A stretch of DNA of 64,000 bases. Origin: Patescibacteria group bacterium (lineage in GTDB: Bacteria > Patescibacteriota > Doudnabacteria > UBA920). Made by a program: the position numbers and the translations under genes. The stretch is taken from NCBI GenBank assembly GCA_036726225.1, contig DAIMCS010000005.1:3808-67807 (forward strand), read 5' to 3'. Of the stretch, positions 1-64,000 are shown piece by piece. Numbering within the stretch: position 1 is the first letter of the stretch; each line of letters starts with the position of its first letter. The notes beneath the pieces are model-generated. The model was not told the origin of the DNA and made no database searches. It saw only the letters and a list, made by a program, of their open reading frames with translations.

Positions 1-2
1 GA

Positions 3-161
3 AATAAAGTTGTAAGATACAATTCCACCCTCAACGGCACGCAAGACGTGTGCGTACCAATAGTCGACGATCCTGGACAAGAGCTCTGTGGGGACGACCG
101 CTACGTTGCTAGAAATTCCGATTTAGACCGACAGTTCCAGTCGGAATTAGACGCTTTTAAA
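3..161 (+). CDS. C-terminal fragment of a gene entering from upstream of the window (unknown function)
   Basis: Open frame from the window edge to TGA at 159-161. Followed by hairpin 195-218. Too short to appear in the ORF track. Confidence 0.25.
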
Positions 162-192
162 AGACGGCTGAAATGACTCATGCCGAGAAAAC

Positions 193-232
193 GGGGCTGC
201 GAGAACCATCTCGCAGCCGCCTCATATTTTTA
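193..232. terminator. Bidirectional intrinsic terminator hairpin between convergent genes
   Basis: ggctgcgaga-acca-tctcgcagcc stem followed by a T-run. Lies just 3' of the IMPase stop on the minus strand and 3' of the plus-strand fragment. Confidence 0.4.
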
Positions 233-1006
233 TAAATACTTTTGCACAAGCTTTAAAAGCTGGCTATGCAGGTAACCGTTGGAAATTATTGCCCCCTTAA
301 CCGGCCTGTCGTATCTTTGCTCCCTGCCCCAAAAATCAGTTACCCTCCCGCCCGCTTCTTCCACAATAATTTTTATTGCTGCTACATCATGCGCGGTGTA
401 ATGGGGAAAAGTTATGCCGTCAATTTCGCCGGCTGCCAGCAGCATCGCATTATAAACAATCGATCCCATAGGAAAGCATTGGGCCTTATTTTTGAAAATT
501 AAATCTTCAATAAAACCTTTAAGCGGGTATTGCATCCGTGACCATACGCAATGACTAATGTAAGCCCCCTGCATTTTTTTGTATTTAGAAACTCTCAACT
601 TTTTTCCGTTCAAAAAAGCCCCTTTGCCTTTTTCTGCCACAACCATCCGTTCCATAAAAGGATCGTAGGCGACTCCTAATACTGGACTGCCGTTATGAAC
701 CAACGCTAACGAAAAAGCACAGGTTGGCGTGCCATGCGAGAAAGGGATAGTGCCGTCGACGGGATCGCATAGCCAGGAATATTCGGCATTTTCAATAGCA
801 TGATTTTCTTCTTCCCCAATTACAGCATGAGTTGGAAAATTTTTCTTGACCTCTTTTATTACCATGCTGTTTATGGCCAGGTCGGTCTTTGTCACCGGAG
901 ACCCGTCTTTCTTTATAATTCTGGTCATGCCCAAAGCAAAATTAGAGCGGATAATTTTTCCGGCTTTTTTTGCAATATTAACTGCGAACTTTTTGTAGAT
1001 TGACAT
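230..1006 (-). CDS. Inositol monophosphatase family protein (SuhB/IMPase-like)
   Basis: WLCDPVDGT and GEEE motifs. 258 aa, typical IMPase length. Confidence 0.8.
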   Translation of the reverse strand: MSIYKKFAVNIAKKAGKIIRSNFALGMTRIIKKDGSPVTKTDLAINSMVIKEVKKNFPTHAVIGEEENHAIENAEYSWLCDPVDGTIPFSHGTPTCAFSLALVHNGSPVLGVAYDPFMERMVVAEKGKGAFLNGKKLRVSKYKKMQGAYISHCVWSRMQYPLKGFIEDLIFKNKAQCFPMGSIVYNAMLLAAGEIDGITFPHYTAHDVAAIKIIVEEAGGRVTDFWGREQRYDRPVKGAIISNGYLHSQLLKLVQKYL

Positions 1007-1048
1007 AAAGTAATAAACTATATAGCTTTATCTTTAGGAGGAAAAAAG

Positions 1049-1201
1049 GTGGACCAAAGTGACCTTAGAGAACAGTTCGGCGAACCCTACGATCTGGTGC
1101 CTTGCAGCTTTCAAGACAGCGAATGGATCCTGGCTACCCTGCTTACACCGTGGATAGTCAGCACCCTTTCTTTGCTAGCACTGCACTACTGGGCGCCATA
1201 A
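1049..1201 (+). CDS. Small (50 aa) tail-anchored membrane protein, hypothetical
   Basis: AGGAGG at 1036-1041, 7 nt upstream of GTG 1049. Frame is open to TAA 1199-1201. C-terminal hydrophobic helix. Strong terminator immediately follows. Not in the ORF track because it has a GTG start and is under 60 aa. Confidence 0.35.
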   Translation: MDQSDLREQFGEPYDLVPCSFQDSEWILATLLTPWIVSTLSLLALHYWAP

Positions 1202-1206
1202 ACACA

Positions 1207-1242
1207 GAATGCGGCCGCGCAACTGCGCGGCCGCATTTTTTC
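1207..1242 (+). terminator. Intrinsic terminator (GC hairpin + TTTTTT)
   Basis: atgcggccgcgc-aact-gcgcggccgcat perfect 12-bp stem followed by tttttt. Confidence 0.6.
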
Positions 1243-1245
1243 ATC

Positions 1246-1929
1246 TTATTTATAGAGCTGCTCCACCTGACTTTTTATGCTGTTAATATCCCCTGACGAA
1301 ATTTTAGTGCCGTTAAAGTACAGCGTCGGCGTTGACTCAACCTTTAAACCCAAAGATTCCGAAATATCTTTTTGCAGCTTGTCCTTGTAAGTCTTGTTGG
1401 TTATATCGCTCCTAAATTTATTCAAATCGGCAACGCCCGCAATTTGGGCATATTCTACAAACTTATCTATTGGATCAATTAAATTTGACCATTCAGCCTG
1501 TTTTTCGTAGGCCAAAAATTTCCAGTCCCAAAACTTACCCTGGGCGCTTGCTGCTTCTGCAGCGTAAGCAGCCGGGATGGAATTTGGGTGCAAATCCGCA
1601 CTAAAAATATTTAAAGGAAGATGGCGAAAAACGACTTTGGTATCTTTTAACTGGTCGGGCAACTGTTTAAGCGTGGGCTCAAAAGCTGCGCAAGCCGGAC
1701 ACTGTAAATCCCCGTACTCAACTAATACATTTTTTGCTTCCGGGTTGCCTAAAATATGGTCGTCAAAACTAATATCTTTGGGCTGGGAAATAGTTTCAAA
1801 GTCGCTAAGGTTAAAATCTTGCGCCCAACCACCGCTTCCTGCGGGCTGTTCGGGTGAAATTTTAAACAAAAAGTAACCAAAGCCCAAGGCTACTAAAATA
1901 ATTATAACTATAGTTATTGTTCTCTTCAT
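1246..1929 (-). CDS. DsbA-like thiol:disulfide oxidoreductase (thioredoxin fold) with N-terminal TM anchor
   Basis: CPAC active-site motif. N-terminal hydrophobic segment. DsbA-like length. Confidence 0.7.
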   Translation of the reverse strand: MKRTITIVIIILVALGFGYFLFKISPEQPAGSGGWAQDFNLSDFETISQPKDISFDDHILGNPEAKNVLVEYGDLQCPACAAFEPTLKQLPDQLKDTKVVFRHLPLNIFSADLHPNSIPAAYAAEAASAQGKFWDWKFLAYEKQAEWSNLIDPIDKFVEYAQIAGVADLNKFRSDITNKTYKDKLQKDISESLGLKVESTPTLYFNGTKISSGDINSIKSQVEQLYK

Positions 1930-1943
1930 ACTAAATAAAAAAT

Positions 1944-2876
1944 TTAATTATTTATTAAGGCCGGGGTACTGGTTCCAAAAATAGCCGGTAACCCGTTTAA
2001 AAAAGCTAAGGCCCGGGCTTCTTCGCCTAAGCGCGCCAGATGCTTGGTTTCGTCGTAGGCAGTATACAAATGGTCTTCACCCAAAACCACAATCGCCAAC
2101 TCGCGCCCGTTTTTGTATTTTAAAACTGCGGAAAAGTTGTAGCGGGATTCGTCTAAATAGCCTGTTTTTGCAATTAAAACCTTAATATCGGCGTCACCAA
2201 GCAGCTTATTGGTATTCTTTATTGGCTGATTATAGCGCGAATTGTTGGTTGAACGCAAAGTGTATTGGGATAAGCCGGCAATTTTACGCAAATAAGGGTC
2301 CTGGAAAGCCGCAGCTAAAATTTTACCATAATCGGCGGCTGTAACCACGTTGGCAGGATCCAGCCCCGTAGGTTCGTTAAAATAACTGTTTGTTGCGCCC
2401 AAGCTTGCTGCCTTTGCATTCATTTTTTTGGAAAACTGTTCGGGTGTAAGCCCGGTGCTTCTGGCCAAAGCATTGGCAGCATTGTTTGCTGACAAAATTA
2501 AACTCGCATGGAATAAACCGTCCACGCTAAATTTTACCCCGGCCGCAGACTTTATGCACACGCCCCTCCTGCCACAATATCCCACGACCTGGTCTTCCTT
2601 AGTCATAGCTACGGCTTTGGAAAGTTTTGGCTTGGTATCCAAAACCACCAGCGCGGTTACCAACTTGGTTAGGGATGCAGGAATTTTAGGCGCATCCGGG
2701 TTTTTTGAAATTAAAACTTCCCCGTTTTGCGCGTCAACCACGGCGTAAGCAGAAGCCCTTATGCCGGCAAAGTTGGCCAAATCGTTACCGCTTAACGGAA
2801 TTTGCAAAGCCATAGCCGAAATTGGCGAAAGCAAAAATGCACCAAACAAAATTGTAGCTAAAAATTTTTTTACCAT
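1944..2876 (-). CDS. D-alanyl-D-alanine carboxypeptidase (peptidase S11, PBP5/6-like)
   Basis: Signal peptide. SLTKL (SxxK) and KTG motifs. Confidence 0.8.
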   Translation of the reverse strand: MVKKFLATILFGAFLLSPISAMALQIPLSGNDLANFAGIRASAYAVVDAQNGEVLISKNPDAPKIPASLTKLVTALVVLDTKPKLSKAVAMTKEDQVVGYCGRRGVCIKSAAGVKFSVDGLFHASLILSANNAANALARSTGLTPEQFSKKMNAKAASLGATNSYFNEPTGLDPANVVTAADYGKILAAAFQDPYLRKIAGLSQYTLRSTNNSRYNQPIKNTNKLLGDADIKVLIAKTGYLDESRYNFSAVLKYKNGRELAIVVLGEDHLYTAYDETKHLARLGEEARALAFLNGLPAIFGTSTPALINN

Positions 2877-2910
2877 TTTTTATTTATTTAACTCCATTCC
2901 CTTACTACTA

Positions 2911-3189
2911 TTACTGAAGCATATTCCCAAACTTCTTCTGGAGCATTTTTTTATGCTGCTTAAATAAATCTTCCAAAGCCGAACGGATGTGCCTGGCAAT
3001 TTCGCTTTTGTCCCCCGCTATGTCCGGGCTTACTTCCACGCTTTGGATATTTTGGTTTCCGTCAATAGTTAAAACAATCTTCCCTCCGGAAGATTTGCCG
3101 CTCACAGTCTCTGTAGAAAGCTTAGACTCCATTGCCTTAGCTTGCTTACGCATCTCGTTTATGTCTTTAAGTTTGTCCAATAATCCCAT
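2911..3189 (-). CDS. YbaB/EbfC family nucleoid-associated protein
   Basis: 92 aa. MGLLDKLKD...MRKQAKAME signature of YbaB. Confidence 0.75.
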   Translation of the reverse strand: MGLLDKLKDINEMRKQAKAMESKLSTETVSGKSSGGKIVLTIDGNQNIQSVEVSPDIAGDKSEIARHIRSALEDLFKQHKKMLQKKFGNMLQ

Positions 3190-3240
3190 AAAAATTTTTA
3201 ATTACAATTTATTATAACCGATTGTGCTTACTGCCGCAAT

Positions 3241-4098
3241 TTAACTTGCCAAACACGCGTTATAAGCCCTTACTTGAGAGTTATATTCCTGTTTTAGCGA
3301 CCCTAAAACATCTACTTTATTATTGTAAATTTTAACCAAATTGTTATATTCGGAAACTTTTCTGTTATATTCCTCGTATTCGGCTTTGGTTTTTGGGTCA
3401 CTTGAATCCAGCTCCTGCTTTTTAACGCTTAACTCTGCCGCCAGGGAATCAACTTCAGCCTGTAAAAAATTGATCTGGGTTTTTATATTTGAGTTAACAG
3501 TTGGGCAGCTGCTCGCCGGCCTGCCAAACTCCTGCACCGCCATCCAAACCTTTTTGCCTTTGTACGTGCCCTTGCCCACGGCCACGCCTATTTCGGTATA
3601 TTTTGGATTTAAGATGTTTGCCCTGTGTCCCGGGCTGTCCATCCACGCCTTTACTAAGGCCTCATCGTCTTCAAAATTCCCCAGCGCAAGGTTTTCACCA
3701 ATGGAGATGTAATCATAGCCCGCTTCTTTAGCCAAATCCGCCGCCGCCTTGCCCTGCGGGCTGTCGTGCTCAAAATACTGCTGGACAAACATATCTTTCA
3801 GTTTGTTTTGGGCAGCCACATTCAGCTTGCTGTTAGTTTGTAGGGCGGGCAAATTGCCGTTCTGACTGCGGTTTTGGTTGGTCCAAAACAATACTCCGTT
3901 TACGGTTAAAAAAGTTTCCTGCTCAAATAAACTGCCAATTAAGGGCGGCGGGGTGGAAATATCTTCTTTTATTTCCTCAAATATGGGGCTTTGGACAAGC
4001 TCCGGCAGTTTGTGGGCGTACTTTTGGATTTGGAACCTGTACCGCCAGCCAAAAACCACCAAAACTAAAATGAAAATAAATGCTAAAACTTTCTTCAT
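3241..4098 (-). CDS. CAP (SCP/PR-1-like) domain protein with N-terminal TM and C-terminal coiled coil
   Basis: GHRANILNPKYTEIGVAV CAP motif. C-terminal heptad-rich region. Confidence 0.65.
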   Translation of the reverse strand: MKKVLAFIFILVLVVFGWRYRFQIQKYAHKLPELVQSPIFEEIKEDISTPPPLIGSLFEQETFLTVNGVLFWTNQNRSQNGNLPALQTNSKLNVAAQNKLKDMFVQQYFEHDSPQGKAAADLAKEAGYDYISIGENLALGNFEDDEALVKAWMDSPGHRANILNPKYTEIGVAVGKGTYKGKKVWMAVQEFGRPASSCPTVNSNIKTQINFLQAEVDSLAAELSVKKQELDSSDPKTKAEYEEYNRKVSEYNNLVKIYNNKVDVLGSLKQEYNSQVRAYNACLAS

Positions 4099-4101
4099 AT
4101 G

Positions 4102-4329
4102 TTACCTAATTATCGGCTCCGGAAGGTGTGGGTCTACTATAGATTTGCCGTTGGGAAGCTCGCATGACCTGGGGTAGTAATCTGCTTTAACCGGATAACC
4201 TGCGGCTACGCATTCTTCAAAAGTCGACACCTTAGCCTCTTTGCTTTTTTTAAGTGAAGGATAAAGCAGCATAAACAATACTATTACTGCGGCCAAAAAC
4301 AAAAACATTACGGAAATTATTTTTTTCAT
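4102..4329 (-). CDS. Small membrane protein, hypothetical
   Basis: N-terminal TM. Two Cys. Abuts the neighbouring genes. Confidence 0.3.
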   Translation of the reverse strand: MKKIISVMFLFLAAVIVLFMLLYPSLKKSKEAKVSTFEECVAAGYPVKADYYPRSCELPNGKSIVDPHLPEPIIR

Positions 4330-4586
4330 ACCGTTGCAGACAGGAAACGCTTTAATCTTTGTTTAAGATAACGCTTCCCGAATCCTGATTTTAAATATTT
4401 TTCTCTAACCATTGCATCCAGCTTATTCAGACAGGCCTCATAATAAACTAAAATGAATGGCCCACGACCTTTTGTATAACCAAATAAATTTTTTTGATGT
4501 TGATTAAAGCGTTTCCGTAAATCACTGGTAAATCCTGTATATAGTAGTCCGGTTTTCGTACTTTTTAAAACGTAAACATAATACAT
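4326..4586 (-). CDS. GIY-YIG nuclease domain protein
   Basis: YVYVLKS...LYTGFTSDLRKRFNQH GIY-YIG signature. Confidence 0.7.
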   Translation of the reverse strand: MYYVYVLKSTKTGLLYTGFTSDLRKRFNQHQKNLFGYTKGRGPFILVYYEACLNKLDAMVREKYLKSGFGKRYLKQRLKRFLSATV

Positions 4587-4604
4587 AATGCGTCTGCAAC
4601 GGTA

Positions 4605-5222
4605 TTAAGCTCTTACAAAATAAGTAATCCAGCTTGTAGCGCTGTTTAATTTTGAAGCTTTCCTGCCGCTGGATAAAATAGAAAATTCTGCCAATTCCAA
4701 AATTTTTGAAAATTCTTGTTGTTCATAGTAAGCAAAAAATCGAGAAGCTCCGGAATCCTGCCAAACCTCATTTTTCTCACCCGTACCTTCTTTTAAAGAA
4801 ATAAAACCAACGCCTCCGGGTAAAATAACTTGTTTTATAATTCCTAAAATTTCTTTAATGCTGCTTTTTGGAATATGTAAAAGTGATGATGCTGCCCAGA
4901 AACCGTTAAATTTTCTTCTAAGTTGAGGAATCTCCTCATATAGCATAACTTGGAACTGCGCATTTGGATTATTTTCTTTAGCTATGGCAACCATATTTTG
5001 CGAGCCATCAATCCCTAAATACTCGTAACCATTTTCAATGAACCAAAAAGAATCCGCGCCTGTTCCACAACCTATGTCTAAAATAGAGCCTTGCGATTGC
5101 AATTCCCGAAATTTTTCAAATTCTTCAGCCCACACACTGTCCTTGCCAAGCCTGCGGGCCTTTGCCCAACTTGTTGAAATTGTGTCGTAAGTATTTAAAG
5201 TTTGTTTTTCAGATTCCTGCAT
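4605..5222 (-). CDS. Class I SAM-dependent methyltransferase
   Basis: ILDIGCGTG motif I. Confidence 0.7.
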   Translation of the reverse strand: MQESEKQTLNTYDTISTSWAKARRLGKDSVWAEEFEKFRELQSQGSILDIGCGTGADSFWFIENGYEYLGIDGSQNMVAIAKENNPNAQFQVMLYEEIPQLRRKFNGFWAASSLLHIPKSSIKEILGIIKQVILPGGVGFISLKEGTGEKNEVWQDSGASRFFAYYEQQEFSKILELAEFSILSSGRKASKLNSATSWITYFVRA

Positions 5223-6534
5223 TTATGAAGTTCAAAATTTCCTGTTGTGAAAGTTCTTTTTCCGCAGATTCCTTCAAACTTTTCACTTTATACTTCCCGC
5301 TTTTAACTTCCTCTTCCCCTACCACCAACACAAAAGGAATTTTTTCTTTGTCCGCGGTTTTTACCTGCGCGGAAACTTTGCGGTCTGTAAGGTCAACCGC
5401 TACAGCCAGGCCCTGCTCACGTAAATTTGATGCTAATTTATTTGCAGCCTCAAGATAATTTTCCAAATGGCAAATGTACAGCTTAACCGGTGGCTGGTAT
5501 GGTGGCAACAGATTGTATGTCTCCAAAAAATCCCTGGTTGTCACGTCGCCCCAGCCAAAACCTATGCCCGTAACTTTCTCTACCCCAAAAATTCCGACCA
5601 AATCGTCATAACGGCCGCCGCCAAAAAGCGCGCGCGGATTTTTTGGGTTAGTGTCGTACATTTCAAAAACCGTGCCTGTGTAATAGTCAAAACCGCGCAC
5701 CAGCATTTCGTCTATTACTGCATTTTTTATACCTTTTTTTACGAGCGCTTGTTGAACCGACATAAGCTCTTTGTACTCTTCACTATTTTTATATTTGCTG
5801 TCTTCAAAAAAATCCAGGCCGCGGTTTATAAAATTGGCAACATCTACAGATTTTTCAGAGCCGCCCATTTTTTCTTTTACCATTTCATCCACATCTGCCG
5901 ATGAAATTTTATCCTTTTTGTCCATTATCTTTGAAACAGCCTGGGATTGTTCGGGGTTTAGGCCCAAAACCTCCCGGAGTAAAAAATTTAAAAACTTGCG
6001 GTTGTTAATGCGAATAACAAACTGCTCGGCCGTGGCTCCAAACGCCCTCATAGCATCGTGCGCCAGAGAGATAATTTCAATATCTGCGTCTATGCCGTCC
6101 ACCCCGAACATATCTACATTTAACTGCCAGTGTTCGCGAAGGCGCCCACGCTGTGGGCGTTCGTAGCGAAAAAGATTGGGGATGGAATACCATCTAAGAG
6201 GAAAACTTAACTCTTTACGCTTTTGCGCCACCATCCTCGCAACGGTTGGTGTCATTTCCGGCCGAATAGTGACATCACGCCCGCCCCTGTCTGTAAAAGT
6301 ATAAGTTTGTTCATTAACAATTTCGTCGCCCGACTTAGCTTTGTACAATTCTGTTTCTTCTAAAATTGAAGCTCCATATTCTAAGTAGCCGTAACTTTCC
6401 ACAACTTTGCGCCAAACCGAAAAAATATAGTTTTGCACAAACTGGTCTTGCGGGTAGAAATCCCGCGTACCTTTATAGGGTTCCAAAGATAATTTTTTTG
6501 TATTTTTTTCCATATTTATTGACCAGTAACCCAC
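5209..6534 (-). CDS. hisS: Histidyl-tRNA synthetase
   Basis: Class II aaRS motifs. GTRDFYPQD N-terminus. 441 aa. Confidence 0.9.
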   Translation of the reverse strand: MGYWSINMEKNTKKLSLEPYKGTRDFYPQDQFVQNYIFSVWRKVVESYGYLEYGASILEETELYKAKSGDEIVNEQTYTFTDRGGRDVTIRPEMTPTVARMVAQKRKELSFPLRWYSIPNLFRYERPQRGRLREHWQLNVDMFGVDGIDADIEIISLAHDAMRAFGATAEQFVIRINNRKFLNFLLREVLGLNPEQSQAVSKIMDKKDKISSADVDEMVKEKMGGSEKSVDVANFINRGLDFFEDSKYKNSEEYKELMSVQQALVKKGIKNAVIDEMLVRGFDYYTGTVFEMYDTNPKNPRALFGGGRYDDLVGIFGVEKVTGIGFGWGDVTTRDFLETYNLLPPYQPPVKLYICHLENYLEAANKLASNLREQGLAVAVDLTDRKVSAQVKTADKEKIPFVLVVGEEEVKSGKYKVKSLKESAEKELSQQEILNFINAGI

Positions 6535-6564
6535 TAATTATAACCAAAATTAAGGGTTTTTACA

Positions 6565-6612
6565 AATTATAAAAAACCCCGTACAGTCAGTTATCATAAC
6601 GACTGTACGGGT
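6565..6612 (-). terminator. Intrinsic terminator for the gene at 6724-7167
   Basis: ccccgtacagtc...gactgtacggg stem with an A-run on the plus strand (a U-run on the minus-strand transcript). Confidence 0.5.
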
Positions 6613-6723
6613 TGAAAAAAATGTTCGAACAAGGTCACCATTTCTGGTGCCAGAGATTCCTCCTGTTTGGAGGACAGCCTCCGAAACAATTATCACCCAA
6701 AAAGCAGAAGAAGTCAATGGCTA

Positions 6724-7167
6724 TTAAATTATTAGACCTAAATTATTATTTACAAGAATTGGCCTTAACCCCAAAATTTCTTCTGTCCATGACAAATTAG
6801 GAATTGGGTTAAGTAAATAAATTTTCTTTTCTAAATGAAAAGCCAGGCCCATTTCCATTAAAGTGTTCGGACCAATGTAACCGGCTATGCCGTTTTTGTC
6901 GTAGTTGGTAACTAAAATAACATCTGACCATTTTACTTCTTCAAAATGGTCAATAATTCTCTGACTGTGGTTGTCTAAAAATGAAGGGTCTTTGAATGGA
7001 TCGGTTTTTTTAAATTTGTAATACTCCAGTGTATGCCATTTTTTACCGTGCCCGTCGACAAATTCAACCGGAGGCATATGCGCCTCATGCCCCATACTTT
7101 CCAACTGTTTTTTTACAGCTTCCATTTCTAGAATGAACGCCGTACTGCCGCAAATAGTTATTTTCAT
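6724..7167 (-). CDS. Hypothetical Rossmann-like protein (possibly nucleoside 2-deoxyribosyltransferase-like)
   Basis: MKITICGS N-terminus and the size fit that family. Weak call. Confidence 0.3.
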   Translation of the reverse strand: MKITICGSTAFILEMEAVKKQLESMGHEAHMPPVEFVDGHGKKWHTLEYYKFKKTDPFKDPSFLDNHSQRIIDHFEEVKWSDVILVTNYDKNGIAGYIGPNTLMEMGLAFHLEKKIYLLNPIPNLSWTEEILGLRPILVNNNLGLII

Positions 7168-7197
7168 GTTGACCTATTTACTATATAGTGCTACATT

Positions 7198-7479
7198 TTG
7201 TTAAACTTTTGTTTGGGAGGATTTATGTTCAAGGAAGGCACGAAAGTGCGTTGCACGGTAGTGGATGACGAAACGGCAGATGGAAAGCACATGCCGTCAA
7301 TGGCGCTTCTGAAACAGGGGGCAATTTACACCGTTGATGATTACCAAGGTTCTGAAGAATGCCGGGACCTTTATCCCGACCAGCCTTACCTCATGGAAAA
7401 CGGGGGTAAAATCATGCTTCGTGAACTGCCTGGTTTGGTATTTTTCCCCAGGCGCTTCGAAACAGTCGCTGCAGCATAG
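7198..7479 (+). CDS. Hypothetical protein
   Basis: ORF followed by a terminator at 7499-7534. Confidence 0.4.
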   Translation: MLNFCLGGFMFKEGTKVRCTVVDDETADGKHMPSMALLKQGAIYTVDDYQGSEECRDLYPDQPYLMENGGKIMLRELPGLVFFPRRFETVAAA

Positions 7480-7498
7480 GCCTAACAAAAATCATGAC

Positions 7499-7534
7499 AC
7501 GGGGTCAGAGAGATCTGGCCCCGGTGTTTTATTA
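7499..7534 (+). terminator. Intrinsic terminator
   Basis: ggggtcagagagatctggcccc hairpin followed by gtgttttatt. Confidence 0.45.
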
Positions 7535-7815
7535 TACCAAATTTGACGGTTCCCAAAAATTCCGAAGGATTTTTTGGGATATGGGAAATTGTTCCGAAGG
7601 CTGAAGTAAGCGAAATGTTTTTCGCACACGTAAGCCGCAGGGACAAATGACCCGCTGGAGCGGAATACGGGAATCGGACCCGTGCCTAAACCTTGGGAAG
7701 GTCTCGTACTACCATTATACTAATTCCGCAAGAATTGATTATTGCTGATGTATAATACCAAACTTTTGACCAACCGAAAAGATTATGGCAGAATGACAAA
7801 GGTGTTGATGTTCAA

Positions 7816-7848
7816 CCCCTCCCTAGCCCTCCCCAAACTTGGGGAGGG
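7816..7848. repeat. GC-rich palindromic mini-repeat, family 1 (CCCTCCC...GGGGAGGG), copy a; supplies the SD for the PEPC gene
   Basis: cccctccctagccctccccaaacttggggaggg matches the copies at 10203, 14579, 62964 and 63354. GGGGAGGG lies 8 nt upstream of ATG 7857. Confidence 0.6.
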
Positions 7849-7856
7849 AAATGACA

Positions 7857-9374
7857 ATGAAAAAACTATTTAGAAAAATCCCGACCACCATGGCCACGCA
7901 GCATCCCGACCATGCAGGGCGGCCGTTTTGGTACAAAGATCCATACATTCCGGCAATTGAAGAAGCCAAGGAATGTTTTTTAAATTTCAGCGAACTTGGC
8001 ATTACCGAATACAAATGGGATTGGGAGGGAAAATTGGTGGACGAATCTGTTTTAGAGCGTTTAATTGCCGAACATTTTGCCTATTTTAAAAAGCAACCCC
8101 TGGGCAAAGAAAGATTTTTAACTTTCCGTCTGCCAAACCCCAAAGTCCAAACCGAATTTAGGATGGGCCGGGCGCTTATGGGCATTGCGGGCGCAGCCGG
8201 CCTTGCCAAACAAGTCGGGCTCCATACTCCCCCTCTGTTTGAAGTTATTTTACCCATGACCGAAAGCGAAACCGAGATGCTCGAGATCCAGGAAGCTTTC
8301 CACGAAATCGCTTCTCTCAAGCATCCATTAAACCGTTTTGAAAAAGGCTTGCTTAGCCACGTTTTAATAATCCCGCTTTTCGAGCGCGTGGACACTATTA
8401 TTAATTCAAATGAGATACTGGAACGTTACCTCAAACTCCACAAAGCAAAATTTAAATTCAATCCGCCCTATTTAAGACCGTACACTGCCAGAAGCGACCC
8501 GGCGCTAAACTCAGGGCTTATCCCAACGGTCATTGCAGTAAAAATTGCACTCTCGCGATATAAAAAATTTGAAAAAAAACACAACATTCCCCTTTACCCC
8601 GTAATTGGCTGCGGCACGCTGCCTTTCCGCGGCGGACTTTTCCCAATTAACGTTAAAAGATTTATTAAGGAATATCCGGGCGTGCGCACCGTAACCATCC
8701 AAAGCGCGTTTAGGTATGATTTCCCCAAAGCTTCGGTTATTAAAGCCATTGCCACTTTAGAAAAAGATTTACCAAAAGGCAAGGCAGTAATAATTGCAGA
8801 CAGCGAAGAAGAAAAGTTAATCCACCTAATAAAACCATTCGAAGCGGCTTACAAAAATACTATTTCAGGCATTGCTCCAACCATAAACCGTTTAGCTCAT
8901 TTTTTTCCAAAGCGCAGGGAAAGGGTCCAGCATATCGGTTTGTTTGGATACTCCCGCGGCGAAGGCAAAGTAAAATTGCCGCGCGCTATTACTTTTACCG
9001 GTTCCCTTTATTCGCTTGGCGTGCCTCCCGAACTAATTGGCGCCGGACGCGGCATTTTAGCCGCAAAAAAAGCAGGCCAAGTTGGCCTGCTGGAAAAACA
9101 TTATGTAAATTTAAAGCACGATTTATATTTTGCAGGAAAATTCCTATACAAGCCGGGCTTGATTAACCTTAGTAAACATTCTAAAGCCTGGAAAAGCGTA
9201 CTTAAAGATGTGGAAGAAATAGAAAAATATTTGGGCAAGCCGCTTTCTGCAAAATACCTAAATGAGCAAGAGCATCAATTAATTTCTGCCAGGATCCACA
9301 AAAATTTATCGTCCGGTAAAAACCTTACAAGGCTAATTGAACAATCTGCGCAACTTAGAAGAAGTCTGGGCTAA
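7857..9374 (+). CDS. Archaeal-type phosphoenolpyruvate carboxylase (PpcA-like)
   Basis: N-terminal ...IPTTMATQHPD is the hallmark of atPEPC. About 505 aa. Start chosen at ATG 7857 (SD 8 nt upstream). The track start at 7839 is a TTG inside the repeat hairpin. Confidence 0.75.
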   Translation: MKKLFRKIPTTMATQHPDHAGRPFWYKDPYIPAIEEAKECFLNFSELGITEYKWDWEGKLVDESVLERLIAEHFAYFKKQPLGKERFLTFRLPNPKVQTEFRMGRALMGIAGAAGLAKQVGLHTPPLFEVILPMTESETEMLEIQEAFHEIASLKHPLNRFEKGLLSHVLIIPLFERVDTIINSNEILERYLKLHKAKFKFNPPYLRPYTARSDPALNSGLIPTVIAVKIALSRYKKFEKKHNIPLYPVIGCGTLPFRGGLFPINVKRFIKEYPGVRTVTIQSAFRYDFPKASVIKAIATLEKDLPKGKAVIIADSEEEKLIHLIKPFEAAYKNTISGIAPTINRLAHFFPKRRERVQHIGLFGYSRGEGKVKLPRAITFTGSLYSLGVPPELIGAGRGILAAKKAGQVGLLEKHYVNLKHDLYFAGKFLYKPGLINLSKHSKAWKSVLKDVEEIEKYLGKPLSAKYLNEQEHQLISARIHKNLSSGKNLTRLIEQSAQLRRSLG

Positions 9375-9580
9375 TTTTTTTCAGAATCATTCCCTTCTAA
9401 GTCCGGCGGATGCAAGATTTCTATGCTGTTCCCCTTATTTACCAAAAACTCATCCGGAATTTCCTTGTACTTTTTTGGGACTTTCTGGGTAGGGTTTAGC
9501 GCTTCCTGAGCCTCGGCTTCCGATATTGACTTCTTGTAGTCTGGCTCTAATTTGTAACTGCTGTCTAATTCTTCTGGCAT
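9371..9580 (-). CDS. Small acidic hypothetical protein
   Basis: ORF only; no recognisable motif. Confidence 0.25.
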   Translation of the reverse strand: MPEELDSSYKLEPDYKKSISEAEAQEALNPTQKVPKKYKEIPDEFLVNKGNSIEILHPPDLEGNDSEKN

Positions 9581-9620
9581 AAAGTTTAATTTATCTTATA
9601 ATATCAAATATACTAAAAAA

Positions 9621-10604
9621 ATGAAACTCCTAATAGTCGGTTCAGTCGCATACGATTCCATAAAAACGCCTTTTGGCAAGGCTAATAAAACCCTAGGCGG
9701 CAGCGCCACGTATTTTTCTTTGGCCGCGAGCTTTTTTACCAAACCTTCTCTGGTAGCTGTAGTTGGGCAGGATTTTAAAGATGAAGAAGTATTTAAACGC
9801 CTGGGGATAAACATTAGTGGGTTGGAAAAACAACCAGGCAAAACTTTTGCCTGGGGAGGGGAATATAGTTTTGATTTAAACTCCAGGAAGACTTTGTTTA
9901 CTCATTTGAATGTGTTTGAAAATTTTAAGCCAAAATTATCATCGGATCACAAAAAATCAAAATTTGTTTTTTTGGGCAACATCCACCCATCCCTTCAGCT
10001 GGATGTTTTAAAGCAGGTTAATGCGCCTAAATTTGTTGGGCTGGATACTATGAATTTGTGGATAGAAAAAACTTTAAAAGATTTGAAAACCGTTTTAAAA
10101 AAAGTTGATATTTTAATAATAAACGATTCAGAAGCGCGGGAGTTATCGCGGGAACATAATTTGCTGAAAGGCGCTAAAAAAATTCTGTCGCTAATGCAAT
10201 CACCCTCCCCTAGCCCCTCCCATCAAGGGAGGGGAACCAAAAACATTCCCTCCCCTAGAGGGGGAGGGTTAGGGAGGGGTGAAAAAATTGTGATCATCAA
10301 ACGCGGCGAATTCGGTTTGCTCATGTTCCAAAAAGGAAACATTTTCCATCTTCCCGGCTATCCGCTTGAAGATGTGGTTGACCCCACCGGTGCGGGCGAC
10401 AGCTTTGCCGGCGGGTTTTTTGGCTATTTGGCCAAGACCGATGATATTTCCTGGCCAAACCTAAAAAAAGCATGCGTCGCAGGCTCGGTTATGGCTTCTT
10501 TTTGTGTGGAAAAATTAGGGACTAAAAGGCTATTAGAAATTAAAAGCTTAGACATAACCCAAAGGCTAAAAGATTTTAAAACATTGACTCATTTTGAAAT
10601 TTAG
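9621..10604 (+). CDS. PfkB-family carbohydrate kinase (ribokinase-like) carrying an in-frame repeat-derived insertion
   Basis: DPTGAGDSFAGGF anion-hole motif. GC-rich repeat family 1 at 10203-10282 is in frame and encodes SPSPSPSHQGRG...GGGLGRGEK. Confidence 0.75.
   Translation: MKLLIVGSVAYDSIKTPFGKANKTLGGSATYFSLAASFFTKPSLVAVVGQDFKDEEVFKRLGINISGLEKQPGKTFAWGGEYSFDLNSRKTLFTHLNVFENFKPKLSSDHKKSKFVFLGNIHPSLQLDVLKQVNAPKFVGLDTMNLWIEKTLKDLKTVLKKVDILIINDSEARELSREHNLLKGAKKILSLMQSPSPSPSHQGRGTKNIPSPRGGGLGRGEKIVIIKRGEFGLLMFQKGNIFHLPGYPLEDVVDPTGAGDSFAGGFFGYLAKTDDISWPNLKKACVAGSVMASFCVEKLGTKRLLEIKSLDITQRLKDFKTLTHFEI
10203..10282. repeat. GC-rich palindromic repeat family 1, copy b (two tandem units) inside the PfkB coding sequence
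   Basis: ccctcccctagcccctcccatcaagggaggggaa followed by ccctcccctagagggggagggttagggaggggtg. Matches 14579-14614 almost base for base. Confidence 0.7.
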
Positions 10605-10647
10605 CTTATCTTAGTAAAAAATGAACTTTAACTGAAAAGAGGAAAAT

Positions 10648-10902
10648 GTGGAAGGATTCAGTACTTACGCGTTGTTGTTTGTTATAATCACCGTAGCCCA
10701 GATAATAATTCGACTTCTCGCCCGCCACAGAAGTCAACTCGACGGCCATGAAATAGACATCGATTACTACGTCGACGGAGTTTCGTCCGCCTTTATGGAC
10801 GACAAGCCAATGCGTACCTTCCCCTGGTGGGTTATTGAACATAAATTGTGCATGGTTATTAGAAACCAAATTGTAATGGATCTGCACAGCGACCAACTCT
10901 AA
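10648..10902 (+). CDS. Hypothetical small membrane protein
   Basis: Preferred over the overlapping antisense ORF 10606-10962 because an intrinsic terminator follows its stop. Confidence 0.3.
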   Translation: MEGFSTYALLFVIITVAQIIIRLLARHRSQLDGHEIDIDYYVDGVSSAFMDDKPMRTFPWWVIEHKLCMVIRNQIVMDLHSDQL

Positions 10903-10933
10903 ATCCCGTCCGCTAGCCGGCCGGGATTTTTTA
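10903..10933 (+). terminator. Intrinsic terminator
   Basis: atcccgtccgctagccggccgggat hairpin followed by tttttt. Confidence 0.5.
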
Positions 10934-10949
10934 CTAAAATGATATTTGG

Positions 10950-10992
10950 CACCCAAAAACAAGAGGCGCGCTCGACGATGTCGAGCGCGCCC
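10950..10992 (-). terminator. Intrinsic terminator for the Clp-N gene
   Basis: ggcgcgctcgacgatgtcgagcgcgcc perfect palindrome preceded by an A-run on the plus strand. Confidence 0.5.
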
Positions 10993-11025
10993 CGGGTCAA
11001 ACCCAAAACGCGCTAAAAATTACGC

Positions 11026-11616
11026 TTACTCGTCATTTAAAATTTTTTCTACCTTTTCGACAAGTAGCTTAAGCCTAACGTATGCACGCAAGAGCTCGCC
11101 TTTTGGAACACCGTCTTCAAGTAAAAGCTCAATCCTGTCCAGATAAAAAATCACTCCGGACTCCGTTGGCACTTCAGGCAAGGTTTGGACAACTCCGCGC
11201 CTGATTTGTGCGTCCAGTTTATCCCAAGTCACGCCAAGATCATCTAAAATCCTTGCCCCAACACAATCCTGCAGCTTGAGCATACCCAGCAACAGGTGTT
11301 CGGTGCCAATGTGGCGATGATGGACCCTTTCCGCTTCTGCCTGGGAGTAACCAAGAATAAGCTTGCATGAATCAGACATCGGTAGGTCTATGGAAGTACT
11401 GACCTTTTCACGAGCCGGAGATCTTTCTTCTACGGCTTTGCGAATAGACGGACAAGGATCCTCTACCCCCATCAGTCGGCCCAAAAAAGATTTGTCTTCC
11501 CTGGCAAGCCCTAAAAGCAAATGCTCTGTTTCGATGCGAACATGACCGAATTGGGAAGCCTCGTAACGAGCAAAGAAAATTACCCTTCTGGCTCTTTCTG
11601 TGTATCTTTCGAACAT
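11026..11616 (-). CDS. Clp N-terminal (Clp_N double repeat) domain protein
   Basis: Two repeats of the TEHLLLGL-type Clp_N motif. No AAA domain. Confidence 0.65.
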   Translation of the reverse strand: MFERYTERARRVIFFARYEASQFGHVRIETEHLLLGLAREDKSFLGRLMGVEDPCPSIRKAVEERSPAREKVSTSIDLPMSDSCKLILGYSQAEAERVHHRHIGTEHLLLGMLKLQDCVGARILDDLGVTWDKLDAQIRRGVVQTLPEVPTESGVIFYLDRIELLLEDGVPKGELLRAYVRLKLLVEKVEKILNDE

Positions 11617-11873
11617 TGTTTCCCCCTTTTGGGATGCTATCTGAAAAAAGTATACCTTAACGGCAAGCTGTTTGACAACCTAAAAATATCTGTTAGAATA
11701 ATTTTATAAAATCAAAGTAAGTTTAAAAAAAACACCCTTAAAGCTTTTGGAGGCGACGTAGGTGTTTTTTTAATTAGTTGCTAGACTCAAGATTAAAGTT
11801 TTTAGGATTATCATCTTTAATCTGTAATCTTTAATCTATTAACTAATTAGGGGGAGAAAGCAAAAGCAAAGCT

Positions 11874-12944
11874 ATGACAAGTGGCAAAATAATGGCCGAA
11901 TATATATGGCTAGATGGCCGCAAACCCACAGCCAAGCTCAGGTCCAAGACTAAGATTGTAAACGGGCCTGTAAGGAAATTGGAAGATATCCCTATGTGGG
12001 GATTTGACGGTTCTTCCACCGAGCAAGCCGAAGGAAGTTTTTCCGACTGTATGCTCAAACCGGTGTACTATGTGCCGGACCCAATAAGCAAGGGCGATAA
12101 CCTTTTGGTAATGTGCGAAGTTTTAAACGCCGACGGCACTCCGCACCAAACCAATACCCGGCACATTTTGGAAAAAGTGGCGGAAAAATACAAGGACCAG
12201 GAAGCCTGGTTTGGCATTGAGCAGGAATATACCCTTTACGGTTCCAACGACCGCCCCTTTGGCTGGCCCAAAGAAGGTTTCCCCCATCCACAAGGGCGCT
12301 ACTACTGTGGCGTAGGGTTTGACGAAGTCCACGGCAGGCCGCTGGTGGAAGCGCACCTTAAAGCTTGTTTAGATGCAGGCTTGGCCATTTCCGGCATTAA
12401 CGCGGAAGTTATGCCGGCGCAGTGGGAATTCCAGGTTGGCACTTTAGGGCCGCTGGAAGTGGCTGACCAGCTTTGGCTAGCCCGCTGGCTTTTGTACCGC
12501 CTAGGTGAAGAATACGGCGCGTACGCTAAGCTAGACCCCAAACCCATGACCGGGGATTGGAATGGCGCAGGCGGACACACTAACTACTCAACCCGCGCAA
12601 TGCGCGAAACCGGTGGTATGGAAGTGGTTAAGCAGGCTTGCGAAAAGCTTGGGCAGTACCGAATGCAGCATATGCGCGTTTACGGCGCTGACAACGACAA
12701 GCGTTTAACCGGCAAGCACGAAACCTGTTCTTATAAAGAATTCCGCTACGGAGTAAGCGATCGCGGCGCCTCTATCCGCATCCCGATGGAAACTGCCAAC
12801 AAAGGCCGAGGCTACCTGGAGGACAGGCGCCCGGCAGCAAACTTAGATCCTTACCAAATTTGCACAGCATTAATAGAAACCACCTGCGGCGAAGGTTTTA
12901 ACCCGGACACTTACGGCTGGGGAAACTTTGACCCTACGAGGTAA
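11874..12944 (+). CDS. Glutamine synthetase type II (eukaryote-like GSII)
   Basis: AEYIWLDG N-terminus and GDWNGAGGHTNYST motif. About 356 aa, typical of GSII rather than GSI. Confidence 0.85.
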   Translation: MTSGKIMAEYIWLDGRKPTAKLRSKTKIVNGPVRKLEDIPMWGFDGSSTEQAEGSFSDCMLKPVYYVPDPISKGDNLLVMCEVLNADGTPHQTNTRHILEKVAEKYKDQEAWFGIEQEYTLYGSNDRPFGWPKEGFPHPQGRYYCGVGFDEVHGRPLVEAHLKACLDAGLAISGINAEVMPAQWEFQVGTLGPLEVADQLWLARWLLYRLGEEYGAYAKLDPKPMTGDWNGAGGHTNYSTRAMRETGGMEVVKQACEKLGQYRMQHMRVYGADNDKRLTGKHETCSYKEFRYGVSDRGASIRIPMETANKGRGYLEDRRPAANLDPYQICTALIETTCGEGFNPDTYGWGNFDPTR

Positions 12945-12995
12945 ATGCGTTATCCGCTGATCACACGCGGATATTAACGCTGATAAGGCGCTGAT

Positions 12996-13030
12996 AGTTA
13001 AATCAAAAGCCGCTTCTTAACTGGAGCGGC
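12996..13030. terminator. Bidirectional terminator between GSII and the cupin gene
   Basis: aaagccgcttc-ttaact-ggagcggcttt hairpin flanked by T/A runs. Confidence 0.45.
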
Positions 13031-13080
13031 TTTTAAAGTTCAGCGTTTTATCGGCGTACCAATCCGCGACAAATCAGCGG

Positions 13081-13452
13081 TTATACTCTTCCGTATTGAT
13101 CCTCAAACCTTTCAATATCACCTTCGTCGTAATGCCCGGTTTGGGATTCCACAATTATGAGCTCTAAATCACCAATATTTTTTACGCGATGCTTGTCCCC
13201 TATTTTTATATCCACAAAGCTGCCTACCCCAACTTCAATTGCCTTATCATTTAAAATCACAGTACCTTTCCCCTGCACAATAAACCAATGTTCGTTGCGC
13301 TCTCTGTGAAGCTGGTAAGACAAAGAGGCGCCGGGCTTCAGGCGTAAAATTTTTATGCAAGAATCTTTATAGCCGGGCTCGTCCACTTTAAACTGACTCA
13401 AAATTTCGTAAGAGCCCCAAGGCCTATGTTCAATGTAATGGCTATTTTCCAT
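13081..13452 (-). CDS. Cupin domain protein
   Basis: Cupin_2 motifs G(x)5HxH-like and the H(x)3...beta-barrel pattern. 123 aa. Confidence 0.65.
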   Translation of the reverse strand: MENSHYIEHRPWGSYEILSQFKVDEPGYKDSCIKILRLKPGASLSYQLHRERNEHWFIVQGKGTVILNDKAIEVGVGSFVDIKIGDKHRVKNIGDLELIIVESQTGHYDEGDIERFEDQYGRV

Positions 13453-13516
13453 AAAAGGATTATAGCAAAAAAGTTGATGTCTATGGAAATTTCTGATAAT
13501 ATCGATTTATAAATAC

Positions 13517-14506
13517 ATGCCCCAAAAAAGCAAGCAACTTGCAGTAGAATTACATAGCCATCTAGGCGCCGCGGTAAGCCCGGCAATACTCTGGGCCATT
13601 GCCCACCGCCAGGGCATAAAACTTCCCAGTAAAAATTACTGGGATTTTGAAGATATGATTACGATGACCGGCGCGGAGAAGAATAAAGATTTAGACGAAA
13701 TGCACCGCCACTTTTTCCACTGGACAGAGCTTATACAATCATCACCCGAAGCCATAGAAGAATCTGTAAAGCTCACCATTTCCGGCGGATACCGCAAAAA
13801 CAACATTACAGTCCATGAGCTCCGTTTTGACCCCATGATGCGCAACCGCGGCGGTGAGCGGGATTTAGACCATATTATTATGTCCGCCCTTTGGGGAATG
13901 GATAAAGCCATTTTGGAATACCCCCAGGTCAAAGCCGGAATAATTATAGGTATGCACCGAATGCATAGCTTTAAGCAAAATGAAGTTAAAATACAAAAAG
14001 CCATCCGCTACAAAAATCGAGGCATAATTGGCATTGACCTTGCCGGCCCCAACCGCAGCAGCTTTTCCATGCAAAAACACAAAGATTTATTTATGATGGC
14101 AAAAAAGCACGGCCTTGGAGTTACCATCCACACCGGCGAGGAAAAACAACTGGCAGAAATGCGCTATGTAGTTAGAGAAATAAAGCCGCACAGAATTGGC
14201 CACGGCGTGGAATGCGTGAGGGATAAAAAGCTAATGGCAGATTTGGTAAAAAATAATATTCTTTTGGAAATTTGCCCGACTTCCAACTTACGTAACAGTG
14301 TTATTAAAAACCTAGCGGGATTAAAATCGGTTATAAAAACTTTGCTTAAAAATAAAGTTAAGTTTGCCATTTGCACCGACGGACCGGAAATGTACAAAAC
14401 CGGCATCCACAAAGAACAGCAGTTTTTGCTGGAAAACAAAATAATGACACAAAAAGAAATTGCCCAGTCAAGCCGCCTCGCGCTTGAAGCAAGTTTTATT
14501 CGATAA
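13517..14506 (+). CDS. Adenosine deaminase family amidohydrolase
   Basis: ELHSHLGAA and IHTGE metal-binding motifs. Confidence 0.7.
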   Translation: MPQKSKQLAVELHSHLGAAVSPAILWAIAHRQGIKLPSKNYWDFEDMITMTGAEKNKDLDEMHRHFFHWTELIQSSPEAIEESVKLTISGGYRKNNITVHELRFDPMMRNRGGERDLDHIIMSALWGMDKAILEYPQVKAGIIIGMHRMHSFKQNEVKIQKAIRYKNRGIIGIDLAGPNRSSFSMQKHKDLFMMAKKHGLGVTIHTGEEKQLAEMRYVVREIKPHRIGHGVECVRDKKLMADLVKNNILLEICPTSNLRNSVIKNLAGLKSVIKTLLKNKVKFAICTDGPEMYKTGIHKEQQFLLENKIMTQKEIAQSSRLALEASFIR

Positions 14507-14513
14507 TTATATT

Positions 14514-14616
14514 CCCTCCCCCTTGCCTGCCTACCGCAGGCAGGTGGGGAGGGCAAGGGAGGGGGTAAAAGCATCCGCCACCCTCCCCTAACCCCTCCCA
14601 TCCAGGGAGGGGAATT
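14514..14616. repeat. GC-rich palindromic repeat family 1, copy c (composite, two hairpins) between convergent genes
   Basis: ccctcccccttgcctgcctaccgcaggcaggtggggaggg... then accctcccctaacccctcccatccagggaggggaa. Confidence 0.7.
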
Positions 14617-15501
14617 TTATTTTGCGGGCTTTTTTTCGTATGTAAGCAAAATTAATCCTGCTGACACAGGAATTAAGGAGACCCATTGCCACAAGGTTGG
14701 CGACTGATGTAAAAAAATATAGGCAAAAAATAATGTGCTTAAAGGAGCTACCCCCGAGAACGAAGTCGCCTTAGTAACGCTAATTCGATGAATGCCCTCT
14801 ACCCACAAAAACTTGGTAAATCCTAAAACCACAAAACCATTTAAAATTAGAAGCCACAAGACCCCTTTAACTTCATGGAAAGGCGCAGTAGCTTGAAGCA
14901 AATAAGCCAAAAGGAAGAAAAAAGGGAAACTAAATAGGTTGCGCAAAAATAAGATAGTTTCGCTGCTAATAATTTTACGTAAGCTTTGTTGGTAATAATT
15001 CCCCAGAGTAGCGCAAGCACAAGCAATTAAGATAAACCAATCCCCGCCGGAAAAATCTAAACCTTCCTTCGGCCATAAAATAATTACTGCTCCTATTAAG
15101 ATCAAAACTGCCCCTGTTGTATGCTCTTTGGAGAAAGGTTGTTTTTTCCATACGTTAAAAAATAGATAGCTGAAAAATAATTCCATTAAGGCAAGAATGC
15201 TGGCGTTGCCGGCAGATGTGAATTTTAAACCGGCATAATACAAACCATAGTAAAGCCATCCAATCAAAAACGATATTATCAAAATATGTTTATAGATACC
15301 CTCTTTACGTAATTCAAAAAACTTTCCGCGAATTAGCATTAAGGCGGCAAAAAATACGCAAGAAAACATCGCGCTAAAAGCCAGTGAATAAACTGCTGAT
15401 ACGGTTGAATAAGACAGGATAGTTATAATCGGAAATAAGCCCCACAAAAGCTCATTTGCTATAATTGCTAACTCCCCTTTTCTGGTTTGGCTTAAATTCA
15501 T
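14617..15501 (-). CDS. EamA-like DMT superfamily transporter
   Basis: About 10 TM segments with a duplicated EamA-like architecture. Confidence 0.65.
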   Translation of the reverse strand: MNLSQTRKGELAIIANELLWGLFPIITILSYSTVSAVYSLAFSAMFSCVFFAALMLIRGKFFELRKEGIYKHILIISFLIGWLYYGLYYAGLKFTSAGNASILALMELFFSYLFFNVWKKQPFSKEHTTGAVLILIGAVIILWPKEGLDFSGGDWFILIACACATLGNYYQQSLRKIISSETILFLRNLFSFPFFFLLAYLLQATAPFHEVKGVLWLLILNGFVVLGFTKFLWVEGIHRISVTKATSFSGVAPLSTLFFAYIFLHQSPTLWQWVSLIPVSAGLILLTYEKKPAK

Positions 15502-15513
15502 ACCTTAATTATA

Positions 15514-15549
15514 ACAAAAAAACCGTCCCAAGGTAGGGACGGTTTTTAA
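15514..15549 (-). terminator. Intrinsic terminator for the SH3b gene
   Basis: aaaaaaaccgtccc-aaggta-gggacggttttt. Confidence 0.5.
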
Positions 15550-15556
15550 ATAACAA

Positions 15557-16333
15557 TTATTGCAAAGTTACGTAATCGTCAATAACCCAACCACTCCTGC
15601 CGTCTGTAAGTGTAATTTTATACCATCCGCTCTGGGATTCTGAATAGGAATAAATTTCTCCCGGGTTAACTTTGGTAATAATGCTGTAACTAAGTCCCGG
15701 TCCGCTTCTAAAGTTTAGCCAGCCCGTGGGCGTGGAATTTATTTTTAATTTTTTTTCAGCTGCCACCGGCGGAGTTGGGGTTATGCTGGGGTCTGTACCG
15801 GTTGAATTTTCCGGCAAAATGACCACTGTGGTGGTTGCCGGGTCATCCACAGGCTCTTGGACTTGGTAGTTAGGCTGTGGGTCTTGGCTGTTGGTGTCAT
15901 TTAACCCCCAAACCTGGTAAAGTTGGTAACTGGCGAAGCCCAAAAGTAAAAGAATAATTACCCCGATTATTTTACCCACACCGCCGCGATTTTGGTTATT
16001 TACCCTGTCTACAACGGACTTAGGCAACAGCCTGGGTTCGGCAGCGGGTTTTTCTGCTGCGGCAGTGGGTTTTGTGCCCGGTACGCTTGCAACCATAGGG
16101 CCCTCTGTCTCGGAAATTAAGCGCTTTTCCTGCACAGTCAAATTAGGCGCCTTTACCGTGGGGGCTTCAGAACCGCTTACGGGCGCATTTATCCCTTCCA
16201 AAGTCGGCTTGGGCCGCTTGGCTTTCTTTTCCTTTTCCGCTTTTATTTCTTCATTAAGGGAGTTTTCCAGCAACGATCCAGGAGTTTCTTCGGTAAAAGA
16301 ATTAGTTTGTTCTGAATCTATTTCGTCAGGCAT
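15557..16333 (-). CDS. Bacterial SH3-domain protein with TM anchor and Pro/Thr-rich linker
   Basis: C-terminal GWLNFRSGPG...GWYKI...GWV SH3b pattern. Confidence 0.6.
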   Translation of the reverse strand: MPDEIDSEQTNSFTEETPGSLLENSLNEEIKAEKEKKAKRPKPTLEGINAPVSGSEAPTVKAPNLTVQEKRLISETEGPMVASVPGTKPTAAAEKPAAEPRLLPKSVVDRVNNQNRGGVGKIIGVIILLLLGFASYQLYQVWGLNDTNSQDPQPNYQVQEPVDDPATTTVVILPENSTGTDPSITPTPPVAAEKKLKINSTPTGWLNFRSGPGLSYSIITKVNPGEIYSYSESQSGWYKITLTDGRSGWVIDDYVTLQ

Positions 16334-16448
16334 ATAACTATTTTAACACCTTTTATTTTTAATGCAAATTTTACCTATAAGTCTTAATTTGCGGTTAAAT
16401 TCAAAATTTGAGATAATCTAGGTCAGCTGAAAAGAAGGGAGCTATGAA

Positions 16449-16964
16449 ATGTCTTCAAATACGTTCGAGTTACTTGGCTTTTCCAATCCCTTGGACGATT
16501 ACCCGTCTCCGATTGTCCCCATAGGCAGGCTTAACGGTCAGCTTGTGGCGGTGTACACCACAATGAAAGATGGAGTATCTCACGTTACTGAGACTTTGTC
16601 CGAAGAAGCGGCATTCGATCGGCTCACCCCTGAGCTTAAAGATGCTTTGGGAGGATTCGACTACCTGTTCGATAACCTCTACGCCGTAACGTCAACCGAC
16701 GTTCGCAAATATCATGTTGCCGACCAAAAAGAGTTTTTTCTTTCTTTACTGGCCGACGACAATTTTGCGCCCGACAATCCTTTTGCGCGGTTAAGTATTG
16801 CTCAGCCTACCGGCGAACCAGCCATAATTTTAGCGGAGATAAAAAAATGCTATAAAGGACTGGGTAAAACGCCGAGATTCAAGAAGGCTTGGTTGATCCA
16901 AGAAATCGAACAAATGCGAGCTGATGGGATCGACGTCGCAGAAATCGAAACACTTCTGAAATAG
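16449..16964 (+). CDS. Hypothetical protein
   Basis: ORF with a terminator at 16980-17029. Confidence 0.45.
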   Translation: MSSNTFELLGFSNPLDDYPSPIVPIGRLNGQLVAVYTTMKDGVSHVTETLSEEAAFDRLTPELKDALGGFDYLFDNLYAVTSTDVRKYHVADQKEFFLSLLADDNFAPDNPFARLSIAQPTGEPAIILAEIKKCYKGLGKTPRFKKAWLIQEIEQMRADGIDVAEIETLLK

Positions 16965-16979
16965 ACCTCAAACATCTTT

Positions 16980-17029
16980 TGATATCCGGTGGCAATTTCG
17001 GTTGCTATCGGATATCTTATTTTTTTACA
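16980..17029 (+). terminator. Intrinsic terminator
   Basis: gatatccggtggcaa...ttgctatcggatatc hairpin followed by ttattttttt. Confidence 0.5.
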
Positions 17030-17039
17030 AACATCCTCC

Positions 17040-17069
17040 TTGCCGCAATAGGCTTTTTATTTTATAATA
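17040..17069 (+). promoter_or_regulatory. Sigma70-like promoter for tRNA-Gln
   Basis: TTGCCG, 18-nt spacer, TATAAT. The tRNA 5' end lies 21 nt downstream of the -10 box. Confidence 0.4.
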
Positions 17070-17073
17070 TCTT

Positions 17074-18624
17074 CTAGCTTGTCATATTCTTGGGGCGTAG
17101 CCAAGCGGTAAGGCACGGGCCTTTGAAGCCTGCATTCCCAGGTTCGATCCCTGGCGCCCCAGCCAAGACAAAACTTAGGTTAGTTTTAGAGAAATTTTTT
17201 CGTGCGACGCAGAGCGTCGCCCATTGTTTTACGGGGGATTCTTCAACTTTTTTATTTCGCAAAATCAGGTTCGAGCCGAAGATTTTTTGGAGGGAGGATT
17301 TTTTGGAGGGGAGGTCGTCTCCTTTTGCTATTTCGTCTAGCGTTGAAGCGTCCTTTATCCACTCTCGCATAGGTTCGAGCCACAGACTTCCCCCTCTTTG
17401 CGACTTGGCCAGAACTTCCTCAACCGATCTCTTTTCGGACATAGCCTCTCGCTTCTTGGCGAGGTAGGTTTCTCGGTCTATGTCCTGTTCAACAAAGAGG
17501 TCGGTAAGGCGGTCTATCTTGGCGTTAAAGACGCTTAATCGCTCCCGTAAGCTGTGGACTAAGGTTGCCGTAGTCTTGGAGCTACCTTTCTCGTCCTCGT
17601 CTGCGAGAGCCAATAACCCTTGCGTCCAATCGCTCGGCATTGCGTAATGTGTGAGTATTTCGGATAGGTCGGCGGCGAGGACTTCTTCTCTCACAAAAGG
17701 TTGAGAGCAACGAGCCGCCGATTTTTTTGTACAGCGATAGTAGATGTGGCCTTTCTGCTCCTCTGCGGTTATGCCCATACCGCACTCCCCGCAACGCAAA
17801 AGCCCACAAAAGGCTTTCGGTTCTTTATCTTTTCTCATTGGATGTCCACGACGGACAATTACGATCTGAACTTTATCAAAAAGGTGTTTGTCTATGAGTG
17901 GCGTATGTTTGCCCTCGTACATTTCGCCAGCGTAGCGGAAATGTCCGTAGTAAAAAGGATTAACGAGAATAAATCTTATTCTGTCTTTATGTATGGCGTT
18001 GCCATTTAAACTCTTAACCCCGTTTTCAAAAAGGAATGTAGAAATATCTTCAAGACGAGAGTTGCCTTTAGCGTAAAGCTCAAAGGCGGCTCTGATAAAT
18101 TTCGCTTTCTTCCGATCAACGACTATCGTCTTTGCTCGCACATCATTGAGGTAGCCAACGGGAGCAGTGCCGGGAAACTGTCCGAGCCGTGCCTTATGAT
18201 GTAGCCCTCGGCTTGTATTGGAGCTTAGGTCACGGATAAATTGGTTAGCCATACCAAACTCAACCGACATCATAAGTACATTGTCGTTTGAGAGATGGCT
18301 TCTGTCGTGCGTTTGAATACGCTGAATCGTCCCCTGTTGGAGTAGCCAACTGATCTGTCCGCCGTCCACGGGATTACGAGCCAAGCGATCTAGCTTCCAA
18401 CAAATAATGCCCTGTGCCTCGCCAGTCTGTATGCGTAGGAGCATATCGTTAAAGATCGGGCGACCGGGCATTTTTGCAGTTCGCTTTTCTACAAATTCGG
18501 CCGCAACTTCTAAGCCCTCGCTTTTCGCAAGCGAACGAAGTTCGTCTAATTGACCTTCGATGGAGAGGACTTGTTTATCCTCGACATCAGTAGATTTTCT
18601 AGCGTAAAGAAAGTATCTATTCAT
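17074..18624 (-). CDS. Large serine recombinase (integrase/resolvase family)
   Basis: N-terminal YARKSTD...Q catalytic Ser motif. Recombinase domain. CxxC...C zinc ribbon and coiled coil. ATG at 18624 (MNRYFLYARKST); the track start at 18702 is upstream. The 3' end reads across attL into the tRNA. Confidence 0.85.
   Translation of the reverse strand: MNRYFLYARKSTDVEDKQVLSIEGQLDELRSLAKSEGLEVAAEFVEKRTAKMPGRPIFNDMLLRIQTGEAQGIICWKLDRLARNPVDGGQISWLLQQGTIQRIQTHDRSHLSNDNVLMMSVEFGMANQFIRDLSSNTSRGLHHKARLGQFPGTAPVGYLNDVRAKTIVVDRKKAKFIRAAFELYAKGNSRLEDISTFLFENGVKSLNGNAIHKDRIRFILVNPFYYGHFRYAGEMYEGKHTPLIDKHLFDKVQIVIVRRGHPMRKDKEPKAFCGLLRCGECGMGITAEEQKGHIYYRCTKKSAARCSQPFVREEVLAADLSEILTHYAMPSDWTQGLLALADEDEKGSSKTTATLVHSLRERLSVFNAKIDRLTDLFVEQDIDRETYLAKKREAMSEKRSVEEVLAKSQRGGSLWLEPMREWIKDASTLDEIAKGDDLPSKKSSLQKIFGSNLILRNKKVEESPVKQWATLCVARKNFSKTNLSFVLAGAPGIEPGNAGFKGPCLTAWLRPKNMTS
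17091..17165 (+). tRNA. tRNA-Gln (anticodon UUG)
   Basis: 75 nt. Near-identical in arms to E. coli tRNA-Gln (TGGGG...GCCAAGCGGTAAGGCA...TTCGAnTCC...CCCCAGCCA). Anticodon loop CUUUGAA. Encoded CCA. Confidence 0.85.
17162..17317. repeat. IR-A (left terminal repeat of the element, about 156 bp)
   Basis: Reverse-complement match to 24641-24805, with one roughly 30-bp divergent patch. Confidence 0.8.
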
Positions 18625-18684
18625 AGTTGTAGTATACCACAACGGATGGTTTAAAACACAACTTTCAGCTATAATGGGATAAAT

Positions 18685-18891
18685 ATGAAAAGTGAAGCCC
18701 AAAAATTAGGCGATAATCTAAAACGAATAAGAACAGAGAAAGATATATCGCAGGGAGATATTGCACGAGCCTTAGAAGTGGATAAGAGTTTTGTCAGTAA
18801 TATAGAAAACGGCAAGACTAACCCGACACTTGCGACGATTGCAAAGATAGCAAAGGCAATCGGTGTTTCGGTTGATGAGTTATTAAAGTAA
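18685..18891 (+). CDS. XRE-family HTH transcriptional regulator
   Basis: Classic HTH_3: ISQGDIARALEVDKSFVSNIENG. Confidence 0.8.
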   Translation: MKSEAQKLGDNLKRIRTEKDISQGDIARALEVDKSFVSNIENGKTNPTLATIAKIAKAIGVSVDELLK

Positions 18892-18896
18892 AAATT

Positions 18897-20429
18897 ATGG
18901 CGACTTTAAATTGGATAGGAAAAGAAGCAGTAGTGAATCACGATAAAGAAGTGCCTTTTAAACTGCTCCAAAAAGTGCCGAGTGCTTCGGTGGGTAAGGA
19001 ATCAAAAAACCTTATCATTCACGGAGATAATCTTGAAGCTCTAAAGGCACTTATACCTTTTTATAAAAGTAAGGTGAAGTGCATTTATATTGATCCACCT
19101 TACAACACAGGCAACGAGGGTTGGGTATATAACGACAAAGTTAATTCTCCCAAAATCCAAGAATGGATTAAGAAGGTTGTTGGACGAGAGGGAGAAGATT
19201 TGACCCGCCACGATAAATGGATATGTATGATGTATCCAAGAATGAAGTTGCTACGCGACTTACTTGCAAACGATGGTGTAATTTTCGTAAGTATTGATGA
19301 CAACGAACAGCACTATCTAAGAATGGTTATGGACGAGATTTTTGGCGAAAAAAACTTTGTTGCTGACTTCATTTGGAATCACAGGAAATCAGGTCAAAAT
19401 GATATTGATGTATCTTTGTCTCATAATTATACGCTCTGTTATGCAAAAAAAAGAGCTGGACTCTTTTTGAATCGTCTCGCTATTGATGAAGGAAAGTTTT
19501 CTAATCCAGATAGCGATCCACGGGGCGATTGGGTTGCCGACCCTATGGACGCCCCCGCAATCCGAGAAAATTTAATGTATCCAATCATTAACCCAAATAC
19601 GAAACAAACATTTTTACCCCCTGTTGGGAGACATTGGCGATTTACTAAGGAAAAATACGAACAAGCGTTGAAGGATAATAGAATTGTTTTCGGGAAAACT
19701 GGCAAGTCCAAACCACAATTCAAACGCTTTAAAAGCGAAGCAGAGGAAAAAGGCATAAATGTTTTTACTATTTGGGACGATGTAGGAACTGCAACAGAAG
19801 GAACAAAAGAAATAATGGAGCTTTTTGGTGGAAAAAAAATCTTTGATACTCCTAAGCCAACTTCGTTTATTAAGAAAATTATTAAAATTGCTACGAAAGA
19901 TAATTCAATCGTATTGGATTCTTTTGCTGGTTCTGGGACAACTGGACACGCCGTTTTGGATTTAAATAAAGAAGATGGAATCAAACGCAGTTTTATTTTA
20001 GTAGAAATGGAAAATGATGTTGCTAAGAAAATTACCGCCGAGCGTATAAAGAGGGCTATCAAAAAGTATAAATATGATGACGGCTTTGAATATTGCGAAC
20101 TAGCCAAACCGCTTTTCAATGAGAAAGGGCAAATCAATGAGCAATGCACATATGGAGAACTTGCTACTTATATTTATTTTACCGAGACGCGAACAAATGC
20201 GGAAAAGAAGACTATCAAGTCGCCATTCATAGGAGAAAGTGGAGGCGTTTCTTACTACCTTATTTATGAAGGCAGAGATAAGAACGATCTCACTCGTTCA
20301 GCCCTTACGAAGTTGAAAATAAAGAAGCCAGCCGTAGTTTATGCGGATCGCTGTTTGGTGGACGAAGATGAGTTAAGAGAAAAAGGGATTGTATTCAAAC
20401 AAATCCCATACGAGATAAAAGTTTACTAA
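18897..20429 (+). CDS. Type III restriction-modification methyltransferase (Mod, N6-adenine, beta class)
   Basis: DPPYN motif IV precedes FAGSGTTG motif I (permuted order). The adjacent Res helicase-nuclease supports the call. Confidence 0.8.
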   Translation: MATLNWIGKEAVVNHDKEVPFKLLQKVPSASVGKESKNLIIHGDNLEALKALIPFYKSKVKCIYIDPPYNTGNEGWVYNDKVNSPKIQEWIKKVVGREGEDLTRHDKWICMMYPRMKLLRDLLANDGVIFVSIDDNEQHYLRMVMDEIFGEKNFVADFIWNHRKSGQNDIDVSLSHNYTLCYAKKRAGLFLNRLAIDEGKFSNPDSDPRGDWVADPMDAPAIRENLMYPIINPNTKQTFLPPVGRHWRFTKEKYEQALKDNRIVFGKTGKSKPQFKRFKSEAEEKGINVFTIWDDVGTATEGTKEIMELFGGKKIFDTPKPTSFIKKIIKIATKDNSIVLDSFAGSGTTGHAVLDLNKEDGIKRSFILVEMENDVAKKITAERIKRAIKKYKYDDGFEYCELAKPLFNEKGQINEQCTYGELATYIYFTETRTNAEKKTIKSPFIGESGGVSYYLIYEGRDKNDLTRSALTKLKIKKPAVVYADRCLVDEDELREKGIVFKQIPYEIKVY

Positions 20430-20430
20430 T

Positions 20431-22704
20431 ATGAAACTAAAACGCTACCAAGAAAACGCAATAGAAAAACTGGAAGAGTTTTTAGCGTTGCTCAAAAAGC
20501 AAAAGCCAAAACTTGCTTTCTATGAATTGACCGAAGAAAAATATAATGCCGAGTGGTTCGGTGATGTGCCTTTTGTTTGTATACGCATACCGACTGGTGG
20601 CGGAAAAACACTCGTCGGCTGTAAGTCAGTTGAACGGATAATGTCTATCGCATTACAGCACAAAATGGATACGGGTATTGTGATGTGGTTCGTGCCGTCC
20701 GATTCAATAAAGACGCAGACACTAAAAAAGTTTAGAGATTTGAAAGACTACCACTATGAAATGCTCAACGATTCTTTTGATACTAAGTTCAAAGTCTTTT
20801 CTAACGAGGAAGCACTTACCATTACGCCCGAAGATGTAAGAAATAATCTTTGTATTGTAGTCGCCAGTTTAGACGCTTTCCGTAAAGATCAGAAGATACA
20901 AAATAAATACAAGGTTTACAAAGAGAACGGGTCATTGATGGATCATTTCCAAAACCTTAAAGATGATTCGGCTCTTGAAAAAGATAAAGCGGGAACAGTC
21001 GTAAGTTCGTTAGCGAATGTCGTTCGTAAAAATAACCCACTCATTGTGATAGACGAAGGTCACCATACGCAAACAGAGCTATCAGTAGATATGCTTAAAG
21101 GACTTAGACCCTCTTTCATTATTGAGTTCACGGCTACGCCAAGAGACGGGAGCAATGTGCTTGTTCATACAAGTGCTTCGGAATTGAAAATTGAGGAGAT
21201 GGTAAAGATTCCTATTGTGCTTGAAAGTCGGACACAATGGGAACAGGTAGTCGCTGACGGAATAGCAAAGCGTGAGGAGCTTGAAAAACGAGCTAAGAAA
21301 CTTAAAGGCGAGTACATCCGCCCAATAGTTTTGCTTCAAGCCCAACCGAAAAGCAAAGTTAAAGCGACAATAACGATAGAGCAACTCAAACAGATGTTGC
21401 TTGATAAAAAAATTCCTGAAGAACAAATAAAAATAAAGACTTCGGAAGCTGATGAATTAGAAGGAATTGATTTGTTCTCTAAGAAATGTGAGGTGCGATA
21501 TATTCTCACAGTAAACGCACTTGCAGAAGGTTGGGACTGCTCCTTCGCTTATGTGCTTATTTCTGTTGCGAACTTAGGAGCAAGAATAGCAGTAGAGCAG
21601 ATTATCGGACGTGTTATCAGAATGCCTAACGCTCGCCGCAAAGAAGACGAAGCAATGAATCGCAGTTATGTATTTGCTTCTTCAGTAGATTTTAACGAGG
21701 CGGCGGACAAGGTTATCAAGGGACTTGTGGATAACGGATACAGCAAGAACGACCTTATTAGTGTTGCTGACGAGAAAGACTACTCCGATCCGTTAGAAGC
21801 GAAGAAGGCAATCAAAAAAGATTTGAAAGTGCCGATGATGACGCTCGGCAAAGACAAACTTTCCTTTGAAGACCTCTTGGGTGAGGACTTCAAATTAGCA
21901 AAACAGGACGCAGACTTTGATTTTAAAATCCATTATGACTTTGACGGGCAAGCAACGATAGATATTACGGAAGATGATGAGTGGCTACAAGGCAAACAGT
22001 TGAGCTTGCCGTATCAGTATCTTGAAGGCAATCACTCCGTTGAGGAATTAGCGTCTTGGCTTGATAAGAAGCTCCGCTTCCCAATGCTCAACCCCGACGA
22101 CAAAGCCGTCTTTATTGAAAGGGCTGTTCAAACGCAGATAAAGAAAAAGCGTAAACTCGCTGAATTATCGGTGAATAGATATTTACTCGCCGATCGCCTA
22201 AGTGTGGTGATAAATGAAATTCTTGAATTGTATACGAAAAAGATTTTTAACGGCTTGATGGCAAAAAAGAGCATTACTCTTGGTCTATTTGATTCGTATC
22301 CGACAACGATCACTCTCAAGTCGCCTGTGCCGAGGGTGTTTAATAAAAACCTATACGAGAGAATAGATGGTATCAACGGCGAGGAACGCGCGTTTGTAGA
22401 GCGTATTGACTTGGGGGCTTTGGATAATATTGAATACTGGGTGAGAAACCGAGAAAAAGTAGACCCGTTCTACATTCAAGGTTGGCGTAAAGGAAAGTTT
22501 TATCCCGACTTTGTGGCTATAACCAAGAAAGGCAACATCGTTGCCCTTGAATGGAAGGGAGAAGATCGCGTAAGCAACGAGGATACCGCCTACAAAGTAG
22601 AAATAGGAAATATTTGGGAAAAACTTGGTCGTGGTAAAACCTATTTCTTTCTCGTTCATAATGGGAATACCGAAGAAGTTTTAGGTAAACTGCGAAACCT
22701 ATAA
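20431..22704 (+). CDS. Type III restriction enzyme Res subunit (SF2 helicase + PD-(D/E)xK nuclease)
   Basis: Walker A PTGGGKT. DEGH box VIDEGHH. C-terminal YPDF...EWK nuclease motif. Start codon overlaps the mod stop. Confidence 0.8.
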   Translation: MKLKRYQENAIEKLEEFLALLKKQKPKLAFYELTEEKYNAEWFGDVPFVCIRIPTGGGKTLVGCKSVERIMSIALQHKMDTGIVMWFVPSDSIKTQTLKKFRDLKDYHYEMLNDSFDTKFKVFSNEEALTITPEDVRNNLCIVVASLDAFRKDQKIQNKYKVYKENGSLMDHFQNLKDDSALEKDKAGTVVSSLANVVRKNNPLIVIDEGHHTQTELSVDMLKGLRPSFIIEFTATPRDGSNVLVHTSASELKIEEMVKIPIVLESRTQWEQVVADGIAKREELEKRAKKLKGEYIRPIVLLQAQPKSKVKATITIEQLKQMLLDKKIPEEQIKIKTSEADELEGIDLFSKKCEVRYILTVNALAEGWDCSFAYVLISVANLGARIAVEQIIGRVIRMPNARRKEDEAMNRSYVFASSVDFNEAADKVIKGLVDNGYSKNDLISVADEKDYSDPLEAKKAIKKDLKVPMMTLGKDKLSFEDLLGEDFKLAKQDADFDFKIHYDFDGQATIDITEDDEWLQGKQLSLPYQYLEGNHSVEELASWLDKKLRFPMLNPDDKAVFIERAVQTQIKKKRKLAELSVNRYLLADRLSVVINEILELYTKKIFNGLMAKKSITLGLFDSYPTTITLKSPVPRVFNKNLYERIDGINGEERAFVERIDLGALDNIEYWVRNREKVDPFYIQGWRKGKFYPDFVAITKKGNIVALEWKGEDRVSNEDTAYKVEIGNIWEKLGRGKTYFFLVHNGNTEEVLGKLRNL

Positions 22705-22710
22705 AAAGAT

Positions 22711-24558
22711 ATGAGACTACTCAATTTTAGAATTAAAAATTATAAGTCCATCACCGATTCAAAAGATGTATTCCTCTCCGAGTTGGATAACATTACTATC
22801 CTCGCGGGACAAAATGAATCTGGTAAAAGTTCTATTTTACGGGCTTTGAATGATTTTGAAAGCGGAGAATTTGAAAAAGATTCAGTTCCTTTTTCACTTG
22901 AAAACGAAACTCAACAATCCGTGAGTTGCACTTACCGGATTGAGGATCAAGACAACCTAATTGAGCTTTTGACCGATTCAGTCATTGAAGATTTTTCTCT
23001 TAAATTACAGGAGGGTGAACAGATTTTGGATAAAGAGAAAATTGCGAGAATAAAAAACTTTACCCTAAGCCGCATAAGTGAAAAAGACGCTGTTCGTCTT
23101 GAGTTAGATGACGCAACTTTCAATATTTTTAAATCCGCCGTTCTTGAAAAACCGGCAATACCAAATCCAACTGCCGAGCAAGAACAGGGTGATGTTGTGA
23201 AAGAAAAGTATATCGCTGTTTCTGAAGATATGAATAGTAAAGTTGCCGAAATATTTTGGGCAAATTGCCCAAAGGTTGTTTACTTTGATGATTTTTGTGA
23301 CTTACTACCGGACAAGATTTTTATTTCAGCTCTAAAAAATAAGCAAAAAGATACACAGGGATATAAAGCCGTGAGGAACTTAGAGAATATTCTCAAAACG
23401 GATTTTGTATCAAAGGACGGAGAAGTTGATTCCCGACGAAGAACCAAAGAGACGCGAGAAAACGATACTCTTTCAATTGATTTCCAAAATGATTGGGGTC
23501 AAAGGATACACGGAGAGAACAAGGTTATCGTCAAGTATAATTTTGAGAAGCGTGTCGGTGATAATGAAAATGGTTCTTATGTTAATTTCTTTGTAGAAAC
23601 GAAGGAGGGGCAACCTCTACCACCTAAGCAAAGGAGTAAAGGATTGATTTGGTTTCTATCTCTTTGGCTTGAACTCAAAGCACAAAATGCTTCCGGTAAT
23701 GATTTAATTCTTCTATTAGATGAGCCAGATCAACATTTACATGTTAAAGCTCAAAAAGATATTTTAAAACTTATAAATAAACTTGCGACAACTACCGAAG
23801 TTGAAGAATCAGAAGCAGAGCGACGCGGCGATCAAATAATCTACGCTACTCATTCGCCCTACCTCATTGAGATAGAGCGTTTAAATCGCGTAAAGTTGAT
23901 AATCAATTCAGAAAAGCAAGGAACTCAAGTTGAAGATATTGCGACAAGCAAGATAAATACCGAGTTCAAAAAAGACGCCCTACAACCTATTGTGGACGCA
24001 ATAGGGTTAAGTGTTAATGAGTTTTCTTCGTTAGACAAAAACAATATTATTCTTGAGGGGATTTCGGATTTTTATTATTTCTCTGCTTTTAAGAAGCTCT
24101 TACAACGCACCGAAGAGTATAAGTTTATTCCGGGAATCGGCGTTAGGCAGATAAATAATCTAATATCTCTTGCTATCGGCTACGATCTCAACTGGTTGGT
24201 TATCATTGATGATGATCCAACTATTGGCGGGAAAGATTCAAAGAAGAAATATGACGAGATAAAAGACCATGTTTTTGATGGTGATTCAGCAAAAACGGAC
24301 AAGAAGGTAAATATTTTGAGCGGAATCGTTGGAGTAGAAAACATGTTTACGATTGACGACTTAAAATTAGTTGATTCAAAGGTTAATACTAATACCGATA
24401 TGGTTAAGGTTGTGGGGAAAAGGAGAAAAGTCTTGTTTGCTCAAATGTTTTATGAAAAAGTCTTGAGTGGAGAGATTACAAAGGATAAGCTATCACAATC
24501 TTCCATCAATAACTTTACCCAAGCCTTTGATTTTATTGACAGAGGTATGACCATCTAA
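22711..24558 (+). CDS. OLD-family ABC-ATPase/Toprim nuclease (class 1 OLD or fused PARIS-like AriAB)
   Basis: GQNESGKSS Walker A. LLLDEPDQHLH Walker B/D-loop. C-terminal Toprim with EGISD and IIDDD motifs. No adjacent helicase. Confidence 0.7.
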   Translation: MRLLNFRIKNYKSITDSKDVFLSELDNITILAGQNESGKSSILRALNDFESGEFEKDSVPFSLENETQQSVSCTYRIEDQDNLIELLTDSVIEDFSLKLQEGEQILDKEKIARIKNFTLSRISEKDAVRLELDDATFNIFKSAVLEKPAIPNPTAEQEQGDVVKEKYIAVSEDMNSKVAEIFWANCPKVVYFDDFCDLLPDKIFISALKNKQKDTQGYKAVRNLENILKTDFVSKDGEVDSRRRTKETRENDTLSIDFQNDWGQRIHGENKVIVKYNFEKRVGDNENGSYVNFFVETKEGQPLPPKQRSKGLIWFLSLWLELKAQNASGNDLILLLDEPDQHLHVKAQKDILKLINKLATTTEVEESEAERRGDQIIYATHSPYLIEIERLNRVKLIINSEKQGTQVEDIATSKINTEFKKDALQPIVDAIGLSVNEFSSLDKNNIILEGISDFYYFSAFKKLLQRTEEYKFIPGIGVRQINNLISLAIGYDLNWLVIIDDDPTIGGKDSKKKYDEIKDHVFDGDSAKTDKKVNILSGIVGVENMFTIDDLKLVDSKVNTNTDMVKVVGKRRKVLFAQMFYEKVLSGEITKDKLSQSSINNFTQAFDFIDRGMTI

Positions 24559-24563
24559 GGGAG

Positions 24564-24597
24564 TTTGCCGATCTTCCAAGACGGCAAAAGTTTTTAA
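24564..24597 (+). terminator. Putative terminator of the XRE-mod-res-OLD operon
   Basis: ttgccg...cggcaa hairpin followed by aagttttta. Confidence 0.35.
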
Positions 24598-24640
24598 CAC
24601 GCGCACGGGTAGGGTGGGGCAAGTGTTATGTCTTGCGTGA

Positions 24641-24805
24641 CGACCTCCCCTCCAAAAAATCCTCCCTCCAAAAATCTTCGGCTTTGTATTCTTGAATCTG
24701 TATTTTGCGAAATAAAAAAGTTGAAGAATCCCCCGTAAAACAATGGGCGACGCTCTGCGTCGCACGAAAAAATTTCTCTAAAACTAACCTAAGTTTTGTC
24801 TTGGC
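24641..24805. repeat. IR-A' (internal inverted copy of the left end)
   Basis: Reverse complement of 17162-17317. Shares the 5-bp GCCAA core with IR-B. Confidence 0.8.
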
Positions 24806-25091
24806 TCGTCTTTATAGTACCGCTCGAACGATTTTCATGGAAGATTTGGGCTAGTTTACCTAGTCACGCGGGTAGTCACTCGCTCCTTGCCCGAATGACT
24901 AGGGAGTATTGCTGAAAGCCCTAGTGAACACGGGGTCTTTCATCAATACCATCTCACAAAAAAGCAGTCCTACTTCACTCCGCTCCTCCTAGCGTCCGTC
25001 GCTCCGTGAAAATGTCACGGGTTCGTGTCTGGTGGCTCGGCCTTTGCTTCCGTCCTGCTAATTCTTTTTGCTCGTTGGTGGGGGGGGGTAA
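24801..25091. repeat. IR-B (internal inverted copy of the right end, 291 bp)
   Basis: Perfect reverse-complement match to 31010-31299, except G9 versus C8 in the homopolymer tract. Confidence 0.85.
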
Positions 25092-25146
25092 ATCGTGATT
25101 GAAAAATAAAATAAAAAATCGTTCAAGGCCGCTAGGCCGAGCGAAT

Positions 25147-26478
25147 TTATTTTTCAAACCAATTTTTTAGTTTTTCTTCTACAATATCGCGTGGAGTAGC
25201 GTAGCGTTCCCGCGATATTTTTAAAATAGTTTCTCGGTCTGCTTCGTATCCCGATGTTTTGAGCGGGGGCATAGTGATCGCCGAGAAAGCGTGAGACATT
25301 TTTCCGTCTATAAGAAGACGGAGAGCAATATGGTGGTTATCTAAATGCTCCAAGTCTTCGCTCGTAAATACTGGCTTCATTTCTTCCGCTAATTCCTTAG
25401 CGTCGTAATTCCCAACGCGGAAAGAAAGTATACTGCCTACATTGCCAAAAACAGCGTGTTTTATGGCCTCCGGTAGCTGATAGAGGTATTGGTGGGCTAT
25501 GTTTAAATTAAGGCGGTATTTACGAGCTTCGGAGAGGATAGACGGGAAAATGTCGGTGGAGAAGTTTTGAAACTCATCTATGTAGAGGTAAAAGTCTTTG
25601 CGTTGTTCTTCGGGTAGATTCTGACGTTCCAAAGCGGAGAGATACATTTTAGTAATAATGGCCGACCCTAAAAGGTTGGATTTATCCTCGCCGACTTTCC
25701 CTTTGGATAAATTGGCCAAGAGGATTCTTTTGTTGTCCATAACAAAACCGAAGTCCACCGAGCTTTTGGGTTGGCCGACAATATTCCGCATTTGAGGAGA
25801 AGTGAGAAGTTGTCCGACTTTGTTTTGAACTGGCGAGATTATTTCTTTACGAAAACGCTCGTCATAGTTTTCGTAATCATCTACCCAAAACATTTTTACA
25901 ATCGGGTCTTTGATATTCCCGACAATGAGTTTTCTGAACTCATTGTCCACGAGCATACGATACACGCCGAGTAAAGTTTGTCCGGGCGTATCCATCAAAG
26001 CCAAGACGCAGTTGTATAAAATGTGTTCAAGACGCGGACCCCAAAAATCTTTCCACAAGTGCCTGAAAACGGAAATCAGAGACGAGGCGACGAGATGTTT
26101 TTCATCATCACCTTTCGCTTCCAGAATATTGATAGCGACGGGGAAAGATGTGTCCGCAGGATTGAAATAGACAACTTCGTTCGTGCGAGTTTTCGGTATG
26201 TAGTTTAATAAATCTTCAACCAAGTCGCCGTGAGGATCAATCAAAGCAACGCCGTGATTCAAGCGTAAGTCTTGAATCACCATATTTTTAAGGAGCGTTG
26301 ATTTGCCCGTTCCTGTTTTACCGATAATGTAGATATGATTCCGGCGATCTTGCGTCTTTATGCCGAACGCGCGACGCTGTTCCCTGAATGTCGTTTCGCC
26401 GAGAGATTCTATTTCGTCTAAATGATATTCGTCCAAAGGCGTAAAAACTGTTTCCCGAAGTTTTCCTTCCAAAGACAA
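25147..26478 (-). CDS. Soluble TraD/VirD4/TrwB-like P-loop ATPase (type IV coupling-protein-like, FtsK-HerA superfamily), no TM anchor
   Basis: IIGKTGTGKST Walker A. ALIDPHGD. FYLYIDEFQNF Walker B. LNIAHQ. Paralog of 27204-28712. Confidence 0.55.
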   Translation of the reverse strand: MSLEGKLRETVFTPLDEYHLDEIESLGETTFREQRRAFGIKTQDRRNHIYIIGKTGTGKSTLLKNMVIQDLRLNHGVALIDPHGDLVEDLLNYIPKTRTNEVVYFNPADTSFPVAINILEAKGDDEKHLVASSLISVFRHLWKDFWGPRLEHILYNCVLALMDTPGQTLLGVYRMLVDNEFRKLIVGNIKDPIVKMFWVDDYENYDERFRKEIISPVQNKVGQLLTSPQMRNIVGQPKSSVDFGFVMDNKRILLANLSKGKVGEDKSNLLGSAIITKMYLSALERQNLPEEQRKDFYLYIDEFQNFSTDIFPSILSEARKYRLNLNIAHQYLYQLPEAIKHAVFGNVGSILSFRVGNYDAKELAEEMKPVFTSEDLEHLDNHHIALRLLIDGKMSHAFSAITMPPLKTSGYEADRETILKISRERYATPRDIVEEKLKNWFEK

Positions 26479-26703
26479 AGGAGCGATTACTCGCTCCTTG
26501 TCGTGTGCCTATATGTTTTCGTTATGTTCATTCCGTCTTTAACCAATCGGGGAACGATTGCCTAAAGTTCGGGATTAGCTCGTATTCCCCAAGCTGTCCC
26601 GCCCGCAACATCTTTTTAGCAAGAGAAGCGAGGGTAATGAAACTTAATGAAGTTTATACAACAAATGCCGTAAATAAGTCAAGGTAATGGTAAAATAACA
26701 CAA

Positions 26704-27207
26704 ATGGATTATAAAATTGATGTTGAAAATTTCACTCTACCAAACGGACAGACAGTTGAGGTTTCCAAACGCATTTATTCTTTCCAAAAGTGGAGAGGAG
26801 ATGAAATAAAAAACGACTACGGCGGTAAGGCGGTATTAGACAATGAAGGTAGTCCGCTTTTCGCTGAACTTGTAATACTACGGCTTTTGGAAAAAGAAGG
26901 TTGGTCTGGTATTTGGGTTGATACTTACGGCAAAAAGTTTAGGATGGGTTTACCAGAGAAATCTGATCCTATTTCGTTGCCTCCCGAGAAGCAAAGTTTA
27001 TTAGATAATATTTCAAAACAGGCGGGCGGATTTAAGGGTTGCTGGGATGTTTTTGCTTGGAAGGACAACGAATATCTTTTTGCCGAATCTAAGCGTATCG
27101 GCAAAGATTCAATACGCGATACTCAAATCAATTGGCTCTTTACCGCTCTCCAAGTGGGTATTCCTATCAAATCGTTTTTGCTCGTAGAGTGGAATATACA
27201 GAATTAA
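26704..27207 (+). CDS. Hypothetical small protein with a possible PD-(D/E)xK nuclease motif
   Basis: CWDVFAW...FAESKR fits D-x(n)-E-x-K. Sits between the two paralogous ATPase genes on the opposite strand. Confidence 0.3.
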   Translation: MDYKIDVENFTLPNGQTVEVSKRIYSFQKWRGDEIKNDYGGKAVLDNEGSPLFAELVILRLLEKEGWSGIWVDTYGKKFRMGLPEKSDPISLPPEKQSLLDNISKQAGGFKGCWDVFAWKDNEYLFAESKRIGKDSIRDTQINWLFTALQVGIPIKSFLLVEWNIQN

Positions 27208-28712
27208 AGTTTTCTTTTCGGCTCTCTAAAACTCTTTGGTTCGTCTAATTTCATTAACTCCTCTCGTCGTGCTTGATATTCTTCCTCAATTTCTTTGCGT
27301 TCCCGCAGATAGTTTTTTCCTATCTCACTTGAAGCTACCGCCGCAACGAATTCTTTTTCGTCCATTTCTGCAAATTCGTGAGGCGGAGGGAGATCGAGCG
27401 TTCGGACGGCGATAACTCCACCATCATTTTTATTTTTAATAACACATGACCGCCGTGGGAGTTCCTGAAGCCCTTGTATGTATGCTTCCCATCCCGGCGG
27501 GTCGTTGTAAATTGAGGCGAGAGATTCTTTAGCTAAAATATTAGAATCGTCCCGTGAGATTCTAAAATACGCTTGAAGTTCGCAGTTGGTAAGAATAGAG
27601 GCTCTCAAAGTTGTGGGAAGTTGAGCGAGATTTTGATGTGCCAGCAAAAGAGCGAGCTGATACTTGCGGGCTTCTGCGAGCATATCTTTAAAACTATCCG
27701 TTGCAAAGTTTTGAAACTCGTCTATGTAGAGATAAAACTTTCGGCGTTGAGGCTCTGGTGTATCTGTTCGGGAGAACGCCGCCGCCTGTATTTTCGCAAT
27801 AAGTAATGAGCCTAAAAGATCAGCACTCCCTTTTAGTCTGCCTTTATCCAGTTTAACGAGCAAGATTTTACCATCGTCCATAATTTCACGCAGATTGAAA
27901 GAACTTTTAGGCGAGGAAAGCATTTGTCCAACCTTGCCGTTAAACAAAAAGGCGTTCACTTTATTCAGAGTGGATTCTGCCCACTCGTCCTGTGTCCTGC
28001 GGGGTAAGCTATTAAATCTCTGAAAATATTCTCGGCAAACGCCGTGTTCAACTTTCTCTAAAATCTTGTTGCGTACTTCAAGGTCGGTAAGAAATAGAGG
28101 CAGTTCCGCAAGCGTAAGGTTATTTTGAATAAGAGCGACTAAAGTATTTTTTAGCAAAGCCTCCATTCTTGCACCCCAAGCGTCAATCCAAATTTTCTCA
28201 AATGCCCCTGTGAGTTCCAAGGCAATAGAATCAGCGTCTTCTCCCTTAGTGATTTCTAGCGGATTGAAAGTCACAATCCGTTCCGTGTTAGTTAGGTCAA
28301 CAAGAACGACACGCTCTTGGAGAAATTCGGGGTTATCTTTATTGAGAGCATACAAATATCCTTTTATGTCTTCCGTTAGGTCGCCGTGAGGATCAATAAC
28401 GCCAAACCCTAAACCATTTTCTATATCCTGCTTTACGAGCGATTCCAAAAATTTAGTTTTGCCGCTTCCCGAAGCACCAATAACATAAAAGTGAGTAGCT
28501 CGTGCCTCTTGCGACACGCCTTTCAGTTGGTATACCTCTTTGCCCTCGTCTATATTCTCAAACGAGGCGATACCCAAAGCCAACTCGTTAGGTGCGGGTT
28601 TTCTCATACGCACCTCTGGCACGAGTTCACGCTCGGAAAAGAGCGGGGCTTTGGGCTTTTTCGTGGTAAGCCAACGCCACAAAATTTTGAGGCGATCTTT
28701 TAACATATACAA
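27204..28712 (-). CDS. Soluble TraD/VirD4-like P-loop ATPase, paralog 2, with a charged C-terminal tail
   Basis: IGASGSGKTKF Walker A. VIDPHGD. FYLYIDEFQNF. LLAHQ. Collinear with 25147-26478. Confidence 0.55.
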   Translation of the reverse strand: MYMLKDRLKILWRWLTTKKPKAPLFSERELVPEVRMRKPAPNELALGIASFENIDEGKEVYQLKGVSQEARATHFYVIGASGSGKTKFLESLVKQDIENGLGFGVIDPHGDLTEDIKGYLYALNKDNPEFLQERVVLVDLTNTERIVTFNPLEITKGEDADSIALELTGAFEKIWIDAWGARMEALLKNTLVALIQNNLTLAELPLFLTDLEVRNKILEKVEHGVCREYFQRFNSLPRRTQDEWAESTLNKVNAFLFNGKVGQMLSSPKSSFNLREIMDDGKILLVKLDKGRLKGSADLLGSLLIAKIQAAAFSRTDTPEPQRRKFYLYIDEFQNFATDSFKDMLAEARKYQLALLLAHQNLAQLPTTLRASILTNCELQAYFRISRDDSNILAKESLASIYNDPPGWEAYIQGLQELPRRSCVIKNKNDGGVIAVRTLDLPPPHEFAEMDEKEFVAAVASSEIGKNYLRERKEIEEEYQARREELMKLDEPKSFREPKRKL

Positions 28713-28720
28713 AAATGGCT

Positions 28721-29239
28721 TTATGAAATGTTCAAAAAGCCGTGCGTGTGGGTATCAACTTTAGTGAAATCAAGATTCAATTCCTTTAGCGATTCGTTCA
28801 CGGCACTTTTCAACGATTCGTGGACGATTGTGACAAAAGCCGACAATTCCTCGGTCTTGAAAATATCAAGCTCCATTATATTACTTCCACCAATCGCTCT
28901 TGCGAGGTGCGGTAGTTCTTTCTCGTCCACGACGAGATACCATGAGACCAGTAATTGCTTGCCATAGTCTCTTGCTCCCGCATAGATAATCCAACCTAAC
29001 ATTGCTTCGTTTTTGATCTCAATCATCTCCCGCATTTGGCTACCGCCACCGCCACGAAATAAGCCCTTTACGGCCGCTCCCAATCCCGTGCTGATATTTT
29101 TCTTTTCTGCCACAATGCCGGGGATACCCGCCGCTTGAACATTGGACATAAAAGCCCGTAAGATTTTCTCGCTCTGCCCATTCGCTCCACCGATTGAAGC
29201 AAACCAACGCTCGGTAATGTTTTGATTTTTTAGGGACAT
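28721..29239 (-). CDS. Hypothetical protein
   Basis: ORF in an operon with the ATPase and the DHFR-like gene. No motif recognised. Confidence 0.35.
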   Translation of the reverse strand: MSLKNQNITERWFASIGGANGQSEKILRAFMSNVQAAGIPGIVAEKKNISTGLGAAVKGLFRGGGGSQMREMIEIKNEAMLGWIIYAGARDYGKQLLVSWYLVVDEKELPHLARAIGGSNIMELDIFKTEELSAFVTIVHESLKSAVNESLKELNLDFTKVDTHTHGFLNIS

Positions 29240-29360
29240 ATAAGATTTTGTTAAACAACTGCTTAATTAAGGCCGAACGACTAGACGGCCAAGAAACATT
29301 ATCTACATTTTAGCACTATTTTAAGTTTTTCTTTGGCGGCAAATTCTTTGCTCTTCAAAC

Positions 29361-29975
29361 CTATTTCACTAAAGATTCAGTCTTGAGCGGTCCGGTCGGT
29401 TCGTAGGTTGCAAATATTATGCCCGTAGGTAGAATTTTTGCGTATACCTGTTTGAAGCGTTCCGGTTGTGTGCCATCAGCGAATAATTTTTTGCCGGTGC
29501 CGATAGTAACGGGAAATGTCCAGATATGCATTCGATCTATGAGGTTGTTTTTAAGAAGCGTTTGTATAAGGTTGCTGCTACCGTACATCAACAGGTCAGG
29601 ACCATTTGATTTTTTAAGCTTTTTTATTTCTGCCACTACGTCTCCCGTAATAAGCTCGGAATTGCTCCAAGAGGGTTTAAAAGGTTTATGTGACACAACA
29701 TACTTTTTCGCGCGATCGAACTTCTTTCCCCACCGCGGCTCTGTTTTGTGTTTCGGCCAGTAACCGGCAAAAATATCATAGGTGAGTCTTCCCAAGAGCA
29801 GATCAAAAAGAGCATCCTGTATTTTTGTGTCGAATATATTGTCCCCTTCTTCGCCCCCATAACCGCCCTGCCAACCTCCGTATTTGAACCCTTCAGCTGT
29901 ATCTTCCTTCGAGCCACCGGGAGCTTGCATAACCCCGTCAAGGGTAATCATTGTGGTTGTGATAATTTTTCTCAT
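29361..29975 (-). CDS. Dihydrofolate reductase-like protein (RibD C-terminal domain family)
   Basis: MRKI...TLDGVMQAPGG start, a central GxxxL...VSHK region and a C-terminal YAKILPTGIIFATYEP pattern typical of RibD_C/DHFR-like proteins. Confidence 0.6.
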   Translation of the reverse strand: MRKIITTTMITLDGVMQAPGGSKEDTAEGFKYGGWQGGYGGEEGDNIFDTKIQDALFDLLLGRLTYDIFAGYWPKHKTEPRWGKKFDRAKKYVVSHKPFKPSWSNSELITGDVVAEIKKLKKSNGPDLLMYGSSNLIQTLLKNNLIDRMHIWTFPVTIGTGKKLFADGTQPERFKQVYAKILPTGIIFATYEPTGPLKTESLVK

Positions 29976-30066
29976 AATGTTTTATGGTTAATGTTAAATT
30001 ATTTCAAAAGTTCTTCCATTGGAACGCCTAACGCTTTGTGGCAAATTCTTAAATCTATTTTACCAC

Positions 30067-30930
30067 TTATTCCAAAATCGTGTGAGGCGTGTCGTCTTTA
30101 GGTGACTTCCAAATTGCCTCTAAAATCTTTTTGGCTGTTGTTAGGGTATATTCCGTTTCGGGAGCGAATAAAAACAATCTGCTTCCCGTACCTGCATTGT
30201 CGCCGCTCTTTCCAGCGTTCCGTAAACTCTCACTCCGTCCTTTGGACGGGGTGAGAGTGAGGACGCGGAAACGAGAAAGGCGGAGTTTCTCTTTTAATCT
30301 GTTGTCGCTCCACCACGACCAGTAAATCTTCAATTTATTTACAAACCTCTCGGTCGTCATTGTGCCTCTGTCGGCTTCAAGAAAATAGTTTATTTCCCCT
30401 CCTTCGTGAAGGATTGTAAAAAATGCGTCGGGAACGAGTGAGGGATTTTCGCCGCTCGCTTTTCGCAAAAGTTCTTTCAAGTCGTGTCCTTGAAACCAAC
30501 GGAGAATTTTTATCCCGCTCTCTTCGGTGGCGAGCGTAAGACAAATTCTAAATTGAGAAATCATTAAGGAATGGGCAATCAAGGGGAGTGTTCTTTCATT
30601 TTCCCGCAGACGGCGATAAATCCCTGCACGCTCGGTAGCGTCTTTTGAGAGTAGTTCCGCACCTTTGCGTCCAAGGGTGTAAACCATGTGCAACGAGGAA
30701 AGTTTGGCGGAGGTTTGGCTTTTCGGCCGATCAAGGTAGCCGTGCTGAAAGAGAGAAGCGAGCCGTCGGAGTAGATTCCTCTCTCCGCCTTGGTGCAAAG
30801 CCAAAATCTGGGGAGTGTTCATAAAGCGAAACTCTCCCACCGAGCGTAAGAGTTCAATGTCACGGGGCTGGAGCTGGAGGGGGTCGGCGACCTCGCTACG
30901 GACAAATTTTTTATGTATAAGGTTAGACAT
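30067..30930 (-). CDS. Replication-relaxation family protein (HTH N-terminus), putative mobilization/replication initiator
   Basis: N-terminal LQPRDIELLRSVGEFRFMNTPQILALH is Replic_Relax-like. This family commonly neighbours TraD/VirD4-like ATPases. A TATAAT box lies in 30931-30960. Confidence 0.5.
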   Translation of the reverse strand: MSNLIHKKFVRSEVADPLQLQPRDIELLRSVGEFRFMNTPQILALHQGGERNLLRRLASLFQHGYLDRPKSQTSAKLSSLHMVYTLGRKGAELLSKDATERAGIYRRLRENERTLPLIAHSLMISQFRICLTLATEESGIKILRWFQGHDLKELLRKASGENPSLVPDAFFTILHEGGEINYFLEADRGTMTTERFVNKLKIYWSWWSDNRLKEKLRLSRFRVLTLTPSKGRSESLRNAGKSGDNAGTGSRLFLFAPETEYTLTTAKKILEAIWKSPKDDTPHTILE

Positions 30931-31009
30931 AGAGGAATACCCTAATTATACGCCTACCGACCCCCTCAAACGAGGCCTTCTGCTTCCGTCCTATCCTTTT
31001 TTCTTCGTC

Positions 31010-31299
31010 TTACCCCCCCCACCAACGAGCAAAAAGAATTAGCAGGACGGAAGCAAAGGCCGAGCCACCAGACACGAACCCGTGACATTTTCACGGAGCG
31101 ACGGACGCTAGGAGGAGCGGAGTGAAGTAGGACTGCTTTTTTGTGAGATGGTATTGATGAAAGACCCCGTGTTCACTAGGGCTTTCAGCAATACTCCCTA
31201 GTCATTCGGGCAAGGAGCGAGTGACTACCCGCGTGACTAGGTAAACTAGCCCAAATCTTCCATGAAAATCGTTCGAGCGGTACTATAAAGACGAGCCAA
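31010..31299. repeat. IR-B' (right terminal repeat of the element)
   Basis: Reverse complement of 24801-25091. Ends at the GCCAA core abutting attR. Confidence 0.85.
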
Positions 31300-31341
31300 C
31301 AAAAAACTCATCCACGTTAGGCGGATGAGTTTTTTGTTTTG
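31300..31341 (+). terminator. Displaced intrinsic terminator of tRNA-Gln (right half of the ancestral attB)
   Basis: ctcatcc-acgttaggc-ggatgag hairpin followed by ttttttgtttt, immediately after attR. Confidence 0.55.
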
Positions 31342-31369
31342 CAGCCAAGATAAGTGATATAATAGATTT

Positions 31370-31747
31370 ATGGATTCAGACAAAAAACTTGAAGAACAAA
31401 TAAACGAATATGCCGCGCTTGCCAAGGAAAACCCCAAGATTGATGCAGCGGCCCTAATGGTAAGCGCGCTTCAAAGCCAAAGACCCCAGTCAGTTTCACC
31501 CAAGGCTAAAAGGTGGGCGTATTTAATTTCCATTGGCATACCACCTTTAGGCTTACTGTTCGCCTTAAATTATTTTATGAAAGACGACGACGAATCCAAG
31601 CAAGTGGCCTGGATGTGCGTAATTTTAACAATTGCCGCTATTATTATGTTTTGGCTATTCACCAAACTTTTATTTTCCGGGTCCGGGACTTCCCTGCAGC
31701 AAATCCAACAAATCAAACCTAACGACATATACCAGCTCAGCCAATGA
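31370..31747 (+). CDS. Hypothetical membrane protein
   Basis: Two predicted TM segments. ORF only. Confidence 0.4.
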   Translation: MDSDKKLEEQINEYAALAKENPKIDAAALMVSALQSQRPQSVSPKAKRWAYLISIGIPPLGLLFALNYFMKDDDESKQVAWMCVILTIAAIIMFWLFTKLLFSGSGTSLQQIQQIKPNDIYQLSQ

Positions 31748-32004
31748 ACCTAGAACAAGAAATTCAGACAATTAAAGACAGAAACAGAAATGTGGAGATG
31801 GATAAGGCCTGGGAAACCTCGGCTGTGCGGAGATTTTTTATTGCTGTTGTAACTTATGTTATTGCTTTTGTCTGGCTACTTATGATCCACGACACTACTC
31901 CTTTTTTAAAAGCTTTTGTACCCGCGGCCGGATATATACTTTCCACTCTTTCTCTACCTGTACTTAAAAAATGGTGGCTCACAAAAAATCAAAAACATGC
32001 ATAG
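31744..32004 (+). CDS. Hypothetical membrane protein
   Basis: Two TM segments. Overlapping start/stop with its neighbours. Confidence 0.4.
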   Translation: MNLEQEIQTIKDRNRNVEMDKAWETSAVRRFFIAVVTYVIAFVWLLMIHDTTPFLKAFVPAAGYILSTLSLPVLKKWWLTKNQKHA

Positions 32005-32318
32005 TGGCACTGGAGGACTATATGGATTGCCCATTTCCAATTGGCAGCTTGGTAACCTGGACAGACAATGCCCCTAAAACCTGGAGAACCGTCATTACGC
32101 CGGGACCAATGAAGGTAATTTCTTTTCGCTGGGACGAAGGCCATGCAAGCCTATATTCCATGCAATTTGGCGGAATACCGCGAAGTCCGGGTTGGATCAT
32201 AAATGTTGAATACGACCCCGACTCAACAGACTACTACGATCCCCCGCTAAGTTTGTTGTTTTGGCAAAATACCTTCCAAAAGGAAATTCATGAAATGTGG
32301 CTTGCAAGAGCGGACTAA
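31971..32318 (+). CDS. Hypothetical protein
   Basis: ORF followed by the terminator at 32320-32356. Confidence 0.4.
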   Translation: MVAHKKSKTCIVALEDYMDCPFPIGSLVTWTDNAPKTWRTVITPGPMKVISFRWDEGHASLYSMQFGGIPRSPGWIINVEYDPDSTDYYDPPLSLLFWQNTFQKEIHEMWLARAD

Positions 32319-32319
32319 C

Positions 32320-32356
32320 AAAACCCCCTGTTATCACCGGATAACAGGGGGTCTCT
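32320..32356. terminator. Bidirectional terminator
   Basis: ccccctgttatc-accgg-ataacaggggg. Confidence 0.5.
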
Positions 32357-32365
32357 TTAAAAGCT

Positions 32366-34108
32366 CTACTTAACTATTTCCCTGGTCGGCGCAATATGGT
32401 AGTAGTTTAAAATAAACTGGGCCATTTCTCCCCAAGCCGGGGCTGCCGTGCTTTCGGCATAGCTCACGTCGCGGGGATGGTCAATCCTGACTAACATAAC
32501 AAATTGAGGGTCATCCACCGGGCCATAACCAATAAAAGAACCAATGTTGTTATTTTCTTCGTAGCCCTTGCCGTCTTTTTTTGGGACCTGGGCAGTTCCG
32601 GTTTTACCGGCTAAATAATACCCGGGCACGCCTGCTCTTTTTCCGTGGCCGTTTTCTATAACCGACACCAACATCGCGCCAATGGAATTGGCTGTCCTTG
32701 GCGAAATTACTTCCCTTACCTCACGCGTGGAAGTATTCTCTGTTTTGCCTTCTGCGTAAATTTTAGACTGAATAATGTACGGCTGCATCATTTTGCCCTG
32801 GTTAGCCAAAGCCCCGTAAGCTTGAATAAGCTGGATAGGAGTTACGCTAATGCCCTGGCCAAAACTTGCGGCGTGGTAGTTTACCTGGATATTGCCTTTA
32901 AGTGAATCTAAATTGCCCTGGCTTTCGGGCAATTCCACTTCCGTAGGTTTACCAAAGCCAAAATTTTTAACATATTCCAAAAATTTACTGTTGCCAATTT
33001 GTTCTTTTGCAAAAATCGCGCCGGTATTTAAAGATTCGTCCAAAACTTGCGTCATATTTTGCTTTCCGTGGGCAAGCAAATCCGAATTTTTAATTTTATA
33101 GCCGTCAACCTCCACAATCCCTTCATCTATATATGTGGTTTCGGGGGTAACTTTTTCTTCATTTATTGCCGCTGCCATAGTTATGGGCTTAAATACCGAG
33201 CCGGGTTCGTAGTTGCCCACCATGGCTATATTGGAAAAACTTTTCGGGTCTTCCACTTTGTTATATTCGTTTGGGTTAAAATCGGGAAAATTTGCTATAG
33301 CCAAAACCGCGCCGGTCTTGGGGTTAGCCACAATTATTGAACCGGCGTCAGCGCCGTGCTTGGTTACACTGTCTTTAATTACGCTTTGGGCCTTAAACTG
33401 GATGCTTTTGTCTATAGTTAAAATTAAAGTCGCGCCGTCCACTGCCGGGCTGCCTTTGTTTTCCGCTCCCGCTATGGTTGAACCGCTGCTGTCTTTTTCC
33501 GTTACCAATTCACCCGCCTCACCGGTCAGCTCTTTGTCAAAATATTTTTCCAGCCCGTACAAACCCAGCTTTTGGCTGGATTTGTCCTTGTAGCCCACAA
33601 AACCCACCACCTGGCTTAACAAATTATTTTCCGGGTAAAAACGCGTGTCCTCGGAGTCAAAAAATATGCCGGAAAGTTTTAGTTTAAAAATTTTTGCCTG
33701 CTCTTCCTCGGTCAGTGCTTTTTTTATGGGCACGTATTTTTTATCTAAGCGGGTAATTTTTTCCAAAACCTCATTTTTATCCAGCTGTAAAATTTCAGCT
33801 AAACTGGCCGCAGTCTGGTTGGGGTTGATTACACTGTTTGGCACCGCGTAAACCAAAAAACTTTCCAAATTGGTGGCAACCGCAGTCGTGCCTTTGGAAA
33901 GCGGGTCCATAAGCTTAATTTCGCCGCGTGTGGGAAGCAATTTTCTATAAATGCTGTGCTGGGCGTCGGCCTTCTGTTTTGCTGTGTGCCCGTTTATAAT
34001 TTGCAAACTGAAAAGCTTTGCCAGGACAACAACAAAACAAAGTAACAAAAAAGCGGTCAAAAGGCCGCTCCTTTGGCTGAAAGTAAAATTTTGGCGACGA
34101 TCAACCAT
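32366..34108 (-). CDS. ftsI: Peptidoglycan D,D-transpeptidase (FtsI/PBP2-like class B PBP)
   Basis: N-terminal TM and dimerisation domain. SVFKP (SxxK) and KTGTA motifs. Position downstream of ftsL. Confidence 0.85.
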   Translation of the reverse strand: MVDRRQNFTFSQRSGLLTAFLLLCFVVVLAKLFSLQIINGHTAKQKADAQHSIYRKLLPTRGEIKLMDPLSKGTTAVATNLESFLVYAVPNSVINPNQTAASLAEILQLDKNEVLEKITRLDKKYVPIKKALTEEEQAKIFKLKLSGIFFDSEDTRFYPENNLLSQVVGFVGYKDKSSQKLGLYGLEKYFDKELTGEAGELVTEKDSSGSTIAGAENKGSPAVDGATLILTIDKSIQFKAQSVIKDSVTKHGADAGSIIVANPKTGAVLAIANFPDFNPNEYNKVEDPKSFSNIAMVGNYEPGSVFKPITMAAAINEEKVTPETTYIDEGIVEVDGYKIKNSDLLAHGKQNMTQVLDESLNTGAIFAKEQIGNSKFLEYVKNFGFGKPTEVELPESQGNLDSLKGNIQVNYHAASFGQGISVTPIQLIQAYGALANQGKMMQPYIIQSKIYAEGKTENTSTREVREVISPRTANSIGAMLVSVIENGHGKRAGVPGYYLAGKTGTAQVPKKDGKGYEENNNIGSFIGYGPVDDPQFVMLVRIDHPRDVSYAESTAAPAWGEMAQFILNYYHIAPTREIVK

Positions 34109-34189
34109 AAGCTAAATGAACAAAAATTACAGGAATTAAATTAATTATTTTTGCCAATTTTCTTTTATTTAATTTTGTCGTTATTTTTA

Positions 34190-34567
34190 TTATCTCTGCG
34201 TAAAATGGTTTAGGTCAATTTCCAAAAACCTTGGAGTGCCTGCGGGCACAAAATTAGCCATAGTCGTGCCGTTTTGGACGCTAACTATGGAACCGGATTC
34301 TGCGGCCGTTAAATTCAATTTTTTATTCTCTTCAACTAGAACAGTATGTTTTTTTTCTAAAGATTTCATTACATAACCTTTGGAAGCCAAATCGTTAACC
34401 CCGTAAACATAAGCAAAAAGTAAAGTTATGTTGGCAGCTATTAAAAGGATTGCGAACCTAAACCTGGCGGATGTTTTTTCTTTAACTGCAGCTTTAACTA
34501 ATGTCGGTCTTTTTGTTTTAAATAATCCTGCCGGCCAAAAACCTTCTAAGACAGATGCTTTTAACAT
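34190..34567 (-). CDS. ftsL: FtsL/DivIC-like cell-division protein (single TM + coiled coil)
   Basis: Size, single TM, and position between rsmH and ftsI. Confidence 0.45.
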   Translation of the reverse strand: MLKASVLEGFWPAGLFKTKRPTLVKAAVKEKTSARFRFAILLIAANITLLFAYVYGVNDLASKGYVMKSLEKKHTVLVEENKKLNLTAAESGSIVSVQNGTTMANFVPAGTPRFLEIDLNHFTQR

Positions 34568-34597
34568 TGTTTAAAAATTAATTTTTTTGTTTTGTTT

Positions 34598-35533
34598 TTA
34601 TATTTTTTGAATCGCCCTTAGCTTTGCCGGCTTAGCACGAGGGTTTGTATGTAATTCCTCGGCCGAAGCAAGCAGAACTTTTTTTGTGAGGATTTTCCCC
34701 TGCGGGTTTTTGCCACAAACACACTGCGGGAAATCTAGCGGACAAACACAGCCTTTGCTTAATTGGTTAAAAAACTGCTTTACAATCCTGTCTTCCAAAG
34801 AATGGAAACTCACTATTACCAACCTGCCACCGGGACTTAAAACGTCGAATGCCTTGGGTAAAAATTCTTTTAAATTTTCCAGTTCGTGGTTAACTTCTAT
34901 TCTTAAAGCCTGGAAAATTCTTCTGGCGCTGTCATCTGCTCTGTGTTTAACCGGTTTTGGTAGTGCATCAACAATCACTTGATACAGATCGGTCGTATTA
35001 CTTAGCGCTACACCCTTAGCCCTTAGCCCTAAAATTTTATTAACAATCTGCTTACTAAATTTTTCCTCTCCAAATTCTGTAAAAATTTTGTATAGTTGAT
35101 GTTCGTTGTAATTATTTAAAACAAATTTTGCGTCTATGTGCTCCCCGCTCTGGTTAAACCTCATATCCAGCGGCTGGTCGGTTTGAAAACTCATTCCCCG
35201 ATGTTCCAGTTCGTACGATGACAGACCAAGATCGGCTACTATACCGTTGATATTACTAAATTTGTAATGCTCAACAATTTTATCTACGTGCGCAAAATTC
35301 CCGTGATGTAAAATTAAATTCTTAGCCCTTAGCCCTATACCCTTAGCGCTCTCATCGATTGCGTCTTGGTCCAAATCAATCGCCAAGACCTTCCCATCCG
35401 GCCTATTTTTAGCGATGATGGCCGATGTATATCCCCCGCCCCCTAACGTGGCGTCAACAAAATTCTTGCCGGGGCTAACGTCCAAATATTCAATAACCTC
35501 TTTAAGTAAAACTGGAATGTGTTCATAAGCCAT
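34598..35533 (-). CDS. rsmH: 16S rRNA (cytosine1402-N4)-methyltransferase RsmH (MraW)
   Basis: MAYEHIPVLL...DATLGGGG N-terminus. dcw context. Confidence 0.9.
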   Translation of the reverse strand: MAYEHIPVLLKEVIEYLDVSPGKNFVDATLGGGGYTSAIIAKNRPDGKVLAIDLDQDAIDESAKGIGLRAKNLILHHGNFAHVDKIVEHYKFSNINGIVADLGLSSYELEHRGMSFQTDQPLDMRFNQSGEHIDAKFVLNNYNEHQLYKIFTEFGEEKFSKQIVNKILGLRAKGVALSNTTDLYQVIVDALPKPVKHRADDSARRIFQALRIEVNHELENLKEFLPKAFDVLSPGGRLVIVSFHSLEDRIVKQFFNQLSKGCVCPLDFPQCVCGKNPQGKILTKKVLLASAEELHTNPRAKPAKLRAIQKI

Positions 35534-35618
35534 TTAAATGATTGGCCATGATTGACAAAATTGACATGATTTCCAATCTTGCTCAATCTTTTAATTCTTT
35601 TAAATCTTGATCAATTCC

Positions 35619-36053
35619 TCAAACTCCTAAACTTCCCAATTGCTCTGCTATTGCATTGCTCTGCGCCTCGGTCTGCGTCTTGTAAGCCTGCCAAAGTTCA
35701 TCACTCCAAATTTCTATACGGTTATAAAGTCCGGCAATAACTACCTTCTTGTTTATTCTCGCAAATTCCTTCAAATATTGAGGCAAAATAATTCTGCCCT
35801 GCTTGTCTATTTCGCAGTCCATAGCTCCGGCCAGCATAAGGCGGGAAAAAGCTCTTGTATTGGCAGTAGAAATTGGGAGACTAGCCAATTTTTCCGCCAG
35901 CTTTTTCCATTCATCTAAGCTGTAAAGGAACAACGAATTGTCTAAACCTCTGGTAACCACGACTTTTTTTGATTTCAGCTGCGGTCTAAACTTAGAGGGG
36001 ATGGAAATTCGCCCTTTTTCATCAATATTTGCCTGATATTCTCCAATAAACAT
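35619..36053 (-). CDS. mraZ: Transcriptional regulator MraZ
   Basis: MFIGEYQANIDEKGRISIPSKFR. Duplicated MraZ fold. Confidence 0.85.
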   Translation of the reverse strand: MFIGEYQANIDEKGRISIPSKFRPQLKSKKVVVTRGLDNSLFLYSLDEWKKLAEKLASLPISTANTRAFSRLMLAGAMDCEIDKQGRIILPQYLKEFARINKKVVIAGLYNRIEIWSDELWQAYKTQTEAQSNAIAEQLGSLGV

Positions 36054-36329
36054 ATTAACTCGCTGATTTGTCGCTGATGAGTACGCCGATTTGTCGCTGA
36101 GCGCTTTTTTCAGCGTTTATTCAGCGACTGCAGTCGATCAGCGTAGCTTCAGCGTGTTAAGGTTTTCCACAGCAACACCCACTTATCCCCACTTTCAACC
36201 ACTTTTTACCATTACCTAGGTATTATACTCCACAATTACCCAAAAGTCAAAGCTGTGAAAAAAGTGTAAAACAAAAAAATACCCCTTACACAAGAGGTAT
36301 TTTATAAACTCTATATTTTGTACTAATTC

Positions 36330-36812
36330 CTATCCACAAAGGCTTATTTCATACGCCGCGACGCCAAAAGCAACCGATACATTTAGACTTTCTTTTTTGC
36401 CCAGCATTGGAATTTCAACAACTCGGTCGCATAATTCCAAAATGGGCTTCGATATTCCCCTAACCTCTTCGCCTAAAACCAAAGCCAGCGGGAATTTAGG
36501 TTTGAATTTGCCTATATATATCGAGCCTTTTATGTTTTCCAGCGCAATGATATTAATTTTCTTTAATCTTAAATCTTTAATCAGCCTTACTGCCGAAGCC
36601 TTGTATTCCCACGGCACAAAATTTTCTGCCCCAAGGGAAACTTTGCCCATACGTTTTTTGTGGAATTCGTTTGCCGGCGTGCCGGTATAGCCGGTTAAAT
36701 AAATTTTACTAATACCAAAAGCGTCGGCTGTGCGGAAAATAGAGCCGACGTTAAGTAACGAACGGATGTTATGCGCAATTACAAAAAACTCTTTTGCCGC
36801 TTTCTTCTTCAT
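36330..36812 (-). CDS. SpoU/TrmH/TrmL-family RNA 2'-O-methyltransferase
   Basis: SPOUT motifs: ENIKGSIYIGK...GEE...VAFGVAAYE. Confidence 0.7.
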   Translation of the reverse strand: MKKKAAKEFFVIAHNIRSLLNVGSIFRTADAFGISKIYLTGYTGTPANEFHKKRMGKVSLGAENFVPWEYKASAVRLIKDLRLKKINIIALENIKGSIYIGKFKPKFPLALVLGEEVRGISKPILELCDRVVEIPMLGKKESLNVSVAFGVAAYEISLCG

Positions 36813-36813
36813 T

Positions 36814-37194
36814 TTAGGTGTTAGCAGACAAAATATTTCTTACAATTGCAACAATACTAAAGGAAAGCAGCGCAAAAACCAGGCCTAAAACCGCCCACTG
36901 AATGGTTTTTTTGGCTTTAATCAACCGTTCTTCATTCCCGGCCGAAGAAATCATTTGGAAAGCGCCGACTAAAATAAACAAAACCGAAACTATGGGTATA
37001 ATTTGTAAAATGTCCCGGATAATTAAAATAAAAAATTCCGCTAAATCGCAAGCCCTGCTCAAACAAACCAGCTGGTTTTCGGGCAGCGGATTATATAATT
37101 TTTCGTAAGTTTCGCTGAAATCCGCTGCCCTGCCAAGCAATGGGGCTAAAAGCAAAAAAATAAAAAAATAGACCTTGTTTAAAATTTTACGCAT
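36814..37194 (-). CDS. Small secreted two-helix membrane protein (VirB2/TrbC pilin-like architecture), hypothetical
   Basis: Signal peptide, then two hydrophobic helices separated by a short charged loop. About 126 aa. Confidence 0.3.
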   Translation of the reverse strand: MRKILNKVYFFIFLLLAPLLGRAADFSETYEKLYNPLPENQLVCLSRACDLAEFFILIIRDILQIIPIVSVLFILVGAFQMISSAGNEERLIKAKKTIQWAVLGLVFALLSFSIVAIVRNILSANT

Positions 37195-37197
37195 TTA

Positions 37198-37617
37198 TTA
37201 ATTCAATAAATGTAAATTAACCTTTGGATTATACAGCCGCGTCATTTCCCCGCGTAATTTTGTCAACAACATTTCGCAGGTTGCGGAAATTGTCATCTTA
37301 TACACATGCCCGCCCAGAGTGCTAAAATCTGTACGGCCAAACACGCCATGGGCGTGGATAAAATGCTTGCCTTCTTTTAAGCTGCCATTCCCGTTAAAAA
37401 CCAAAATTTCCAGGTCTTCCGAAAATTCTTTTTTTTCAAAAGTTTTGCTTTCAGACACGTAGCTACCCAGTTCCAATTGGTTTGAGGCGCCAATCGCATT
37501 AAAAACACACGCGTCTATTTCGTGGTTTTTTAAAAATTCTCCCAACGCAAAAATTACTTCTTCGCCTTTCTCAAACCGAAGAACCAGCTTGTCGCTTTCT
37601 TCAAGTATGACCTGCAT
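37198..37617 (-). CDS. PPC/DUF296 domain protein (putative DNA-binding)
   Basis: Length and the GxHxH (HAHGVFG) pattern of DUF296. Confidence 0.5.
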   Translation of the reverse strand: MQVILEESDKLVLRFEKGEEVIFALGEFLKNHEIDACVFNAIGASNQLELGSYVSESKTFEKKEFSEDLEILVFNGNGSLKEGKHFIHAHGVFGRTDFSTLGGHVYKMTISATCEMLLTKLRGEMTRLYNPKVNLHLLN

Positions 37618-37619
37618 AC

Positions 37620-38006
37620 TTAATTTGGGTAATTTACGCTCCTGGCTAAGACTTCTTTGACCTTACGAATAATATCGTCCACCGACTGGTCGGACTTAAG
37701 CAAATAGTCAGCTCCGCCGGCTTCAACAATTTTACTAATAGTTTCTACGTCGCCAATGTTGGTTAAAACTATGACCGAGGTTCTTTCCGTCTCGGGGTTG
37801 GATTTAATTTCCCTTAAAACCGAAATTCCGTCTTTTTTCGGCATCATAATGTCGAGCAGCACCAAGTCAGGCTTGGTTTCGACAATTTTGGCAACCGCTT
37901 CTTCGCCGTCGTAGGCAGGGATAGGTTCGTAACCTTCGACTTTTAAAGCGTCACACAGGGAATTGGATATTAACTTGTCATCTTCGGCTACTACAATTTT
38001 AGGCAT
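37620..38006 (-). CDS. Stand-alone response regulator receiver domain (CheY-like)
   Basis: DD...D57-like LLDIMMP...K pattern. No output domain. Confidence 0.8.
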   Translation of the reverse strand: MPKIVVAEDDKLISNSLCDALKVEGYEPIPAYDGEEAVAKIVETKPDLVLLDIMMPKKDGISVLREIKSNPETERTSVIVLTNIGDVETISKIVEAGGADYLLKSDQSVDDIIRKVKEVLARSVNYPN

Positions 38007-38070
38007 ATGTATAATTTTATTACTCTTTTTTACTCCTATATATTAGCACACTTGTTAAAAAACCAAAAAC

Positions 38071-39744
38071 TCACTTGTTTAAAGGCAAACTGAAATAAAA
38101 AGTTGAACCCAAATTTTCCCCGGCGCTTTCCGCCCAAATTCTGCCTCCGTGCGCCTCCACAATTCCGCGGGTAACCACCAACCCCAAGCCCGTGCCTTTG
38201 CGGCTGCGGTCCCCGCTTTGCAGTTGTTTAAATTTGGAAAATAGCTGGTTTAAATCTTCCCTGGCCACGCCAATGCCCGTGTCTTTTATTGCAACTATAG
38301 CCTGTCCCTTGTCTTTGTCCTCGCTGACATTTAAATCTATTTGTCCGGCGTCCGTATATTTTATGGAATTACTTAACAGGTTGCCCAAAACCTGGGAAAT
38401 TCTTACCTTGTCAAATTTAACCGGCATTTTTTCCGGCGCTGAAACATTTATGACCAAATGTTTGGTCTCGGCCTGCGGAGTAAAAGTTTTTGCCTGCTCT
38501 TTAACAATTTCTACAAGATCGTAAGCCTGCACATTCAGCTCGAATTTCCCGGCCTCTATTTTTGCCACGTCGAGCAAGTCGTTGACCAGCTCCAGCATAT
38601 TGTTAGATGCCGTCTCTATTGTGACCATAGTGTCCTTAACTTTGGCCGGATCGGTTCCTGTAGACGCGCTTAAATTTTTAAGCAGGCTTTCGGAAGACCA
38701 GCGCACTGCGGTAAGCGGGGCGCGCAGCTCGTGGACCATCATAGCGGTAAACTCTTGCCTTAATTTTTCCAAAGATTTTTCAGTGGTAACGTCGTGAAAG
38801 AGCACGCTGGCCGCAATGGTTTTGCCCTGGCTGTCTTTAACCGGTGAAATAGTCATTTCCAACGCTTTATCTTTTAGCAAAACTTCGGGCAGCGTAATGG
38901 TTTTATTTTGAGCCACGGCCTGTTCAATTTTAGTCCTAAGGTCCACTTTGCCTGCGAGCCCGTCTATTATGTCAAACATCGTCAGCGGCTTTTCGGTTTC
39001 CCTGTGTATGCCTAAAATATCCTGGACTATGGGGTTGTAAACACCAAGCTGGTTATTTAAATCAACGGTTATGACTCCGTCGCTTAAAGAGTAAAGTATG
39101 GCGGAAAGTTTGCCCCTCTCGCTTTCCAAAACCGCTTCTAATTTGGTAACCGCCGTTGAAGCCTGGTTTATGACAGTATATAAAATAGATGCCTCGCCGG
39201 CGCCATACTTGCCGGGAATGACTGAAGCAACATTAATTAAACAAACTAATTTTTGTGAAATTATTACCGGCAGGTTAAAATAAGATTTCACCTGCACTCT
39301 TAAACTGTCGTCCAAAATATTACCGGTTAAACTTTCATCTAACTCTTTTGTGTCTAAGGGTTTGTCTAAAATCGCCCCGTAAGAAACAAACATTTTTTCT
39401 TTAACCTCTTCTATAAAATCCTGGCTAACCGCGTTTTCCACATGGCATTTAAAAACCTTTTTGCCGTCTTTGTCAATGGTTAAAGAAGAAACCGTGTCAT
39501 AGTCTAAAAGGTTAGCTAAGCTGCTGGTAATAATGTCCACAATCTTGGAAGTGTCTAAAGAATAGCCAATACGCTCACTAATTTCCTTTAAAACCTGGGA
39601 TTGGTAGACTTTTTGCTGCAATTCCAAAGACTGCCCGGCTTTCTCGCGCAAATATCTTCGCTCTTTCATGGAAGAGAAAATATAAGCGCTGACAACAACC
39701 GCCAACATTACAAAGTCAACTATCAGTAAAATATTTATGATCAT
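38071..39744 (-). CDS. Sensor histidine kinase (TM + PAS-like + HisKA + HATPase_c)
   Basis: HELRAPL H-box. N, G1 (DTGIGV) and G2 (GTGLGL) boxes. Confidence 0.8.
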   Translation of the reverse strand: MIINILLIVDFVMLAVVVSAYIFSSMKERRYLREKAGQSLELQQKVYQSQVLKEISERIGYSLDTSKIVDIITSSLANLLDYDTVSSLTIDKDGKKVFKCHVENAVSQDFIEEVKEKMFVSYGAILDKPLDTKELDESLTGNILDDSLRVQVKSYFNLPVIISQKLVCLINVASVIPGKYGAGEASILYTVINQASTAVTKLEAVLESERGKLSAILYSLSDGVITVDLNNQLGVYNPIVQDILGIHRETEKPLTMFDIIDGLAGKVDLRTKIEQAVAQNKTITLPEVLLKDKALEMTISPVKDSQGKTIAASVLFHDVTTEKSLEKLRQEFTAMMVHELRAPLTAVRWSSESLLKNLSASTGTDPAKVKDTMVTIETASNNMLELVNDLLDVAKIEAGKFELNVQAYDLVEIVKEQAKTFTPQAETKHLVINVSAPEKMPVKFDKVRISQVLGNLLSNSIKYTDAGQIDLNVSEDKDKGQAIVAIKDTGIGVAREDLNQLFSKFKQLQSGDRSRKGTGLGLVVTRGIVEAHGGRIWAESAGENLGSTFYFSLPLNK

Positions 39745-39756
39745 TTTTTCAAAACC

Positions 39757-40071
39757 TTACAGACCCTTTATTTGGGGATATTTTGCCTCAAGTCCCTCCA
39801 AAATTTTAAGTGTTACCGCCTGGGAAAGCCCGCTGAATTCATGTGTCAAAGCTTTTAGCACCATTGCAAAATCACCTGAAATTCCAAAAGCCCTGCCATC
39901 TTCGGCCAACTTTAAACCCACAACCTTGCGAGCCGTGTCCAAAGCAATGTTTGGACCCAAAACCAGCATTTGCTTTTGGATGAATTCAGTAAGTATTTTT
40001 TCGTTTTCCTCCGAACCGGCCATATTTTGTTTCAAAAGCCCTTCCTTATTTTTCTCTCCCAAAAGCACCAT
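39757..40071 (-). CDS. Hypothetical protein
   Basis: ORF. The SD is provided by the adjacent family-2 repeat. Confidence 0.4.
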   Translation of the reverse strand: MVLLGEKNKEGLLKQNMAGSEENEKILTEFIQKQMLVLGPNIALDTARKVVGLKLAEDGRAFGISGDFAMVLKALTHEFSGLSQAVTLKILEGLEAKYPQIKGL

Positions 40072-40080
40072 TCTTTATTT

Positions 40081-40166
40081 CCTTCTCCCTTTGGGAGAAG
40101 GTGGTCCGCCTCTGGCGGACCGGATGAGGGTTGGGAGAGATGTCGCCGTAGGCGACAGAGAGGGCT
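40081..40166. repeat. GC-rich palindromic repeat family 2 (CCTTCTCCCTTTGGGAGAAGG + GGTCCG...CGGACC), copy f
   Basis: Matches 47534-47590 with a changed loop. Contains three stem-loops. Confidence 0.7.
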
Positions 40167-40260
40167 TTTTAATAGTTTTTTCAATTTTATTATAGCATAA
40201 ATTGACTAAAAACAAAAAAGCCCCTTAAAGGACTTTTTTTATTTGAACCGGCTTTTTATA

Positions 40261-40449
40261 TTAGTTAGGTCGATTGCGTTCTAAAAGGTCGAAACCGGCT
40301 GCTGTCTTAGCATCATCATCTTCTTTTGCCTGAACGTCATTGGAAACTGCAGCTGCCTTATCAATATTATCAGAATGCATTTTAGCGTAATCCGGAGTTC
40401 CGCTTGGGTCTACCAAACCATCTTCAATTTTTATTCCTCTTGATCCCAT
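40261..40449 (-). CDS. Small acidic hypothetical protein
   Basis: ORF only. Confidence 0.2.
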   Translation of the reverse strand: MGSRGIKIEDGLVDPSGTPDYAKMHSDNIDKAAAVSNDVQAKEDDDAKTAAGFDLLERNRPN

Positions 40450-40500
40450 AATATTATAAAATTAATAATACAATTATATTATAACATATTTTTAATTTGG

Positions 40501-41787
40501 CTATTTCTCTTTTATCCTCCCAAACCCCACCGACTCCTGGAAAGCGTCTTTGGCTGCTAAAATTGGCACGCGGCAAATGGTAAAATCGCCGTATTTGGCG
40601 TTAATGCTGTCTAAAGCCGTAACCAATCCTTTCAGCCGTTTTTCATGGCCAAACAAACTTAACTGGTTTACGTAAGGCTTGAGTCCTGCCACGGTTACGC
40701 CAATTAATTTAAATTCGCCGGGCTGCATGGAAAAATTTTCAAAAATTTTCATACACTGCAAAAAAATTTCCCGGCCGTCGTAAACGTAAAAACCCAATTT
40801 TAAACTTTTGCCAAAACCATTATAGTCTTTGTCATGTAAGTAAAAATGAATAACGTTACCCATAAGCTCTTGTTTGCGCAGGCGCTTTGCCACCATTTCG
40901 CAAAGTTTATACAGCACGGGCACAAAAACTTTTTTCTCCCTAAACTGGGTGGGCAAAGTATACATATGGCCAATGGATTTTATTTGCTCGTCCAGTTCCA
41001 CTTTGGGTTTGAAGCTGCCCTCCAGCTGCCCCATTTTGTGCAAATGGTAGCCTTGGATGGCGCCAAAAGCATTTATAAGCCAGCTAAGCGGATAATTTTT
41101 TAAATCCGGCAAAGTCTTAATGCCGAGCCTGTTTAAGTTTTTTTCCTGCCTGTGGCCTATGCCGGGAATGTCTGTAAGTTTAAGCTGATTATAAAGATCG
41201 GCCTTAGATAAAATCCGGCACCCTTCACTTACAACCCGTAACCCGTCACTAATAACCACCAACCCGTCCGGTTTTTGCATATCCGAGGCAATTTTGGCAA
41301 GCAATTTATTTTCCGCAATGCCAATTGAGCAGGTAAGCCAGTCCCCAACTTCTTTTTTCATTCTGCGTTTAATTTCTTTGGCAATACTCACCGCTTCCTC
41401 AAATGGGTTACTGTCCACTGTCCACTGATCACTGATCACTTTTTTTATATTACACGCCTTGCTCATGTCTGCAAACAACTCGTCTATGCTGTATTGCTCC
41501 ACAAACGCCGTGTAATCGCTTACGACTTTAATTACGCGATTTATATACATACGATAACGGCCCGGGCTGGTTTTGGTTAAAATAATTTTTGGATAAAGCC
41601 TGCGCGCTTCCCATACCGGCGTGCCGGTTTTTATGCCCCAGCGTTTAGCTTCTACACTGGCAGCGATAATGATTCCGCCTAAATGTTCGCACACGCCCAA
41701 AGGCTTTCCGCGCCAGGCAGGGTTGTCCTGCTGCTCAACCGTGGCAAAATAGCTGTTCATATCGAGATGGAAGATGACGGAAGGCAT
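40501..41787 (-). CDS. dinB: DNA polymerase IV (Y-family, DinB-like)
   Basis: HLDMNSYFATVEQ N-terminus. IMS/UmuC domain layout. Confidence 0.8.
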   Translation of the reverse strand: MPSVIFHLDMNSYFATVEQQDNPAWRGKPLGVCEHLGGIIIAASVEAKRWGIKTGTPVWEARRLYPKIILTKTSPGRYRMYINRVIKVVSDYTAFVEQYSIDELFADMSKACNIKKVISDQWTVDSNPFEEAVSIAKEIKRRMKKEVGDWLTCSIGIAENKLLAKIASDMQKPDGLVVISDGLRVVSEGCRILSKADLYNQLKLTDIPGIGHRQEKNLNRLGIKTLPDLKNYPLSWLINAFGAIQGYHLHKMGQLEGSFKPKVELDEQIKSIGHMYTLPTQFREKKVFVPVLYKLCEMVAKRLRKQELMGNVIHFYLHDKDYNGFGKSLKLGFYVYDGREIFLQCMKIFENFSMQPGEFKLIGVTVAGLKPYVNQLSLFGHEKRLKGLVTALDSINAKYGDFTICRVPILAAKDAFQESVGFGRIKEK

Positions 41788-41883
41788 AATAATAAACTTA
41801 TTAATTGATAACTAATAACTTCTTATTGGTTATCAATTATAAATTATCAGTTACTTAATGGTATACTATCGTTCACCTTATTG

Positions 41884-41922
41884 TCAAACAAAAAATCCGG
41901 CCTTTTTTAGGCCGGATAATTT
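41884..41922 (-). terminator. Intrinsic terminator
   Basis: aaaaaatccggcc-tttttt-aggccggat. Confidence 0.5.
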
Positions 41923-41928
41923 TGATAT

Positions 41929-42327
41929 TTAATGTTTCTTATGCCCGTGCGCCTGAGCGTGAAATTCATGGCGCACCTGGATATGCCGCTTTTTGTGGAC
42001 CAGGAAAATAACCACGTTCATAACTCCCAAACTCGCCCAATAGCTAACGTCGGAAAAAATATCCAGACCCGTAATTAGGCTTGTAATAAGCAAGTCGGAA
42101 AAAGCGTCGCCCACACTCCAGACAATCATAACAAAAACTGCTTCCATATAATTTATTACGCCCAAACGCCTGACCATTGCAGCGGCGACTATGGCCGTTG
42201 CCGTCCAAAAAGCAATGGCTTCCACTCCCCCATTTGTAAAAATATCGTAATTAAAATAACAAATTTTTAGCGCGGTAAAAAAGACCCACTGTAAAAAAGC
42301 TATGAGTAAAAAATTCTTGGTGTTCAT
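41929..42327 (-). CDS. Multi-TM membrane protein (possibly MreD-like), hypothetical
   Basis: Four hydrophobic segments. Downstream of mreB. Confidence 0.35.
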   Translation of the reverse strand: MNTKNFLLIAFLQWVFFTALKICYFNYDIFTNGGVEAIAFWTATAIVAAAMVRRLGVINYMEAVFVMIVWSVGDAFSDLLITSLITGLDIFSDVSYWASLGVMNVVIFLVHKKRHIQVRHEFHAQAHGHKKH

Positions 42328-42330
42328 ATA

Positions 42331-42894
42331 CTAAACCCCGACAACCGTTTTCTTTTTGGGCGCTTTTTTGCGCACCACTTTTTTCCCGCCCAAAGACAGC
42401 CCGCCCCTGGCGGACTTTTTTTGCGGCTCAAGGGCCGGGGGCTCTATAATAGTCGGACTTATAATAGTTTCTTCTATTATGACAGGCCGGCTTTGCTGGG
42501 GTTCTTCTGAAATTGCGTCGGCAATTTCTCCAACCTGCTCAGCGTCCTGGGCCAGCCTTTCTTTGGCAATGGCCAGCATTTCTTTTAACTTCTCGTTATT
42601 GTCGGAAAAAACTTTTGTGGACAAATGGTTAAAAAATCCGCCGTGTGTTTTTTCTTCGTACACTCTGTTAAACCAGGAAACCCCCAGCCAAATTCCGTAC
42701 CAAACGCCCATCATTAAAACAAGAATTAAAGTAAAATACTCTACTGCTAAAAATTCTCTGTAGTTTAGGTTGATGTTAATAGTTCCAATAGCAACAAGGT
42801 ATAGGAATATAAACACTATAACCCGGTGGAGAATTAAAAACAGCAACGCACCCAAAAGGGCACTTAAAAAAATATATAAAGATTTGTGAGCCAT
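42331..42894 (-). CDS. Membrane protein with a C-terminal basic tail, hypothetical
   Basis: Multiple TM segments. Lys/Arg-rich C-terminus. Confidence 0.35.
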   Translation of the reverse strand: MAHKSLYIFLSALLGALLFLILHRVIVFIFLYLVAIGTININLNYREFLAVEYFTLILVLMMGVWYGIWLGVSWFNRVYEEKTHGGFFNHLSTKVFSDNNEKLKEMLAIAKERLAQDAEQVGEIADAISEEPQQSRPVIIEETIISPTIIEPPALEPQKKSARGGLSLGGKKVVRKKAPKKKTVVGV

Positions 42895-42974
42895 TTTTGT
42901 TTCTTAAAGACTTTTTATTGTTTTATTTATTATAACAAAACCAAAACTTCGATGCAAATTTTTAAACCAAAAAG

Positions 42975-43991
42975 CTATTTTGCGCTTAAAATGCTTCGTT
43001 TGTAGCTGTCTAAATTGTCCAATGCCACGCCCGTACCTTTGGCTACGCACAAAAGCGGCTCTTCAGCCACAAAACACGGCACGCCCACGGCCCCGGCAAT
43101 GTAATGGTCCAAATTTCGCAAAAGCGCCGTGCCCCCTGTCATAACCATACCTTTGTCTATAATGTCAGAAGCCAGCTCAGGCGGAGTTTCCTGGAGCACA
43201 ATTTTAACCGCTCTGGCAATTTCCGACAATTCGTCGGAAATTGCCTGCACTACGTCGTTGGTGGAAACAGTCACAGTCTTAGGCAGTCCCGTTAAATTGT
43301 CGCGGCCTTTTATTTCCATAAGCTCCTCTTCGTTAAGCCCCAAAGCGCTGCCAATTGTAATTTTTATTTCTTCTGCTGTCCTGTCCCCAATAGCAAGGCC
43401 GTATCGTTTTCTTACAAATTCTATTATGGACTGGTCCAAACGGTTGCCGGCAACGCGAACTGAAGTAGAGTTAACAATGCCGCCCAGGGAAAGCACGGCT
43501 ACATCTGTAGTGCCGCCGCCTATATCTATAACCAAATTACCGCGCGACTCCGCAATAGAAATGCCCGCGCCAATTGCCGCGGCAACAGTTTCTTTAATTA
43601 CAAAAGCGGCTTTAGCGCCGGCAGCAACGGCCGCATCTATTACCGCACGCCTTTCAGTAGAAGTAATTCCGCCGGGCACGCTTATCATAACTTCCGGCCT
43701 GAAAAACCGAATGTTGCCCAAAGCTTTATTTATAAAATACCTAAGCATAGCTTCCGTAACTCTGTAGTCCGCAATTACCCCGTCTTTCATAGGGCGGCTG
43801 GCCACTATAGTTTCCGGAGTTCTGCCCAACATTTCTTTTGCTTCCTGGCCTACGGCTAAAACCCGGTTGTCCTCTACCGAAATGGCAACCACTGTGGGTT
43901 CGTTTATTATAATGCCTCTCTTAGGAACGTAAACTAGTGTGTTGGCTGTGCCTAAATCTATGCCTATTTTTGTCTCAAACATACATCGCAA
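42975..43991 (-). CDS. mreB: Rod-shape-determining actin homolog MreB
   Basis: IGIDLGTANTLVY phosphate-1 motif. MreB length. Confidence 0.85.
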   Translation of the reverse strand: MRCMFETKIGIDLGTANTLVYVPKRGIIINEPTVVAISVEDNRVLAVGQEAKEMLGRTPETIVASRPMKDGVIADYRVTEAMLRYFINKALGNIRFFRPEVMISVPGGITSTERRAVIDAAVAAGAKAAFVIKETVAAAIGAGISIAESRGNLVIDIGGGTTDVAVLSLGGIVNSTSVRVAGNRLDQSIIEFVRKRYGLAIGDRTAEEIKITIGSALGLNEEELMEIKGRDNLTGLPKTVTVSTNDVVQAISDELSEIARAVKIVLQETPPELASDIIDKGMVMTGGTALLRNLDHYIAGAVGVPCFVAEEPLLCVAKGTGVALDNLDSYKRSILSAK

Positions 43992-44139
43992 ATCTTGCGG
44001 ATTTTAATAAATCGGGGATATCTCGCGGATCTGCGTAATTCCCGCGCTGACATCCGCGTGTTTTCCGCGGTTGGATAACCATTATAACAAACTGCTGCTA
44101 GTTGTAAAAGACCGCCACTTGAGATAAGATTATTCTAAT

Positions 44140-45435
44140 ATGACCAAAAAGTCTCGTTACCTGTTGCTTTTAGCAGGCTTTATAGCCTTCCTCATTGCGG
44201 CTCCGCTAATGGTGCTTTATGTTCAGGGCATTAGCGTAGATTTTACCAACCGAAGCTTTATTCAAACCGGAATCCTCACAGCCAAAACTGAACCTAAAGA
44301 TGCGGAAATTTATTTAAACGGCGAGCTGGCGCGTAAAAGTAACGGCAGCATTAGGTTCTTAATGCCTTCCGAATACAAGGTGGAAATTAAAAAAGAAGGC
44401 TACCTTACCTGGGCAAAACGCTTAAAAATTCAAAGCGCCGAGGTGACGGCCGCCAACCCGCCTTTTAACAATATTTATCTTTTTTACCAGGACCCGAAAG
44501 TTAAAACAATAGAAAGCCGGGTTGTAGATTTTTACCATGGCCAAAATGCTTTGGGGTTTTTAACCCAAAACGATTTTGTGGTAATACCTGCCGACGGGGA
44601 CACGGTGAGAACCGACAACCGCCATGTGCTGCCTAAAATGGTGAATAAAATTTTGGCTGTGGATGCCGATGAAAATAATTTCCTGCTTGGCGACGGCGTC
44701 CGGACTATGCTGGTTTTCAATGCCGATTCCGAAGAATTTTACGACATTAGCAGCATAGTCAACAACGAGGCTAAAATGCAGCTTGCCTCAAGCGGCAAGC
44801 TCTATGCCCAATTCAAAGACGTTTTATACGAAATTAACCCGCAAAGCAAAACCATAAAACCCATACTTTCTTCGGTCAAAGCTTTTTTTCTGCTGGAAAA
44901 CGACCTTTACTATATTAAAGAAGACGCCCAGAGCGGTTTGACGCTCTTTGTCACGCCCTCTCCCTTTAGCCAAAACCAAACGCTTATAAATGACATCCCG
45001 CAATTTTCACAAGGCCAACTGTTTGTGACCTTTGAAAAACAAATTTTCCTGCTTGGCGACGGCAGCCTGTACCGCATAAGTATGGATTCAAAAAAAATTC
45101 AAAGCAACGTGAGTGATTTTAGTTTTGATGCAGCCAATTCCACCTTGGCGGTTTTGTCTGCGGGCGAATTTGATTACATAAGCGGTATGGACAAAAATTT
45201 AAACGTGGTCACCAGGAGCGCTGAAACAATTAAAAATTTAAGCATAAGCCACCACGCCTATTATGGATTCTATTTAAAAAACGGCTCTGTCACGGCGGTG
45301 GAGTTGGACACTAGAGATACCCAAAACACTTACACTTTATATTCCGGCCAAGCCGAAAAATTTAGTGTGGACGACGAAGCAAAAAATATTTGGGTTTTAG
45401 ACGGAGGCGAACTCAAACTAATAGCAATTAGGTAA
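44140..45435 (+). CDS. PEGA-domain membrane-anchored protein
   Basis: N-terminal TM, then AEIYLNGE...GSI...YKVEIKKEGY PEGA motif. Confidence 0.55.
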   Translation: MTKKSRYLLLLAGFIAFLIAAPLMVLYVQGISVDFTNRSFIQTGILTAKTEPKDAEIYLNGELARKSNGSIRFLMPSEYKVEIKKEGYLTWAKRLKIQSAEVTAANPPFNNIYLFYQDPKVKTIESRVVDFYHGQNALGFLTQNDFVVIPADGDTVRTDNRHVLPKMVNKILAVDADENNFLLGDGVRTMLVFNADSEEFYDISSIVNNEAKMQLASSGKLYAQFKDVLYEINPQSKTIKPILSSVKAFFLLENDLYYIKEDAQSGLTLFVTPSPFSQNQTLINDIPQFSQGQLFVTFEKQIFLLGDGSLYRISMDSKKIQSNVSDFSFDAANSTLAVLSAGEFDYISGMDKNLNVVTRSAETIKNLSISHHAYYGFYLKNGSVTAVELDTRDTQNTYTLYSGQAEKFSVDDEAKNIWVLDGGELKLIAIR

Positions 45436-45838
45436 TTCCCAAAGCTTCGTCTATTGCCCGGTTAACCAGTTTGTCCGCCTGTTTATTTAACTCTCTTACA
45501 ACGTGGGTAAACCCCACGTTTTTAAATTTGTTTGTAAGTTTAAAAACTTCCTGGGCCAAAAGTTTTAAAGTCGGCTCTTTAATTTTATACTGGCCAAGCA
45601 TTTGCCTAACTATTAACTCGGAATCCATATTTATTTGCAAATTCTCCCCTCCTAACTCCAAAGCTTTTTTTAGCGCTAAAATTAACGCGCGATATTCAGC
45701 AACGTTGTTGGTAGTTTCGCCAATATACTCTTTTAGTTCAGCCAGGTTCTTGCCGGATGCATCTTTAATAACCGCTCCGATGCCGGCCGGACCGGGGTTG
45801 CCTCTTGCACCCCCATCTGTAAAAATAGTTAGGTTCAT
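45428..45838 (-). CDS. rnhA: Ribonuclease HI
   Basis: TDGGARGNPGPAG and the DEDD catalytic pattern. Confidence 0.8.
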   Translation of the reverse strand: MNLTIFTDGGARGNPGPAGIGAVIKDASGKNLAELKEYIGETTNNVAEYRALILALKKALELGGENLQINMDSELIVRQMLGQYKIKEPTLKLLAQEVFKLTNKFKNVGFTHVVRELNKQADKLVNRAIDEALGIT

Positions 45839-45898
45839 ATTTTATAATTTATTATACTACCATTCTAATATCTAAACCAAAACTTCGCTGCTAAAATC

Positions 45899-47662
45899 TT
45901 AGGATGCCTTTACATCAACTATTCTTAGCTTAAGGTTTTTGCTTCCGTTCCATCCGTCTTCTATTAATTCGCAGGCTATGTCCACGTTAGTAATTTGTAA
46001 TGGTTTAAAGTTAAATGCTATGGCAGAAAAGGTGGAATTATTTAACCCTAAATTTAGCTGCAGGTGCTGACTTTGCGTCCCCACTTGCCGCTGCGACAAA
46101 ACCTTGGCTGCCTTAACCAAAAATTTGGGCTTAGGGTTACCAACTCCAAAAGGTTCTAAATTTTTAATTTGTTCCAAATTTTCCACATTTATGTCAAAAG
46201 CCTGAAGCTCGGCCTCCAGCTCTAAAACTTTATCTGCGTTAGTTTCATTAATGTGCAAATCTGCATGCTCTAAAATTTTTTGGTAAAACAAATCGAACTT
46301 GGAAATTTCTACCGTCAAACCGGCAGCTTGTTTGTGTCCGCCAAACTTCACTATGTGTTCAGAACTGAATTTTAAGGCCTCAATTAAGTTAAATTCCCCG
46401 GCGGTCCTGGCCGAACCTGTGCACAAATTTTCCGTCTGCTCCAGCACAATTACGGGCTTAAAATACTCCTCCGCAAGCCTGCCGGCCACAAGCCCCATTA
46501 CACCCTTAGGCCAGCCCTGCCCGACCATAACCAGGACTTTCCTGTCCATTAGCATTATGGCTTTTTCCTTAGCCTCGCTTAAAACGGTCTGGGTGAGCTG
46601 CTGGCGGCGTTGGTTTATTTGTTCCAGCCTGGCTGCTTTTTCTTTTGCCAAAAAAGGATTTTGCTCCAGCAGCAAATCTAAAGCAATCCCCGCGTGCTCA
46701 AGCCGGCCGGCGGCATTCAAGCGGGGCGCAATTACAAAACCCAACGTATAAGTGTCAGGCAGCTTTTGGCTAAAATCCAACCCACCGGCCTGGGCCAAAG
46801 CTTTCAGGCCAATCCACTTTGTCTTAGCCAAAACTTTAAGCCCGTATTTTACAAGGATACGGTTTTCTCCAAGCAAACTATGGCAGTCAGCCACAGTGCC
46901 TATTGCCACAAGATCCAGCAGCCACTTCTCGTATCCTTCGGCATATTTTGGAACCTGGAGTTTGGTTCTTGGATCTTTCAAAATAGCACACGCAAGCTTA
47001 AAAGCCACACCCACCCCTGTAATTTCCCTGTACGGATAACTATCGTTACCATTTTTGGGATTAATTAACGCATAAGCGTCCGGCTCCTGCCCAATTATTT
47101 CGTGGTGATCGGTTATTATAAAATCTATGCCGCGGGCTTTGCACCAATCCGCCGCATCTATAGAGTTAGTTCCGCAATCCACGGTAATAATTATTTTTGC
47201 CCCATTTTGGGCAATTTTTTCCAAAGCTTCAATGTTTACCCCGTAGCCTTCGGAAAAACGGTCCGGGATGTAGCTGTCGGCTTCCACGTCTAAAAAATTA
47301 AAAGTTTGCCTAAGTACCGCATTGGCCGTGACCGCGTCTGCGTCGTAGTCGCCGTAAATGCAAATTTTTTCGCGGTGGTTAATTGCCTGCCAAATCCTGT
47401 CCACGGCCTGTTGCATATCCTTAAAAAGAAAAGGGCTGTGTAACTTTTCATAAGTCGGGTTTAAAAAATCGGCTACTTGATCTTTATTGCTTAGTCCGCG
47501 GTTATAAAGCAGCTGCGATAGCAGCTCCAAATTTCCTTCTCCCTTTGGGAGAAGGTGGTCCGTCGACTGACGGACCGGATGAGGGGTCTGTAACAAAAAA
47601 TTTACGATCTCTATCCCTTTTTCCTGAGGAATTTGCGATTTTAGTTTCCAAAGTTTTGGCAT
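45899..47662 (-). CDS. recJ: Single-stranded-DNA-specific exonuclease RecJ; N-terminus contains an in-frame family-2 repeat
   Basis: DHH motifs DCGTNS and TDHHE plus a DHHA1 domain. The repeat at 47534-47590 encodes ...HLLPKGEGNLELL. Confidence 0.8.
   Translation of the reverse strand: MPKLWKLKSQIPQEKGIEIVNFLLQTPHPVRQSTDHLLPKGEGNLELLSQLLYNRGLSNKDQVADFLNPTYEKLHSPFLFKDMQQAVDRIWQAINHREKICIYGDYDADAVTANAVLRQTFNFLDVEADSYIPDRFSEGYGVNIEALEKIAQNGAKIIITVDCGTNSIDAADWCKARGIDFIITDHHEIIGQEPDAYALINPKNGNDSYPYREITGVGVAFKLACAILKDPRTKLQVPKYAEGYEKWLLDLVAIGTVADCHSLLGENRILVKYGLKVLAKTKWIGLKALAQAGGLDFSQKLPDTYTLGFVIAPRLNAAGRLEHAGIALDLLLEQNPFLAKEKAARLEQINQRRQQLTQTVLSEAKEKAIMLMDRKVLVMVGQGWPKGVMGLVAGRLAEEYFKPVIVLEQTENLCTGSARTAGEFNLIEALKFSSEHIVKFGGHKQAAGLTVEISKFDLFYQKILEHADLHINETNADKVLELEAELQAFDINVENLEQIKNLEPFGVGNPKPKFLVKAAKVLSQRQVGTQSQHLQLNLGLNNSTFSAIAFNFKPLQITNVDIACELIEDGWNGSKNLKLRIVDVKAS
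47534..47590. repeat. GC-rich palindromic repeat family 2, copy g (inside the recJ 5' coding region)
   Basis: ccttctccctttgggagaaggtggtccgtcgactgacggaccggatgagggg. Confidence 0.7.
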
Positions 47663-47683
47663 AAATCCATTCTATCACGAATT

Positions 47684-47714
47684 GGTAAAAATAAAACAGG
47701 CTTTTGGGGCCTGA
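47684..47714 (-). terminator. Intrinsic terminator at the end of the glycolytic gene block
   Basis: caggcttttggggcctg preceded by an A-run on the plus strand. Confidence 0.5.
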
Positions 47715-47746
47715 ATTTTACATCTTAAATCCCTATGTTTAGCAGG

Positions 47747-49363
47747 CTAATTATTTTGAGGCACTTCGTCTATCTCTTCCAATAAATTTACGCCTGTCAT
47801 TTCCTCCGGCTTTTTTACTCCGAACAAATCCAAAACAGTCGGCGCAATGTCACACAAAGCTCCGGCCGGAACCCTTTCGGACAAAAAACCAAAATTCCTG
47901 ACAAAAGGCTTTTTAAACTTAAACTCGTCCGCAATAAGTAAAAATGGTACCGGGCTGGTGGTGTGGTCTTTGTCTATGCCGCCGGTTTTTGGGCTTATCA
48001 TTTGTTCAACGTTGCCATGATCTGCGGTAATAATGAGCAAAGCTCCGCGTTTTAAGCACGCGTCAAGAATTTTTTTTACACATGTATCTAAACACTGCAC
48101 GGCTAAAACTGCCGCCTGCAAACTGCCCGTATGCCCAACCATGTCACCATTGGCAAAATTGGCTACAAAAAAGTTAGTTTCACTTTCTAAAATTTTTTTC
48201 ACCAAATTTTCGGTAAGCTGTTCCGCCGACATTTTCGGGTTGTCAGAATAATTGTTAGCATTATTTGGGCTGTTAACAATTAGCCTTTCCTCATTTACAT
48301 AAGGCTCTGCCAGACCGCCGTTAAAAAAAGAAGTCACGTGAGCATACTTTTCACTTTCTGCTATATGAAACTGGCTCAAACCGCGGGTGGCGATAACCTC
48401 TGCCAAATTATTCTTTAACTCCATTTGAGCAAATGCAACTTTCACCGGCAAGCCCGGCAAATATTCTGTCATAGTGACAAAACATAAATTTTGCGGCACC
48501 AGACGCCTAAACTCCTCGGGCAATTTTTCGGGGCTGGCAAAGCTTTGAGTCAGCTGTAAGGCCCTGTCTGAACGGAAATTAAAAAAAATAACTCCATCGT
48601 TGTCAGAAATTTTTCCAATTGGCTGGCCGTTTATGTCTAAAATAACAGTCGGGCGTATCATTTCGTCAAAAATTTGGGAGCCATAGGCTTTATAAATTGC
48701 ATCTTGGGCGCTTTGGGCGGTTTCCCCTTTCCCGTTAACTAAAGCGTCAAAAGTTTGCAGCGTTTGGCCCCAGTGCCCGCCCCTGTCCATTGCATAAAAT
48801 CTCCCGCTAATTGTGGCAACCGCACCTGCCCCGATTTCAGAAATTCTCTCAGTCAATTTTTTTAAAGACTCTATGGCAATTTTAGGTTCAGTATCCCGCC
48901 CGTCGGTAAACATATGGATAAAAATTTTTTTCAGTCCCTGCTCCACAGCCATTGCCAACAGAGCATACACATGTTCGTCTGAACTGTGCACGCCACCGGG
49001 GCTTACCATGCCCAACAAATGCAGCGCCGAATTATTTTGCCTGACATGCTCAACGCACTCCAAAAAAGCGGGATTGTAAAAAAAATCTTTGCTTTGAATG
49101 TTGCTGTTTATCCTGGGCAAATCCTGTCCGGCTATTCTGCCCGCGCCAATGTTTAAATGCCCAACCTCAGAATTACCCATTTCACCCCAGGGCAGGCCTA
49201 CCAAAGGCCCGCTGGCCTGCAAAGTCAGGCTGGGAAAATTATTTACAATATAATCGAACGTAGGGATTTTCGCCTGCGAAATGGCATTGCCGTGGCCGTC
49301 CGGGGCAGAGCCAAAACCGTCCAAAATTACCAACACAACTTTTTTATATATTTTATGATGCAT
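47747..49363 (-). CDS. gpmI: 2,3-bisphosphoglycerate-independent phosphoglycerate mutase
   Basis: VVLVILDGFG N-terminus and the Mn-binding TADHGN motif. ATG at 49363 (MHHKIY...) is preferred over the track start. Confidence 0.85.
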   Translation of the reverse strand: MHHKIYKKVVLVILDGFGSAPDGHGNAISQAKIPTFDYIVNNFPSLTLQASGPLVGLPWGEMGNSEVGHLNIGAGRIAGQDLPRINSNIQSKDFFYNPAFLECVEHVRQNNSALHLLGMVSPGGVHSSDEHVYALLAMAVEQGLKKIFIHMFTDGRDTEPKIAIESLKKLTERISEIGAGAVATISGRFYAMDRGGHWGQTLQTFDALVNGKGETAQSAQDAIYKAYGSQIFDEMIRPTVILDINGQPIGKISDNDGVIFFNFRSDRALQLTQSFASPEKLPEEFRRLVPQNLCFVTMTEYLPGLPVKVAFAQMELKNNLAEVIATRGLSQFHIAESEKYAHVTSFFNGGLAEPYVNEERLIVNSPNNANNYSDNPKMSAEQLTENLVKKILESETNFFVANFANGDMVGHTGSLQAAVLAVQCLDTCVKKILDACLKRGALLIITADHGNVEQMISPKTGGIDKDHTTSPVPFLLIADEFKFKKPFVRNFGFLSERVPAGALCDIAPTVLDLFGVKKPEEMTGVNLLEEIDEVPQNN

Positions 49364-49383
49364 TTTTGTTTTAGTTTGATCCT

Positions 49384-50634
49384 CTAAGAACTCATTAAAT
49401 CCGAGATTTCCATGAGGCGATTGTACTTGCATACCCGCTCACCCCTACTCGGCCCAACTTTTATCCATTCACTCCCCACACAAACCCCCAAGTCTACCAA
49501 AAACGTGTCATTAGTTTCGCCACCGCCCCTATGTGAAGGGATGGTAAAAAATCCGTGCTGGTTTGCAAGCACGCAACAATCTACGGTTTCGGTAACCGTG
49601 CCCGCCTGGTTAAGTTTTATTAAAATGGAGCTCGCCACCTTTTTATTTATTGCCTCCTGCAAAAGCTCCACACTGGTAACAGTTAAGTCGTCCGCCACAA
49701 TTTTTACTTTTCCCGCGCCCTCCAAAAGTTTTGGCCAGCTTTCCCAGTCAAATTCCGAAAGACCGTCCTCTAAAGCAACAATCGGGTATTTTTTAAACCA
49801 TCCCACATATTTTTCTATAAGCTGCGAAGAACTTAACAACTGGTTTTCAATTGCTAAATTATATTGCGAATCTTTGTAAAATTCAGAAGCGGCAGCATCT
49901 ATATAAATTGCAGCATCATTAACCGGTTTATAGCCGGCCCGGCTTATTGCCTCGGTTATGAATTTAAGGGGCAGTTCGTTGTCACCTATGCCGCCGGGCG
50001 CAAATGCCCCTTCGTTGCCCACATTAGTGGAAAAATTATTCTCTTTTAATATTTTTTTAAGCGCCTGGTAAATTTCTTCCATCATCCTAATATTTTGTGC
50101 GGCTGGTTGGTTTTTGGTAACAGCTAAAATGTATTCCTGCAAGTCTGTGGAATTGTCAGCGTGCCTGCCGCCTTCAATAAAAACAGCAAGCGGCTTGGGC
50201 AGCTTAAGGGCTGTCCCCAAATTGTAAGCCTTGGATAAATACGCATACAATTCTAAATTTTCAGATGCCGCAGCAGCCCTACAGACTGCCATAGACACTC
50301 CCAAAATAGCGTTTGCGCCCAAATTTTTCTTGTTTTCCGTACCGTCGGCATTAATAAGGATTTTATCAACCGCACGCTGGTCTAAAGAATCTTTGCCTAT
50401 TAACAGCGGGGAAATTTTCTCGTTCACATTTTCCACAGCTTTAAGCATACCCTTGCCGTTGTAGCGACTTTTGTCCCCGTCAAACAAAACAAATGCCTCC
50501 TTGCTACCCGCAGATGCGCCGTAGGAAACAGACGCAATGCCAATTGCCCCCGACTCCAACTCCACTTTCACCTCCACACTCGGCTCGCCTCCGCTCGCCA
50601 AAATTTCCCTCGCTCGTATTTTCTTGATTTTCAT
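49384..50634 (-). CDS. eno: Enolase
   Basis: N-terminus IKKIRAREILASGGEPSVEV. Confidence 0.9.
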   Translation of the reverse strand: MKIKKIRAREILASGGEPSVEVKVELESGAIGIASVSYGASAGSKEAFVLFDGDKSRYNGKGMLKAVENVNEKISPLLIGKDSLDQRAVDKILINADGTENKKNLGANAILGVSMAVCRAAAASENLELYAYLSKAYNLGTALKLPKPLAVFIEGGRHADNSTDLQEYILAVTKNQPAAQNIRMMEEIYQALKKILKENNFSTNVGNEGAFAPGGIGDNELPLKFITEAISRAGYKPVNDAAIYIDAAASEFYKDSQYNLAIENQLLSSSQLIEKYVGWFKKYPIVALEDGLSEFDWESWPKLLEGAGKVKIVADDLTVTSVELLQEAINKKVASSILIKLNQAGTVTETVDCCVLANQHGFFTIPSHRGGGETNDTFLVDLGVCVGSEWIKVGPSRGERVCKYNRLMEISDLMSS

Positions 50635-50647
50635 AGATGGTTTTTAA

Positions 50648-50676
50648 TTGGTGTAGGGCCCGCCAATGGCGGGCCG
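50648..50676. repeat. REP-like hairpin with a GTAG-type head (left flank of the RAYT gene)
   Basis: tgtagggcccgccaatggcgggccg. Confidence 0.6.
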
Positions 50677-50677
50677 T

Positions 50678-51178
50678 TTATTTAATTATAGCAAATTTTT
50701 GATTATATTCGTCCAATTCCCACTGCTTAGGATTATTGACTATATATTCGCGGATTCGCGTTAAATCCTCTTGAGAACGAATAACATGATCATAAAATGA
50801 ATGTTGCCATTCAAAATTTGAATTTATATTGCGGATAGCTTTAGAAACAACATTTTTATATGAGCCTATAATTTTAGAAAGACTTACCTGTTTGTAGGGC
50901 CGGCCATCGGCCGGCAGCTGTTTGATTATGACTATTCCGTGAATATGATTCGGCATAACGACAAAAACATCTAAGCCTACATTAGGGTAATGGTTGGGCA
51001 CTTCTTTCCAAAATTTTTCTGCAATTATACCCTGTTCATCCAGAACTACCAGATCATTTTTTACCTTCCCGAAACATTCTAATCGATTTTGAACGCAGAT
51101 CGTTACAAAATAATAACCGGGGGTTGTATAATCAAATTTTTGCAAACGATAAGAGCTTCTTTGCGGCAATTTATTCAT
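50678..51178 (-). CDS. REP-associated tyrosine transposase (IS200/IS605-family HUH, RAYT-like)
   Basis: HUH motif MPNHIHGIV. Size around 165 aa. Flanked by inverted REP hairpins. Confidence 0.7.
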   Translation of the reverse strand: MNKLPQRSSYRLQKFDYTTPGYYFVTICVQNRLECFGKVKNDLVVLDEQGIIAEKFWKEVPNHYPNVGLDVFVVMPNHIHGIVIIKQLPADGRPYKQVSLSKIIGSYKNVVSKAIRNINSNFEWQHSFYDHVIRSQEDLTRIREYIVNNPKQWELDEYNQKFAIIK

Positions 51179-51193
51179 TTGTTCCAATTTAAA

Positions 51194-51218
51194 CGGCCAG
51201 GCAATGCCTGGCCCTACA
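51194..51218. repeat. REP-like hairpin (right flank of the RAYT gene, inverted relative to the left one)
   Basis: cggccaggcaatgcctggccctaca. Its reverse complement begins tgtagggcc. Confidence 0.6.
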
Positions 51219-51236
51219 ATATACTAAATCTCAACT

Positions 51237-52457
51237 TTATTTCAAAGCTTCAACGCCGGGGAGTTTTTTGCCGGCCAAGTATTCAAGCATTGCCCCGCCG
51301 CCGGTGGAGACGTGGTCTATGTGGCTAAATTGGTGAGCCTGGCGAATGGCATCAACAGTGTCGCCACCGCCGGCAACAACGAAGGCATGACCTTTGCCGC
51401 GGCCGCCAATAAGACGGCAGAGCGCTTTGGTAGCCGTGTCAAAAGGTTTTTTTTCAAACAGGCCCAAAGGACCGCTCCACACAATAGTTTTAGCTAACTT
51501 TAATTCTTTAGCAAAAAGTAAAATAGTTTTGGGACCTGCGTCTAAAACAATTTCTTTTTTGCCTATTTCATGGGGCGCGCAAACCCGAATGGAATTTTTG
51601 TCCATTTCCGCATTTGCCACAACAACATCTACAGGCAACACAAGTTTTCCTTTAAAATTCTTTTCTATTTGAAAAGCGGTCTTCATTTCGCCTTCTTCAA
51701 TTTTTGAAAGGCCAATTTCCAGTCCCTTAGTCTTAAAAATTAAATTCGCTACTCCCCCGCCCACCAGAATTTTGTCAGCCTTTGTGCCCAAATTTTCCAG
51801 AGCACCAATTTTTTCCGACAGCTTAATCCCGCCCGTCATTACCACAAACGGATGCTTTACAGTTTTTAAAACGGCGTCAAGCGATTTTATTTCTTTTTCC
51901 AAAAGCAAACCGCAGTAACTGGGCAAATGCTTTGCCACGCCGGTAACCGAAACAGAAGCGTGGTGATCCACCCCAAAAGCGTCGTTAACGTAAACTTCGG
52001 CTAAATCTGACATATGCTTGGCAAAACTTTCGTCGTTGTCTTCTTCCTGCTTGTAAAAACGCATATTCTCCAAAAATATGACATCTTGGTCGCCCATGTT
52101 TTTAACTTGCGCTCTATGCGCGCTTTCCAGCAAATTTCCGGTATAAAAAATTAAATGCCCTCCGCCTTCGGGAATTTTTGCGTCAGTCGCAAAAAATTTT
52201 AAGCCCAAAGAGTGGGCCAGTTTTTCCGCCACCGGCTTAAAGCTTAACTCTTCCTTCCACTGGCCTTTTGGACGTCCCAAGTGCCCACAAATAATAAGTT
52301 TGTTGTCATCATCTATAAGTTTTTTAATCGTCGGCAAACTTTCATGAATTCTAAAATCGTCTGTCACCTTACCGTTTTCCACGGGACAATTCAAATCCGG
52401 CCGTAGCAGCACGGTTTTATTTTTGACTGACGATGTTCTTAAATACTTAATTGCCAT
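51237..52457 (-). CDS. pgk: Phosphoglycerate kinase
   Basis: 406 aa. N-terminal VLLRPDLNCP motif (the PGK RxD-N-P signature) and a C-terminal GGGD...GG glycine-rich region. Confidence 0.9.
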   Translation of the reverse strand: MAIKYLRTSSVKNKTVLLRPDLNCPVENGKVTDDFRIHESLPTIKKLIDDDNKLIICGHLGRPKGQWKEELSFKPVAEKLAHSLGLKFFATDAKIPEGGGHLIFYTGNLLESAHRAQVKNMGDQDVIFLENMRFYKQEEDNDESFAKHMSDLAEVYVNDAFGVDHHASVSVTGVAKHLPSYCGLLLEKEIKSLDAVLKTVKHPFVVMTGGIKLSEKIGALENLGTKADKILVGGGVANLIFKTKGLEIGLSKIEEGEMKTAFQIEKNFKGKLVLPVDVVVANAEMDKNSIRVCAPHEIGKKEIVLDAGPKTILLFAKELKLAKTIVWSGPLGLFEKKPFDTATKALCRLIGGRGKGHAFVVAGGGDTVDAIRQAHQFSHIDHVSTGGGAMLEYLAGKKLPGVEALK

Positions 52458-52460
52458 AAA

Positions 52461-53483
52461 TTACTTCTGCCCAACTAAGATAACTTCCTCTACCAACCTG
52501 TTACTATATCCGAATTCGTTATCATACCAGGCAACAACTTTAAGAAAATTTCCGTCCACGACTTGAGTGAGGCCTAAATCAACTATTGCGGAAGCCGGGT
52601 TACCAACAATGTCCGCCAAAACCAGCTGCTCATCACTGACTTCCAAAATGCCTTTGTATTTTGAAGTCTTAGATGCTTCTATGAAGGCCTGGTTGACTTC
52701 TTCTTTTGTGACGTTCTTTTTAAGTAATAACGTAAAATCTGATAACGACCCTACGGGGGTGGGAACACGAAAAGCCACGCCGTCAAATTTTCCTTTAAGG
52801 GATGGAATTGCTTGGGTTGCGGAGATAGCGGCGCCGGTAGTTGTTGGGATTATGTTAACTGCGGCAGCGCGGGCACGGCGAAGATCATTAGCCTTGCCTC
52901 CTGGCGGATTCCCGTCAACCAAATTTTGCTCTGCGGTATAACTGTGGATGGTGGACATAAAAGCTTTTTCAATGCCAAACTTGTTATGCAAAACGTCTAA
53001 AACCGGAGTAATACAATTAGTTGTGCAGGAAGCATTGCTAACTATAGGCTGGCCGTTGTAATCCTCGCCGTTAACACCTAAAACAATAGTTGGGGTAACG
53101 CCTTCATCTTTCGCCGGGGCTGATATCACTACGTGTCTGGCTCCGGCTTTAATATGCGCCGATGCCGAAGCGCTGTCTGTAAACCTGCCGGTGCATTCAA
53201 TTACCACATCCACGCCTAATTTGCCCCAAGGCAACGCACTTGGGTCTTTTTCAGCAAACACCGGATACTTGTGCCCGTCTATAATTACGTTTTTTTCGTC
53301 AAAGGAAACGTCGTGAGGGTATTTACCGTAGTTACTGTCGTATTTTAAAAGATGAGCCAAAACCGAAGGCGCGCCCAGGTCGTTGACTCCAACAATTTCA
53401 ATTTCTTCTTTTTCCAAAGCAATTTTAAAAGCCTGTCTACCAATGCGCCCAAAGCCGTTTATTCCAATTTTTATTTTTTTCAT
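52461..53483 (-). CDS. gap: Glyceraldehyde-3-phosphate dehydrogenase (type I)
   Basis: INGFGRIGR NAD-binding motif. SNASCTTNC active-site Cys. Confidence 0.9.
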   Translation of the reverse strand: MKKIKIGINGFGRIGRQAFKIALEKEEIEIVGVNDLGAPSVLAHLLKYDSNYGKYPHDVSFDEKNVIIDGHKYPVFAEKDPSALPWGKLGVDVVIECTGRFTDSASASAHIKAGARHVVISAPAKDEGVTPTIVLGVNGEDYNGQPIVSNASCTTNCITPVLDVLHNKFGIEKAFMSTIHSYTAEQNLVDGNPPGGKANDLRRARAAAVNIIPTTTGAAISATQAIPSLKGKFDGVAFRVPTPVGSLSDFTLLLKKNVTKEEVNQAFIEASKTSKYKGILEVSDEQLVLADIVGNPASAIVDLGLTQVVDGNFLKVVAWYDNEFGYSNRLVEEVILVGQK

Positions 53484-53508
53484 ATTTTAATTCTTAATAA
53501 TATTTAAA

Positions 53509-54060
53509 TCAATTAGTTGAACTCGGCCGCAACGTAGCTTCCGGAGTTAAATATTTTTTTGCAAAATACATTATCGCTAATAACATTAAAGGCTGCCAGA
53601 CTAAAAATAAAATCCCAAAATCATTAAAATGAATTGGTATATATACGGAAAACCCAAGCACGCCTCCCCACAAGCTTAGCTTAATAACTTCAGCGATACT
53701 TATTGATACTAGCATCCACCTCACAGCCATAACGCTTAAAAACGCTCCGATACACCCTCCGAAAAAAAAGCTTAAGGGCTCCAGAAAGTCCACAGTATAA
53801 AGGGTAGCCCAAAAAGCTGCCATGTAGGCAATTATGCTCGCTAGAACAAACCCTACAAACCCCAACCATTTAGTGTGCCCACAGATAATTATAAAAGCCA
53901 AGCATGTTGAGAGCCCAAAAAATAAACCGGGAAAAATATCAAAATATACCGCATTTCCAGAATATATTTGGTATAAATCAAGCTTGGGAGGGACGTATAC
54001 AGTTAACGCTCCTGAAATTAAACCGAGTACTAAGCTAAAAAAAATATTTTTGATATTCAT
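53509..54060 (-). CDS. Multi-TM membrane protein, hypothetical
   Basis: Five or six hydrophobic segments. Confidence 0.35.
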   Translation of the reverse strand: MNIKNIFFSLVLGLISGALTVYVPPKLDLYQIYSGNAVYFDIFPGLFFGLSTCLAFIIICGHTKWLGFVGFVLASIIAYMAAFWATLYTVDFLEPLSFFFGGCIGAFLSVMAVRWMLVSISIAEVIKLSLWGGVLGFSVYIPIHFNDFGILFLVWQPLMLLAIMYFAKKYLTPEATLRPSSTN

Positions 54061-55076
54061 TAATCTTTTTTCTTATTTACTTTCGCGAGTAATTTCTTTT
54101 TAAATTTCTCAGTGGTAATTTCTACAGGCTTAAAACTTTTCATTTTGGAAAGCTTGGCGAGCATTTCTTTCTTATACAAAAGGCCTGCCTGAGGGCCAAC
54201 TTGCAGAACACAAGAGCCGGCATTCATTGGGCCCCAGCGCAATGCTTCTTTATGCGGGTTGCCGTAAAACAAAGCAGACACATAGCCCGTGGTAAACGCA
54301 TCACCTGCGCCTGTAGCCTCAATACGAGGCCCTGGAAATTCTTGCAGATAGTAGAACCCTTCATCGCTGTAGCTGTATGCGCCTTTTCGGCCGTCAGTAA
54401 GCACAATGGCTTTTGGCCCTAGCTTCTTGAGTTTTTTGCAAAGGTCCTCCGGGTCGCGTCCGCTGTTTCCGACCCAAGCTTGGGCCTCTTCTACGTTGAG
54501 TGATAGTAAAGTTGTATTTTCTAAAATTATTTTATTAGCTTTTACGCCCGCCCTAAGCTGGAAGGTGCCGGGGTTGTAAGCTAATTTAACATTATTTTTC
54601 TTTAAATAATTTACTAAATCTTTGTGGATGGTTTCAAAGCCGTGTCCCGTGCTGGTTAAATACACCCATTTAGCCGGCGCCAGTTTTGGCAGTTTATATT
54701 TTCTGTGTTCATGGTAAACCAAAATGGTGCGCTCGCCTTGGTAAGAAATTACGGTTGACGCGTTGGTCGGGTGTTTGTCGTTCTTATCTATATAGATAGG
54801 CGAAACTCCCTCTTTTACCATTTTGTGAACAATTTCGCGTCCGCCGGTGTCGTGCGCCACAACGCAGTAAAAAGCGACTTTTAAGCCTAAACGGGATGCG
54901 CCAACTGCATTGTTAGCCGCATTGCCTGCCACGGTGCGGTAAAATTCATCCACCGGCAATTTGTCACCCCAGTTTATAATTGCTTTCTTCGCGCCATTGA
55001 TTTTTTTAATTTCAATGTCGTGGATCATTAAAAACGTGTCGATTGTCGGGTCTCCTATGGAAATGATGTCGAACAT
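54060..55076 (-). CDS. PfkB-family sugar kinase with a Lys-rich C-terminal extension
   Basis: GAGDAFTTGY motif. Confidence 0.7.
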   Translation of the reverse strand: MFDIISIGDPTIDTFLMIHDIEIKKINGAKKAIINWGDKLPVDEFYRTVAGNAANNAVGASRLGLKVAFYCVVAHDTGGREIVHKMVKEGVSPIYIDKNDKHPTNASTVISYQGERTILVYHEHRKYKLPKLAPAKWVYLTSTGHGFETIHKDLVNYLKKNNVKLAYNPGTFQLRAGVKANKIILENTTLLSLNVEEAQAWVGNSGRDPEDLCKKLKKLGPKAIVLTDGRKGAYSYSDEGFYYLQEFPGPRIEATGAGDAFTTGYVSALFYGNPHKEALRWGPMNAGSCVLQVGPQAGLLYKKEMLAKLSKMKSFKPVEITTEKFKKKLLAKVNKKKD

Positions 55077-55093
55077 AAGTTAGTGAATAGTGG

Positions 55094-55453
55094 TTAGTGA
55101 TTAGTTATTAGTTTTTTAATTCTAAAATATTTAATTAAACTCAAACCAATAAAACTAAGTCCAATATAAGTTAATGCATTAACATAAAAATTTTTTTGAT
55201 AATAGCTAGGTACATTCTCATTCACTTCTAAGCAACGTTTTATTTTTAAAGGCCAACCAACGTGATAGCAAGTAGCATCAGCGTCATAAAAATTTAGCCA
55301 AAACTTAGGCAAGTTTTTAATATCACCATCGATTACGCTTTGATTGCCGGCAAATATATTATAGTAATTCATTACAAAATAATTTACAGCCAGTCCAATA
55401 ATTATGCTCCATATAACCAAACTCGTTTTTGTTTGCAGACTGAAAATTTTCAT
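55094..55453 (-). CDS. Small two-TM membrane protein, MKIFSLETKKH paralog family, member 1
   Basis: N-terminal MKIFSLQTK, the GWP motif and a C-terminal TM + basic tail shared with 57810-58674. Confidence 0.45.
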   Translation of the reverse strand: MKIFSLQTKTSLVIWSIIIGLAVNYFVMNYYNIFAGNQSVIDGDIKNLPKFWLNFYDADATCYHVGWPLKIKRCLEVNENVPSYYQKNFYVNALTYIGLSFIGLSLIKYFRIKKLITNH

Positions 55454-55465
55454 TTACTTTTTTAC

Positions 55466-55553
55466 GGCGTCATTCTGAGGGAGTGCATCCGACCGAAGAA
55501 TCCCTTAATTGAGATCCTTCGCCCTCAGATGCATTCGGGCTCAGGATGACGCC
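55466..55553. other. 88-nt imperfect palindrome (long stem-loop) 13 nt upstream of the start codon of 55094-55453
   Basis: ggcgtcattctgagg...cctcagatgcattcggg...ctcaggatgacgcc. Confidence 0.4.
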
Positions 55554-55586
55554 AAGCTTCGGATGTTAATTGTTAATTGTTTTATT

Positions 55587-55630
55587 CCTGTAGACATCTG
55601 TAGTTAAATTTATAGATTCTGTAGTTTATA
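55587..55630. promoter_or_regulatory. Conserved CTGTAG/ACTACAG triple-repeat motif (copy 1) at the tkt-C 3' end
   Basis: 40/45-nt identity with 62548-62591. Confidence 0.4.
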
Positions 55631-56603
55631 CCTTCTTTCTCTTTAAAACTTTTTTAACCGCTTCAATAACCGCCGTCTTACCCATTCCATACTTTTCTAT
55701 TAATTCTTCCGGCTGGCCGGATTCGCCAAACGAATTGGGCATGCCAACCATTTCTACAGGTACAGGATGATTTTGGGCAAGCACTTCGCATACAGCCGAG
55801 CCGCAACCCGCCATGGTTTGGTGTTCTTCTAAAGTTACCACGGCCCCACAAGTTTTAGCCGCGTTGATAATTGTAGCAGCGTCAATGGGTTTAATAGTGT
55901 GGTTATTTACAACCATAACCGAAATCCCCTCTTTTTCCAGCTCTATTGCCGCCAAAAGGCCGTTATACAAAACCGGGCCTGAAGCTATTATAGCAACATC
56001 TTTGCCTTCTTTAAAAATTTCCGCCTTACCTACTGCAAAAGGCGTTTGTTCGGTGGTTATAATAGGCGTTTTACTTCTTCCTAAACGAAAATACGCCGGT
56101 CCGAGCATTGTGCCTAAAGCCCGAACAGTTTTACGCGCTTCAATAGCATCGCACGGCACCTCTACTATAATATTTGGCAAGACGCGGGTAATGGCTACAT
56201 CTTCTAAAGCCTGATGCGTAGCGCCGTCCGGACCGACTGATATGCCCGTATGCGCTCCGGCAACTTTTACATTTGCCTGGCTATAGCAAACAGAAACTCT
56301 AAGCTGGTCCCAAGAGCGTCCCGGTGAAAAAGTTGCATAAGACGAGACGAATGCGGTTTTTCCGGTAAGCGCTAACCCTGCTGCAATGCCCATCATATTC
56401 TGCTCGGCCACGCCGCATTCCACAAACCTTTCCGGATATTTTTTTGCAAAATCTAAAACCATGGTGGACTCCGCCAAATCTGCAGTCAGCACCACAACAT
56501 TTTCATCGTGTCCGCCCAAATCTAAAACTCCCTGCCCGTAACCTTTACGAGTGGCTTCCTGTTCAACGTCTTTTTGTCCGATTTTTGGGTTTAATTGAAT
56601 CAT
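55626..56603 (-). CDS. Transketolase C-terminal subunit (pyrimidine-binding + C-terminal domain)
   Basis: Split tkt. ATG at 56603 (MIQLNPK...) preferred. Confidence 0.85.
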   Translation of the reverse strand: MIQLNPKIGQKDVEQEATRKGYGQGVLDLGGHDENVVVLTADLAESTMVLDFAKKYPERFVECGVAEQNMMGIAAGLALTGKTAFVSSYATFSPGRSWDQLRVSVCYSQANVKVAGAHTGISVGPDGATHQALEDVAITRVLPNIIVEVPCDAIEARKTVRALGTMLGPAYFRLGRSKTPIITTEQTPFAVGKAEIFKEGKDVAIIASGPVLYNGLLAAIELEKEGISVMVVNNHTIKPIDAATIINAAKTCGAVVTLEEHQTMAGCGSAVCEVLAQNHPVPVEMVGMPNSFGESGQPEELIEKYGMGKTAVIEAVKKVLKRKKV

Positions 56604-56613
56604 AAAAATAGGT

Positions 56614-56835
56614 TTAGGAAAAAGCTCCAGGAGGAAAATCAATTTTTATTGGCATAAACGCCAATAAGGCATTATAAATTAATACAATTATGCCTAAAAT
56701 TAAAAGTATCAGGCCTAAAATACGTTGCATGCTGGTTTTCTGATTTTCATCGAGCTTATTATGCCTAAGAAGAAATATACCCAGAATGATAGCAATGATT
56801 GACCCGACAAATTGTTTCCAAAATATTATTATCAT
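56614..56835 (-). CDS. Small membrane protein, hypothetical
   Basis: Two TM segments. Lies between the tkt halves. Confidence 0.3.
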   Translation of the reverse strand: MIIIFWKQFVGSIIAIILGIFLLRHNKLDENQKTSMQRILGLILLILGIIVLIYNALLAFMPIKIDFPPGAFS

Positions 56836-56858
56836 CTATTTACAGATTTACTTTCTAA

Positions 56859-57758
56859 TTATTGATGTTCGCTTTGAATTTTCCCTCGGAGTGTCCTAAG
56901 TTCATCAAGGGCTATTCTTGCCTGTTCCGCTTTAGGTGGCGCACCGGCAACATCTTGAGCTCCGGGAGGCATGCCGTGCCATTTGTAATCGTATTCCATA
57001 AAATCCACGCCTTTGCCGGCAATGGTATGAGCAATAATGATGGTGGGTTTTTCGTAAATGGCTTTTGCCTCGTGGCAGGCATCTATAATTTCTTGAATAT
57101 TATGGCCGTCTATTTCCAAAACATGCCAGTTAAAAGCTTCATACTTAGCGCGTAAATTTTCCAGCGGCATTATGTCTTCTGTGTAGCCGTCTATTTGGAT
57201 GTTGTTGCGGTCCATAATTGCCGTAATGTTGTGAAGTTTATTTTTTCCTGCAAACATAACTGCTTCCCAAGTTTGGCCTTCCTGCTGCTCGCCGTCCGAC
57301 ATTACCAAATACACCCGATTTTTCATGCGGTTCATTTTAAGCGCCAGCGCTATTCCAACTGCCTGTGATGATCCTTGAGCCAAAGGACCGGAGGATGTTT
57401 CAACGCCAGGCAATGCCAGATTATGAGGATGGCCGTGCAGCCTTGTGCCAAGCTTTCTTAAAGTCTTTAGCTCTTCTTTTGGAAAATATCCGGCTTCGGC
57501 AAGCGTGGCGTACAAAACAGGATTAATATGGCCGCAAGACAAAACAAAACGGTCCCTGCCTTCCCATTTGGGATTTTGAGGGTCGTGCTCCATTACGTTA
57601 AAATAAAGTGACGCAAAAACATCGGCCATATCCAAAGGACCGGCGGAATGCCCGCTTCCTGCAGCCACCAGCATTTCAATAATATCCTGCCTTATGTCGT
57701 TGGCTTTGTATGTTAGCTCATTTAAAGATAATTTTTGCATTTTTTTATGTTTTCCCAT
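56859..57758 (-). CDS. Transketolase N-terminal subunit (TPP-binding)
   Basis: GHSAGPLDMA and GDG motifs. Confidence 0.85.
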   Translation of the reverse strand: MGKHKKMQKLSLNELTYKANDIRQDIIEMLVAAGSGHSAGPLDMADVFASLYFNVMEHDPQNPKWEGRDRFVLSCGHINPVLYATLAEAGYFPKEELKTLRKLGTRLHGHPHNLALPGVETSSGPLAQGSSQAVGIALALKMNRMKNRVYLVMSDGEQQEGQTWEAVMFAGKNKLHNITAIMDRNNIQIDGYTEDIMPLENLRAKYEAFNWHVLEIDGHNIQEIIDACHEAKAIYEKPTIIIAHTIAGKGVDFMEYDYKWHGMPPGAQDVAGAPPKAEQARIALDELRTLRGKIQSEHQ

Positions 57759-57809
57759 TTCGATTCCGACAAAGTCGGAAGAGAAATCTGTTTTTTTATA
57801 GATCTCTCC

Positions 57810-58169
57810 CTACGGTCGAGATGGTGGGAATGTTTGATTTTTCTTTCTAAAATGTCTTACTAAACTTAAAATGATCAAGGAGATGGCTATCCAAAACAAA
57901 GTGTCTAAAGAGTACGCGCGAAAATATCCTGGCTCAGTATAAAATGGCGGTTTTATATCATAGCATGGGTCGCAGATTACTCTCGATACTGAGAAGGGCC
58001 ATCCAATTTGCTGCTTTACATTAACCCATACTGAAGGATCTATTAGAAAAGTACCGTCCGCGCTTTGGTCTCTATAACTTAAATTGAATACAAAAAAATT
58101 TATCGCCACCCCAAGTACCAAACCCCAACCTACCAAATGTTTTTTTGTTTCCAAACTAAAGATTTTCAT
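57810..58169 (-). CDS. MKIFSLETKKH-family small membrane protein, member 2
   Basis: Paralogous to 55094-55453. Confidence 0.45.
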   Translation of the reverse strand: MKIFSLETKKHLVGWGLVLGVAINFFVFNLSYRDQSADGTFLIDPSVWVNVKQQIGWPFSVSRVICDPCYDIKPPFYTEPGYFRAYSLDTLFWIAISLIILSLVRHFRKKNQTFPPSRP

Positions 58170-58423
58170 ACTTTTTGTTTTCTAAGATGTCTTAATAGAC
58201 TTAAAACAATAAAAGCTACGAGAATCCAAAATAACAAATCTAAATTTTGATTATTGAAAGGCCAACTCAAACTTTCCAAGCAATCGATCTGGTCATTAAT
58301 TATTGAAGCGCAATTATACCTATTTTGAAGTGCTTTAAAGGTAATTGCATAATTAATAAAAACACCCAATAAAAGACTCCAAATTACTAAATGTTTTTTT
58401 GTTTCCAGGCTAAAAATTTTCAT
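58166..58423 (-). CDS. MKIFSLETKKH-family small membrane protein, member 3
   Basis: Tandem paralog with an overlapping stop/start. Confidence 0.45.
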   Translation of the reverse strand: MKIFSLETKKHLVIWSLLLGVFINYAITFKALQNRYNCASIINDQIDCLESLSWPFNNQNLDLLFWILVAFIVLSLLRHLRKQKV

Positions 58424-58674
58424 ACAGAGCCTTTATTTCTAAAATGCTTTACTAAACTTAAAATTCCCAAAAAAATCAGAAACCAAAAAATAAAACTGAA
58501 AAATAAGGAGCTAAACGGCCAATATGCCTTAAGCGCCTGGTCGCAAGAATTGGTTACTACGCAATTGTTATGCTGCCATGATCTTTTAAAAGAAATAATA
58601 TTATTTATAGCAACGGACAAACCAGCGCTCCATCCCAACAAATGCCTAATTGTCTCCAAACTAAAAAAGTTCAT
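58420..58674 (-). CDS. MKIFSLETKKH-family small membrane protein, member 4
   Basis: Tandem paralog starting MNFFSLETIRH. Confidence 0.45.
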   Translation of the reverse strand: MNFFSLETIRHLLGWSAGLSVAINNIISFKRSWQHNNCVVTNSCDQALKAYWPFSSLFFSFIFWFLIFLGILSLVKHFRNKGSV

Positions 58675-58763
58675 AGACTTTCATTATTACTCTCCCCAAT
58701 TTATGGGGAGATGTCCCGACATCAGTCGGGACAGAGGGGTTAAGCTAAAGCATTAACCTCTCC

Positions 58764-59405
58764 CTAAGAGTTTACTGCCATTTGTAGCTTTTCGTAAGCC
58801 AAATTTACATCATCCGCTTTAACCAAAGCAGAGCCTACGCAAATTAAGTCCGCCCCAGCTTCTTTTATCGCTTTTATGTTGGTTTCGTTAACTCCGCCGT
58901 CTACCTCTATTATAGCATGCGGTTTTAACTCCTTTAATTGCTTAATTCTGCCCAAAGTCGACTCTATAAACTGTTGTCCCTGCTTACCTGGAACCACGCT
59001 CATTATTAAATATTGGTCTGCCTCAACATCGGCTAATGCCTTAACAGCCGTTTTAGGATTTATAGCCACAGATGTCTTAAAATTCATTGCCTTAATTGTT
59101 GCCAAAGCTTTCTTTAAATCAGCAGGCGAGGAGTAGGCTTCGTAATGAACAATAATAGTTTTAAAGCCGCAAATTTGATAGTCTAAAAAATCGTTCGGGG
59201 CTTTAAGCATTAAATGCGCTTCCCATTGGAAGGCGGGGTTTAGCGTGTCCATTTCGGCAGCAGACAACAATTTATTTTCAATAAACTCGCCGTCACCAAA
59301 ATCCACCTGAATTCTTTCTAAGGCCGGCAACTTGGAAATTCTGAAAACTTTTTCTAAAAAGCCTTCTTTAGTTTGCTCTAAAATTGCTGGTAGAATTAAG
59401 GACAT
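58764..59405 (-). CDS. rpe: Ribulose-phosphate 3-epimerase
   Basis: HLML and VDGG motifs. Size. Confidence 0.75.
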   Translation of the reverse strand: MSLILPAILEQTKEGFLEKVFRISKLPALERIQVDFGDGEFIENKLLSAAEMDTLNPAFQWEAHLMLKAPNDFLDYQICGFKTIIVHYEAYSSPADLKKALATIKAMNFKTSVAINPKTAVKALADVEADQYLIMSVVPGKQGQQFIESTLGRIKQLKELKPHAIIEVDGGVNETNIKAIKEAGADLICVGSALVKADDVNLAYEKLQMAVNS

Positions 59406-59410
59406 GGGAA

Positions 59411-59776
59411 CTAGGAGTTAGGAGTTAGATTTTTAATCATTGTATTTAACATCCGCATTATTTCATCAAGCAAAGGGTCAACTTTTGAAAAATTTAAATT
59501 CTTGCCAAAAGGTAATTTTTTAGCAACAGCGATGTGACTTTCAAGCTCGGCGCCGGAACCAAAAGCAATTACTAAAAATTGACGGAATTCTTTTTTACTG
59601 CCAAGACGTCGGCCTTCGGCTATATTAGCTGGGATAGACACTCCGGCTCTTCTAGTTTGTGAAGTTAATCCATATATCTCTATTTTTGGATAGTCATCAG
59701 TTAACTCATAGATGGCTACCACAAGTTCCACTGATTTCTGCCAAACAATTAAATCTTTATAACTTTGGATTTCCAT
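59411..59776 (-). CDS. Four-helix-bundle protein (23S rRNA IVS protein family)
   Basis: YKDLIVWQKS...AEG pattern typical of PF05635. Confidence 0.6.
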   Translation of the reverse strand: MEIQSYKDLIVWQKSVELVVAIYELTDDYPKIEIYGLTSQTRRAGVSIPANIAEGRRLGSKKEFRQFLVIAFGSGAELESHIAVAKKLPFGKNLNFSKVDPLLDEIMRMLNTMIKNLTPNS

Positions 59777-59783
59777 CTAATTT

Positions 59784-60242
59784 CTATTTCCTATCTCCTA
59801 ATTCCTCTAACTTAGCAATTTTCTCGACCCTCCTCTGGTGCCTGCCGCCTTCAAACCGGGTTTCAATAAATAAATCTATGGCTCGCTTTACTTCATCAAC
59901 ATTCAAAAACTGGGCTCCTAAAGACAAAATATTTGCGTTATTGTGCTGCCTGGACAAACTCACAATATCCTCGTGCCCGCCATAAAACAAGGCTGCCCGA
60001 ATACCCTTAACCTTATTTGCCGCCATTGCCTCCCCGTTTCCCGACCTGCCTAAAATAATCCCAATGCTGCCGGGATTGGCAGCAACTTTTTGGGCGCAGG
60101 GAAAAATAAAATCAGGATAGTCGTCGTCCGGGTCAAAGGTATGAGGACCGCAGTCTTCAATTTCCTGGTCCGTATTTTTTAAATGCTCCAGTATTTGTTT
60201 TTTTAATTCAAACCCTGCGTGGTCAGATGCGATATAGATCAT
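59784..60242 (-). CDS. rpiB: Ribose-5-phosphate isomerase B
   Basis: MIYIASDHAGFELK N-terminus. ATG at 60242 preferred over the track start. Confidence 0.8.
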   Translation of the reverse strand: MIYIASDHAGFELKKQILEHLKNTDQEIEDCGPHTFDPDDDYPDFIFPCAQKVAANPGSIGIILGRSGNGEAMAANKVKGIRAALFYGGHEDIVSLSRQHNNANILSLGAQFLNVDEVKRAIDLFIETRFEGGRHQRRVEKIAKLEELGDRK

Positions 60243-60302
60243 AAATATTGAAGCTTGAAATTTGAAGCATGAACAAGCTTGCTTCATTTTTCATGCTTTA
60301 TG

Positions 60303-60986
60303 CTACATATTAATTATCTGGTTAAAATCTTTCGCAATTAAACTCGCCCCGCCCACTAGAAGACCGTCAACATTTCTTTCAGCTAAAAGAGCGGGTCCTG
60401 TAGACACATTCGCGCTGCCGCCATACAAAACTGTTTTAACGCCGTACTTAGACTTTATAAATAAAGACACCTTTTCCGCGTGTTCAGGCGTTGGGGTTTT
60501 GCCGGAACCAATTGCCCAAACCGGTTCATAGGCGACGACAACCAAAGACGCGTCGAGATTTGCCAAGCCAATATCCAACTGGGACTTTAAAACATCAATA
60601 ACTTCCAAATCGTCCTGCTCAACAGTTGTGCCGTAGCCAACGCACAACACCGGCGTAACATTATTTTCTAACAGCGATTTTACTTTTGCGTTAACCATTT
60701 CATCGCTGTCCCCCACTGCCCGTTTTTCACTGTGGCCAATAATGCAATATTTCGCGCCCAGATCTTTTAACTGTGCGGCAGATGTCTGGCCCGTGTAAGC
60801 TCCTTTGTCAGCCCAAAAACAATCTTGGGCCCCGATATTGGGATATTGGATATTGGATATATAAATGGTGGGCGGGCAAAGCACAACTTTATTTTTAGCC
60901 TTGATGTTTATCGAAGCCGCCAAACCTTGCGCTTCTTTCAGAGTGGTTGGATTAAGCTTCCAGTTAGCGATAATCAATTTTTTCAT
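60303..60986 (-). CDS. tpiA: Triose-phosphate isomerase
   Basis: ANWKLN and the catalytic Glu loop. Confidence 0.9.
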   Translation of the reverse strand: MKKLIIANWKLNPTTLKEAQGLAASINIKAKNKVVLCPPTIYISNIQYPNIGAQDCFWADKGAYTGQTSAAQLKDLGAKYCIIGHSEKRAVGDSDEMVNAKVKSLLENNVTPVLCVGYGTTVEQDDLEVIDVLKSQLDIGLANLDASLVVVAYEPVWAIGSGKTPTPEHAEKVSLFIKSKYGVKTVLYGGSANVSTGPALLAERNVDGLLVGGASLIAKDFNQIINM

Positions 60987-61026
60987 AAATATATCGAATC
61001 AACGAATAAGACGAATCTGCGAAGGA

Positions 61027-61410
61027 CTACGAATCCCTGCGCAAGACCCGATGGGGCAGGGCGGATTTGGCCCAAAAATTAATTAATAAACCTAATTTCA
61101 AATTTAAAACCTTTAAATATCTTTGGACTTGGGCAAAATCATCTTCATTTAAAAAAGGCTTTGCCTTAACTTCAACTAAAATTTTATCAAACAAAACTAA
61201 ATCCGCGCGATTGCCGGTACCCGAAGCGACCAATTCTCTTCTGCATGGAATTTCCAGTTCTTTTGCCCTGTCCTCAAAACTATCGCAAAACTGCCTTTCT
61301 TTAGCAAACCTTCCCAGCCTATTTTGGACATAAAAACAAATGCCGTTGATTTGAAAACATTCATCAGCATATAAGACTTTGGTTTTGTCCACTTGGTATC
61401 GTGTTTGCAT
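61027..61410 (-). CDS. GxxExxY-like PD-(D/E)xK family small protein, hypothetical
   Basis: DLVLFDKILVEVKA nuclease-like motif. About 127 aa. Flanked by inverted cgaatcaacgaata / cgaatctgcgaa modules. Confidence 0.4.
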   Translation of the reverse strand: MQTRYQVDKTKVLYADECFQINGICFYVQNRLGRFAKERQFCDSFEDRAKELEIPCRRELVASGTGNRADLVLFDKILVEVKAKPFLNEDDFAQVQRYLKVLNLKLGLLINFWAKSALPHRVLRRDS

Positions 61411-61461
61411 TCGTTTATTCGTAGTTATTCGTTGATTCGTTCCATTCGCAGATTCGATGTA

Positions 61462-62463
61462 TTACTCTCCCTTTAAAAATTTCGTACTAACTTCCGGCGG
61501 GATGGGGTTTACGGGAATGCCGGTGGCAAACTCAAACCCTGCCCAAATAGTAATGCGCGGAAAAATAGTTAAGTGCCAGTGGTAAGCCTCTTCCTCGTGC
61601 GCGCTGTGGCGGCCCGCCCCATCCCGCCCTTTTAGCGGCATATTATGAATATAAAAATTAAGCGGCGGGTCGGACAATTTGGTGTAAAGCTGGCCCAAAG
61701 TAACCTTTAAGACAAAAGATAAATGCCTTATTTCATCTTCTGACATATGTTCAAAGCGCGCGCCGTGCTTTTTGGGCAGGATCCAGGTTTCAAACGGACT
61801 TCGGCTGGCATAAGCCGAAATAACCACAAAATGCTCACTCTCGTAAACCAGCCGGTCCTTAACTTTTATCTCCTCTTTAATAATATCACAATAAATACAA
61901 GTTTTGTGGGTCTGGTAATAGTGGTAACAGCCTAAAATTTCGGAATGGATGTGGGGCGGCACAATTGGCGTGGTAATAAGCTGGTAGTGGGGGTGGATAA
62001 TAGAAGCCCCGGCATCCCGCCCGTGGTTATGGAAAATTTGGATGTAACTTAGCTTTTGGTGCTGGTCTAAATCTTTTATCCGTTCTATAAAAGTTCTAAG
62101 CGTTAATTCCACCGTGGCAATGGACTGCAGGGCCACGGGCTCGTTATGCGCGCGGGTAATAATAACTTCGTGGTCGCCGTTACCCGAATGCGACACATAA
62201 AATTCTTTATGGCTATAAGTTGCGACATGTTCCAAGGTTGCAAATTTATTGGGGATGACCCTAATTTGCCAATCTTTATTGTTTGGGGTTTTTACAATTT
62301 CCGGGTTAGTGTGCTCATTACCGGGACAAAAAACACATTTATTGTCTACTTCCGGAATGCCGTGCATAACCGAATAGGTTTTATACTGGTCCGGCCGTTT
62401 GCCTCTGGAGGGCGCTATAAGCACCCAGTGTTTTGTAATTGGATTTTGCCTAAATTCGGACAT
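61462..62463 (-). CDS. Galactose-1-phosphate uridylyltransferase-like (HIT-family GalT)
   Basis: CVFCPGNE zinc motif and HPHYQ histidine-triad-like active site. Confidence 0.65.
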   Translation of the reverse strand: MSEFRQNPITKHWVLIAPSRGKRPDQYKTYSVMHGIPEVDNKCVFCPGNEHTNPEIVKTPNNKDWQIRVIPNKFATLEHVATYSHKEFYVSHSGNGDHEVIITRAHNEPVALQSIATVELTLRTFIERIKDLDQHQKLSYIQIFHNHGRDAGASIIHPHYQLITTPIVPPHIHSEILGCYHYYQTHKTCIYCDIIKEEIKVKDRLVYESEHFVVISAYASRSPFETWILPKKHGARFEHMSEDEIRHLSFVLKVTLGQLYTKLSDPPLNFYIHNMPLKGRDGAGRHSAHEEEAYHWHLTIFPRITIWAGFEFATGIPVNPIPPEVSTKFLKGE

Positions 62464-62547
62464 AAAATTATTGTAATAAACTACAGAATACTATTTTAAA
62501 CCTACAGATAACTACAGAAGTTCCGTAAAAATCTCTGGTTTTCCAAA

Positions 62548-62591
62548 TTCTGTAGTCATCTGTAGTAATTTATAGCTTTTGTAGTTTATTC
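62548..62591. promoter_or_regulatory. Conserved CTGTAG triple-repeat motif (copy 2), overlapping the ruvX stop
   Basis: Matches 55587-55630. An inverted partner ctacagataactacag sits at 62499-62514. Confidence 0.4.
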
Positions 62592-62962
62592 CTACTATCC
62601 AAATAATTTTGCAACAAAATTTGTGCTGCTAAACTGTCCAGATCTTTTTTACCACCGCTGATATTTTCCGCCATAGCCGATGATAAGCGCTCGTCAGTAA
62701 TATCTATTTTAATATCTATTAATTTCTCCAATTTCTCTTTGAAAGCTTTCACCTCTTCCGTTTTTTTTGTTTCCTGTCCACTCATATTTAGCGGCCAGCC
62801 TAGAACAATTTGTGATACCTGATTTTCGTCGATGACCGATTTTATAGTTTCCCAAAATTCTTTTGGTGAAAGTATTTTAAGCTCTCTGGCAAACGTCAAA
62901 GATTCGTCGGAAATTGCCAAACCAATCCTTTTTTCACCAAAATCAATTCCAAGGGTTTTCAT
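62570..62962 (-). CDS. ruvX: Holliday-junction resolvase-like YqgF/RuvX
   Basis: LGIDFGEKRIGLAISD N-terminus. Confidence 0.85.
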   Translation of the reverse strand: MKTLGIDFGEKRIGLAISDESLTFARELKILSPKEFWETIKSVIDENQVSQIVLGWPLNMSGQETKKTEEVKAFKEKLEKLIDIKIDITDERLSSAMAENISGGKKDLDSLAAQILLQNYLDSRNKLQKL

Positions 62963-63351
62963 ACTCCCCTCCCCTTATTAATAAGGGGAGGTTGGGAGGG
63001 GATATTCTTTATTTCCTGGATTATCCTCTCAACAACTCCTTCTAAATTGTTTAATACTTCGTTATCGTAAAACCTCAGTACACTTATATTTTTGGAATTA
63101 AAAAATCGGGTTCTATTTTTGTCATAAGTAATGTTGTCTTTTTGCATATGCTGACTACCGTCTAACTCTACTGCCAACCTTAAAGACGGACAATAAAAGT
63201 CGGCTATAAATTTTCCCACACTATATTGCCTTGTAAATTTAAAACCCATAATTTGATTTCTTCTTAATACTGACCACATTTTTCTTTCGGCATCTGTGGA
63301 ATTATTTCTCAATTCTTTTCTGAAACCTTTTAAAATTTTATCCTGATACAT
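62959..63351 (-). CDS. DUF559 (Vsr-like endonuclease domain) protein, selfish-type insertion
   Basis: FYCPSLRLAVELDGSQH pattern of DUF559. Flanked by GC palindromes at both ends. Confidence 0.65.
   Translation of the reverse strand: MYQDKILKGFRKELRNNSTDAERKMWSVLRRNQIMGFKFTRQYSVGKFIADFYCPSLRLAVELDGSQHMQKDNITYDKNRTRFFNSKNISVLRFYDNEVLNNLEGVVERIIQEIKNIPSQPPLINKGRGV
62964..63002. repeat. GC-rich palindromic repeat family 1, copy d (encodes the DUF559 C-terminus; supplies the SD for ruvX)
   Basis: ctcccctccccttattaataaggggaggttgggaggggat. Confidence 0.6.
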
Positions 63352-63353
63352 AT

Positions 63354-63388
63354 CACCCCCTAACCCCCTCTTATTATAAGAGGGGGAA
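63354..63388. repeat. GC-rich palindromic repeat family 1, copy e (upstream of the DUF559 start)
   Basis: caccccctaaccccctcttattataagagggggaa. Confidence 0.55.
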
Positions 63389-63967
63389 CTACTTACTCTC
63401 CCCTAAAATCACTATTAGTGTCTTTTCACTGCCCTTACTATAAACTTTAAGCCTAACGCTGTCTCCAACGTTAAAATCTTTTAACAAATCCCCTAAGGGA
63501 TGTTCTTCGTCAACCTTTTGGCCATTTACTTCCAAAATAATATCGTTTTCCATAAGGCCTGCTTTGTCCGCGGGCGACCCGGGCAGCACTGCGTAATCAT
63601 CGGCAGTTTGTCCGTGTACTATTAAGGCACCGTAAGTTTGAGCCAGCTTTTCCTGTTCAACCAAAGCCGGGGTCACCATTACATATCTCACACCCAAAAA
63701 TGGTCTGGTAATTTTTCCATTTTTTTGAAAGCTTAGCAAAGCTTTGGCGGCATCTTTAGAAGCTATGGCAAACCCAACCAACTGCCCTTGCTGGTCAATT
63801 GCGGTATTAATACCAATAACCTGGCCTGCAAGATTAAGTAACGGCCCGCCGCTGTTGCCGGGGTTTATGGCCGCATCGGTCTGAATAACGCCGGAAAGGT
63901 TTTCTATACTTTGGCTGCTGCCGGCAGTAATTCTCCTGCCTATGCCGGAAATAATTCCCGATGTCAC
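63389..63967 (-). CDS. HtrA/DegP-like serine protease, C-terminal part (catalytic Ser + PDZ); the N-terminus lies beyond the window
   Basis: [10 protein letters not shown] catalytic serine motif. A PDZ-like tail. The frame is open to the window edge. Confidence 0.7.
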
Positions 63968-64000
63968 CGTGTTATGATACTGCCCTAAAGAATTGCCAAT

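Follow-up and report, generated by a model that had tools for sequence, protein, structure and literature searches.

The stretch of DNA analyzed here (the window, 64 kb in all) carries a RAYT, or TnpA_REP, gene of subclass 2.4 at 50678-51187 on the minus strand, recognized from the open reading frame (ORF) list, its homologs, its motifs, and a structural model. The gene lies between pgk (51237-52457, minus strand) and eno (49384-50634, minus strand), and annotation of these neighbors confirms the location that had originally been predicted. The co-oriented gene order is pfkB-gap-pgk-RAYT-eno-gpmI-recJ, with no adjacent tnpB. Together with the hairpins at its two ends, the gene makes up an element of 567 bp that fills the pgk-eno spacer almost exactly. 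The phosphoglycerate kinase (PGK) of the window is nearest to proteins of Candidatus Doudnabacteria and Patescibacteria.

The RAYT protein

The RAYT ORF is the single minus-strand ORF in 50640-51230. Counted from the TTG at 51187 it encodes 169 amino acids, and counted from the ATG at 51178, which is the start in public gene calls, it encodes 166. The peptide MPNHIHGIV corresponds to residues 78 to 86 and contains the HUH motif, N80-H81-I82-H83 (50939-50950). The protein also has W127-Q128, and a tyrosine, Y148 (codon 50744-50746), within Y148-I-V-N-N-P153 (YIVNNP). An alignment of 47 RAYT homologs shows no variation at H81, H83, G84, W127, Y148, or N152, and at least 90% of its sequences have N80; N152 is a putative third metal ligand.

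Y1_Tnp (PF01797; 21.1 bits, below the cut-off of 23) and REP_Tyr_transpos (NF047646; 59.6 bits, below the cut-off of 80) are the top and sole profile matches of the protein in Pfam and NCBIfam, respectively; these cut-offs are thresholds of the models and not a defining feature of subclass 2.4. There are 4918 homologs, many of the close ones with precomputed PF01797 matches and several labeled by JGI as "REP element-mobilizing transposase RayT." When an alignment profile of the family was compared with the PDB, the sole match was 4ER8, the Escherichia coli TnpA_REP (E value of 3e-5). The same entry is the best structural match of the AlphaFold (AF2) model of the protein (pLDDT of 88.4, pTM of 0.81), with a TM score of 0.61, an rmsd of 2.7 Å, and an E value of 4e-7, and it is followed by the IS608, ISDra2, and IS200 transposases. 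In the model, a strand (residues 81 to 88) leads through a coil (89 to 102) of lower pLDDT (77) into a helix (103 to 119). The coil is the beta3-alphaC linker, and it is here that the REP-encoded residues described below are placed.

The protein belongs to the HUH/Y1 proteins of the IS200 superfamily and, within these, to TnpA_REP/RAYT subclass 2.4 (Bertels Group 4), because its NHIH, WQ, and YIVNNP equal the signature NH[IFV]H / WQ / YIxNNP and its best match is 4ER8. This signature, and the Y---NP of class 2 as a whole, are those given in Table 1 of the paper that describes the subclass (PMC6006769). The original prediction of an "IS200-like RAYT" was therefore right as to the RAYT identity and the superfamily, but the motifs are not those of IS200 proper.

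Three REP units at the ends of the gene and within it

Three hairpin units had been predicted at the gene, and all are present, within 0 to 6 nt of where they had been placed. The 3'-flank (left) REP, TGTAGGGCCCGCCAATGGCGGGCCGTTTA, was located by repeat search and folding at 50652-50680 on the plus strand, with its GTAG foot at 50653-50656 and its stem-loop at 50657-50675. In the coding-strand reading of this unit, the TAA stop of the RAYT gene (50678-50680) falls within the tail TAAAC, and the CTACA foot faces eno, the start codon of which is 17 nt beyond. The 5'-flank (right) REP, which reads TGTAGGGCCAGGCATTGCCTGGCCGTTTA on the coding strand, was recognized from the inverted-repeat pair and from folding at 51190-51218 on the minus strand; its GTAG foot is at 51217-51214 and its stem-loop at 51213-51195, upstream of the RAYT start. 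The pgk stop is separated from this unit by 18 nt, and the unit ends 2 nt short of the TTG and 11 nt short of the ATG. The two flanking units form an inverted pair with 29-nt arms that are 83% complementary. Repeat pairing and folds thus bear out their description as inverted, GTAG-footed REP hairpins. By the published criterion, a hairpin counts as a REP if GT[AG]G stands at its 5' foot and it is no farther than ±1000 nt from the gene; here, canonical REPs (GT[AG]G foot, G-C stem bottom) lie within 0 to 2 nt of the ends of the RAYT ORF.

The third, intragenic REP, TGTAGGGCCGGCCATCGGCCGGC, occupies 50893-50915 on the plus strand and was detected as a direct repeat of the left unit and by its fold. 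Its GTAG foot (50894-50897) is on the non-coding (plus) strand and its stem-loop is at 50899-50915, in the orientation of the 3'-flank REP, and it is 83% identical to the left unit (19 of 23 positions). It is in frame and does not disrupt the ORF. The unit encodes P92-A-D-G-R-P-Y98, or L91-P-A-D-G-R-P-Y-K-Q100 with neighboring residues, in agreement with the LPADGRPYKQ predicted for it, and it codes for most of the beta3-alphaC linker (residues 89 to 102), just past the HUH motif.

Folded as single-stranded DNA (ssDNA), each of the three units gives a GC hairpin of 7 to 8 bp directly after the GTAG(G) foot, with energies of -9.5 to -11.3 kcal/mol and z scores of about -3 (left unit, -11.3 kcal/mol, z of -3.2; right unit, -10.1 kcal/mol, z of -3.7; intragenic unit, -9.5 kcal/mol). 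Only 0 to 1 of 200 shuffles fold equally well (0 to 3 if the coding-strand fold of the intragenic unit is counted). Stem pairing is in register across the units in 23 of 24 cells. At two stem positions the units vary, with changes on both sides of the stem (C-G / A-T / G-C at one and C-G / G-C at the other). The three units differ among themselves by 17 to 30%, and recent homogenization is not evident. The sequence GTAGGGCC occurs three times in the window, each time within the 567-bp element, where about 1.1 occurrences would be expected per window; we infer that three copies inside 570 bp are far beyond chance.

A match to the promoter consensus (TTGAAA-16-TATATT; 51245-51218, minus strand) is found just upstream of the 5' REP, and both flank hairpins appear terminator-like in a consensus scan; the counts of such promoters and terminators are not above shuffled expectation. 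A search of 49 to 53 kb against Rfam at an E value of ≤1 returned a spurious mir-84 match only and no RNA family over the hairpins.

Elsewhere in the 64 kb, we found no hairpin of the GTAGGGCC type and no GTAG-footed GC hairpin of the RAYT family. A scan of metagenome contigs for GTAGGGCC-N11-GGCCGT hit at least 120 unrelated contigs; among the 124 matches listed, 16 form hairpins and none is linked to the organism of the window. The window does contain other hairpins. One family, CCCTAR-CCCCTCCC...GGGAGGGG, is present at six sites, and a double hairpin of about 55 nt with a GTGG foot is present at 40078-40131 and 47532-47586, the latter copy in frame in the annotated RecJ N terminus. The original suggestion that the RAYT locus may relate to these families was rejected: their feet and stems are different, they show no sequence similarity to the RAYT units, and tblastn detects no second RAYT in the 64-kb window, in which the gene is single copy.

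The internal hairpin across the RAYT family

We sampled 80 genomic loci of distant homologs (35 to 49% identity) from Omnitrophota, Bacteroidota, Cyanobacteria, Chloroflexota, Planctomycetota, Proteobacteria, Patescibacteria-type bacteria (CPR), and others, and examined the linker DNA in 67 genes. A hairpin with a score of at least 7 is present in the linker of 53 of the 67 homologs (79%), compared to 18 of 343 control windows (5%), which were windows of equal length from the rest of the same genes. At least 10 perfect pairs are found in 29 of the 67 linkers, and many stems are perfect over 12 to 17 bp. GT[AG]G and/or C[TC]AC feet accompany 42 of the 53 linker hairpins, 19 of which are double-footed. 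The reading frame of the foot is 0 in 24 cases and 1 in 7, and in no case the one that yields a TAG stop. The center of the hairpin is 32 to 42 nt (interquartile range) past the HxHG codon; two hairpins are present in 12 of the loops. At the protein level, the segment after HGIxxI is hypervariable in the alignment, and its peptides look like translated palindromes (VGAxxxxAPT, CRGGSRTAPT, VETRHASSL, and GRP...RPY).

The internal core matches a flank hairpin of its own gene (within 400 nt) at ≥85% in 22 of the 53 cases; the proportion of internal cores that match the flanks of other loci at this level is 1.1%, and stems differ between loci. The closest CPR relatives (P0005, P0006, and P0008, which are 55 to 58% identical) have a 5' REP, an internal REP, and a 3' REP, as in the window, and the stem-loops within each of these CPR loci are identical (locus L211, for example, has tgtagtGCAGGCCAGTGGCCTGC twice plus its inverse). 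Two homologs that are 64% identical and share a neighborhood (L209 and L210) carry the same internal REP in opposite orientations. Identical internal cores of 17 to 20 nt are common to homologs with 50 to 64% protein identity and third-position identity of 0.36 to 0.60. About 20% of the homologs have a short, hairpin-free linker with catalytic motifs intact, and the number (0 to 2), orientation, and frame of the internal hairpin all vary among homologs.

The internal hairpin is a family-wide, site-specific, and frame-independent feature. The original prediction had set an inserted segment against one conserved across homologs. The comparison upholds conservation of the hairpin as a feature, but not of its sequence, which follows the REPs of each locus.

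Of 56 family loci, surveyed with flanks of up to ±10 kb, only 7 have copies of the internal core at distances of over 400 nt from the gene, and in about half there is no similar extragenic copy over this range. With so few copies away from the gene, we find hardly any indication of a REP pool abundant enough to keep re-seeding the loop. The low counts agree with PMC5581495, which reports a modest 16-mer abundance for Group 4.

Genomic context and history of the locus

The closest RAYT homolog, P0002 (63% identical), comes from another assembly, where the gene order is gap-(PDDEXK_3)-pgk-RAYT-eno-gpmI-recJ-RNaseH-PEGA-mreB. Its loop peptide is ERPANGGPYRAPS; compared at the peptide level only, PANGGPY stands where the window has PADGRPY. 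Back-translation suggests that this loop would be compatible with a CCCGCC-AAT-GGCGGG-CCCTAC unit of the window flank type. Relatives with 73 to 82% identical PGK have neither a RAYT nor GTAGGGCC hairpins. Their pgk-eno cargo consists of a Trp-repressor-like gene plus an FAD-binding protein, HicB, or an ABC1 kinase, and one of them has a lycopene cyclase after pgk, without eno there. The conserved eno-pgk setting invoked in the original prediction thus extends to P0002, which keeps pgk-RAYT-eno, but not to the PGK-closest relatives, which lack the RAYT and carry other cargo. In the other CPR relatives, the RAYT lies between recX and Peptidase_M48-LemA (P0006 and P0008) or beside Peptidase_M48 (P0005). 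We read the RAYT gene as an old, vertically kept resident of a variable pgk-eno cargo slot, because P0002 occupies the same slot, relatives carry other cargo there, and the window holds a single copy.

Discussion

We consider it very likely that this locus is a subclass 2.4 REPtron in which two inverted cognate REPs bracket the gene and a third lies in frame within it, and that it is an old resident rather than a recent insertion. The original prediction had called a REP inside a RAYT ORF unusual. This does not hold, as the arrangement is published for subclass 2.4 and a hairpin is present in 53 of the 67 homologs. The subclass, which corresponds to RAYT Group 4 of Bertels et al. (2017), was described with its in-gene REPs by Quentin, Siguier, Chandler, and Fichant (2018, BMC Genomics 19:475; PMC6006769). 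An internal REP was not among the passages returned by a keyword search of Bertels et al. 2017 and Di Nocera et al. 2013, and our literature searches on subclass 2.4 or on RAYTs of Patescibacteria returned nothing beyond the 2018 paper. Hence, the subclass 2.4 REPtron with an intragenic REP is already known, and what is new is an example of the Patescibacteria/Doudnabacteria type.

The locus shares with the subclass 2.4 REPtrons its motifs, the variable beta3-alphaC insertion, long flanking REPs with GT[AG]G feet, and a scattered phylogenetic distribution. The low copy number of the subclass is probably shared as well, with one copy in the 64 kb of the window. It differs from them in several ways. 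The host is Patescibacteria/Doudnabacteria-like, whereas the examples in the paper are from Cyanobacteria, Bacteroidetes, and "various phyla." At 169 amino acids, the protein is shorter than the mean of 194 given for the subclass. The internal REP has only one foot, which is on the non-coding strand, all three REPs are diverged, and the gene is part of a glycolytic string.

Among better-studied systems, the E. coli TnpA_REP or RAYT (YafM; 4ER8; subclass 2.2) has the same fold (TM score of 0.61), an HUH motif and a single Tyr in Y---NP, and a gene flanked by GTAG-footed REPs. In contrast to the window protein, to which it is 21% identical, it has DHLH / WE / YIHYNP and no REP inside its gene, and the E. 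coli REPs are long, bulged, and present in hundreds of copies. The TnpA proteins of IS200/IS605 elements (IS608 and ISDra2; subclass 1.1) likewise have the HUH/Y1 fold, and recognition of subterminal DNA hairpins and ssDNA cleavage chemistry are traits that the window protein probably shares with them. However, these are multicopy insertion sequences, often with tnpB, with DH[VI]H / Y[IV]ENQ motifs and hairpins that have no GTAG foot, whereas the element studied here is single copy in the window, without tnpB, and syntenically fixed. An identity as IS200 proper was ruled out by motifs, copy number, and context. Palindromic repeats in frame within unrelated genes are described for the GTAG/CGTC REPs and the Rickettsia RPEs by Di Nocera et al. 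(2013, PMC3733652). Like the internal unit here, those repeats are short (about 8 to 10 amino acids each) and in frame, and loops or linkers tolerate them, but they are scattered at non-homologous sites. In our case, the host gene is that of the REP's own enzyme, and the site is constant across the subclass.

How the third REP came to be in the gene may be approached from the activity of related enzymes. The E. coli TnpA_REP binds the REP hairpin with its GTAG foot on ssDNA and cleaves it (PMC3479197, PMC8266576). By analogy with this enzyme and with IS608, a TnpA-type enzyme such as the window RAYT would bind the hairpin and GTAG foot of its cognate REP on ssDNA in a sequence-specific manner, and would cleave it and rejoin it nearby via Y148 in YIVNNP. 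A REP could have lodged at a permissive, probably preferred, surface-loop site as a by-product of this strand-transfer activity. It may then have been repeatedly re-templated, replaced, or flipped from neighboring REPs, and only in-frame versions that avoid the frame in which GTAG gives a TAG stop would survive. We lean modestly toward this explanation of the internal REP, as a by-product of enzyme activity that is repeatedly re-templated and tolerated. Quentin et al. consider the segment peripheral, a loop that affects activity little (PMC6006769). Speaking against re-templating are the scarcity of REP copies away from the gene, the divergence of the three window units, and the conservation of cores across diverged homologs, which selection on the hairpin would explain no less well than neutral turnover.

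Such selection is central to another explanation, which we regard as possible though rather doubtful, namely, that the intragenic REP is a selected cis-element. It could be an autoregulatory or self-limiting site, where the RAYT, or a hairpin in the mRNA or ssDNA, limits RAYT expression, or it could be a protected master copy that couples enzyme and REP specificity, so that enzyme and substrate are inherited together and extragenic REPs are re-seeded from it. A prevalence of 79% at one fixed site in many phyla argues for such a role, as do the many stems that are perfect over 12 to 17 bp, cores that are 100% identical between homologs with synonymous sites near saturation, the roughly half of loci at which the internal copy is the only local one (±10 kb), and the retention of pairing in the diverged window units through changes on both sides of the stem. 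However, the element is dispensable, since about 20% of homologs are hairpin-free with intact catalytic motifs, and its number (0 to 2), orientation, and frame are variable. The conservation of cores could also reflect the recognition specificity of the enzyme acting on any copy.

We consider two further readings highly improbable, though not to the same degree. The original prediction implied that the locus is a recently transposed IS200-like element in a glycolytic operon, with the internal REP as a one-off accident. The compact element of 567 bp bounded by inverted hairpins, the way in which it fills the pgk-eno spacer, and the absence of the element from relatives with 73 to 82% identical PGK are all consistent with this view, but it is largely refuted by the other evidence. 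P0002 (63% identical) is in the same pgk-eno slot, and its loop peptide would fit a unit of this type; the window has a single copy, with no tnpB beside it; the motifs are those of subclass 2.4 and not DH[VI]H / Y[IV]ENQ; and other CPR homologs are in fixed contexts of their own (recX or Peptidase_M48-LemA). The internal REP, moreover, is family-wide and sits in a linker that is hypervariable throughout the family. We give practically no weight to the idea that the internal REP is a chance resemblance in a loop that merely encodes PADGRPY. The unit is only 23 nt long, lacks one foot, and has a GGCCGGCC core that is self-complementary by composition, all of which could be taken to favor coincidence. 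Nevertheless, the idea is refuted by the match to the flank unit over the whole TGTAGGGCC head (9 of 9 positions) and at 19 of 23 positions overall, by the lack of GTAGGGCC anywhere else in the 64 kb, and by cognate hairpins at the same site, in varied frames and orientations, in 79% of homologs compared to 5% of controls.

As an instance, the locus is ordinary, and it extends the subclass described in 2018 to a Patescibacteria-type host. It also shows that a glycolytic gene string can stably accommodate a gene of this type. The wider question is what leads nearly a whole subclass of REP-processing enzymes to retain, in frame and at a single site, the hairpin that is its own substrate. The three REPs of this compact, apparently low-copy locus would make a clean set of substrates on which to study recognition, cleavage, and possible autoregulation. 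If the intragenic REP is indeed a selected cis-element, this would explain its persistence across phyla, its persistence where no extragenic copy is nearby, and its conservation above that of the surrounding synonymous sites.

The pgk-eno junction

In Doudnabacteria-like genomes, the junction between pgk and eno is a variable cargo slot. The RAYT gene fills it in the window and in the contig carrying P0002, the closest RAYT homolog. Comparison of window positions 50635-51236 with the corresponding junctions of the PGK-closest relatives (loci L083, L085, L086, and L088) revealed other cargo there: a Trp-repressor-like gene with an FAD-binding protein, HicB with a Trp-repressor-like gene, ABC1 kinase with small ORFs, or lycopene cyclase. 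A promoter-like TTGAAA-16-TATATT site is also present at 51218-51245 (minus strand), with 10/12 matches, although such matches are no more numerous in the region than expected by chance. The site overlaps the pgk stop and extends as far as the 5' REP, terminating at its foot; a transcript initiated from this site would start roughly at that REP's GTAG foot.

Other repeats in the window

A double hairpin of ~55 nt, with two copies that are ~85% identical (40078-40131 and 47532-47586), constitutes a second REP-like family. It has the layout TTTCCTTCTCCCTTTGGGAGAAGG-T-GGTCCGYC...GRCGGACC-GGATGAGGG, with a GTGG foot on the second hairpin, and the copy at 47532-47586 lies in frame inside the annotated N terminus of recJ (...PHPVRQSTDHLLPKGEGNLE...). 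No cognate RAYT for this double hairpin was found in the 64-kb window. Hairpins of a third family, with C/T-rich stems of the type CCCCTCCC / GGGAGGGG, occur at 7827-7848, 10214-10234, 10248-10268, 14592-14612, 62968-62991, and 63364-63386, often preceded by CCCTAG or CCCTAA. Comparison of the hairpins in the window showed no sequence kinship of this family to the GTAGGGCC units.

Elsewhere in the window, a perfect inverted repeat of 105 nt (17161-17265 / 24702-24806) encloses ~7.4 kb, and a second perfect inverted pair of 36 nt (17284-17319 / 24639-24674) belongs to the same bracketed region. GC skew is positive over most of the DNA between the 105-nt arms (~18-25 kb) and onward to ~28 kb, past the right arm, and is negative in the remainder of the window. 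The bracketed segment may be inverted or invertible, or it may instead be a feature of the assembly.

Internal REPs and possible REP types among homologs

The RAYT homologs at L209 and L210/L211 are 64% identical and share a neighborhood, in which the RAYT gene adjoins Peptidase_M48-LemA and, on contigs long enough to include it, recX lies upstream. Their internal REPs have the same stem-loop in opposite orientations: one has its foot on the coding strand, the other on the noncoding strand, and the encoded peptides are accordingly KKQATGLHYG and EPVVQASGLLL. As read from these sequences, this arrangement implies that the internal REP was replaced or flipped at a single site.

Genomes that are taxonomically far apart share identical or nearly identical REP sequences (e.g., GTAGAGACGTTGCATGCAACGTCTCTAC and GTAGGGGCGGTTCGCGAACCGCCCCTAC) at their RAYT loci. 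One group comprises L019, L043, and L044, plus the flanks of L045 and L059; another comprises L024, L032, and L076, plus the flanks of L006 and L071. The RAYT proteins at these loci are nevertheless only ~50-57% identical. The shared sequences suggest that REPs come in discrete, strongly constrained "types."

Follow-up and report, generated by a model that had tools for sequence, protein, structure and literature searches.

Small two-helix membrane proteins with hypervariable loops in core operons of Doudnabacteria-like Patescibacteria

We analysed a stretch of 64,000 nucleotides from a Patescibacteria group bacterium of the Doudnabacteria (the window) and found in it four small genes of one family. 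Sequence comparison indicates that this is a lineage-specific, previously unannotated family of small integral membrane proteins of Doudnabacteria-like Patescibacteria. The family is new, yet of a broadly known kind. Our tentative reading, to which we give a probability of about 0.4, is that its members are membrane-anchored proteins with a variable ectoloop, which may serve in recognition or protection at the envelope and would be read through from core operons. The features concerned are listed in Table 1.

Table 1. Family genes, their operon neighbours and structured spacers in the window.
Feature	Position (strand)	Length	Characteristics
Ribulose-phosphate 3-epimerase (Rpe)	58764..59405 (-)		PF00834; upstream border of the Rpe/TktN slot
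Spacer upstream of the array	58675..58763 (-)		three consecutive RNA hairpins, -43.1 kcal/mol, z -7.3
Family copy 1, tandem array	58420..58674 (-)	84 aa	MNFFSLETIRHLLGWS...C38..C44..YWPF..LSLVKHFRNK
Family copy 2, tandem array (P0002)	58166..58423 (-)	85 aa	MKIFSLETKKHLVIWS...C38..C48..SWPF..LSLLRHLRKQK
Family copy 3, tandem array (P0001)	57810..58169 (-)	119 aa	MKIFSLETKKHLVGWG...GWPF..C66DPC69..LSLVRHFRKK
Spacer downstream of the array	57759..57809 (-)		two RNA hairpins, z -3.8
Transketolase N-terminal subunit (TktN)	56859..57758 (-)		PF00456; downstream border of the Rpe/TktN slot
Transketolase C-terminal subunit (TktC)	55626..56642 (-)		PF02779 + PF02780; upstream border of the TktC/PfkB slot
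Hairpin upstream of the solo copy	55466..55553 (-)	88 nt	imperfect hairpin; 117-nt spacer -51.9 kcal/mol, z -5.6
Solo family copy, TktC/PfkB slot	55094..55453 (-)	119 aa	MKIFSLQTKTSLVIWS...C62..GWPL..C74..LSLIKYFRIKK
PfkB-family sugar kinase	54060..55076 (-)		PF00294; downstream border of the TktC/PfkB slot

The four minus-strand open reading frames are true paralogs. Pairwise BLASTP among them gave E-values from 1e-19 to 6e-4, far beyond chance, and an HMM built from the four copies, run on the six-frame translation of the window, matched only the same four (E 4e-33 to 5e-48; next best match E 0.5). The coordinates of all four were verified on the window; three of them lie in tandem, with ATGA overlaps between the stop of copy 1 and the start of copy 2 (58423-58420) and between copies 2 and 3 (58169-58166). 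In every copy there are exactly two Cys, which both fall within the loop that joins the hydrophobic segments, and the C-terminus is a transmembrane helix (TM) followed by a basic cluster. On all these points our results agree with the first-pass annotation, which had described four tiny paralogs, three in overlapping tandem, with paired Cys and a basic tail. Its GWP(F/L) motif was found in part: WP(F/L) is present in all four copies (GWPF, SWPF, YWPF and GWPL), the preceding G in only two. The most divergent copy is copy 1 (MNFFSLETIRH...), the furthest upstream. Its TM1 fell below the hydropathy threshold used, it has no gene call in the four fetched public copies of the contig, and it was missing from the protein-search returns.

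The family was described earlier as expanded, which is true only in a relative sense, since four copies are at the high end. In the 14 genomes with motif-matching loci there were one or two such loci per genome, each with one to three copies, in a scan that demanded the exact N-terminal motif and that copies with a diverged motif would escape. A word-indexed search returned 39 homologs, and clusters at 50% identity numbered 283 with E ≤ 1e-3 and 180 with E ≤ 1e-10. Their distribution is narrow, in Doudnabacteria and related Patescibacteria MAGs.

The earlier statement that the proteins could not be assigned to a known family was upheld by profile and structure searches. No Pfam-A or NCBIfam model matched the four window copies above cut-off (best E 0.015-0.3), and 38 members scanned singly hit six unrelated families, each through one member. 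PHROGs gave no match for six of the eight proteins tested, all four window copies included, and only weak ones for two homologs (E 0.04-0.1). The search of 2.9 M viral contigs brought up no relatives, no BFVD Foldseek match had E ≤ 0.001 (best E 1.1), and PDB and fold searches returned nothing for the family. The PADLOC defence models yielded one weak match, for a single copy (E 0.035), and Rfam two sub-threshold chance matches over the genes, none at gathering score. We rejected a phage holin or lysis protein on the absence of a PHROG family and of viral relatives and on the housekeeping-operon context, and a known anti-phage defence system on the PADLOC result.

The members share one architecture. 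In order, the consensus comprises MKIFSL(E/Q)(T/S)K, TM1 with SxxxG, a loop of 21-81 aa, TM2 (FWILV..IILSL) and a basic R(H/Y)F(R/K)KK tail. The N-terminal columns were 88-99% conserved, and counts for single residues were F4 144/151, L6 148/151, W15 144/151, S16 126/151 and G20 130/151. The codons of the N-terminal motif vary synonymously (ATT/ATA/ATC, TTT/TTC, TTA/TTG/CTG/CTT); thus, it is the peptide that is under selection, not the DNA. In the only close pair, omega was about 0.19.

The loop contained two Cys in 97 of 129 members, none in 29, four in two and one in a single member, so that parity (0, 2 or 4) was kept in 128/129. The loop is net acidic and has 0.06 K + R per residue, compared with 0.22 for the N-terminus and 0.35 for the C-terminus. 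Cys parity and charge bias together argue strongly for an N-in/C-in topology with the loop outside. In the AF2 model of copy 3 (pLDDT 76.8), two helices (3-30 and 80-111, with a pLDDT of 86-91 in their cores) are packed against each other with confidence, and a beta-hairpin (51-55/61-65) has GWP at its tip. From sequence and model, the protein is predicted to be a helical hairpin whose TM helices pack via conserved small or polar residues (TM1 W15-S16-x-x-L-G20; TM2 N..FWILV..IILSL), and the loop would in most cases contain one disulfide and form a small beta-hairpin tipped by a G(W/F)P turn. The candidate phyla radiation (CPR) is enriched in MdbA-like oxidoreductases (PMC6744442).

Such hairpins of 85-140 aa, with a basic cluster straight after TM2, could be explained as small homo- or hetero-oligomeric channels in the style of MscL, class II holins or viroporins, with TM1 lining the pore and a basic cytoplasmic collar. 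MscL (PF01741) carries an RKKEE cluster after TM2, and the family resembles it in size (~100-140 aa), in the N-in/C-in two-TM plan and in the conserved short N-terminal cytoplasmic segment. The conserved SxxxG and Asn within the TM helices fit a channel, and the occurrence of natural 4-TM proteins made of two fused units suggests that units associate. However, hhalign against E. coli MscL gave a probability of 0.35%, by which membership of MscL was rejected; moreover, hypervariable loops are not normal in channels, and the viral contigs lack the family. We consider a channel very improbable.

The conserved ends around a variable middle also recall secreted or wall-attached disulfide peptides, for which TM1 would be a specialised signal peptide, while TM2 and the tail would be cut by a sortase- or exosortase-like enzyme. 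Proteins with a YSIRK-type signal peptide and an LPXTG-type C-terminus have an N-terminal targeting motif, a variable middle and a C-terminal TM with a basic tail, and the family is comparable to them in this outline. The Cys pair is typical of secreted peptides, the C-terminus looks tripartite (motif, TM, basic cluster), and in short members WPF immediately precedes TM2. However, G(W/F)P stands anywhere between 0 and ~30 residues ahead of TM2, unlike a fixed-distance sorting motif, and in many members 5-15 residues trail the basic cluster (tails ≤ ~15 aa). TM1 is ~20 residues long with the conserved SxxxG and is followed by no conserved A-x-A-type cleavage site, and TM2 is conserved in sequence beyond mere hydrophobicity. 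Unlike in YSIRK/LPXTG proteins, both TMs are conserved and are packed together confidently by AF2. The annotated neighbourhood showed no sortase, exporter or dedicated processing peptidase. A peptide precursor is improbable; this explanation also covers the earlier bacteriocin idea.

In the window, the genes lie in a glycolysis/pentose-phosphate super-operon with the order TIM-RpiB-Rpe-[family x3]-TktN-TktC-[family]-PfkB-GAPDH-PGK. Across ~45 loci, three co-oriented slots recur, Rpe/TktN, TktC/PfkB and PilB/PilC, where overlaps or short spacers separate the family genes from their neighbours. Matches to promoter and terminator consensus sequences were no commoner than in shuffled sequence. The family genes, which have no recognisable signals of their own, would probably be expressed by read-through from the host core operons, and the tandem copies are probably coupled translationally via the ATGA overlaps.

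The third slot raises the question of a role in the type IV pilus. A member lies between PilB (T2SSE) and PilC (T2SSF), upstream of PilM/N/O, in six loci of different lineages (L009, L021, L022, L036, L047 and L052). In one locus (L005) four pilin genes fill the TktC/PfkB slot held by the family in other genomes, and in another (L027) a pilin gene is immediately upstream of the member in that slot. The proteins might therefore be accessory pilus subunits whose cytoplasmic face docks on PilB/PilC and whose loop co-evolves with the fast-evolving pilins. However, most copies in the ~45 loci are in the pentose-phosphate/glycolysis operon; the PilB/PilC slot accounts for only two of the loci returned (L021 and L022) from the 14 genomes with exact-motif loci, and pilins are adjacent in only 2 of ~30 distinct genomes. 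No similarity to known type IV pilus components was found. K-I-F-S-L-E superficially resembles the K-G-F-T-L-I-E of type IV pilins (PF07963, N_methyl), but the family has Ile instead of Gly at -1, Glu at +4 instead of +5, a charged TKKH segment that breaks the hydrophobic helix, and a second TM. Genuine pilins in the same loci have a perfect GFTLIELLVV. Given the consensus MKIFSL(E/Q)(T/S)KKHLVGW, the two TMs and the lack of a PF07963 match, a type IV pilin or pseudopilin was rejected, and an accessory pilus subunit seems unlikely to us.

The loop evolves quite differently from its surroundings. For same-slot pairs, the mean identity of the family was 33-35% versus 68-77% for the flanking enzymes, with no correlation between them, and loops were unalignable between genomes whose flanking enzymes were 82-94% identical. 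Between the window and L046, for instance, the flanks are 92% identical (protein), whereas the loops (58 vs 29 aa) have similarity at the shuffled level. L009 and L052 have PilB 94% identical; their family genes agree in all of the first 27 nt, and TM2 and the tail are 85-90% identical, but TM1 and the loop cannot be aligned. For L025 and L028 the family gene is alignable over only 27 aa, beside a 79-aa membrane protein that is 71% identical. L021 and L022 have the reverse pattern, in which the family gene is 83% identical (pS 0.33) and PilB and PilC have pS of 0.71 and 0.77, and high DNA identity is limited to the ORF and its 3' spacer. Related loops also occur in different slots: P0025 is upstream of TktN, and its loop relative L017_11320 is in TktC/PfkB.

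The variable loops beside similar flanks, together with the one reverse pair, suggest exchange of alleles or cassettes anchored on the conserved ends. These patterns point to recombination as the mechanism; no donor or silent cassettes were identified. The loop may have evolved under diversifying selection or under relaxed constraint with indels, both being compatible with the data, and part of it, the Cys pair and G(W/F)P, is constrained. The idea of variable surface mini-proteins in the first-pass annotation is thereby borne out for hypervariability and mosaic evolution, while the surface placement is consistent but unproven. A target of a diversity-generating retroelement (DGR) was rejected, since the direct repeats in 55000-59000 are only the conserved 5' and 3' coding ends and the loops differ in length, a change that DGRs do not make. 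A 23S_rRNA_IVP (Avd-like) gene lies close by, on its own within the annotated region.

A history decoupled from the flanks would also be expected of promoter-less, hitch-hiking or mobile cassettes of little function, or of upstream ORFs that regulate the downstream gene in cis. The same permissive spacers also house DUF559, PDDEXK_3 and 23S_rRNA_IVP genes, in several loci the ORF is flanked on both sides by long inverted repeats, and L029 has a decayed family remnant. However, across 283 clusters the peptide is under strong purifying selection at both termini and in TM2, and the loops keep their Cys parity. The genes have no associated transposase or integrase, most loci lack bracketing repeats, and a regulatory upstream ORF would need neither tandem arrays nor membrane topology. 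The probability of this explanation is very small.

In our preferred reading, that of the membrane-anchored ectoloop protein, the near-invariant MKIFSL(E/Q)(T/S)K peptide and juxtamembrane R(H/Y)F(R/K)KK cluster would form the cytoplasmic face, and the exposed loop would be the variable functional surface. Recombination anchored in the conserved 5' and 3' coding ends would swap or replace the loop between lineages. On its constant membrane anchor the loop may form a module for recognition or protection, for example upon encounters with host cells, phages or membrane-active toxins. Co-transcription, exchange by recombination and this role are what we infer. The fixed slots in central-metabolism and pilus operons count against it, as they are unusual for contingency or recognition genes. 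A loop of 20-80 aa would sit under the cell wall or S-layer, which makes it doubtful whether host cells or phages can reach it, and the conserved cytoplasmic face, with no predicted known partner, suggests an intracellular interaction outside the ectoloop model.

A bolder version, which we regard as doubtful, sees in the family a variable recognition system driven by recombination in an episymbiotic CPR lineage: the two-helix anchor would present a swappable, disulfide-stabilised mini-loop, and the invariant coding ends would act as homology arms for exchange between paralogs and strains. If so, loop identity would set host-cell, phage or kin specificity, and placement in core operons would secure constitutive expression in a promoter-poor genome.

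Comparable designs exist elsewhere. The Plasmodium "2TM superfamily" (Pfmc-2TM, STEVOR, RIFIN) consists of multi-copy proteins with two TMs, a short hypervariable exposed loop and a basic cytoplasmic tail. The family here seems analogous in copy number, loop and conserved remainder; however, its Plasmodium counterparts are larger, eukaryotic proteins that are exported to the host cell and unrelated in sequence, and their genes form subtelomeric arrays in contrast to bacterial housekeeping operons. The Vsp/Vlp/Vsa proteins of Mycoplasma are lipobox lipoproteins whose ectodomains are repetitive and whose switching depends on invertases or slipped-strand repeats. They offer a parallel in reduced-genome, host-associated bacteria, with paralog arrays, a conserved N-terminal targeting region and an exposed part diversified by recombination, but the family has no lipobox Cys, repeats or invertase and is anchored by two TM helices.

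Immunity proteins against microcins and pore-forming colicins are small and fast-evolving, have few TM helices and are sometimes arrayed; small TM proteins in arrays are their typical shape. The family is similar to them in these respects, and its hypervariable sequence and signs of allele exchange would suit immunity to or protection from membrane-targeting toxins or phage, as in orphan immunity arrays or superinfection-exclusion proteins. This was close to the bacteriocin/immunity layout of which the first-pass annotation was reminded, which our data do not support, as the neighbourhood is the sugar-metabolism super-operon and the same slots are used in ~45 loci. No toxin, bacteriocin precursor or secretion gene was adjacent in any of these loci. 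The suggested ABC exporter or peptidase near the family was likewise seen neither there nor in the annotated parts of the window (~9-24.5, 34-46 and 44-64 kb), which hold no ABC exporter, dedicated processing peptidase or precursor peptide; within ~10 kb on either side in the window there was no bacteriocin precursor, C39-peptidase ABC exporter or modification gene. The four copies matched no NCBIfam/Pfam immunity family and no PADLOC model convincingly, and the family is absent from viral contigs. A bacteriocin/microcin system was therefore rejected, and an immunity function in general has a low probability. The annotated parts encode a single protease, a housekeeping protein of the HtrA type (Trypsin_2 + PDZ); its gene is at the upstream end of the super-operon, ~4 kb beyond the array, and runs off the 3' end of the window.

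The four minus-strand ORFs described by the first-pass annotation, three of them in tandem, were confirmed (see the table), as were the ATGA overlaps of the array, in which each stop codon overlaps the start of the next copy. The copies are paralogous, since they align over their full length and pairwise BLASTP gave E-values from 1e-19 to 6e-4; M1, F4, S5, L6, T8, L12, W15, W-P, L-S-L and an Arg in the tail are invariant in all four. Each copy contains exactly two Cys, both between the hydrophobic segments, in agreement with the paired Cys noted earlier. The proposed GWP(F/L) motif was retained in its WP part and not in the preceding Gly (G/S/Y-W-P across the copies). An HMM of the four copies, searched against the six-frame translation of the 64-kb window, recovered these four only (E 4e-33 to 5e-48; next-best match, E 0.5). 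Copy 1, the most upstream, is the most divergent.

We searched for further members and for known relatives. With a four-sequence profile, the word-indexed search yielded 39 proteins (about 60-140 aa) that all lack a Pfam domain and a credible name, and copy 1 was not among them. Annotation of the family has a further gap, since copy 1 has no gene call in those public copies of the contig that were fetched. An exhaustive HMMER search with a profile of 38 members against 1.84 billion cluster representatives gave 283 matches at E<=1e-3, of which 180 reached E<=1e-10; lengths among the best 150 of the 283 range from 83 to 244 aa, most of them near 90-140 aa. Nothing above noise came from Pfam, NCBIfam, PHROGs or PADLOC, a profile search of all PDB sequences yielded one chance match only (E 1.7), and Foldseek against PDB and BFVD yielded none below E 1. 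We found no description of the family in the literature. It is without detectable relative and without annotation, and the earlier view that it could not be assigned to a known family was upheld. A viral origin was rejected because viral contigs contained no relatives. The family is a narrow one of CPR (Patescibacteria) bacteria: its carriers are MAGs recorded as Candidatus Doudnabacteria or as "Patescibacteria group", with an automatic label of uncultured Saccharibacteria on some of them, and operon synteny is common to all family-carrying genome records.

Conservation is concentrated at both ends of the protein. The N-terminal consensus is M-K-I-F-S-L-(E/Q)-(S/T)-K-x-x-L-x-x-W-S-x-x-L-G, with F4 and W15 each present in 144 of 151 members, L6 in 148, S16 in 126 and G20 in 130; the C-terminal consensus is N-x-x-F-W-I-L-V-x-x-I-I-L-S-L-x-R-(H/Y)-F-(R/K)-K-K. 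The N-terminal motif is written in differing synonymous codons across 24 genes (Ile ATT/ATA/ATC, Phe TTT/TTC, Leu TTA/TTG/CTG/CTT), which indicates that the constraint acts on the peptide and not on a DNA or RNA element. A DNA- or RNA-level cause of the conserved N-terminus was rejected on this ground and for want of an Rfam match. The family genes are real and under peptide-level selection; that they are merely a hitch-hiking cassette or a regulatory upstream ORF seems to us scarcely credible.

The segment between the two helices is 21-81 aa long (median 42). Its Cys number is even in 128 of 129 members (none in 29, two in 97, four in 2; one Cys in a single member), as would be expected for a disulfide in an oxidising compartment. 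K+R have a per-residue frequency of 0.22 over the N-terminal 11 residues and 0.35 over the C-terminal tail, against 0.06 for the loop, which is net acidic; this distribution fits the positive-inside rule and argues strongly for an N-in/C-in hairpin with a predicted exposed loop. MdbA-like thiol-disulfide oxidoreductases are enriched in CPR bacteria (PMC6744442), and extracytoplasmic disulfides are therefore plausible. An AF2 model with a 38-sequence alignment (pLDDT 76.8) has helices at 3-30 and 80-111 (core pLDDT 86-91) and, at 51-55/61-65, a small beta-hairpin that carries GWP at the tip. Such a protein might also form a small channel, which we consider very improbable; homology to MscL, suspected from the two helices and the basic cluster after the second, was rejected by hhalign (probability 0.35%). 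Two family units are naturally fused into 4-TM proteins in the homologs P0054, P0063, P0074 and P0145, the MKIFSL motif being lost from the second unit in two of them. Judging from these fusions, neighbouring units would associate; AF2 modelling of P0063 gave too poor a result (pLDDT 51.5) to show how the units pack.

The window copies lie in a glycolysis/pentose-phosphate super-operon with all genes on one strand, in the order GalT, PDDEXK_3, TIM, RpiB, 23S_rRNA_IVP, Rpe, three family genes, TktN, a 73-aa TM ORF, TktC, one family gene, PfkB, a 183-aa TM ORF, GAPDH, PGK, enolase and iPGM. The comparison took in about 45 related loci (L-numbers), drawn from genomes and metagenomes. The family is co-oriented with its neighbours and occupies fixed operon slots, three of which recur: Rpe-TktN (at least 14 distinct loci), TktC-PfkB (at least 15) and PilB-PilC of the type IV pilus operon (6 loci). 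It was rarely found after DnaX or between HU and a YjbQ-like gene, and L023 is the sole locus with unrelated neighbours and an opposite-strand downstream ORF. Tandem arrays of two to four units also occur at L020, L037 and L049. In the HU-YjbQ-like slot, L026 has the full gene, of which only about 25 codons remain in the related L029; this indicates that loss is ongoing. The PilB-PilC position could mean that the protein is an accessory subunit of the type IV pilus, and canonical pilin genes (GFTLIELLVV) share the TktC-PfkB slot in L005 and L027; we regard this role as rather unlikely.

Coordinates of family genes and associated features (L-numbers, related loci from genomes and metagenomes)
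Feature	Sequence	Position	Strand	Remarks
Family copy 1, tandem array	Window	58420-58674	-	84 aa
Family copy 2, tandem array	Window	58166-58423	-	85 aa
Family copy 3, tandem array	Window	57810-58169	-	119 aa
Family solo copy	Window	55094-55453	-	119 aa
Imperfect hairpin GGCGUCAUCCUGAG...CUCAGAAUGACGCC	Window	55466-55553	-	88 nt; -51.9 kcal/mol; z -5.6
Three consecutive hairpins	Window	58675-58763	-	z -7.3
Two hairpins	Window	57759-57809	-	z -3.8
Bracketing repeats	L009	7945-7974/8333-8362		
Bracketing repeats	L052	3212-3256/3556-3600		
Bracketing repeats	L021	4120-4146/4473-4499		
Bracketing repeats	L036	3771-3803/4106-4138		
Two-unit fusion P0074	L020	4786-5508		4-TM
Family gene, HU-YjbQ-like slot	L026	6001-6348		full
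Family remnant, HU-YjbQ-like slot	L029	6001-6075		
Pilin genes	L005	10707-12828, 4051-4623		
Pilin genes	L027	5361-5940		
Multi-TM ORF, PfkB-GAPDH slot	Window	53509-54060	-	183 aa
Single-TM protein, 71-88 aa	L005	13918-14133		..DPNY.LRF...GSVLSWRS.LLFAAEYQEMP.. (all five loci)
Single-TM protein	L007	7327-7590		
Single-TM protein	L025	7430-7669		
Single-TM protein	L028	4969-5208		
Single-TM protein	L040	6329-6595		
Transketolase-gap ORF, two-TM	Window	56614-56835	-	73 aa; weak DUF202-like matches
Transketolase-gap insertions	L017; L025; L042; L007	7204-10351; 1808-4930; 6190-8382; 4365-4766		
Small multi-copy genes	Window	59411-59776, 61027-61410, 62959-63351		
Small multi-copy genes	L010; L018; L024; L045	5658-6011; 6425-6745; 6491-6832; 3582-3923		
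Small multi-copy genes	L016; L019; L039	1405-1662; 5160-5486; 708-1016		
Methyltransferase-helicase-ATPase block	Window	18897-24558	+	HTH gene before

The loop is both hypervariable and mosaic. Twenty-six slot-labelled members gave a star-like tree, which was uninformative on positional orthology. In pairs from the same slot, mean identity is 68-77% for the flanking enzymes and 33-35% for the family, and the two are uncorrelated. In three close pairs the divergence is localised within the family gene. Between the window and L046, TktC and PfkB are 92% identical and the first 96 nt and last 84 nt of the family gene align like the flanks, but the loops (58 vs 29 aa) are no more similar than shuffled sequence. 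L009 and L052 are 94% identical in PilB, fully identical in the first 27 nt of the family gene and 85-90% identical in TM2, tail and 3' spacer, with TM1 and loop unalignable. L025 and L028 have flanks 82% identical and a family gene alignable over its first 27 residues only; the 79-aa single-TM neighbour in the PfkB-GAPDH slot, an internal control, is 71% identical. The reverse pattern was found between L021 and L022, in which the family gene is 83% identical (pS 0.33) while pS is 0.71 for PilB and 0.77 for PilC, the block of high DNA identity running from the family ATG to the PilC ATG. Related loop types also occur in different slots of different genomes, as in P0025 upstream of TktN and L017_11320 between TktC and PfkB (loops 58% identical, E 2e-8). 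Together, these observations show that the history of the family gene is decoupled from that of its flanks.

We infer that the central segment is exchanged or replaced while the ends persist, probably by recombination anchored on the conserved ends. No donor copies for loop exchange were found. DGR-type diversification was rejected, as no template/variable repeat pair exists and loop lengths differ. The divergence is compatible with positive selection and with relaxed constraint alike.

Promoter- and terminator-like consensus matches around window genes were no commoner than in shuffled sequence, and promoters or terminators belonging to the family genes were rejected accordingly. Because of this, and of the short or overlapping spacers, the genes would be read through from the host operon, with the tandem copies presumably coupled in translation. 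The protein may serve in recognition or protection, as a variable module anchored in the membrane; we give this reading a probability of roughly 0.4. Its cytoplasmic face, strongly conserved and highly basic, implies a partner inside the cell, for which the model offers no candidate. The more specific proposal of a recombination-driven specificity determinant of an episymbiotic CPR lineage is unlikely, if conceivable. The earlier idea of a bacteriocin/immunity array was not sustained, as every contextual hallmark is absent: neither an ABC exporter nor a dedicated processing peptidase occurs in the annotated window parts (roughly 9-24.5, 34-46 and 44-64 kb), and the sole protease there, of HtrA type, lies at the super-operon's upstream end. 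An immunity or exclusion protein, and equally a secreted peptide released by double processing, are improbable. The suggested variable surface mini-protein, as a candidate reading, fits the evolutionary pattern.

Small membrane proteins that combine a constant anchor with a variable part are already known as a kind. The closest analogies by design are, we presume, the 2TM proteins of Plasmodium and the variable lipoproteins of Mycoplasma, neither of which is, to our knowledge, homologous to the family. CPR bacteria are mostly uncultured episymbionts, and the determinants of their host contact are, as far as we know, largely unknown. The family is a compact, easily recognised candidate: its predicted exposed loop turns over faster than anything around the gene, and the near-invariant ends are possible PCR or probe anchors. 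As the genomic slots are reproducible, alleles are comparable across metagenomes. If the loop were a specificity determinant, the family would offer a direct way to study host range or the pressure from phages in one CPR lineage. Protein families over-represented among CPR bacteria are mostly unannotated membrane proteins (PMC6744442).

Very stable RNA hairpins of the minus-strand transcripts fill the spacers bounding the family genes. None of the three regions matched Rfam, and the hairpin arm CGTCATYCTGAG has no second occurrence in the window. In several loci, inverted repeats of 27-45 nt bracket the family ORF; their sequence differs between lineages and their complementarity is retained. 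In about 8 of 37 loci, and not in the others, the cognate-flank duplex energy surpasses that of almost every non-cognate pair, so such repeats were rejected as general to the loci. They may represent an RNA processing stem, or may have arisen by insertion into a palindrome.

The super-operon has other variable positions. The PfkB-GAPDH slot of the window holds a multi-TM ORF that has no family match; L033 has a homolog of this ORF at 36% identity. Most relatives have a different, well-conserved, unannotated single-TM protein in the slot. The gap between the transketolase halves is a variable insertion point, occupied in relatives by PDDEXK_3, small soluble ORFs or a membrane/secreted pair of about 730 and 305 aa. 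Apart from ordinary CPR housekeeping genes, the annotated window parts contain a block encoding an N6/N4 DNA methyltransferase, a ResIII helicase and an AAA_15 ATPase, probably a restriction-modification or defence island. The small multi-copy genes 23S_rRNA_IVP, PDDEXK_3 and DUF559 are scattered through the super-operon, and DUF559 directly adjoins a family member in seven loci.

Follow-up and report, generated by a model that had tools for sequence, protein, structure and literature searches.

RESULTS

Three small genes lie inside a conserved operon. The window analyzed here is a stretch of 64 kb of DNA from an uncultured Doudnabacteria (CPR) bacterium. Within a span of 4 kb in this window, three small open reading frames sit inside the operon HtrA-RuvX-GalT-TpiA-RpiB-Rpe on the minus strand (Table 1). 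Pfam and NCBIfam matches identified the neighbors as Rpe, RpiB, TpiA, a GalT-like HIT protein, RuvX, and HtrA, and they bore out the preliminary description of this DNA regarding the identities of the three small genes and their position in a row of housekeeping genes. The gene between RpiB and Rpe encodes a four-helix-bundle protein of the 23S_rRNA_IVP family, here called IVP (PF05635, E 7.6e-34, 116.6 bits against a cutoff of 33.8; TIGR02436, 114.5 bits against a cutoff of 24), and among solved structures 2gsc is the closest to it (E 1e-19). The gene between GalT and TpiA matches PF13366 PDDEXK_3 (E 1.8e-14, 54.6 bits against a cutoff of 22) and TIGR04256 GxxExxY (E 1.8e-13, 50.8 bits against a cutoff of 35). 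The D...EVK core of PD-(D/E)XK can be read in its translation, and its motif is KERQF, i.e., ExxF with F in place of Y. The gene between HtrA and RuvX encodes a DUF559 protein (PF04480, E 5e-33, 113.6 bits against a cutoff of 20.6) that matches the "endonuclease-like protein" 3hrl in the PDB (E 5e-20) and has the ELDG..H motif. The Vsr-like DUF559 domain also has a weak match to 3r3p, a "mobile intron protein." When compared with the PADLOC models of anti-phage defense, DUF559 gave only weak nuclease-domain matches, and the IVP and GxxExxY proteins, as well as the GIY-YIG and RAYT-like proteins described below, gave none. Each of the three families occurs once in the 64 kb, so three of them within 4 kb form a real cluster. 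There is no rRNA gene in the window, and the three inserts lie between protein-coding genes.

Table 1. Positions of the cassettes, their arms, and related hairpins in the window
Feature	Position	Strand	Remarks
IVP cassette	59405..59808	-	four-helix-bundle gene 59411-59776
IVP 5' arm	59782-59808	-	TAGGAGA/TAGGAAA/TAGAAAT heptads; holds RpiB stop codon 59784-59786
IVP 3' arm	59405-59430	-	CTCCTAA heptads; encodes IVP C-terminus; ends 0-2 nt before rpe ATG (59405)
IVP inverted repeat	59413-59428 / 59791-59806		16 nt, 88% complementary (repeat search)
GxxExxY (PD-(D/E)XK) candidate mobile element	60987..61463	-	gene 61027-61410
GxxExxY 5' arm	61411-61463	-	overlaps galT stop codon 61462-61464
GxxExxY 3' arm	60987-61034	-	ends directly before tpiA ATG (60986)
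GxxExxY inverted repeat	60988-61034 / 61417-61463		47 nt, 79% complementary (repeat search)
DUF559 (Vsr-like nuclease) cassette	62959..63392	-	gene 62959-63351
DUF559 upstream GC palindrome	63364-63386	-	in spacer after HtrA stop codon (63389-63391)
DUF559 downstream GC palindrome	62968-62991	-	inside DUF559 C-terminal codons; carries ruvX Shine-Dalgarno
DUF559 inverted repeat	62979-63005 / 63350-63376		27 nt, 81%; each arm also a local GC palindrome
Gene-less hairpin, ruvX/galT	62502..62565		CTACAGA repeats; same repeat type flanks GxxExxY pseudogene in L097
Gene-less hairpin, tpiA/rpiB	60251..60298		hairpin here in nearly every relative, sequence different in each
GC-hairpin cluster downstream of rpe	58688..58760		inner repeat GAGGGGTTAA..TTAACCTCTC, no gene between arms
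RAYT-like selfish cassette, Pgk/Eno junction	50652..51218	-	gene 50678-51187 between REP-like GC palindromes

The small genes are cargo of inverted-repeat-bounded cassettes. Each of the three genes is carried by a small cassette of about 400 to 480 bp that fills one intercistronic spacer, from the upstream stop codon (or overlapping it) to 0 to 2 nt before the downstream ATG. At the DUF559 junction, the ruvX ATG (62960-62962) and the DUF559 stop codon share nucleotides in ATGA. All repeat strings quoted in the preliminary description were found in the sequence, and each gene is indeed bracketed by inverted repeats, but several arms fall inside coding sequence and not outside it, namely, in the C-termini of RpiB, IVP, and DUF559. 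The arms of the GxxExxY element consist of CGAAT repeats with the termini AATACATCGAAT / ATTCGATATATT, and its boundaries were set by alignment with homologous elements in L140, L142, and L144. Its flanking modules, said to recur on the right as reverse complements, are present on both sides but in the same left-to-right order rather than in mirror order.

The IVP repeat of 16 nt is by itself unremarkable, because the same search returned many similar pairs in the 4 kb. One reading would take the inverted repeats as matches that arose by chance in AT-rich spacers, with all three genes being ordinary small genes. The control test contradicted such a reading, as did the conservation of the arms across loci, and we give it next to no credence. 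The flank-to-flank duplex energies of the three cassettes are -41.0, -53.4, and -40.5 kcal/mol; the 212 housekeeping (backbone) genes from related loci that served as controls have a median of -19.2. Only 0.9 to 1.9% of these 212 genes match them, which places all three cassettes in the top 2%. Across 20 cassettes, flank complementarity differs from that of the 212 backbone genes with a P value of 7e-11 (Mann-Whitney), the median flank duplexes being -45 kcal/mol for IVP, -43 for GIY-YIG, -34 for DUF559, and -19 for the backbone. In sense-RNA folds, both minimum energy and centroid, the flanks pair across the open reading frame in 3/3 cassettes (z from -2.1 to -3.3).

The units are small, promoter-less, codirectional, and carry one gene with imperfect hairpins, as would be expected of integron-type gene cassettes with the hairpins as attC sites. 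We regard this as very improbable: the repeats stand on both sides of the open reading frame, where an integron cassette would have a single attC at its 3' end, the arms when read by eye showed no RYYYAAC/GTTRRRY cores, there is no integrase among the called genes, and the units form no array but are single and scattered between housekeeping genes.

The arms contribute to the reading frames of their neighbors. It had been proposed that the inserted elements provide terminators or ribosome-binding sites for the flanking genes. This holds in part: the stop codons of RpiB and GalT and the Shine-Dalgarno sequence of RuvX (GGGGAGGGGAG in the DUF559 3' arm, 2 to 3 nt before the ATG) lie in the arms, but none of the arms has the form of a canonical intrinsic terminator, and predicted promoters and terminators were as numerous as in shuffled sequence. 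The upstream gene's stop codon is often carried as TAG heptads, which place stops in all three frames; a TAG-TAG spacing of exactly 7 nt was observed 45 times, with 5 expected. It is more speculative that the arms may pair in the polycistronic RNA, loop out the cargo, and be cut by RNase III as in rRNA intervening sequences (IVS). Neither the fold energy nor the frequency of G.U pairs differed between the sense and antisense strands of 104 hairpins and 20 cassettes, and an RNA-level role is thus unsupported by strand asymmetry. No RNase III gene lies in the loci examined, which is uninformative for this step.

The content of the junctions differs between relatives. A comparison of about 50 related loci showed a conserved operon backbone whose junctions hold IVP, GxxExxY, DUF559, GIY-YIG, or Bro-N cassettes, pseudogenized cassettes, or gene-less hairpins. 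Comparison of presence and absence, as had been suggested, showed the same operon without cassettes or with others at the same junctions, and at a single junction at least four unrelated families alternate. The tree joined the window with L135 as its sister (90% bootstrap) and put L142 in another clade. The two sister genomes differ in cassette content. Decayed cassettes carry an in-frame TGA (L097) or are fragments (L103 and L108). "Empty" sites mostly carry another hairpin and are seldom clean. All 23 of 23 cassettes are codirectional with the host genes. The operon had been suggested to be a hotspot, and this was supported: the four families reach 0.77 per 10 kb inside the backbone compared to 0.18 outside (P = 0.01), densities that include the window that prompted the finding.

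The GxxExxY element occurs in unrelated operons. Homologues with 73 to 81% identity and the same arms occur in a pilus operon (L140) and in a PrgI/TraC/VirB4 secretion operon (L144), where the copies keep the terminal repeats AATACATCGAAT...ATTCGATGTATT, and another is found at GalT/TpiA in a different clade (L142). A 15-mer from the 3' arm was found only beside this gene subfamily. The four elements keep a terminal stem of 33 pairs, with no compensatory (both-sided) pair changes in it, and no target-site duplication is evident at their four insertion sites. At the GalT/TpiA junction, the spacer has been exchanged in its entirety. These copies in unrelated operons, together with the variable junctions, support the independent, lineage-specific insertions proposed earlier. 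We conclude that at least one cassette, and probably all three, is mobile, and the mobile-insertion reading is largely, though not wholly, supported. Exchange by recombination between the homologous flanks, which are conserved, could not be told apart from insertion. The cassettes encode no recognizable transposase or integrase. For DUF559, mobility is probable from its patchy distribution and from the cassettes at other junctions in relatives, which have similar CCCCTCC...GGAGGGG palindromes.

The IVP cassette behaves differently. IVP stands at the same RpiB/Rpe junction in L135 (87% identity) and L150 (70%). Between the window and L135, the amino acid identity of 87% goes with a third-position identity of 61%, the same as in the flanking genes, and synonymous divergence also equals theirs. 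The comparison indicates that IVP is under purifying selection and vertically inherited in this lineage and that its cassette is older and not a recent insertion; it may now serve the host. Since IVP shares its junction with L135 and L150 and has diverged like its flanks, synteny with the same flanks across deeply diverged relatives, which the preliminary description took as a sign against mobility, was found in part for this gene. The orthologous spacer in L132, which has no gene, can be aligned with each of the two outer arms of the L135 and window cassettes. Elsewhere, IVP homologues lie at a pheS/pheT junction (L137) and in a secretion operon (L146). An IVP subfamily with TAGCTTG-type arms in common occurs at three junctions, RpiB/Rpe, pheS/pheT, and the secretion operon.

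These results also bear on the view that the hairpins are host intercistronic elements, acting in RNA processing, stability, or translational insulation, and that the genes are domesticated, with their scatter resulting from old rearrangements and losses. The vertical history of IVP fits this, as do the exclusive codirectionality and the fact that most junctions have hairpins even without genes, TpiA/RpiB in nearly every relative. We nevertheless consider it unlikely. Different genomes have the same unit of gene and arms in operons that are unrelated, a single junction may hold members of at least four unrelated families, sister genomes differ, and pseudogenized copies exist. Moreover, the IVP of the window shares about 70% identity with IVPs attributed to other CPR phyla but 47 to 52% with those in the operons of Doudnabacteria relatives.

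Gene-less hairpins and a RAYT-like gene occur in the same region. The inner repeat of the hairpin cluster downstream of rpe closely resembles the flanks of the DUF559 cassette in L093, and in L088 one repeat family is seen both with and without cargo. The operon also contains a RAYT-like HUH tyrosine transposase gene (NF047646, E 3e-16) at the Pgk/Eno junction; the analysis revealed no other transposase linked to the cassettes. HUH (Y1) transposases of the RAYT/IS200 type, which act on single-strand DNA, recognize hairpins, so the cassettes could be cargo-carrying, REPIN-like elements moved in trans. In favor of this are the presence of the gene with its palindromes, the hairpin-forming arms, the missing target-site duplication, and the lack of strand bias in pairing, which would fit a hairpin acting at the DNA level. 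The RAYT palindromes (GGCCNGCC..GGCNGGCC-CTACA), however, are unlike every cassette arm, and each cassette subfamily has its own arms, which are single copy in the 64 kb. The sequences that RAYTs are known to move are short REPs and not 400-bp cargo. We judge movement by such an enzyme to be quite improbable.

DISCUSSION

The origin and mobility of rRNA IVS have been an open question since the 1990s. GxxExxY proteins are among the cargo attributed to IVS in TIGRFAM. In Coxiella, the IVS is a 428-nt element with an open reading frame of the IVP family (there S23p) and a 28-bp terminal-repeat stem that is cut by RNase III, and only hypotheses are listed for the origin and mobility of the IVS and its conserved open reading frame (PMC4990558). 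Insertions in CPR rRNA outside introns encode 23S_rRNA_IVP and GIY-YIG proteins (10.1101/2024.02.27.582315). The preliminary description counted all three families as known IVS cargo; in the literature this is documented for IVP and GIY-YIG, and we found no support for DUF559.

We consider it likely that the cassettes are mobile, rRNA-IVS-like single-gene units bounded by inverted repeats that fill intercistronic spacers of a conserved operon. They would be promoter-less members of the class that forms rRNA IVS, entering at or replacing the short hairpins that are normal at these junctions. They may be tolerated because termination and reinitiation of the flanking cistrons are preserved, and they may persist for a long time before decaying to solo hairpins. 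More speculatively, the paired arms in the mRNA could be an RNase III substrate like the Coxiella stem, and the nuclease cargos (PD-(D/E)XK, Vsr-like DUF559, and GIY-YIG) might aid spread in a homing-like manner.

The resemblance to the 23S rRNA IVS of Coxiella, Leptospira, and CPR includes the cargo family PF05635, the size (about 400 to 480 nt), terminal repeats whose predicted pairing gives a long stem and puts the open reading frame in the loop, and a sporadic distribution. GIY-YIG is likewise shared, as a non-intron rRNA insertion in CPR and as one of the cassette families in relatives (PMC4990558; 10.1101/2024.02.27.582315). In contrast to rRNA IVS, the host RNA of the cassettes is a polycistronic mRNA, the element lies exactly between stop and start codons, the arms contain stop codons as well as a Shine-Dalgarno sequence, and RNase III excision is a prediction, with no strand asymmetry.

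A bolder proposal, which we offer tentatively, is that CPR may harbor an undescribed class of minimal, transposase-less "intercistronic intervening elements," each with one gene enclosed by terminal repeats, as the mRNA counterpart of rRNA IVS and possibly their source. The target would be the hairpin that separates one gene's stop codon from the start codon that follows, and the cargo (a PD-(D/E)XK, Vsr-like, or GIY-YIG nuclease or an Avd-like four-helix bundle) would double as a mobility or maintenance factor. The heptad TAG arms would make the element harmless in two respects, by ending translation in every frame and by forming a stem at which RNase III could remove the cargo from the operon mRNA.

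Whichever holds, rRNA-IVS cargo families are found here as separate units, each bounded by repeats and lying between protein-coding genes. Many genomes offer filled, decayed, and gene-less sites for comparison, which makes boundaries, target choice, and life cycle directly testable. Such cassettes would also explain an annotation puzzle in CPR, the many "four helix bundle," "GxxExxY," "DUF559," and "GIY-YIG" mini-genes in conserved operons. The heptad stop-codon hairpin arms may represent a natural insulator design that lets foreign genes occupy essential operons of very small genomes.

Other known systems share some of these properties. The cassettes resemble MITEs and mobile insertion cassettes (MICs) in that a nontransposase gene lies between terminal inverted repeats, gene-less derivatives have the same arms, and the same unit occurs at unrelated loci, the last of these found for GxxExxY and IVP (TAGCTTG arms), the window DUF559 cassette not being among them. 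The cassettes differ from MITEs and MICs in that they are low in copy number, show no evident target-site duplication and no identified cognate IS or transposase, and have arms built from short-period (often heptad) repeats. The free-standing seg/mob homing endonucleases of T-even phages are likewise small nuclease genes (GIY-YIG, Vsr-like) between conserved genes, with presence/absence polymorphism and a pattern of gain, decay, and loss. Unlike seg/mob genes, the cassettes have inverted-repeat boundaries, their proteins are catalytic domain only (86 to 130 amino acids), IVP is not a nuclease, and cleavage is putative. REP/REPIN elements with RAYT also form intergenic hairpins, but the arms of the cassettes bear no relation to the RAYT palindromes and are not multicopy in the window. 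Finally, heptamer direct repeats are found between genes, TAACTGA in Beggiatoaceae, cyanobacteria, and Bacteroidetes and the STRR in cyanobacteria, and like the cassette arms they carry stop codons in three frames, upstream of start codons and over upstream stop codons (PMC4679880). The cassette heptads, in contrast, are variable (TAGNNNN), form inverted hairpin arms, and often enclose a gene.

Inverted repeats around three genes of the operon

The operon runs on the minus strand of the window in the order HtrA, DUF559, RuvX, GalT-like, GxxExxY, TpiA, RpiB, IVP, Rpe; beyond Rpe lie small membrane ORFs, a split transketolase, PfkB, GapA, Pgk, a RAYT-like gene, and Eno. The DUF559 (Vsr-like nuclease), GxxExxY (PDDEXK_3), and IVP (four-helix-bundle) genes score far beyond the curated cut-offs of their families, and each family has one copy within the 64 kb. 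Several metagenomes hold the same strain, and the source labels of TpiA homologues are Candidatus Doudnabacteria or Patescibacteria. The preliminary description had these three small genes flanked by inverted repeats, and family matches, a repeat search (see the table of features), and a flank-energy control bear this out. As the control, the flank-to-flank duplex energy was calculated for each gene called in about 50 related loci and in the window. The three window cassettes have energies of -41.0, -53.4, and -40.5 kcal/mol, compared with a median of -19.2 kcal/mol for housekeeping genes (n=212), only 0.9-1.9% of which match the cassettes; a comparison of housekeeping genes with 20 cassettes from four families gives p=7e-11. 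In sense-strand RNA, the flanks are paired across the ORF in the minimum-energy and centroid folds of all three cassettes. The inverted repeats bracketing the three genes are real, and the reading that they are chance repeats was considered and rejected. Each DUF559 arm is also a local GC palindrome, so that local and long-range pairing are both possible. We searched the window for further copies of each cassette arm and found none, indicating that the arms are not high-copy repeats locally.

Coordinates of repeat arms, hairpins, and associated features (window unless a locus is named)
Feature	Position	Length	Complementarity	Remarks
GxxExxY arms	60988-61034 / 61417-61463	47 nt	79%	repeat search
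DUF559 arms	62979-63005 / 63350-63376	27 nt	81%	repeat search
IVP arms	59413-59428 / 59791-59806	16 nt	88%	repeat search
GxxExxY element	60987-61463			limits of alignment homology
DUF559 local palindromes	62968-91; 63364-86			
Gene-less hairpin	62502-62565			CTACAGA type
Gene-less hairpin	60251-60298			
Gene-less hairpin	58688-58760			
Gene-less hairpin	57760-57830			
RAYT-like gene	50678-51187			minus strand, pgk/eno gap
Region of RAYT-like gene	50652-51218			REP-like GC palindromes on flanks; third copy at 50892-50916
GIY-YIG gene	4326-4586	86 aa		Pfam E 4e-16
GC palindromes	10214-10234; 14592-14612			first apparently within a long ORF call
Small membrane ORFs	57810-58674; 55094-55453			four paralogues without known family, among rpe, transketolase halves, and pfkB
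Membrane ORF	56614-56835	73 aa		separates the transketolase halves
Bro-N domain protein	L100 11430-12242; L104 11052-11861; L135 1623-2432	269-270 aa		GalT-TpiA
PDDEXK_3 cassettes	L144 1328-3881			other CPR genome; three, at successive junctions of a PrgI/TraC/VirB4-like operon
IVP cassettes	L146 2501-4050			other CPR genome; two, in an operon of that PrgI/TraC/VirB4-like kind

Junction contents and mobility

A scan with a GalT alignment gave 45 related loci, to which look-ups added others. The backbone HtrA-RuvX-GalT-TpiA-RpiB-Rpe-TktN-TktC-PfkB-GapA-Pgk-Eno is conserved among them, and the contents of its junctions differ (see the table of junctions). Counting the window that prompted the finding, the four families occur 20 times in 259 kb of backbone and 3 times in 163 kb of flanking DNA, about four times more densely inside (p=0.01). 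All 23 cassette copies are co-directional with the neighbouring genes. The Bro-N proteins at GalT-TpiA may have a phage or virus link, as the family name (BRO, N-terminal domain) suggests.

Contents of operon junctions in the window and in related loci (L numbers)
Junction	Contents
GalT-TpiA	short hairpin; GxxExxY (window, L142/L143, interrupted copy in L097); in other genomes IVP (L091, L095, L132), DUF559 (L129), Bro-N protein (L100, L104, L135), unknown ORFs
RpiB-Rpe	IVP (window, L135, L150); Trp-repressor-like gene (L100); gene-less hairpin (L132); few bases only
Rpe-TktN	DUF559 (L094, L103, L104, L142)
TktN-TktC	IVP (L088); GxxExxY (L112)
TktC-PfkB	GIY-YIG (L088, L093, L094); IVP (L103)
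GapA-Pgk	GIY-YIG (L104)

GxxExxY is the clearest case of mobility among the three families. Proteins 73-81% identical to that of the window are encoded by L140 in a type IV pilus operon, by L144 in a PrgI/TraC/VirB4-like operon, and by L142 at GalT-TpiA. In the alignment of these elements, homology extends from AATACATCGAAT to ATTCGAT(G/A)(T/C)ATT(T) and the flanks beyond are unrelated, which delimits the element in the window. Among 150 loci, a 15-mer taken from the 3' arm was seen next to this GxxExxY sub-family and nowhere else. The same 15-mer has 86 matches in viral contigs, none of them near any of the three proteins, and these were dismissed as chance matches. In a four-protein tree, L142 and the window fall in different clades, and the sister genome of the window, L135, groups with it at 90% bootstrap. 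L135 carries a Bro-N gene where the window has GxxExxY. The position shared with L142 therefore reflects either lateral exchange or more than one insertion.

For IVP, homologues that are about 70% identical and have TAGCTTG/CAAGCTA arms in common are found at RpiB-Rpe (L150), in a pheS/pheT gap (L137), and beside PrgI/TraC genes (L146). Secretion and pilus operons seem to be colonised as the sugar-metabolism operon is. For DUF559, occurrence at four different junctions and similar CCCCTCC...GGAGGGG palindromes are the basis on which the family can be considered mobile.

The window IVP is old. L135 has it at the same junction with 87% amino acid identity, and third-position identity at conserved residues (61%) lies within that of the flanking genes (55-66%). 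This indicates that the insertion is older than the split between the window and L135 and that the protein is under purifying selection. The idea that selfish cassettes had inserted independently into a hotspot operon largely holds, given the junction variation, the presence of GxxExxY at unrelated loci, and the backbone density, with the correction that IVP is old and under selection. A syntenic position in relatives, which would speak for ancient rather than mobile genes, is seen in part for IVP; the entire locus does not show it.

Arms and the neighbouring genes

RpiB and GalT have their stop codons (59784-86 and 61462-64) within 5' arms. The 3' palindrome of DUF559 provides GGGGAGGGGAG shortly before the ATG of RuvX, and this ATG overlaps the stop codon of DUF559. 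Many hairpin arms are TAGNNNN heptad repeats, often starting at the stop codon of the upstream gene. In 205 intercistronic spacers (window and related loci L087-L134), a spacing of exactly 7 nt was observed 45 times for TAG-TAG (5.0 expected from shuffles) and 51 times for CTA (3.6 expected), that is, nine to fourteen times more commonly than in shuffled sequence. With a 7-nt period, each of the three frames receives stops, a property noted earlier for the TAACTGA repeats of other phyla (PMC4679880). A scan for promoters and terminators gave counts not above those in shuffled sequence, and none of the cassette arms is a canonical intrinsic terminator. The proposal that the elements provide their neighbours with terminators or RBSs needs correction: what the arms supply is stop codons and, for RuvX, a Shine-Dalgarno sequence, not terminators.

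Gene-less hairpins and decay

The cassettes and the gene-less hairpins of the operon are one class. In L088, a TAGCG-type hairpin stands alone at TpiA-RpiB and also surrounds IVP at TktN-TktC. The CTACAGA hairpin of the window matches the arms of the L097 GxxExxY cassette, and the hairpin at 58688-58760 resembles the flanks of the L093 DUF559 cassette, without the gene. In L132, the RpiB-Rpe spacer has no gene and can be aligned with the two outer arms of the IVP cassette of L135 and the window (13/14 and 31/39 positions). The same arms with and without cargo are compatible both with cargo entering a hairpin loop and with cargo being deleted from one. The L097 GxxExxY gene (3834-4210) has an in-frame TGA beyond which the frame continues, so that this copy is a pseudogene or contains a sequencing error, and L103 and L108 contain fragments. 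The gene-less hairpins of the window lie at further junctions of the operon. The TpiA-RpiB hairpin is present in nearly every relative, each time with a different sequence.

Possible RNA looping-out or DNA mobility

The Coxiella 23S rRNA intervening sequence has 428 nt, an ORF of the IVP family (named S23p), and a 28-bp terminal-repeat stem cut by RNase III (PMC4990558), an architecture equal to that of the window cassettes. Non-intron insertions of IVP and GIY-YIG have been described in CPR rRNA genes (10.1101/2024.02.27.582315). Looping-out at the RNA level is therefore the obvious model, in which the cargo would loop out of the RNA and the stem would be cut by RNase III, but the fold comparisons gave it no support. 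As a test for RNA-level selection, sense and antisense folds were compared; they are equally stable, and the strands do not differ in the frequency of G.U pairs. For four GxxExxY elements, RNAalifold gave a conserved 33-pair terminal stem in which no pair was changed on both sides. The fold symmetry and the stem without compensatory change fit a DNA-level terminal repeat equally well. With an approximate E. coli RNase III query, tblastn gave no match in DNA limited to operon-centred fragments, which makes this negative uninformative.

On the DNA side, we found no transposase, integrase, or target duplication for the cassettes. Within the operon, 10 kb from the cassettes, is the gene for the RAYT-like HUH tyrosine transposase, which has the motif PNHIHGIV and matches NF047646 with E 3e-16, short of the curated cut-off; one of its REP-like palindromes is in frame within the ORF, and these repeats are not those of the cassette arms. 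An integron reading was considered and rejected. DUF559 weakly matches a homing-endonuclease catalytic domain (3r3p; 'HEase' in PADLOC), and this weak match leaves room for a homing-like route; the PADLOC defence models gave no meaningful match.

The gene families and the concept of intervening sequences are already known; in the searchable literature we found no description of these families as cassettes that are bounded by repeats and sit at precise positions between cistrons. Outside the operon, the GIY-YIG gene of the window forms another cassette of this class, with the inverted repeat ATACCGTTGCAGAC / GTCTGCAACGGTAT on its flanks. Two near-identical GC palindromes, CCCCTCCCATC(A/C)AGGGAGGGG, of the type that flanks DUF559, also occur elsewhere in the window.
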